Part shown: one piece after another, positions 1-12,247 of the stretch | How positions within the stretch are numbered: position 1 is the first letter of the stretch | How the letters are laid out: every line of letters starts with the position of its first letter | DNA from: Verrucomicrobiales bacterium | Lineage (GTDB): Bacteria > Verrucomicrobiota > Verrucomicrobiia > Verrucomicrobiales > DEV007 | Direction of reading: 5' to 3' | Assembly (NCBI GenBank): GCA_024641425.1 | Contig: JAHEDC010000156.1 | Span: forward strand, 1-12,247 | Length of the DNA: 12,247 nucleotides | Translations under genes and position numbers: made by a program | Notes under the pieces: model-generated | What the model was told of the DNA's origin: nothing | What the model saw: the letters and a program-made list of their open reading frames with translations, nothing else | Databases searched by the model: none

Positions 1-1508
1 GCATCTTCGACTCGCTGAACTACACCCCGAACATGAAAGCCGCCATGGAGGCTGTCCGGGCCACCGAATTCGGCCTCTGCGAGGCCGCCATCTGCTATAC
101 CGGAGACATCCTCGATCCCAAACGCGACAAATACAGCCTCAACTACTACGTCGAACTCGCGAAGGAACTCGAGCGTATGGGCGCCCACATCCTCGCCATC
201 AAGGACATGGCCGGCCTCTGCCGGCCCTACGCTGCCTTCAAGCTCGTCAAGGCCCTCAAGGAAGCGGTCGGCATCCCCATCCACTTCCACACCCACGACA
301 CCAGCGGCCTGAACGCCTCGTCGATCCTCCAGGCCGCCGACGCCGGAGTCGACATCGCCGATGCCGCCCTCGCCTCGCTTTCCGGCTCGACCAGCCAGCC
401 CAACCTCAATTCCATCGTCGCCGCCCTCGAGCACACCGACCGCGCCACCGGCCTCGACCGCGAGACCCTCGACGAGTTCTCCGACTACTGGGAGCACGTC
501 CGGACTTACTATTTCCCCTTCGACACCTCGCCCCCCCACGGCTCCGCCGAAGTCTATCTCCACGAAATGCCCGGCGGCCAGTTCACCAACCTCAAGGAAC
601 AGGCCAACGCCATGGGCCTCGGGCACCGCTGGCCCGAGATCGCCCACTGCTATGCCGAGGTCAACCAGCTCTTCGGCGACATCGTCAAGGTCACCCCCTC
701 GAGCAAGGTCGTCGGCGACATGACGATGTTCCTCGTCACCCAGGGCATTCAGTGCGCCGACGTCCTCGACCTTCCGCCCGGCACCAATTTCCCGGAATCG
801 GTCGTCGACATGCTCGCCGGCGGGCTCGGGCAGCCCATGGGCGGCTGGCCTAAGGATCTGCAGAAAGTCGTCCTCGGCGACCGCGTACCCCTCACCGACC
901 GCCCCGGTGACCACGCCGCACCCATGGATCTCGAGCAGGTGCGCGGCGAGTTGGAGGCCAAGATCAAACGCGTTCCCTCCGACGACGACCTCTTCAGCTT
1001 CGTCATGTACCCGCAGGTCTTCCTCGAATACGAGGCCTTCCGGAAGAAATTCAGCGACGTCTCCGTCCTCCCCTCCAGCGCCTACTTCTACGGACTCAAT
1101 ACCGGCGAGGAGATCAGTGTCGATATCGAGGAAGGCAAAACCCTCTTCATCAAGCTCATTCACGTCAGCGAGGCCGACAGCGACGGGCAATGCACCGTCG
1201 TCACCGAACTCAACGGGGTCCCTCGCCACGCCCACATCGCTGACGCCCACATCAAACCCACCACCGAGGCCCGCGCGCAGGCCGATCCGGCGAACCCGAA
1301 TCACGTCGGCGCCCCCATGCCCGGCATGGTCACCGGCGTCGCCACCTCGGTCGGGAAGAAGGTCAAGGCCGGAGACAACCTCCTCACCCTGGAAGCCATG
1401 AAGATGTTCACCACCATCACCGCCCCCCAGGATGGCATCGTGGAGAAAATCACCGTCACCACCGGCGACCAGGTCTCGAGCAAGGACCTCCTCGTCGTCC
1501 TCAAATAG
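1..1508 (+). CDS. pyc: Pyruvate carboxylase, C-terminal ~500 aa (carboxyltransferase + tetramerisation + biotinyl/BCCP domains). 5'-partial: reading frame is open from position 3 and continues beyond the window edge.
   Basis: Translation IFDSLNYTPNMKAAMEAV...GDILDP...HILAIKDMAGL...IPIHFHTHDTSGL (carboxyltransferase TIM-barrel metal-binding motif) ...VYLHEMPGGQFTNL... ending in biotinyl-domain motif EAMKMF (Lys codon 1401-1403). Stop TAG at 1506-1508. Collinear with single-chain PC (or the PycB subunit of two-subunit enzymes). Confidence 0.9.
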   Translation, partial: IFDSLNYTPNMKAAMEAVRATEFGLCEAAICYTGDILDPKRDKYSLNYYVELAKELERMGAHILAIKDMAGLCRPYAAFKLVKALKEAVGIPIHFHTHDTSGLNASSILQAADAGVDIADAALASLSGSTSQPNLNSIVAALEHTDRATGLDRETLDEFSDYWEHVRTYYFPFDTSPPHGSAEVYLHEMPGGQFTNLKEQANAMGLGHRWPEIAHCYAEVNQLFGDIVKVTPSSKVVGDMTMFLVTQGIQCADVLDLPPGTNFPESVVDMLAGGLGQPMGGWPKDLQKVVLGDRVPLTDRPGDHAAPMDLEQVRGELEAKIKRVPSDDDLFSFVMYPQVFLEYEAFRKKFSDVSVLPSSAYFYGLNTGEEISVDIEEGKTLFIKLIHVSEADSDGQCTVVTELNGVPRHAHIADAHIKPTTEARAQADPANPNHVGAPMPGMVTGVATSVGKKVKAGDNLLTLEAMKMFTTITAPQDGIVEKITVTTGDQVSSKDLLVVLK

Positions 1509-1574
1509 CCCCCGTAAAGCGGGCGTCCCGCCGTTGACTGTTCCCGTGGCGTCCCGCCTCGCGGTCTCCCTCTA
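1509..1574. terminator. Convergent intergenic region between pyc (+) and the minus-strand operon. Contains a small GC hairpin (GCGGG-cgt-CCCGC, 1519-1531) and an 11-nt direct repeat GGCGTCCCGCC (1522-1532 and 1548-1558). Possible weak bidirectional terminator.
   Basis: A hairpin with a 5-bp GC stem and 3-nt loop is seen directly. On the minus strand it is followed by UUUAC. There is no strong U-tract on either strand, so it is weak as an intrinsic terminator. Confidence 0.25.
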
Positions 1575-2144
1575 TCATCCCCCTGGATTTACCGGTTTCG
1601 CCTGCCAGAAAGCCTCTAGAAGAGTCCTTTCCCGAGCTTTCCAATCGGAAGCCGAATCGCTGACCTCGACAACGACGATGCCTGCGCTCGAAAGCTTTTT
1701 TAAGACCTCCAGGCCCCGTGCGAAGGCGACTCCTATATTCGAGTCGATCAATAGTAATGGGATCGAGCCAGCCACGCGCCCCGTTTCGGCATAGGCCCGA
1801 AACTTCGCCTCCAGTTCTGAGAGCGAGACCACATCCTTATCCATTGCCACTTCATTCTCGCGCACCTGGATCGTAATTCCACACGCTGCAGAGCCCGGCG
1901 AATGAAACTCGATCTCCGCCGCAAGCTCCGGATGCCGGAAAAGAACCGGAGTCTCCCGGCACAGGACTCCCACCGAACAAAGGAAGTCCGAGAAATCCAG
2001 CGCATCCTCGTTCTCGATCAGAATGGAAGGCGAAGGGGGCGCTTCAGCCTTCGCCGCGGGTTCTTCGCCTGGTCGTGAACATGACACCAACAAAAATACC
2101 ACGCTCAAACCGATGGGCATCCAGTGCCTTACCACCTTTTTCAT
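1575..2144 (-). CDS. Predicted lipoprotein (189 aa): signal peptide + lipobox LLVSC, Pro/Ala-rich linker, then a ~130-aa globular domain. Last gene of the operon; start overlaps the stop of the upstream giant gene (ATGA).
   Basis: N-terminus MKKVVRHWMPIGLSVVFLLVS|C matches the SPase II lipobox [LVI][ASTVI][GAS]C. The start ATG (2144-2142) overlaps the stop TGA (2143-2141) of the 1690-aa ORF. A strong SD, GGGAGCGAAGG, lies immediately upstream. The segment PLLLIDSNIGVAFARGLEVLKKLSSAGIVVVEV loosely resembles the ExbD/TolR periplasmic-domain pattern; this is a tentative eyeball similarity only. Confidence 0.6.
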   Translation of the reverse strand: MKKVVRHWMPIGLSVVFLLVSCSRPGEEPAAKAEAPPSPSILIENEDALDFSDFLCSVGVLCRETPVLFRHPELAAEIEFHSPGSAACGITIQVRENEVAMDKDVVSLSELEAKFRAYAETGRVAGSIPLLLIDSNIGVAFARGLEVLKKLSSAGIVVVEVSDSASDWKARERTLLEAFWQAKPVNPGG

Positions 2145-5100
2145 CCTTCGCTCCCATCCTTCCTCACCTTCTGGCGAACCCTCGATTTCACATCAACGGG
2201 GAGTTTCTCCGGTACGTTAGCTTCGGGAGCGGCATCTTCACCGTCATGAACCGGCACGACCTTGATTTCAACATCCACCGGCACGGCCCTAATATTCGCG
2301 ATGATGCGCTCTAGTTTCGAAACGGTTTCGTCCGCGAGAGTCGCCGGTTTGGCCTGATGTTCCTGACCGAGGCGCAGGATGTCCTCGATCTTCTCCAAGC
2401 CTTCGGTGAAACCGGACATCTGGGCGACGACGCGACTGACCGGATCGCCCTCCGCGCCACCGAGCAGCTTCTGCTTGTTGAAAGCCTTCTTGATCTGTTC
2501 CCAGCGCGCGGCCTGCTTCTCGCTCTGGGCGGATTCGAGTTCGTAAAACTTCAGGAGGTTCGCCTCGGAGTCGGCGGTGAGGGTCTGGGATTCGTTCTCG
2601 TAGTGATTTCGGATCACGATTTCCACTTCCTCTGCGGTCATGAGGGCGAGGATTTTCTCAGCGATCCGGTTCATGTTCCGGTAACTCCCCTGTAACTTGA
2701 AGGAGGGCTCGGTACGATAAGCATCCTGTTGCGCGGCGGAGCGGATGTACTCCTGGTTCACCCTCAAAATGGTATCCCTTACGCGCATGAGTTTCTTCGT
2801 CACCGCGACCATTTCCTCGATTTCTTCGACGGTGTAGTTCCCTTCAAAATCGGCCCCTTCGCGGCTCCCGGTCGCGGCGATCTTCAGCACCGTGTAAACG
2901 TCCGCCTGACTGCGGCTCGCCATTTTGCCGAGCACGGGATTACTGGTGAGCGCGTTCTCGATGTAAGACGTTTCGAAGAAGGATGCGTTGCCGCCCACGA
3001 TGTCGCCGAGATTGTAGGTATCGGCGCGGTTCGCGAGCATATCCGGGATTTGGAAGCGCCCGCCGCTCTCGGTGTAAGGGTTCCCGGCCATGACAACCGC
3101 GACTTTCTTCCCGCGCAAATCGTAAGTGCGGGCCTTGCCCTTGTAGACTCCCTCCATCTTTCGCTGACCGTCGCAGAGGGAGATGAATTTTTGGAGAAAC
3201 TCGGTATTGCAGTGCTGGATGTCGTCGAGATAGATCATCACGTTGTCCCCCATCTCCAGCGCGAGGTTCAGTTTCTGCACCTCCTCCCGGGCACTGGCAT
3301 TCGGCGCTTCCGTCGGATCGAGTGATGTCACCTGATGCCCGATCGCGGGGCCGTTGATCTTCATGAAGGTGATGCCCAGACGATTCGCGATATACTCCAT
3401 AAGCGTCGTCTTACCGTAACCGGGCGGCGACACGAGCAGCAGGAGTCCCATGCGGTCCGTGCGGGTATCGGAACCGACAGTCCCGATCTGTTTGGCGAGG
3501 TTGTCTCCGATGATGGGAAGATAGACCTCGTCGATCAGTTTGTTCCGAACGAAAGAAGTCATCACTCGCGGCTTGAACTCGCCGAGGCGCATCGCTTCAC
3601 GCGTCTTTTCGACAAGCGTCTTTTTCAGGGCAACGAAACACTCGAAACGTGGAACTTCCCCGACCTCGAAGGCCCGAAGGCGCGCCACAAAGTGGTTGTA
3701 ATGGAAGTCGTAACTGCCTTCGACAATGAGCGGATGACTACCGGTCATTCCTTCGATTCTTGCGGATGAAAGCACATCGACAACGTCGCGCTTTTGATGC
3801 CCGCCGCGCACGAGATGGGCGGCGGCTTCCGCGACGTATTCCTGCGTCTCAAGCTTCGCGCTCGCGCCATAACCCGTCAGCCAGTCGGAAGCGATCTCGA
3901 AGCGCCCCACAACGTCCTCGCCCAAGGCCTCCCCGGCGGCGGCGAATTTCTTGTCCATCCTCCTTTCGGTCAACTGGATCTTAAAACCATGGAGTATGTC
4001 CGCTGCTTCCCGGCTGACCGTAAAGTTCGTCTCATCGACGAGTTCATCGAAGAGATAGGCGGCGGCTTCGACCGCATCCCCTCTCAGGAAAGCATGACGA
4101 ACGCAAAATCTCGCGATTTCAGACTCCAGTCGCTTTACGTATTCCACTTGCGGGCCACGACCGGCGAACATTCCGGACATCGTTCCATAGGAACGGATCC
4201 GCGCCGCCAACGCTTCCTTGCCCGCGTCGTTCCATTGCTCCCAAAAGAGTAGACCGAGCGCGCGGTCTTCCGGGGCATAGCGCAAAAGTCCGATGGCCTC
4301 ATGAATCCGAAGCAATTCCGCCAGAATCCGCGCGGCATCCTCGTCATGGACGCCTTTGACATAGCCTTCCGCGTAGCGCGGGGCCATGAAACGCTGGACG
4401 TCCTCCCGCAGCGACTCCGTGAGGCCGCCTCCAGACTGGAGATACTGCCAGGCGAGATACTCGGAACGGTAAACGCGGTTATTCTCCGAGACGACCTCCT
4501 GATCCCAGACCTCCCGCGTGGCATCGAAGGCAGGATCATCGATGCGCTCGAAGAAATTCGTGCCCGTGAGATGGTAGAACTGCGCGTCGTTCCGCCGCAC
4601 AACCGTCAGCTCCAAGGGCTGGGTATTGACCGAGAATTGGTGCTTCCCGAAACGGATGATGTTCTCGCAATCGACAAACAACTCCTGCCGATCCTTCAAT
4701 TGACGCACCGCGTCCTCGCGCGTTGCCTTGAGCTTCGTCTGGAGATCGTCCGCCTTCACCGAGTCGCCGAGCGCGGTCAATTCGCGAATGACATCGCGGA
4801 TCTTTTCGATCATGAGGTCGCTGGCCAGGTAACCATTGATCTCGTTGATCGTCTTGAGCCCGTCGAGACGGCGGCGCACGCTGGTCAGTATCCTTTCCGC
4901 TGACTGCTGGAGTGCGCCGGTCCGTTTGTTCCGCGACTCAACCAAGGCGACCTTGCGCGACTCGAAGGCATTGTAAATCTCCTCCCGCTTCTCGCCTAGT
5001 TGGGCGACATATTCGTCGAATTCGCTGAACTTCCCCTCCAGTTCCTCCAACTGGATCATGACCTTCGAGAGATACTCGTCGCACTTGTCCGGCTCGCCGC

Positions 5101-7213
5101 AGAGGTCGAGGTAGTTGACGACAGCCTGATTCAGCAACTTGATCTGCGCGCCGAACTGGGCCACACCCTCCGAGCGCGACAATTCGCGGCGGCGGCTTTT
5201 CAGCTCCACCCGAACCTGGTTCAGCGTCGCATAGATGGTCGAAACATCATCGATTATCTGGGTTGTCTGCGTCGAGTCGGCGATCTTGAGATTGCCGACG
5301 ATGTCGATGAGCATCTCCAACTCGCCCCCCCCGGCATTGAGCGCCTTTTCCACTTCGTCGGCCTCGATCGTCTTCGCCACTTTCGGCACCTGCTTCCGCT
5401 GCTCTTCAACCTGTCCCCGATAGGGATCAAGAGCCTCGGGTTTCAGGAGAAACTCAACACAATGTTGCGATATCCTCTCCGTGGTCTCGCCGAGACTCGC
5501 CTCCAGTTTGTCGACATGCTCCGGATCCGAATAACGGAGGTCGCGAAGCGAGATCGCCTCCCCTCGAGCGGCCCGAAGTTCGGCCAGGTAATGGACAAAA
5601 CCCATGATGTCGTCCGGCGGCGCATGGCTCGCCGCATTAACGAGCTTGGCCGCTTTCTTCGTAACCCGGTCGGTTTCCGCCTTCGTCGACAGGCGGAGCC
5701 GCCGCACCTTGTCGAACTCACCGATGGCGGCCTGAGCCGCCCCCTTGATCTCGACCAAGGCAACCTTCAGATTCTGTGCCTCCTCCTTCGCGATCCAGAA
5801 ATAGGCGTCCGCGACGTCGCCGGCCTTTTTCACCAGATCAAGGTAGAGTCCGGCGTAGCTGTCATTCTTTCCGATCAGGTTCAGGATTTCCTGACATTCC
5901 GCCATACACCGGACAATATCGGCGTTCCCGACCTTGTAGAGATAGGAATCCGTCCGCGCGTGCGGCTGGATATTCTCGTGCACGAAGGGAGTCTGCCACA
6001 CCTGGAGCGTATGATGTTTCTGCGGTTCGTCCTCGCATTTGAAGTAAACGAGCTCGCCGTTGGCGAAAAGCGAGTAGCCGTTGCAGATGATCGGCGTCTC
6101 GACCTGCTGCTGGATGATGTTATACGACAGGAGGATGTAGAGACCGGTGCGACGGTTGTAGAAAACGTGGAGATAGTCCTCGCCGTTGGGAGAAGCGATC
6201 CGGCGCTCGAAAAGCATGTCCTTGAGCCGGTTCCCGAAGATCTTGTGCTCACCGCTCTGCAGATAGTAGCCGTCGCTGAAAATAATCCCGTGATCGTCGG
6301 GCAGAAGGACACAGGAATGCTCGATCGCATCGACGCGCGTCACCGTCTGCGTCTTCTCGTTGAAGATGAGATTCCGGTAGAGCTTTTCCTGGTAGGGACG
6401 GATTTTGAGCAGGATAAGACTGCCGACGAGGGCGTAGAAGATCTCCGCGTCGTCCAACGTCTGGTCCGGCTCGGTGACATCCTCCCGGTAGATCCCTTCC
6501 CCGCTCGCGGTATTGTCTTCGATCTTGATCGTCAGGTCGCCGCCAACGGTTTCCACGAAGACGCGATCCTCGATGGAGATGTGCGGGAACTCCCCGCCGC
6601 GATGCATGTCGCGATGCGCCCGCTTCCATTCGAATTCCTGCTGAGGGGGGAAAAGGTATTCGTGGTCGAAACGGTTCCCGAGATACTCCAGGGTCCCGTC
6701 GTTCGGCCGCCGCCACTTGAAAGCCTTGATGTCCGTCACGTCCTTCCCAACGCGGAAGGCCATGTAAAGGTGCGGCCCGATGACCATGAACTTCGCGAAG
6801 ATCGTCTCCTTGTAATACTTGTAGAGATGATCGAAGTCGGTCAGGAAATCGCCACCCAGCAACTCGCTCGCGTCTTTTTCGGAGAAGGCATGGGTTTCCG
6901 CATCATGCTCGTAGAAGGCAAAGACATCCGAGATCGCGGTCGTCGAACGCAGACCGATATGGACGTTGTAGCCGAAAATGAAGCGACCGCCGCCGATGGC
7001 GATCATGTCGCGCGGCACGCAGTTGTTCGAGGTCGTGATGCGCTCGGTCGCGATAAGCGCCGTCGGTACGGCTCCGAAAACTTCCTGCCGGTCCGCGTTC
7101 AGTTTGTCGAGGCGAACGCGCAAATCCGCGCCATGCTTTTCCAGCCGGCTCCGAATAATCTCGTAGGCACCGCCTTCGAGCGTGGGTTGGGCGTTGGGAT
7201 CGGCGTCAGGCAT
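2141..7213 (-). CDS. Giant uncharacterised protein (1690 aa). N-terminal ~470-aa domain of unknown fold, central long coiled-coil/helical region (~aa 480-1200), C-terminal MoxR/CbbQ/NorQ-type AAA+ (AAA_5) ATPase module (~aa 1215-1410) and a ~280-aa helical, charged C-terminal tail.
   Basis: Walker A LLLLVSPPGYGKTTL (aa 1258-1272; GYGKTT at nt 3404-3421), Walker B NVMIYLDDIQHCN (nt ~3215-3238), sensor-1-like VVMAGNPY and an Arg-containing LANRAD motif. The order and spacing of these motifs are typical of AAA_5/MoxR-clade ATPases. The central part has long E/K/R/L/Q-rich heptad-like stretches (e.g. KVMIQLEELEGKFSEFDEYVAQLGEKREEIYNAFESRKVALVESRNKR). High GC3 is consistent with coding. The antisense 774-aa ORF on the + strand has no motifs and is rejected. 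Confidence 0.85.
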   Translation of the reverse strand: MPDADPNAQPTLEGGAYEIIRSRLEKHGADLRVRLDKLNADRQEVFGAVPTALIATERITTSNNCVPRDMIAIGGGRFIFGYNVHIGLRSTTAISDVFAFYEHDAETHAFSEKDASELLGGDFLTDFDHLYKYYKETIFAKFMVIGPHLYMAFRVGKDVTDIKAFKWRRPNDGTLEYLGNRFDHEYLFPPQQEFEWKRAHRDMHRGGEFPHISIEDRVFVETVGGDLTIKIEDNTASGEGIYREDVTEPDQTLDDAEIFYALVGSLILLKIRPYQEKLYRNLIFNEKTQTVTRVDAIEHSCVLLPDDHGIIFSDGYYLQSGEHKIFGNRLKDMLFERRIASPNGEDYLHVFYNRRTGLYILLSYNIIQQQVETPIICNGYSLFANGELVYFKCEDEPQKHHTLQVWQTPFVHENIQPHARTDSYLYKVGNADIVRCMAECQEILNLIGKNDSYAGLYLDLVKKAGDVADAYFWIAKEEAQNLKVALVEIKGAAQAAIGEFDKVRRLRLSTKAETDRVTKKAAKLVNAASHAPPDDIMGFVHYLAELRAARGEAISLRDLRYSDPEHVDKLEASLGETTERISQHCVEFLLKPEALDPYRGQVEEQRKQVPKVAKTIEADEVEKALNAGGGELEMLIDIVGNLKIADSTQTTQIIDDVSTIYATLNQVRVELKSRRRELSRSEGVAQFGAQIKLLNQAVVNYLDLCGEPDKCDEYLSKVMIQLEELEGKFSEFDEYVAQLGEKREEIYNAFESRKVALVESRNKRTGALQQSAERILTSVRRRLDGLKTINEINGYLASDLMIEKIRDVIRELTALGDSVKADDLQTKLKATREDAVRQLKDRQELFVDCENIIRFGKHQFSVNTQPLELTVVRRNDAQFYHLTGTNFFERIDDPAFDATREVWDQEVVSENNRVYRSEYLAWQYLQSGGGLTESLREDVQRFMAPRYAEGYVKGVHDEDAARILAELLRIHEAIGLLRYAPEDRALGLLFWEQWNDAGKEALAARIRSYGTMSGMFAGRGPQVEYVKRLESEIARFCVRHAFLRGDAVEAAAYLFDELVDETNFTVSREAADILHGFKIQLTERRMDKKFAAAGEALGEDVVGRFEIASDWLTGYGASAKLETQEYVAEAAAHLVRGGHQKRDVVDVLSSARIEGMTGSHPLIVEGSYDFHYNHFVARLRAFEVGEVPRFECFVALKKTLVEKTREAMRLGEFKPRVMTSFVRNKLIDEVYLPIIGDNLAKQIGTVGSDTRTDRMGLLLLVSPPGYGKTTLMEYIANRLGITFMKINGPAIGHQVTSLDPTEAPNASAREEVQKLNLALEMGDNVMIYLDDIQHCNTEFLQKFISLCDGQRKMEGVYKGKARTYDLRGKKVAVVMAGNPYTESGGRFQIPDMLANRADTYNLGDIVGGNASFFETSYIENALTSNPVLGKMASRSQADVYTVLKIAATGSREGADFEGNYTVEEIEEMVAVTKKLMRVRDTILRVNQEYIRSAAQQDAYRTEPSFKLQGSYRNMNRIAEKILALMTAEEVEIVIRNHYENESQTLTADSEANLLKFYELESAQSEKQAARWEQIKKAFNKQKLLGGAEGDPVSRVVAQMSGFTEGLEKIEDILRLGQEHQAKPATLADETVSKLERIIANIRAVPVDVEIKVVPVHDGEDAAPEANVPEKLPVDVKSRVRQKVRKDGSEG

Positions 7214-7388
7214 CGGTTTCTACCCCTTTTTCGTGATCGCGCGGCGTGGACTCCAACAACCGGCAAAGTTCGTCGAGTTCCGACATCTTCTCCTGACGAA
7301 GCCGCTTCGCATTCACGTCCATAGAGATCCATCCCATCACGATGGCAGCATACGGGACGATCTTTGTGCTTTCGCCCAAGTCAGTCAT
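7206..7388 (-). CDS. Candidate small protein (60 aa) between flotillin and the giant AAA+ gene. Short hydrophobic patch (IVPYAAIVMGWISM) followed by a charged helical tail. Stop overlaps the giant gene start by 8 nt.
   Basis: An ATG at 7388 is preceded by a purine-rich stretch GGAAAGGACGGAAGCGA, which is SD-like. Codons are GC3-biased (~70%). The 3' end ...ACC GAT GCC TGA overlaps the ATG of the 1690-aa ORF (ATGCCTGA), a geometry typical of translational coupling. It fills an otherwise 246-nt gap inside a tightly packed operon. Random ORFs of this length are common in high-GC DNA, hence moderate-low confidence. Confidence 0.35.
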   Translation of the reverse strand: MTDLGESTKIVPYAAIVMGWISMDVNAKRLRQEKMSELDELCRLLESTPRDHEKGVETDA

Positions 7389-7459
7389 TCGCTTCCGTCC
7401 TTTCCGTTGCGCGCGTTTCTGGATCGGCGGTAAGGTTCATCGCGTGGGGATTCTGCCTT

Positions 7460-9538
7460 TTACCCTTTCAGTTTCCCGACTACCTTCTCGGCCTTCTCGT
7501 GGGCAAGGCCAAAGCGGGTGGCGGCGTGGAGCATATCGGTGATCCCGGCGGTCGTCTTCTCATCCGGGCCAAGGGAGAGCATCTTCCCCAGCATGGCGCT
7601 GACGGTCAGGTTCTTCACGTCCTCGCTGGCGATGCCGAAGTCGGTGAGCCACTTGCCAAGCTGCGACTTGAAATACTCAGGATCCCCGTTGAAAAAGGTG
7701 TCCCGGACATCGGTAAGCGTGCGGCTGTTCTCGACCGCGCGGTCGACCGCCTTACCGCTCGTGATCGCCTGCGTAATCTTATCGAAGAACTGGGTTTCCC
7801 CGCCCACGATATCGATTTTCGCCGCCCGGAGGGCCTCGGCGACGACGCGGGCCTGCTCGGCCGCGATGAGCCGCTGGGCGTCGATCCCCGCCAGCTCGAC
7901 GGCTTTCGCCTTTTCCAGGTTGAGCTTGAATTCCTCGTGGCTTTGTCCGGCTTCCTCGAAGAGCTTCATCGCTCCGGCCTTTTCGGTAATACCCTTCGCC
8001 TCGGCAGCGAACTTCAGCTCGGACACCTTGGCCTCGGCGGTGCCCTGTTTCTCGGTCGCACCGGCGCGGGCCTCCAAGACTTGGGCCTCGCCTAATCCGG
8101 GCGCGGCGGTTTCAGCGGTCGTGGCTTCCGCAAGGAGGCGCTTCGCCGACGAATCCTTCTCGGCGGCGGCCTGACGGGCCTCGGCCTCGATGACAATCTC
8201 CTCGGCGTGGCGTTCGGCCGAAACCTTCGCCGCCTCGGCGTGCTTGATCTGCTCGTAGGCTTCCTGGTCGGCTTTCAGGATGGCCGCTTCCTTGTCCGCT
8301 TCCGCGGCCTTGATCCGCTTGAGCAAAGCCTCCTGCGCTTCTTTCTCGGCCCGGGTAATCGCGACCTGCTTCTCCCGGTCGGCGGTCGCGAAGGCCTCGG
8401 TGTCCTTGATCTTCTGTTCTTCAATGACCACGGTTTTCTCCAACGCGACGCGATCCTTGATCACTTCCTGGATATTCTTCTTCTCGATTTCGACCGATTT
8501 GTCCCGTTCGATTCCCTTCAGGGCGGTCAGGCGGTCGCGCTCGATGATCTCCAGGTCGCGGTCGCGAGTCACGCGCTCGTTCTCGACCGCTTCCGTCCGC
8601 TCCTTGTTTTTCAAGGCGACAATGATCTGCCGGTTCTTGTTTTCCTCCGCGATGGAAAGCTCCTCCTCGGTCGCGATGCGCGCCTGTTCGGACTTGAGCC
8701 GCTGTTCCTCCTGCACCTTCTTCGCGTCCGCCTGCTCCCGGGCCTGCACTTCCTGCACCTTCCTCGCCTGCTGGGCCTCGGTTTCGGCGAGTTGGCGCTC
8801 CAGTTCCAGGATGGCCTCGCGGGCCTCCACGTCCTGCTGTTTGATCACCCTCTCCTTGTCGCGCTGGATGTTGTTGCTCAGTTTCGCCTGCGCTGCCGTC
8901 AACTCGGTGATCTTCTTGATCCCTTCGGCGTCGAGGATGTTGTTCGGATCCATCGACGAGAGCGCCGTCTGTTCGAGATAATCGATGGCCGCGTCGTCGA
9001 GGACGTAGCCGTTCAGGTCGGTGCCGATGACCTTGAGGATCTCCTCCTTGAAGGTGTCGCGGTTCTCGTAGAGTTCGACGAAATCGAAGCGCTTCCCGAC
9101 CGTCTTCAAGCCCTCGGAGAACTTCGCGTCGAAGAGCGTCTCCAGTGTCCCGTGGTTGGAAGCCCGGTCGCAGCCGATCGATTGGGCGACCCGGATGACC
9201 TCCTTGGCCTCGTTGTTGATGCGGACGAAAAACGCGACCTTGATGTCGGCGCGGATGTTGTCCTTGCAGATCAGTCCGTTGTTCCCGCTCCGGTCGATCT
9301 CGATTCGTTTCACCGAAATGTCCATGTATTCCGCCCGATGAAGGATAGGGATTACAAGTCCGGCCGTGAAATAGACTTTCGTCCCCCCCTGCCCGTTCCG
9401 CACCAGGGCCTGCCCCTGCTGAACCTTGCGGTAGCATTTGACGATGAGGAAAAGGAATCCGATCAGGATCAGGACGCCGCCGCCGGCGCCAAAGCCAATG
9501 ACCTTCTGGGTGAATTGATCTGCGATGATGGTCTTCAT
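7460..9538 (-). CDS. SPFH/band-7 flotillin-family protein (692 aa), YqiK/FloT-like. N-terminal membrane-anchoring hydrophobic hairpin, SPFH domain, very long EA/KE-rich coiled coil and a flotillin-type C-terminal domain.
   Basis: N-terminus ...KVIGFGAGGGVLILIGFLFLIV (membrane hairpin). SPFH core ...RIEIDRSGNNGLICKDNIRADIKVAFFVRIN...DFVELYENRDTFKEEILKVIGTDLNGYVLDDAAIDYLEQT, which parallels the flotillin motif TVEEIYKDRQKF...SDL...G. About 350 aa of E/A/K/Q-rich coiled coil (EAQQARKVQEVQAREQADAKKVQEEQRLK...). C-terminal AEAKVSELKFAAEAKGITEKAGAMKLFEEAG is the flotillin signature region. Stop TAA 7460-7462; start 6 nt downstream of the yqiJ-like stop. Confidence 0.9.
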   Translation of the reverse strand: MKTIIADQFTQKVIGFGAGGGVLILIGFLFLIVKCYRKVQQGQALVRNGQGGTKVYFTAGLVIPILHRAEYMDISVKRIEIDRSGNNGLICKDNIRADIKVAFFVRINNEAKEVIRVAQSIGCDRASNHGTLETLFDAKFSEGLKTVGKRFDFVELYENRDTFKEEILKVIGTDLNGYVLDDAAIDYLEQTALSSMDPNNILDAEGIKKITELTAAQAKLSNNIQRDKERVIKQQDVEAREAILELERQLAETEAQQARKVQEVQAREQADAKKVQEEQRLKSEQARIATEEELSIAEENKNRQIIVALKNKERTEAVENERVTRDRDLEIIERDRLTALKGIERDKSVEIEKKNIQEVIKDRVALEKTVVIEEQKIKDTEAFATADREKQVAITRAEKEAQEALLKRIKAAEADKEAAILKADQEAYEQIKHAEAAKVSAERHAEEIVIEAEARQAAAEKDSSAKRLLAEATTAETAAPGLGEAQVLEARAGATEKQGTAEAKVSELKFAAEAKGITEKAGAMKLFEEAGQSHEEFKLNLEKAKAVELAGIDAQRLIAAEQARVVAEALRAAKIDIVGGETQFFDKITQAITSGKAVDRAVENSRTLTDVRDTFFNGDPEYFKSQLGKWLTDFGIASEDVKNLTVSAMLGKMLSLGPDEKTTAGITDMLHAATRFGLAHEKAEKVVGKLKG

Positions 9539-9544
9539 TGTTTT

Positions 9545-10225
9545 CTACGCCTCGTTGGTTTCGATTCTCGTTTTGCGGACAAAGTAGAGTCCGCGGCTTG
9601 GGTCTTCTTCGATGACAAGGCACTCGTCGCCCTTGACCAGGCGCGCGCTGCCCTCGTGGATTCTTGCATTGATGATCAATGGAGCCCCTTCCGTCGCGAT
9701 CTCCACCTGACCAAAAGTGGCCGACACGTCGGTGCTCGTGACAACGCCCGCCCGTCCCACCATCGGTTCCTGCTTCTCTTCCTCGCTCCGCAGCTTCCGC
9801 ATGACGGAGCGGAAGGGCGTGCTCACAACTTTCGTCACCAAAGCACTGACAAACACGCCCCCACTAAGGACAAGCAGCGCCGGAAGGATCGCGCCATTCG
9901 GATTGAGGAAATGGTTTCCCAACATCGAAATCATCCACAGGATCACCGAAAAAATGCTGAGGATCAACATGAAGGGCACATCGCCCACGTTCAGGAAACG
10001 AAGCACAGCCATGAAGGATCCTCCCGTACCGTCGGCATCCATCTCGTGGTCGATCTCATGATGCACTTCCGTGTCCACGTGCACGTCGTGGTCGACATCC
10101 ACATCAAAGGAATCCATATCCAGCGCCCCGAAGCTCACCCCGATCCAGTAAAGGACGACCGCTCCAAAGAGAATGGTCAGAGGTAGATTGTACCAGAGAA
10201 CCGCTTCTGTGATCAGCTCTTTCAT
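9545..10225 (-). CDS. YqiJ/NfeD-like inner-membrane protein (226 aa): N-terminal TM helix, Asp/His-rich loop, 2-3 further TM helices, C-terminal NfeD-type OB-fold (beta-barrel) domain. First gene of the operon and partner of the flotillin.
   Basis: Hydrophobic segments LPLTILFGAVVLYWIGVSF, VPFMLILSIFSVILWMISMLG and AILPALLVLSGGVFVSALV. C-terminal VGRAGVVTSTDVSATFGQVEIATEGAPLIINARIHEGSARLVKGDECLVIEEDPSRGLYFVRKT fits the NfeD short-form OB-fold (G-x-A-x-V ... G-x-V ... G..V.V). Gene order NfeD-like then flotillin, as in E. coli yqiJ-yqiK and B. subtilis yuaF-floT. Confidence 0.8.
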   Translation of the reverse strand: MKELITEAVLWYNLPLTILFGAVVLYWIGVSFGALDMDSFDVDVDHDVHVDTEVHHEIDHEMDADGTGGSFMAVLRFLNVGDVPFMLILSIFSVILWMISMLGNHFLNPNGAILPALLVLSGGVFVSALVTKVVSTPFRSVMRKLRSEEEKQEPMVGRAGVVTSTDVSATFGQVEIATEGAPLIINARIHEGSARLVKGDECLVIEEDPSRGLYFVRKTRIETNEA

Positions 10226-10259
10226 TTAATTGCCCGCAGGTTACCGGGGCTCGGACACT

Positions 10260-10300
10260 TTGGCGATTATAATTGGCTAGCCCGTTTGTATAATCGGTGG
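10260..10300 (-). promoter_or_regulatory. Possible promoter/operator for the minus-strand operon. The palindrome ATTATAAT (10266-10273) gives a TATAAT hexamer on both strands. A second TGTATAAT lies at 10287-10294.
   Basis: A minus-strand TATAAT (complement of 10266-10271) lies ~35-40 nt upstream of the yqiJ-like ATG (10225), an appropriate -10 position. No convincing -35 was found. The + strand extended -10-like TGTATAAT at 10287-10294 would point toward the 10540 gene. Confidence 0.25.
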
Positions 10301-10410
10301 CCAAGGAATCGCCCCCATCCTCGCGGGATGAAGTCTTCGTTGCAGAAAGTGGCCGAGCCTACGTCGCGCAGGACGCCCCCCCCGCCCTGTCCCTTCCTTC
10401 CCGTGGCTCA

Positions 10411-10500
10411 GATTATAAATATTCACGAAATGTCCTTAAAATTATAATATTTGTATTGCGCTGTGCATTTTTTGTAATAAAATGTAATTACCATATTTTC
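10411..10500. promoter_or_regulatory. About 90-bp AT-rich island (roughly 20% GC in a >60% GC background) in the divergent intergenic region. Likely promoter for the + strand gene at 10540 and possibly an UP/regulator-binding region for the divergent operon.
   Basis: Sequence GATTATAAATATTCACGAAATGTCCTTAAAATTATAATATTTGTATTGCGCTGTGCATTTTTTGTAATAAAATGTAATTACCATATTTTC. A + strand TTGTAA (10472-10477), 16-nt spacer and TATTTT (10494-10499) would put a TSS near 10506, ~34 nt before the ATG at 10540. ATTATAA(T) palindromes lie at 10412-10419 and 10441-10448. TGTAAT direct repeats at 10473-10478 and 10483-10488 are 10 bp apart. Confidence 0.35.
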
Positions 10501-10539
10501 CGTGATCTCACGACACCGCCTTGCCGACAGGCTGGAGTG

Positions 10540-11088
10540 ATGGAAACCGAGACGACTCAATCAAACGACCGCAACAAAATGAAAATGCAGCCCGCCCACT
10601 TCGGTACCCAATCCTTCAACATCGCCCGCATCTACGATACCGTGATCGATGTCAGCGAGGGTGAGATCGTCTTCGAGATCGAGCTTCGGCTTCGCCATAC
10701 CAACCAGCAGGTATTCTTCGGTATCCTGACCACGCCTCAGCCGGGGGCGGGAAGTTCTTCGATGGATTACGGGATCGGCGTAAGCATCGACACCCAGACC
10801 GGCACGGTGCGCGATGTGGTGAACGGCCAGGGAATCATCGGGCATCTGGAGTTGACCCCAATGGAGATCAACGAGTCGCTTTTTCTCTGCATCGAGGCGG
10901 AAAAACTAAACCGGATCTTCATTCCGAAGATTACCGTCGGGGAGGACAAAATGCTCCACCCCGCGCTCCACATCGAGCGGTGCACCCAGATGAGTCTTGT
11001 CGTCGGCACCACCGACATGTCGCGCGGGGCGATCTTCGAGAATCCTCACTTTGTCATCGCCCGGCGCCGGCCCAGCATTTCCGCCTGA
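10540..11088 (+). CDS. Hypothetical protein (~182 aa), probable SPRY/B30.2-like or similar beta-sandwich domain. Divergently oriented from the flotillin operon.
   Basis: The ORF-track ORF 10297..11088 runs through the AT-rich island, so the in-frame ATG at 10540 (GGAG at 10534-10537 just upstream) is taken as the start. An alternative is the ATG at ~10576. GC3-rich codons. Motifs GEIVFEIELRL...QVFFGILT...YGIGVSIDTQTGTV...SLFLCIEAEKLNRIFIPKITVGE...LHPALHIE resemble the SPRY pattern (YWEVE...G.G...SWG...GD.IG..LD...L.F..NG...LYP.V.L). The fold call is tentative. Confidence 0.55.
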   Translation: METETTQSNDRNKMKMQPAHFGTQSFNIARIYDTVIDVSEGEIVFEIELRLRHTNQQVFFGILTTPQPGAGSSSMDYGIGVSIDTQTGTVRDVVNGQGIIGHLELTPMEINESLFLCIEAEKLNRIFIPKITVGEDKMLHPALHIERCTQMSLVVGTTDMSRGAIFENPHFVIARRRPSISA

Positions 11089-11334
11089 GGCGGCGTGGGG
11101 AGAATCGGCCCCGCAATACATACGAAATCCGATTTCCACATAAATACCTATCCGGATCCCTCCGGAGCAGCAGCCGCGCCGCCATTATTTTCGGTCGCGG
11201 CTCTGTCTGTCTTGTGAAGACGGGAATTTGTGACGACCTGTGCAATCGAGATCCAGTCCTCCAGGAGCAGCGTGTTTCTCCAAACGGCCCCTTTCGGCCA
11301 CTTGCTGCTTTCGGGGAATGCGCCATAGTCGAGG
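11089..11334 (+). promoter_or_regulatory. 246-nt GC-rich leader upstream of mgtE with several stem-loops. Candidate cis-regulatory RNA (an Mg2+-sensing M-box-type riboswitch would be the obvious hypothesis) and/or promoter. Not confirmed.
   Basis: Hairpins seen: CCGCC-tga-GGCGG (11081-11093, stop codon in loop), GTGGGG-agaatcgg-CCCCGC (11095-11116), and AGCCGCG...CGCGGCT (about 11171-11203) followed by the pyrimidine-rich CTGTCTGTCTTGTG. I cannot verify M-box consensus by eye. Confidence 0.2.
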
Positions 11335-12247
11335 ATGATCCACTGGAAGCCGTTGCTCGATGCTCTCGAGGCTGGCGACGAACCCACCGTTCGCAGCCTG
11401 TCGGACGCGATGCATCCGGCGGACGCCGCCGCTTTCTTCGGCAGTCTGGATGATCGGGACCGGCACCGGATCGCCGGCTTCATGAGCGCGCAGGCGCTCG
11501 ACCTCGTCGCGACCTTTCTTGAGCCCTCCGAGGCCGCCGACCTTTTCCACGGCGTGCCCCACGCCCGTTTGGCCGACACTCTGAACGGCTTGCCCGACGA
11601 CATCCTCGTCGATATCCTTCAGGAACTCGAGCCCGAGCTCCGCGAGGACTACTTCCTTCTCCTCTCGGATGCGAAGCGCGCCCTCGCGGCCAAGCTGCTC
11701 TCCTTCCCCGAGGAATCCGCGGGCGGCAGGATGACGACCGCCATGGCCACCGTCCGCGAGGACATGACGATCCGGCAGGCCATCGACGAACTCGGGGCGA
11801 AGAAGGAGGAAACCGAGGTGCTCGCCCGGATTTTCGTCGTCGACGAGGAAGGCCATATCCTCGGCAAGGTGCGTCTGCGCGACCTCACCTTCAATCCCCG
11901 CAGCATGCTCGTCCGCGACATCATGGACGACGAGCGGCTCGCCATCAACGCCCACGCCGACCAGGAGGAAGCCGTCGCCATGATGCGGAAATACAACCTC
12001 ATCGCGCTTCCCGTCGTCAGCGACCACGGGCGGCTTCTCGGCGTCATCACGCACGACGACGCCATGGACATCCAGACCGAGGAATCGACCGAGGACATCG
12101 AGCGCATGAGCGCCATTGGCGGCACGCGGGACGACGAGGGCTACCTGCGCTCGTCCGTGGCGGCGCACCTACGCCGGCGCTTCTTCTGGATTCTCGGCCT
12201 GGCCTTCATCGGCATCCTTTCAGGGATCGTCCTCTACAATTTCGAGG
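11335..12247 (+). CDS. mgtE: Magnesium transporter MgtE, N-terminal ~304 aa (MgtE-N domain, tandem CBS domains, start of TM domain). 3'-partial: runs off the window.
   Basis: Translation MIHWKPLLDALEAGDEPTVRSLSDAMHPADAAAFFGSLDDRDRHRIAGFMSAQALDLVATFLEPSEAADLF... (MgtE-N helical domain), ...FPEESAGGRMTTAMATVREDMTIRQAIDEL... and ...RDIMDDERLAINAHADQEEAVAMMRKYNLIALPVVSDHGRLLGVITHDDAMDI (CBS pair with the MgtE-typical GG-x-MTT motif), then RRFFWILGLAFIGILSGIVLYNFE (first TM helix). No stop before the window end. The ATG at 11335 has GAGG immediately adjacent, which is poor spacing, so the true start could differ slightly. Confidence 0.88.
   Translation, partial: MIHWKPLLDALEAGDEPTVRSLSDAMHPADAAAFFGSLDDRDRHRIAGFMSAQALDLVATFLEPSEAADLFHGVPHARLADTLNGLPDDILVDILQELEPELREDYFLLLSDAKRALAAKLLSFPEESAGGRMTTAMATVREDMTIRQAIDELGAKKEETEVLARIFVVDEEGHILGKVRLRDLTFNPRSMLVRDIMDDERLAINAHADQEEAVAMMRKYNLIALPVVSDHGRLLGVITHDDAMDIQTEESTEDIERMSAIGGTRDDEGYLRSSVAAHLRRRFFWILGLAFIGILSGIVLYNFE

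Follow-up and report, generated by a model that had tools for sequence, protein, structure and literature searches.

A conserved YqiJ-like/flotillin/AAA+ ATPase gene module in a Verrucomicrobiales bacterium and its relation to a published PspA-associated operon

The published operon and its counterpart in the window

In E. coli (yqiJ-yqiK) and B. subtilis (yuaF-floT), an NfeD-like gene is located immediately upstream of a flotillin gene, and the same holds for the locus analysed here. The three-component operon to which this locus corresponds was already described by Ravi et al. (mSystems, 2024; bioRxiv 2020; PMC11237479), who found it often joined to CesT-PspA and noted a widespread abbreviated form, too. 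According to their text and Table S3, the gene order is CesT_Tir, YqiJ-YuaF, Band-7 + coiled-coil + flotillin and β-propeller + coiled-coil + AAA-ATPase, with ANH61663.1 from Dokdonia donghaensis as an example. Their description is based on comparative genomics only (PMC11237479). An earlier note on the present DNA had not recognized the genes downstream of the flotillin as part of any flotillin system, a view that this publication contradicts.

The window is the entire 12,247-nt stretch of contig JAHEDC010000156.1 from a Verrucomicrobiales bacterium. It contains five minus-strand ORFs whose coordinates (Table 1) and junctions are exactly those that the earlier note had given: A 6-nt gap separates the YqiJ-like gene from the flotillin gene, a 246-nt spacer with a micro-ORF follows, the micro-ORF runs 8 nt into the start of the giant gene, and the giant gene stop and the lipoprotein ORF start share an ATGA overlap. 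No terminator-like site was found in the gaps between these genes in a scan that overall detected such sites at no more than chance frequency.

Table 1. Features of the minus-strand gene cluster in the window
Feature	Position	Strand	Extent	Basis or remark
YqiJ/NfeD-like gene	9545..10225	-	226 aa	Pfam YqiJ_N, 3 hydrophobic segments
YqiK-type flotillin (SPFH) gene	7460..9538	-	692 aa	profile alignment to E. coli YqiK
Flotillin-giant spacer	7214..7459	-	246 nt	
Micro-ORF	7206..7388	-	60 aa	coding status unsupported
Giant ATPase gene	2141..7213	-	1690 aa	DUF3686 + DUF7902 + AAA+ (Pfam)
Giant β-propeller (DUF3686 core)	5993..7060	-	aa 52-407	AlphaFold2 + Foldseek
Giant long-helix/coiled-coil region	4688..5944	-	aa 424-842	DUF7902 at aa 593-677
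Giant AAA+ core	3014..3478	-	aa ~1246-1400	
Predicted lipoprotein ORF	1575..2144	-	189 aa	signal peptide + LVSC lipobox

All three core components of the published operon are present in the window in matching order and orientation, with YqiJ, flotillin and ATPase genes following each other on one strand. The YqiJ-like protein matches Pfam YqiJ_N with 28.6 bits (cut-off 23). BLASTP aligns it with E. coli YqiJ (E 0.002), its soluble C-terminal part included. It has three transmembrane (TM) segments and a soluble domain at the C-terminus, with a loop rich in His and Asp at aa 35-65, and no direct match to Pfam NfeD (OB-fold) was found. Its gene stands immediately 5' of the SPFH gene as is typical for NfeD-SPFH pairs. 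The flotillin escapes the Pfam Band_7 model. Its profile aligns with E. coli YqiK over 410 columns (hhalign probability 99.9, E 3.5e-36, 30% identity), and public sources label its homologues flotillin/YqiK. Behind a single N-terminal TM segment, the protein has the SPFH domain and a long coiled coil, and it ends with a C-terminal extension that is conserved. Both proteins keep their bulk in the cytoplasm. The third component, an AAA+ module fused to an N-terminal β-propeller and a coiled coil, was recognized by structure models, fold searches and Pfam AAA. The YqiJ_N domain and the 3-TM layout are common to this pair and E. coli yqiJ-yqiK. In contrast to E. coli, where sibD/ibsD and no ATPase gene follow yqiK, the pair continues here with the giant gene, and the flotillin, with its conserved C-terminal extension, is about 140 aa longer than YqiK.

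No homologue of PspA, CesT or the HTH+S24 regulator is encoded in any frame of the window, which is a 12-kb contig. Since the CesT/PspA dyad is absent, the window represents the abbreviated form. Of the full operon, CesT, PspA and the divergent repressor are missing here, and an orphan lipoprotein ORF and an orphan micro-ORF are present instead. The window is therefore a further instance and some refinement of the published association, not a discovery.

Conservation of the module and its link to PspA

Synteny was analysed in 83 related loci, 67 of which comprise enough upstream DNA to score the flotillin. In 64 of these 67, a same-strand flotillin gene is located directly upstream of the giant gene; the adjacent flotillin is missing in three (L024, L043, L049). 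Upstream of the flotillin, 56 of 61 loci have a YqiJ-like gene. The arrangement was found in Verrucomicrobiota, Planctomycetota, Bacteroidota, Desulfobacterota, Kiritimatiellota and Clostridia, and searches that start from flotillin homologues recover the same arrangement, as do close relatives. YqiJ-like protein, flotillin and giant ATPase thus constitute a conserved three-gene module in at least six bacterial phyla. The synteny test proposed beforehand for the link between the giant and the NfeD-like/flotillin pair was strongly positive and supports a functional tie between them. By contrast, the five-gene extent of the operon claimed in the earlier note could not be confirmed as a biological unit: Conservation is restricted to the first two genes and the giant and does not extend to micro-ORF and lipoprotein. 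Within Verrucomicrobiales, giant homologues share 58-66% identity across many genera, and judged from these sequences, the module looks vertically conserved. The genes flanking the module are mostly housekeeping genes that differ from locus to locus.

A link to PspA is visible in two independent arrangements. PspA (Pfam 121 bits) is encoded in 17 Bacteroidota loci, in 16 of them upstream and on the same strand. CesT_Tir_1 (173 bits) is present in 15 of the 17, and a divergent HTH+S24 regulator in 15, so that these loci reproduce the divergent cHTH+protease gene, CesT and PspA of the full form. In two Phycisphaerae loci, PspA (50.7 and 76 bits) is encoded directly downstream of the giant. In addition, the variable slots of related loci contain SHOCT and DUF4178 genes, both of which were named as PSP partners (PMC11237479).

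The giant ATPase

Homologues of the giant are numerous: A set of 5.8 billion proteins contains more than 5700, and species-representative genomes yielded at least 586 matches. The family forms 1421 clusters at 50% identity, and the full-length architecture is kept down to about 28% identity. The giant falls into the existing Pfam families DUF3686 (620 bits), DUF7902 (94 bits) and AAA (33 bits) and is called 'DNA repair ATPase' by NCBI. No experimental literature on the protein was found.

After the N-terminal β-propeller, the chain continues with long helices over about 400 residues, then a helical domain and then a single AAA+ module that is MoxR/midasin/dynein-like. Structure models reached a pLDDT of 85.4 (mean for the AlphaFold2 model of aa 1-1200) and 80.8. 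In the former, aa 52-407 are all-β, and helices of 25-58 residues extend throughout aa 424-842. Foldseek searches of the PDB with the propeller yielded Elp1, the DCAF1 WD40 domain, PON1, Ycf48, Vps18 and the clathrin N-terminal propeller (E 8e-6 to 2e-3). Propeller and coiled coil both match folds of a generic kind, from which no ligand can be named. Neither a TM segment nor a signal peptide is predicted, and the giant is regarded as a soluble cytoplasmic protein.

The AAA+ core contains Walker A (GYGKT, 1265-1269), Walker B (DD, 1330-1331), sensor 1 (N1378) and R1396. As all of these residues are invariant among the homologues, the giant is probably an active ATPase. Its Walker B reads DD instead of the usual DE, so it may catalyse hydrolysis at an unusual rate or by an unusual mechanism. 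Structurally, the core is closest to MoxR-class members and has the β-hairpin before sensor 1 that is a feature of this class, while the Pfam AAA_5 score amounts to only 25.7 bits. The MoxR/midasin-class assignment and the DD Walker B are results of the present analysis and do not originate from Ravi et al. (2024). Domain map and motif list provide direct handles for mutagenesis.

Variable slots, alternative readings and proposed function

The spacer between flotillin and giant, with a median of 126 nt in 64 loci (counted to the start of the stop-to-stop ORF of the giant), is a variable insertion slot in the relatives: Other loci carry PDDEXK_3, IS200 transposase, SHOCT, DMP19, DUF3997 or DUF3592 genes there. 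In the window, the spacer has no Rfam match and its micro-ORF no match in Pfam, PADLOC, NCBIfam or PHROGs. The possibility that the micro-ORF is a PDDEXK_3 remnant was tested and rejected. An assignment of the lipoprotein to ExbD/TolR was discarded as well (Pfam ExbD 18.4 bits, cut-off 25.4), and a PDB sequence search with it found no match.

Could all five genes nevertheless encode one machine, with micro-ORF product and lipoprotein as stoichiometric subunits and the latter as a periplasmic partner organized by the flotillin-ATPase complex? The tight junctions with their 8-nt and ATGA overlaps would fit, both ORFs are called as genes in the NCBI record, non-homologous lipoprotein-like genes follow the giant in a few loci (L054, L049), and other PspA operons include lipoproteins (PMC11237479). 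However, neither ORF has a homologue in the 83 related loci, including their spacer ORFs in the case of the micro-ORF. Each is a singleton at 90% identity in a collection of 15 billion proteins, and scanning of metagenome contigs yielded no relative of the lipoprotein. The closest relatives have neither of the two; in the closest one, whose giant is 66% identical, the spacer measures 78 nt and no same-strand gene is located downstream of the giant. The codon score of the micro-ORF is equalled by obviously spurious antisense ORFs, and it probably does not count among the genes of the system. The lipoprotein has the weakest codon signature among the operon genes, unlike that of the core genes, with a GC3 of 0.62 compared to 0.71 for the YqiJ-like gene and 0.75-0.84 for flotillin and giant. 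Elsewhere, the slot 3' of the giant is filled by unrelated, often tightly coupled genes (GNAT, PspA, DUF4178 and others), and in locus L086 a GNAT gene likewise overlaps the giant by 4 nt. A shared ATGA thus does not indicate partnership. Moreover, the lipoprotein is predicted to be exported, whereas the giant has neither a TM segment nor a signal peptide, which argues against direct contact. A five-gene machine is thus quite improbable, and the periplasmic lipoprotein partner considered in the earlier note finds no backing. The lipoprotein is best seen as a lineage-specific accessory or neighbour in a variable slot, not as a conserved member.

A role in defence, in which an SPFH-scaffolded ATPase would detect infection at the membrane and set off a protective or abortive response, is somewhat less improbable but still unlikely. 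The HTH+S24 regulator adjoining the module in 15 Bacteroidota loci is CI/LexA-like, and a Phage_CP76-like HTH adjoins it in six PVC loci (Verrucomicrobiota/Kiritimatiellota). Slot genes such as DMP19 and PDDEXK_3 point in the same direction, as do one locus beside a ubiquitin-like cluster (Multi_ubiq/E2/JAB/ThiF) with a deaminase and another beside a ParD antitoxin. On the other hand, effector domains such as a nuclease or a toxin are absent from the core, its flanks are of the housekeeping type, and its seemingly vertical conservation in Verrucomicrobiales does not suit such a system. The PADLOC check of the defence role suggested earlier revealed no significant match in PADLOC-DB 2.0 (P-loop level only; IetA 17.1 bits, mad8 16.1 bits), and PHROGs gave generic ATPase matches. 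The public annotation implies a third reading, a RuvB-like motor acting on DNA. Apart from the NCBI name and the Pfam title of DUF3686, 'ATPase involved in DNA repair', it can draw on RuvB and MCM among the top Foldseek matches and on the LexA-like regulator in Bacteroidota. These matches have TM-scores of 0.22-0.35, and the RuvB family of NCBIfam is matched with 25.6 bits (cut-off 282), a likeness confined to the generic AAA+ core. Pfam detected no DNA-binding domain in the giant, its obligate neighbours are membrane proteins, and no mention of DUF3686 or PF12458 was found in the literature searched. A function in DNA repair is hence the least credible of all, and the public name is unsupported and misleading.

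The preferred reading, to which we assign a probability of about 0.55, is that the locus is an abbreviated PspA-associated Band-7 operon whose giant acts as an ATP-driven remodeller of flotillin and/or PspA assemblies in envelope stress. The 'membrane-microdomain-anchored ATPase machine' envisaged in the earlier note is a reasonable description in this respect. The flotillin, partnered by YqiJ as NfeD-type protein, would form the usual oligomeric SPFH assembly on the inner membrane, facing the cytoplasm. The giant would oligomerize via its AAA+ ring, and its propeller-tipped helical arms might reach flotillin and/or PspA (ESCRT-III-type) assemblies. ATP hydrolysis could then assemble, remodel or dismantle these assemblies under envelope or membrane stress. 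Functionally, it could be compared to Vps4 in its action on ESCRT-III, to FtsH within HflK/C cages and to MoxR ATPases that mature partner complexes. A more specific version can only be put forward tentatively: The giant might be a dedicated assembly/disassembly factor of flotillin cages and/or PspA polymers, a functional Vps4 counterpart in the form of a ring whose six arms, tipped with propellers, grip the conserved C-terminal tail of the flotillin. Bacteria are currently thought to lack Vps4 (PMC7619361). The giant, encoded almost obligatorily beside one flotillin subfamily and repeatedly beside PspA, is thus a concrete candidate for the component that would supply energy to the turnover of flotillin and PspA assemblies, for which a Vps4-like ATPase is missing.

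MoxR-class ATPases usually have a VWA-domain protein as partner. Neither the five proteins of the window (Pfam) nor the conserved neighbours contain a VWA domain, and the giant differs from the MoxR class both in the lack of a VWA partner gene and in its DD Walker B. Compared to MoxR-class members (NorQ, CbbQ, RavA), midasin and dynein, it has only one AAA+ module, and this is preceded by propeller, coiled coil and helical domain with a total of about 1200 residues. FtsH-HflK/C and Vps4-ESCRT-III are AAA+ ATPases coupled to SPFH cages or ESCRT-III/PspA polymers. Unlike FtsH and Vps4, the giant has no protease domain, TM segment or MIT domain; homology to them is limited to the AAA+ fold, and the giant is closest to a different AAA+ clade. 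What it has in common with both systems is the functional theme of an AAA+ protein whose partner, linked to it genetically or physically, is either a scaffold of the SPFH type or a polymer of the PspA family.

The yqiJ-like, flotillin and giant ATPase genes

The window is a complete NCBI contig of 12,247 bp, whose best hits assign it to a Verrucomicrobiales MAG. The earlier note had proposed a five-gene operon, and its five minus-strand ORFs and their junctions are exact in position. The yqiJ-like and flotillin genes are 6 nt apart, and the flotillin and giant genes 246 nt; the micro-ORF overlaps the start of the giant gene by 8 nt, and an ATGA overlap joins the giant gene to the lipoprotein ORF. 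A lower-GC segment (0.50) precedes the first gene, yqiJ-like. The 3' end of the operon is convergent with an OADA-alpha-type gene, whose N-terminal part probably runs past the contig start. The true start of the divergent 263-aa ORF is probably internal, around M82. The GC1 value of the 327-aa ORF suggests that the real gene there lies in another frame or on the other strand. Rfam has no match anywhere in the window. A regulatory RNA in the 246-nt spacer was considered and rejected, as Rfam is silent there and promoter and terminator scans are not above chance.

Features of the window and of the giant ATPase (window positions in nt; aa, residues of the giant)
Feature	Position	Strand	Basis or content
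YqiJ-like, 226 aa	10225..9545	minus	ORF reading
Flotillin, 692 aa	9538..7460	minus	ORF reading
Micro-ORF, 60 aa	7388..7206	minus	ORF reading
Giant, 1690 aa	7213..2141	minus	ORF reading
Lipoprotein ORF, 189 aa	2144..1575	minus	ORF reading
OADA-alpha/pyruvate-carboxylase-B-type (biotin-carboxylase-type), C-terminal part	33-1508	plus	HMGL-like, PYC_OADA, biotinyl domains
263-aa ORF	10297-11088	plus	No Pfam match; divergent from operon
327-aa ORF	11185-12168	minus	No Pfam match; GC1 0.85
N-terminal helix	aa 14-46		AlphaFold2
All-beta domain	aa 52-407		AlphaFold2
Very long helices	aa 424-842		AlphaFold2
Small beta unit	aa 852-890		AlphaFold2
Helical domain	aa 916-1135		AlphaFold2
AAA+ alpha/beta core; beta-hairpin between Walker B and sensor-1 strands	aa ~1246-1400		AlphaFold2
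Helical lid and C-terminal helices	aa ~1400-1642		AlphaFold2
Disordered tail	aa 1644-1690		AlphaFold2

Six-frame ORFs of 83 related loci, 80 from a search of species-representative genomes and three others, were queried with the five window proteins. Of these loci, 67 extend at least 2.5 kb upstream of the giant; in 64 of them a flotillin gene (E 1e-110 to 1e-300) directly precedes it in the same orientation, the exceptions being L024, L043 and L049. A YqiJ-like gene precedes flotillin in 56/61 loci. The loci belong to Verrucomicrobiota, Planctomycetota, Bacteroidota, Desulfobacterota, Kiritimatiellota and Clostridia, and further giant homologues occur in Acidobacteriota and Sumerlaeota. Searches begun from two flotillin homologues recover the identical trio. 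Synteny thus upholds the central inference of the earlier note that the giant ATPase functionally extends the NfeD-flotillin pair, and the identity of the module can be assigned with high confidence. Five loci from Limisphaerales, Pedosphaera and other Verrucomicrobiota (L048, L058, L066, L068, L079) form a divergent subgroup, in which the flotillin matches are weaker (E 1e-114 to 1e-135). Four of these loci have no detectable YqiJ-like gene; L068 is too short upstream to judge. In L048 and L079, a coiled-coil protein of ~300 aa without Pfam match is encoded directly after the giant.

The membrane partners and the ATPase

The 226-aa protein exceeds the Pfam YqiJ_N threshold (28.6 bits vs 23) and has three hydrophobic segments. 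E. coli YqiJ aligns with it weakly, soluble C-terminal part included. The loop following TM1 (aa 35-60, window 10045-10120) contains the His/Asp-rich run DMDSFDVDVDHDVHVDTEVHHEIDHEMDAD, which resembles a metal-binding segment or an acidic one of low complexity and has no aligned counterpart in E. coli YqiJ.

The 692-aa flotillin has one N-terminal TM segment. It yields no Pfam match, Band_7 included, even at E 10, and neither the single sequence nor a 16-sequence profile matched the PDB. Its identity was settled by comparing this profile with E. coli YqiK (probability 99.9, E 3.5e-36, 30% identity, 410 columns). Several public sources label its relatives flotillin or YqiK, and a precomputed PF01145 match is present in only one of 120 listed relatives. 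These comparisons identify the protein as a genuine flotillin whose subfamily escapes the Band_7 model, a blind spot of annotation.

The giant, named 'DNA repair ATPase' by NCBI, comprises DUF3686 (620 bits, aa 30-472), DUF7902 (aa 593-677) and AAA/AAA_5 (aa 1258-1381) in Pfam. A search for TM segments found none. AlphaFold2 models built from 57-sequence alignments have a mean pLDDT of 85.4 for aa 1-1200 and 80.8 for aa 1150-1690. In Foldseek, the all-beta domain matches WD40-type and other beta-propellers (Elp1, DCAF1, PON1, Ycf48, Vps18 and the clathrin N-terminal domain). An active enzyme is suggested by motifs that do not vary across 25 sequences (31-53% identity): Walker A GYGKT, D1330-D1331 in DDIQH, N1378, R1396 and QGSYR. 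AAA+ ATPases usually have a Walker B motif of the type hhhhDE. In the giant, this motif is an invariant Asp-Asp, YLDDIQH (window 3221-3235, aa 1327-1331), down to 31% identity in alignment A2 of its homologues. Asp in place of the usual Glu is unusual; the catalytic carboxylate, one methylene shorter, may make hydrolysis slow or regulated.

The family is large. A word-indexed search gave more than 5700 matches, aa 1-1200 fall into 1421 clusters at 50% identity, and the full-length architecture is retained to about 28% identity. Species-representative genomes contribute at least 586 confirmed matches. Among the homologues filed as P0504/P0482, one full-length protein (g33011.t1) originates from EukProt, a collection of eukaryotic proteins, and could be due to contamination or horizontal transfer; another, of 1950 aa, has extra HEAT-repeat Pfam matches.

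PspA linkage, variable slots and the proposed function

Neighbours in 17 Bacteroidota loci were found by clustering the remaining ORFs, followed by Pfam. PspA/IM30 (121 bits) is encoded in 17/17 of these loci, upstream and on the same strand in 16. In 15/17 (L037, L041, L046, L047, L053, L054, L056, L060, L063, L069, L070, L074, L076, L077, L080), it is accompanied by a CesT_Tir_1 chaperone (173 bits) and by a divergently encoded regulator with HTH_3 and S24-like domains. The peptidase-S24-like part of this regulator, which by its domains would be of the self-cleaving CI/LexA type, hints at induction by damage or a RecA-type signal. In two Phycisphaerae loci, PspA/IM30 lies directly 3' of the giant (L032, 6790-7479; L078, 4766-5449; 50.7 and 76 bits). 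Unlike the Bacteroidota arrangement, in which the CesT-PspA dyad lies upstream, this is a second, independent linkage. Homologues of PspA, CesT and the repressor are all absent from the window, which thus represents an abbreviated form of the operon. In six PVC loci (L001, L006, L008, L012, L029, L031), a gene of ~160 aa for a Phage_CP76 (phage CII-like) HTH protein adjoins yqiJ-like, roughly 3 kb 5' of the giant; it is divergent in the four Verrucomicrobial loci with listed orientation and on the same strand in L031. Its product may be a lineage-specific regulator, and the window has no homologue of it.

Directly established are the linkage of the three genes, the arrangement of domains in the giant, its intact ATPase motifs and the repeated, independent PspA linkage. 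The giant is cytoplasmic, and its two partners are anchored in the membrane. AAA+ proteins generally oligomerise as rings. The giant would do so via its AAA+ ring, and its propeller-tipped helical arms would bind flotillin and/or PspA assemblies. ATP would be spent to assemble, remodel or dismantle these assemblies during membrane stress. We assign this functional reading, remodelling of flotillin and/or PspA assemblies under membrane stress, a probability of about 0.55. According to a 2025 review, a Vps4-like ATPase for PspA is apparently absent in bacteria (PMC7619361). The giant is a candidate for such a role, by analogy, not by homology.

The two extra genes belong to variable positions. 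The flotillin-giant spacer has a median length of 126 nt in related loci and 78 nt in the closest relative (giant 66% identical), where the gene following the giant is on the opposite strand. It holds a PDDEXK_3 gene in six Verrucomicrobial loci (L004, L005, L007, L011, L034, L039) and IS200 transposase, SHOCT, DMP19, DUF3997 or DUF3592 proteins in others (L009, L012, L028, L077). The spacer is a variable slot that has repeatedly taken up small unrelated genes. The micro-ORF resembles no spacer ORF of other loci; an origin of the spacer or the micro-ORF as a decayed PDDEXK_3 insert was rejected, since the best tblastn E was only 0.38. A same-strand ORF is present near the 3' end of the giant in 27 of 72 loci, and these ORFs are mostly mutually unrelated. 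In L004 (Oceaniferula spumae), a ubiquitin-like cluster with Multi_ubiq/Prok-E2, JAB/ThiF and BubE together with a deaminase gene (12938-17092) lies about 1.8 kb 3' of the giant; it is a conflict-system neighbourhood seen at this one locus.

A five-gene machine including the micro-ORF and the lipoprotein, as the earlier note had proposed from the tight junctions, is very unlikely. The lipoprotein has a predicted signal peptide with an LVSC lipobox. Unrelated genes overlap the giant as well (a GNAT gene at one locus by 4 nt), so that tight overlap in this variable slot is not evidence of partnership. Neither extra protein has a homologue in any of the 83 loci, which reduces the unit to three genes, and each is a singleton in a 15-billion-sequence collection. 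The metagenome scan and the PDB likewise contain no relative of the lipoprotein, whose ExbD score (18.4 bits) is below threshold (25.4). The micro-ORF has no Pfam, PADLOC, NCBIfam or PHROGs match and a codon-usage score (0.24) that spurious antisense ORFs reach as well (0.33 and 0.24), so that this score does not tell real from spurious ORFs. Clustering of all ORFs of 84 loci, window included, revealed no family-wide extra gene 3' of the giant. An anti-phage defence system, also among the roles suggested earlier, is less improbable than the five-gene machine but still unlikely: the PADLOC scan gave P-loop-level matches only and PHROGs generic ATPase matches only. A DNA repair ATPase, as the public name of the giant has it, is scarcely credible; the S24-like regulator could be one source of this label. 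Remodelling of flotillin and/or PspA assemblies is the reading preferred here.

Relation to the published PspA-linked operon

In the papers searched, there is no experimental study of the giant ATPase, no mention of DUF3686 / PF12458 and none of an operon of flotillin and DNA repair ATPase. The giant is not discussed in other papers on flotillin or PSP. The earlier note had not recognised the genes after flotillin as belonging to a described flotillin system, but the association is already published as a computational prediction: Ravi et al., 2024 (PMC11237479; bioRxiv 2020) describe exactly this PspA-linked operon. Abbreviated operons with flotillin, YqiJ/YuaF and sometimes the ATPase are widespread and may act with PspA encoded elsewhere (PMC11237479). 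SHOCT and DUF4178, listed there as partners in the PSP network, were also seen in the variable slots of related loci. The gene order of Dokdonia donghaensis (Table S3 of PMC11237479) is identical to that found here. With the window, this known, experimentally untouched system gains a new Verrucomicrobial instance. Beyond the published description, the present analysis places the motor in the MoxR/midasin/dynein class, reports its DD Walker B motif, recognises two slots of variable gene content (the flotillin-giant spacer and the position after the giant) and a second PspA arrangement downstream of the giant, and rejects the 'DNA repair' label.

Follow-up and report, generated by a model that had tools for sequence, protein, structure and literature searches.

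A DUF3686-family AAA+ protein of 1690 residues in a flotillin operon: domain anatomy, gene linkage and a candidate role at the membrane

The largest gene of the window, by which the whole analysed stretch of 12,247 nucleotides of Verrucomicrobiales DNA is meant, encodes a protein composed of a β-propeller, a helical rod and an AAA+ ATPase, an ordinary member of a widespread and already catalogued family, which is located as the third gene of a triad behind genes for a YqiJ-like membrane protein and a flotillin. A 'Betapropeller+Coiled-coil+AAA-ATPase' gene has been described in silico in the CesT/Tir-PspA-YqiJ/YuaF-Band-7/flotillin operon with Dokdonia donghaensis as the exemplar, and domain order, size class and the position 3' of the YqiJ-like and flotillin genes are the same in the window, which represents the 'abbreviated operon' without PspA (Ravi et al., 2024, mSystems, PMC11237479). 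Nothing essential differs from the published operon, the window being distinguished by a Verrucomicrobiota-like copy, a lineage-specific C-terminal tail and an unconserved lipoprotein open reading frame of 189 aa at the stop codon; it holds nothing new, but one more copy of a described family and operon. With about even chances, the giant protein would serve the flotillin scaffold as an ATP-driven partner on the inner side of the cytoplasmic membrane.

Results

Family membership and spread

More than 5,700 homologues of the giant protein were found. At least eight phyla contain full-length, colinear relatives of 1600-1900 aa, for which NCBI uses the name 'DNA repair ATPase'; homologues with the same Pfam set measure 1630-1800 aa and full-length representatives 1600-1930 aa, with DUF3686 always N-terminal. 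In an alignment with homologues from five phyla the protein is colinear throughout at 40-64% identity. While the first-pass annotation had regarded the architecture as singular, it is fixed in this large family, is listed in Pfam as DUF3686 + DUF7902 + AAA and belongs to a published operon. Experimental work on a DUF3686-family member was not found in the literature searched.

Domain anatomy of the giant protein

The reading frame and the motif coordinates given in the first-pass annotation (Walker A, Walker B, GNP and ANRAD) are all correct. The features, all on the minus strand, are as follows.

2141-7213, minus strand: gene for the giant AAA+ protein (DUF3686 + DUF7902 + AAA), third of the triad; single open reading frame, 1690 aa, NCBI name 'DNA repair ATPase'
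5798-7126, minus strand: DUF3686 domain (PF12458), aa 30-472, by Pfam
4676-5944, minus strand: helical rod, aa ~424-846, including DUF7902 (aa 593-677, nt 5183-5437), by AF2 and Pfam
3806-4660, minus strand: small β domain (aa 852-890), then a lineage-variable helical globular region (aa 916-1136), by AF2 secondary structure
3014-3481, minus strand: AAA+ α/β core, aa ~1245-1400
3404-3421, minus strand: Walker A, GYGKTT, aa 1265-1270
3335-3355, minus strand: invariant β2-α2 loop, NGPAIGH
3215-3238, minus strand: Walker B, MIYLDDIQ (DD), aa 1326-1333
within the AAA+ core, minus strand: β-hairpin before sensor 1
3077-3088, minus strand: sensor 1, AGNP, aa 1376-1379
3020-3034, minus strand: Arg-finger motif, ANRAD, aa 1394-1398
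2294-3013, minus strand: conserved helical lid and C-terminal domain, aa 1401-1640, helices in AF2
2666-2689, minus strand: candidate sensor-2 motif, QGSYRNMNR, within the lid/C-terminal domain
2144-2293, minus strand: disordered, lineage-specific tail, aa 1641-1690, pLDDT < 50 in AF2

The N-terminal domain, formerly held to be unique and unrecognisable, is matched by DUF3686 from end to end (profile positions 1-448 of 448 against aa 30-472, E 1.6e-186); the two peptides quoted from it are found at aa 165-190 and 406-419. In the AF2 model this domain is predicted to consist of a long N-terminal helix and about 28 β strands in a propeller-like arrangement (aa ~52-407), with helices C-terminal of the β domain that pack against the N-terminal helix. 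The rod is all-helical in the model; its helices are 13-58 residues long and match the triple-helix repeats of spectrin, and it encloses the DUF7902 match (E 6e-27). A small β domain, a poorly conserved helical globular region and a β/helical pre-AAA segment are modelled between rod and AAA+ core. A home-made heptad scan, crude and only indicative, flagged 40% of aa 424-846, about 1.8 sd above shuffles, and aa 847-1243 no higher than shuffles. Instead of the continuous coiled coil of about 700 aa proposed earlier, the model thus shows a rod of only about 420 aa of spectrin-like bundles with globular domains after it, although the proposed three-part anatomy of a distal β domain, a helical rod and an AAA+ head is borne out by the structure predictions. 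A hydropathy scan revealed no TM-like window in the giant protein, consistent with a cytoplasmic location.

In 83 homologues, conservation reaches 95% or more in both Walker motifs, sensor 1, the Arg-finger motif and the β2-α2 loop, which occupies the pore-loop position, and drops to 0.31-0.49 across aa 991-1200. At least 95% conservation also applies to RTEPxFKLQGSYRNMN, invariant over five phyla in the alignment, of which the segment QGSYRNMNR is presumably sensor 2, judged from its likeness to the RuvB motif. The loop at the pore-loop position (PAIGH) is devoid of the usual aromatic residue. Walker B reads DD instead of DE, so that ATP turnover may be slow and switch-like rather than that of a processive unfoldase. 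The ATPase module lies in the last quarter of the protein, but not at its very end, as about 240 conserved helical residues and an unconserved disordered tail of about 50 aa follow, the latter found in less than half of the 83 homologues.

Affiliation of the ATPase module

In the predicted structure the module is a genuine AAA+ fold, with the MoxR-type proteins CbbQ and NorQ as its closest structural neighbours; sequence profiles leave the clade ambiguous. Pfam scores the region as AAA (33 bits, E 8.5e-8) before AAA_5 (26 bits, above its cut-off) and RuvB_N (24 bits), whereas hhalign probabilities are 94% for RuvB, 84% for FtsH and 5% for the MoxR protein RavA, the RuvB likeness being limited to a generic Walker A-to-Walker B stretch of 74 columns. 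Searches of PDB sequences with the protein and with an AAA-region profile matched only the Walker A/β2 stretch of classical AAA proteins and RuvB, and no solved relative of the N-terminal domain was found in the PDB by sequence. DSSP assigns aa ~1288-1305, where the helix-2 insert hairpin would be expected, to a loop without strands, a reading which applies to the AF2 model only. The stretch NP-x-E-x-x-G-x-F-x-IP-x-x-L-x-NR after sensor 1 resembles the MoxR pattern. MoxR proteins stand alone, measure about 250-300 aa and have a VWA protein as partner; in contrast to CbbQ and NorQ, the module is embedded in 1690 aa, has a flotillin as partner, possesses DD in Walker B and does not fit the RavA profile. 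An adjacent VWA partner is absent among the seven window open reading frames scanned with Pfam, in agreement with the first-pass annotation, and among the recurring families of 87 related loci.

ATPases of the SMC/SbcC/Rad50 type have a split ABC-type head on either side of an antiparallel coiled coil and work with a nuclease or kleisin. In the giant protein Pfam detects no SMC_N, AAA_23 or ABC match, but one contiguous AAA+ module, encoded next to membrane proteins, and no match to dynamin, MIT or Vps4_C; PADLOC yields no BrxC/PglY match and, for the giant protein, only Walker-A-level matches to IetA (7e-4) and mad8 (1.5e-3). Membership in the BrxC/PglY, SMC or dynamin families, which the first-pass annotation had named as contrary to its view, is thus not indicated by Pfam or PADLOC. 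Dynein and midasin concatenate six AAA+ modules, in contrast to the single one here, and global TM-scores to them are negligible (about 0.1).

The flotillin operon

Upstream of the giant gene the window encodes the two other members of the triad.

9545-10225, minus strand: YqiJ/YuaF (NfeD-like) membrane protein, 226 aa, first of the triad; Pfam YqiJ_N, 28.6 bits against a cut-off of 23
7460-9538, minus strand: flotillin/YqiK-like SPFH protein, 692 aa, second of the triad; by hhalign to E. coli YqiK

The 226-aa protein possesses about three TM segments by hydropathy and a C-terminal soluble domain, and is colinear with E. coli YqiJ (BLASTP E 0.002). In the 692-aa protein one N-terminal TM segment (aa ~11-40) is followed by an SPFH domain and then by a long helical region rich in Glu and Ala. 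Although Pfam recognises Band_7 in one of six members of its family (9e-11) and nothing in the window copy, the family profile aligns with E. coli YqiK over 416 columns (hhalign 99.9%, E 1.1e-36), which identifies this upstream protein as a true homologue of flotillin/YqiK. The first-pass annotation had passed over these two immediately upstream genes, the main clue to function.

The linkage was surveyed in 87 related loci, 71 of them informative because 2.5 kb or more of DNA upstream of the giant gene is available. In 68 of these 71 (the exceptions are L029, L051 and L056), and in 76 loci in all, the giant gene is immediately preceded by a co-oriented flotillin-like gene, separated from it by a median of 244 nt (246 nt in the window); in 63 loci a YqiJ-like gene lies ahead of the flotillin gene. 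The triad was found in Verrucomicrobiota, Bacteroidota, Planctomycetota, Desulfobacterota, Clostridia, Actinomycetota, Deinococcota and Gammaproteobacteria. Ahead of it, PspA is encoded in 19 loci and a CesT/Tir-like protein in 17, both genes in Bacteroidota and on a Pseudomonas plasmid, and Bacteroidota loci reproduce the full published operon including its divergent HTH and protease regulator; pspA is absent from the window. No conserved downstream gene was found across the surveyed loci.

Two small reading frames were considered as additional operon members and discarded. A 60-aa frame in the 246-nt flotillin-giant gap, overlapping the giant start codon, had the look of a coupled micro-gene but is without counterpart in the 86 other loci, and for the 189-aa lipoprotein frame (1575-2144), overlapping the giant stop codon, none of the related loci, not even that of the closest relative, contains a homologue. 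Rfam matches were not found in the window.

Discussion

SPFH cages work with AAA+ machines, such as HflK/C with FtsH, and in archaea and eukaryotes the AAA+ protein Vps4 remodels polymers of the ESCRT-III/PspA type. The partnership with the flotillin scaffold considered here at even chances would proceed along comparable lines: the single AAA+ module would oligomerise into a ring, as usual for AAA+ proteins of such fold, the propeller-like DUF3686 domain on its spectrin-like arm would bind flotillin assemblies or clients that these retain, and ATP hydrolysis would assemble, remodel or dismantle the membrane-associated assembly during envelope stress. The link to envelope stress is drawn from the PspA and CesT/Tir-like genes ahead of the triad, and PspA polymers would be a further candidate target in lineages with pspA in the operon. 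Further support comes from the tight gene linkage, the identity of the two upstream neighbours, the absence of TM segments, the conserved ATPase motifs and the structural likeness of the module to the MoxR-type remodellers CbbQ and NorQ. As E. coli yqiJK functions without a DUF3686 giant, the protein is an accessory rather than an obligate partner. Gene linkage is no proof of physical interaction, which counts against the proposed role, as do the three loci without a flotillin gene next to the giant one, DD in Walker B, the missing aromatic residue in the loop at the pore-loop position and the lack of pspA in the window.

FtsH in the HflK/C cage is alike as an AAA+ machine coupled to an SPFH membrane scaffold, and thus in its possible way of working, but is a membrane-anchored classical AAA protease, whereas the giant protein has neither TM segment nor protease domain and an SPFH partner of flotillin/YqiK rather than HflK/C type. 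Vps4 with ESCRT-III is a possible functional analogue, as an ATPase encoded beside a membrane-remodelling polymer like the giant gene in the 19 loci with pspA; in distinction to Vps4, which combines an N-terminal MIT domain with a classical AAA module bearing a C-terminal oligomerisation helix, the giant protein shows no MIT domain in Pfam, apparently belongs to a different AAA+ clade and in the window is not accompanied by pspA. A Vps4-like ATPase appears to be absent in bacteria, and none is known to regulate PspA/ESCRT-III-type polymers (2025 review, PMC7619361). More tentatively, and with considerably less than even confidence, the DUF3686 giant might be the ATPase, so far missing in bacteria, that remodels or disassembles SPFH/flotillin cages and, in loci with linked pspA, also the ESCRT-III-like PspA polymers: an AAA+ ring would reach out with propeller-tipped spectrin-like arms, take hold of the flotillin assembly from the cytoplasmic side and use ATP to open, recycle or load it.

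A passive function, close to the speculative 'motor or ruler' of the first-pass annotation, is improbable, in which rod and propeller as an ATP-gated tether, scaffold or 'ruler' set the distance of flotillin assemblies or another structure and the AAA+ module is a nucleotide switch for oligomerisation that performs no mechanical work. The spectrin-like rod, DD in Walker B and the non-aromatic loop at the pore-loop position would suit such a device, but sensor 1, Arg finger and candidate sensor 2 are strictly conserved, as typical of ATP hydrolysers, and, as the central region is variable, rod length is not especially constrained.

Quite improbable is an anti-phage or abortive-infection module, in which the flotillin/YqiJ pair would sense perturbation of the membrane by phage and the giant protein would be transducer or effector. 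Some copies reside on megaplasmids, the Oceaniferula copy adjoins a Prok-E2/JAB/ThiF/BubE cluster and a deaminase, small selfish genes (PDDEXK_3, and endonuclease-like reading frames which are DUF559-type as judged by eye only) are inserted in the operon, and Bacteroidota copies stand beside a divergently transcribed regulator with HTH and S24 peptidase, all of which would be in line with defence. However, PADLOC, applied to six window proteins, gave no meaningful match, relatives were not found in the viral contig collection, and an effector domain (nuclease, protease or pore-former) is not recognisable; housekeeping genes surround the window copy and its closest relative, and the broad, chromosomal, single-copy-looking spread with fixed architecture resembles a housekeeping stress module more.

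Hardly credible is a DNA repair ATPase of the SMC/SbcC/Rad50 type, already disfavoured, for which the Pfam description line 'ATPase involved in DNA repair', the NCBI product name, weak local matches to the RuvB P-loop region and a LexA-family regulator gene near Bacteroidota copies might speak, as Pfam detects no ABC/SMC head, nuclease partner or DNA-binding domain, the RuvB likeness is generic and the conserved neighbours are membrane proteins. Equally remote is a canonical MoxR-type maturation chaperone with its VWA partner elsewhere in the genome: the AAA_5 score would permit it, but the missing VWA gene, the RavA comparison, the strandless loop in the model and the conserved flotillin partner argue against it.

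The database name 'DNA repair ATPase' is without support in sequence or context and the family is systematically mislabelled; to fix this label in public annotation would prevent wrong inferences. If the reading as a disassembly ATPase were true, the giant protein would be a functional analogue of Vps4 or FtsH with an unrelated architecture. The function of bacterial flotillins is still unclear, and with its wide distribution, strict conservation and linkage to the flotillin operon the DUF3686 giant readily suggests itself as a candidate for the part of these membrane-organising systems that consumes energy.

Family membership and distribution

The single open reading frame at 2141-7213 on the minus strand encodes a giant protein of 1690 aa and is preceded, approximately 10 nt 5' of its ATG, by the purine-rich AGGGG. 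Its N-terminal domain, in which the first-pass annotation had recognized no motif, matches the entire DUF3686 profile (PF12458) in Pfam (aa 30-472, E 1.6e-186), followed by DUF7902 (aa 593-677, E 6e-27) and, at aa 1258-1380, by AAA (33 bits) and AAA_5 (26 bits), both exceeding the cut-offs. Nor is the protein unique, and the novelty suggested for it does not stand; it is a further copy of a large family, catalogued in Pfam and already published with its operon. Scoring of 8,000 candidates from a collection of 5.8 billion proteins yielded at least 5,717 homologues at E <= 1e-5, the 120 best being without exception 1630-1800 aa long, with 58-66% identity and the identical Pfam set; the named ones among these 120 are mostly 'DNA repair ATPase' of Verrucomicrobiota. 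With DUF3686 alone as query, 739 clusters were retrieved (E <= 0.001; 1.84 billion cluster representatives), and all those listed at 1600-1930 aa carry the domain at the N-terminus; the many shorter representatives also listed are probably fragments. With one genome per species, at least 594 giant-family members were confirmed from the 600 pattern matches listed, among which are Verrucomicrobiota, Planctomycetota, Desulfobacterota, Bacteroidota, Kiritimatiellota, Omnitrophota and Clostridia, and a five-phylum alignment is colinear from end to end with 40-64% identity. Copies on plasmid records were detected by tblastn in Hymenobacter, Streptomyces, Nonomuraea, Deinococcus, Pseudomonas fluorescens (pQBR103), Proteus, Halomonas, Vibrio and Photobacterium.

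Anatomy and conservation

The structure was predicted in two pieces, aa 1-520 (pLDDT 86.7, pTM 0.83) and aa 491-1690 (pLDDT 78.6, pTM 0.48), and together with the motifs comprises:

aa 16-46: long helix (predicted)
aa 52-407: ~28 beta strands (predicted)
aa 165-190 and aa 406-419: the two N-terminal peptides cited in the first-pass annotation
aa 424 to ~846: helices, then purely helical to ~846, helix length up to 58 residues (predicted)
aa 852-890: small beta domain (predicted)
aa 916-1136: helical globular region, then a short beta/helical segment (predicted)
aa ~1245-1400: AAA+ alpha/beta core with a beta-hairpin ahead of sensor 1 (predicted)
aa 1265-1270 (nt 3404-3421, minus strand): Walker A, GYGKTT
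aa 1326-1333 (nt 3215-3238, minus strand): Walker B, MIYLDDIQ
aa 1376-1379: AGNP
aa 1394-1398: ANRAD
C-terminal to the AAA+ core: ~240 helical residues, then a disordered tail (predicted)

The four motifs and both peptides were located exactly where they had been reported, and the overall anatomy proposed from the sequence is broadly right, the feature being real. The proposed 700-aa coiled coil gives way to a 'stalk' of ~420 aa in spectrin-like bundles, as the predicted anatomy of aa 491-1690 indicates, and a crude heptad scan agrees with the shorter stalk. The beta region is, in the model, compatible with a seven-bladed propeller. A transmembrane-like hydrophobic window was not found in the giant protein.

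When 83 full-length homologues are compared, conservation peaks in the AAA+ core (mean top-residue frequency 0.8-0.9), with SPPGYGKTT, the beta2-alpha2 loop NGP.xG, Y.DDIQH, MAGNPY, NRAD and QGSYR conserved to at least 95%; strong purifying selection thus acts on the ATPase. Second in conservation are propeller residues 211-260 (GGDLTIKIEDNT...GEGIY) and aa 631-660 within DUF7902; aa 991-1200 are variable, and fewer than half of the homologues have the final 70 residues. In the family alignments Walker B always reads DD and never DE, which may point to slow or regulated hydrolysis.

Gene context

The decisive clue to the giant protein is its upstream gene context. The neighbouring genes in the window are:

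1-1508, plus strand: pyruvate carboxylase, C-terminal ~500 aa, truncated, running off the left edge
7460-9538, minus strand: flotillin-like gene, 692 aa, one N-terminal transmembrane segment, immediately upstream of the giant gene
9545-10225, minus strand: YqiJ-like gene, 226 aa, three transmembrane segments, Pfam YqiJ_N, colinear with E. coli YqiJ
11329-12247, plus strand: MgtE-type magnesium transporter, N-terminal part (MgtE_N and CBS), truncated

The two truncated genes at the ends are housekeeping genes, and the window is probably an entire contig. The flotillin-like protein of the window has no Pfam or NCBIfam match even at E <= 10; its family profile aligns by hhalign with the E. coli flotillin YqiK over 416 columns (99.9% probability, E 1.1e-36), one family member matches Band_7 in Pfam, and homologues are named 'SPFH domain-containing' or 'flotillin family' by NCBI. 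This subfamily exceeds YqiK in length by ~140 aa, and current profiles cover it poorly.

In a survey of 87 related loci by tblastn and ORF clustering, the flotillin-like gene was found in 76, always on the strand of the giant gene (median gap 244 nt). Among the 71 loci whose upstream sequence extends to 2.5 kb or more, 68 have it, while L029, L051 and L056 do not. A YqiJ-like gene was counted in 63 loci, PspA in 19 and a CesT/Tir-like gene in 17; a conserved gene downstream of the giant gene was not found in the 87 loci. The triad of YqiJ-like, flotillin-like and giant gene is also annotated in P. fluorescens pQBR103, Hymenobacter, Streptomyces, Deinococcus and Oceaniferula; in E. coli K-12, yqiJK occurs unaccompanied by a giant gene.

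That YqiJ/YuaF and flotillin-like SPFH2 proteins go together has been on record since Hinderhofer et al. 2009 (PMC2636767), and the operon itself, in which CesT/Tir and PspA precede three genes, one of them for a 3TM YqiJ/YuaF protein, has been described along with widespread PspA-less abbreviated operons (Ravi et al. 2024, PMC11237479; preprint 2020). The Bacteroidota loci fetched show this same layout and the window represents the abbreviated form; an experimental study of the giant protein was not found in the literature. On the megaplasmid pQBR103 (L002 998-6122), a full yjf-type cluster (YjfI, PspA/IM30, rhomboid protease, DUF2491, DUF350, DUF1190 and a glutathionylspermidine synthase-family gene) precedes the triad, a connection between the giant ATPase and the polyamine-associated PspA operons that Ravi et al. 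(PMC11237479) reported. Divergently from the CesT/Tir-PspA-YqiJ-flotillin-giant operon, 17 of the 87 loci (L003 3610-4395 and 16 other Bacteroidota loci) encode a LexA-like HTH_3 and Peptidase_S24 regulator, which suggests operon control by a self-cleaving repressor.

Small selfish-looking genes have repeatedly inserted into the flotillin-giant gap (7214-7459, 246 nt in the window; also L001 9410-9784, L009, L012, L014, L046, L053 and L054), with PDDEXK_3 genes in seven Verrucomicrobiota loci and, in two Hymenobacter loci, endonuclease-like ORFs which by eye we take to be of DUF559 type. In the window, the gap contains only an unconserved 60-aa ORF (~7206-7388, minus strand) overlapping the start codon of the giant gene. 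At the other end, the ATG of a 189-aa ORF (1575-2144, minus strand) and the stop codon of the giant gene share a 4-nt overlap (ATGA). [quoted passage not shown] Upstream of the YqiJ-like gene, GC content dips to 0.53 at ~9500-11150 versus 0.57-0.65 elsewhere; the sole ORF in this region (263 aa, 10297-11088, plus strand) has no family match, and the region may be the triad promoter region or what is left of acquired DNA. In Oceaniferula spumae (L001 16938-21092), the giant gene is closely followed by a cluster of Multi_ubiq/Prok-E2, Prok-JAB/ThiF and BubE genes together with a large deaminase.

Proposed role

In the best-supported reading, the giant protein would be a cytoplasmic AAA+ remodeller working on the flotillin scaffold. 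The analysis demonstrates how the protein is built, which of its motifs are conserved and that the genes are linked; that it forms a ring, that it binds via its propeller and rod, what its substrate is and in which direction the reaction runs are inferred. Where pspA is linked, the protein may additionally act on PspA polymers in envelope stress.

That it serves as a nucleotide-gated scaffold or ruler instead is unlikely. A function as a defence module is distinctly improbable; the Oceaniferula stretch looks like a defence-island neighbourhood, and a Prok-E2/JAB/BubE-type cluster is seen neither in the window nor in its closest relative. A genuine DNA repair ATPase is hardly credible. Nothing found backs this name except a P-loop similarity to RuvB of a generic kind and the Pfam description line of PF12458, 'ATPase involved in DNA repair'. 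As to the AAA+ clade, in PDB profile searches only the Walker A/beta2 stretch aligns, to classical AAA proteins and RuvB, and hhalign gave 94% for RuvB (74 columns), 84% for FtsH (34 columns) and 5% for the MoxR protein RavA. AAA, AAA_5, RuvB_N and AAA_22 were each matched by all six AAA-region sequences scanned. The MoxR/CbbQ class assigned at first pass is favoured by comparison of the predicted fold, which points to the MoxR/AAA_5 group, but sequence comparison is ambiguous and a VWA partner gene is neither present in the window nor recurrent in the related loci; the module is thus predicted to be MoxR-like in fold yet is not filed as a MoxR family member, and that it is a canonical MoxR protein whose VWA partner is encoded far away is likewise hardly credible.

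The DUF3686 giant family is an attractive candidate to provide bacterial flotillin with its ATPase partner.
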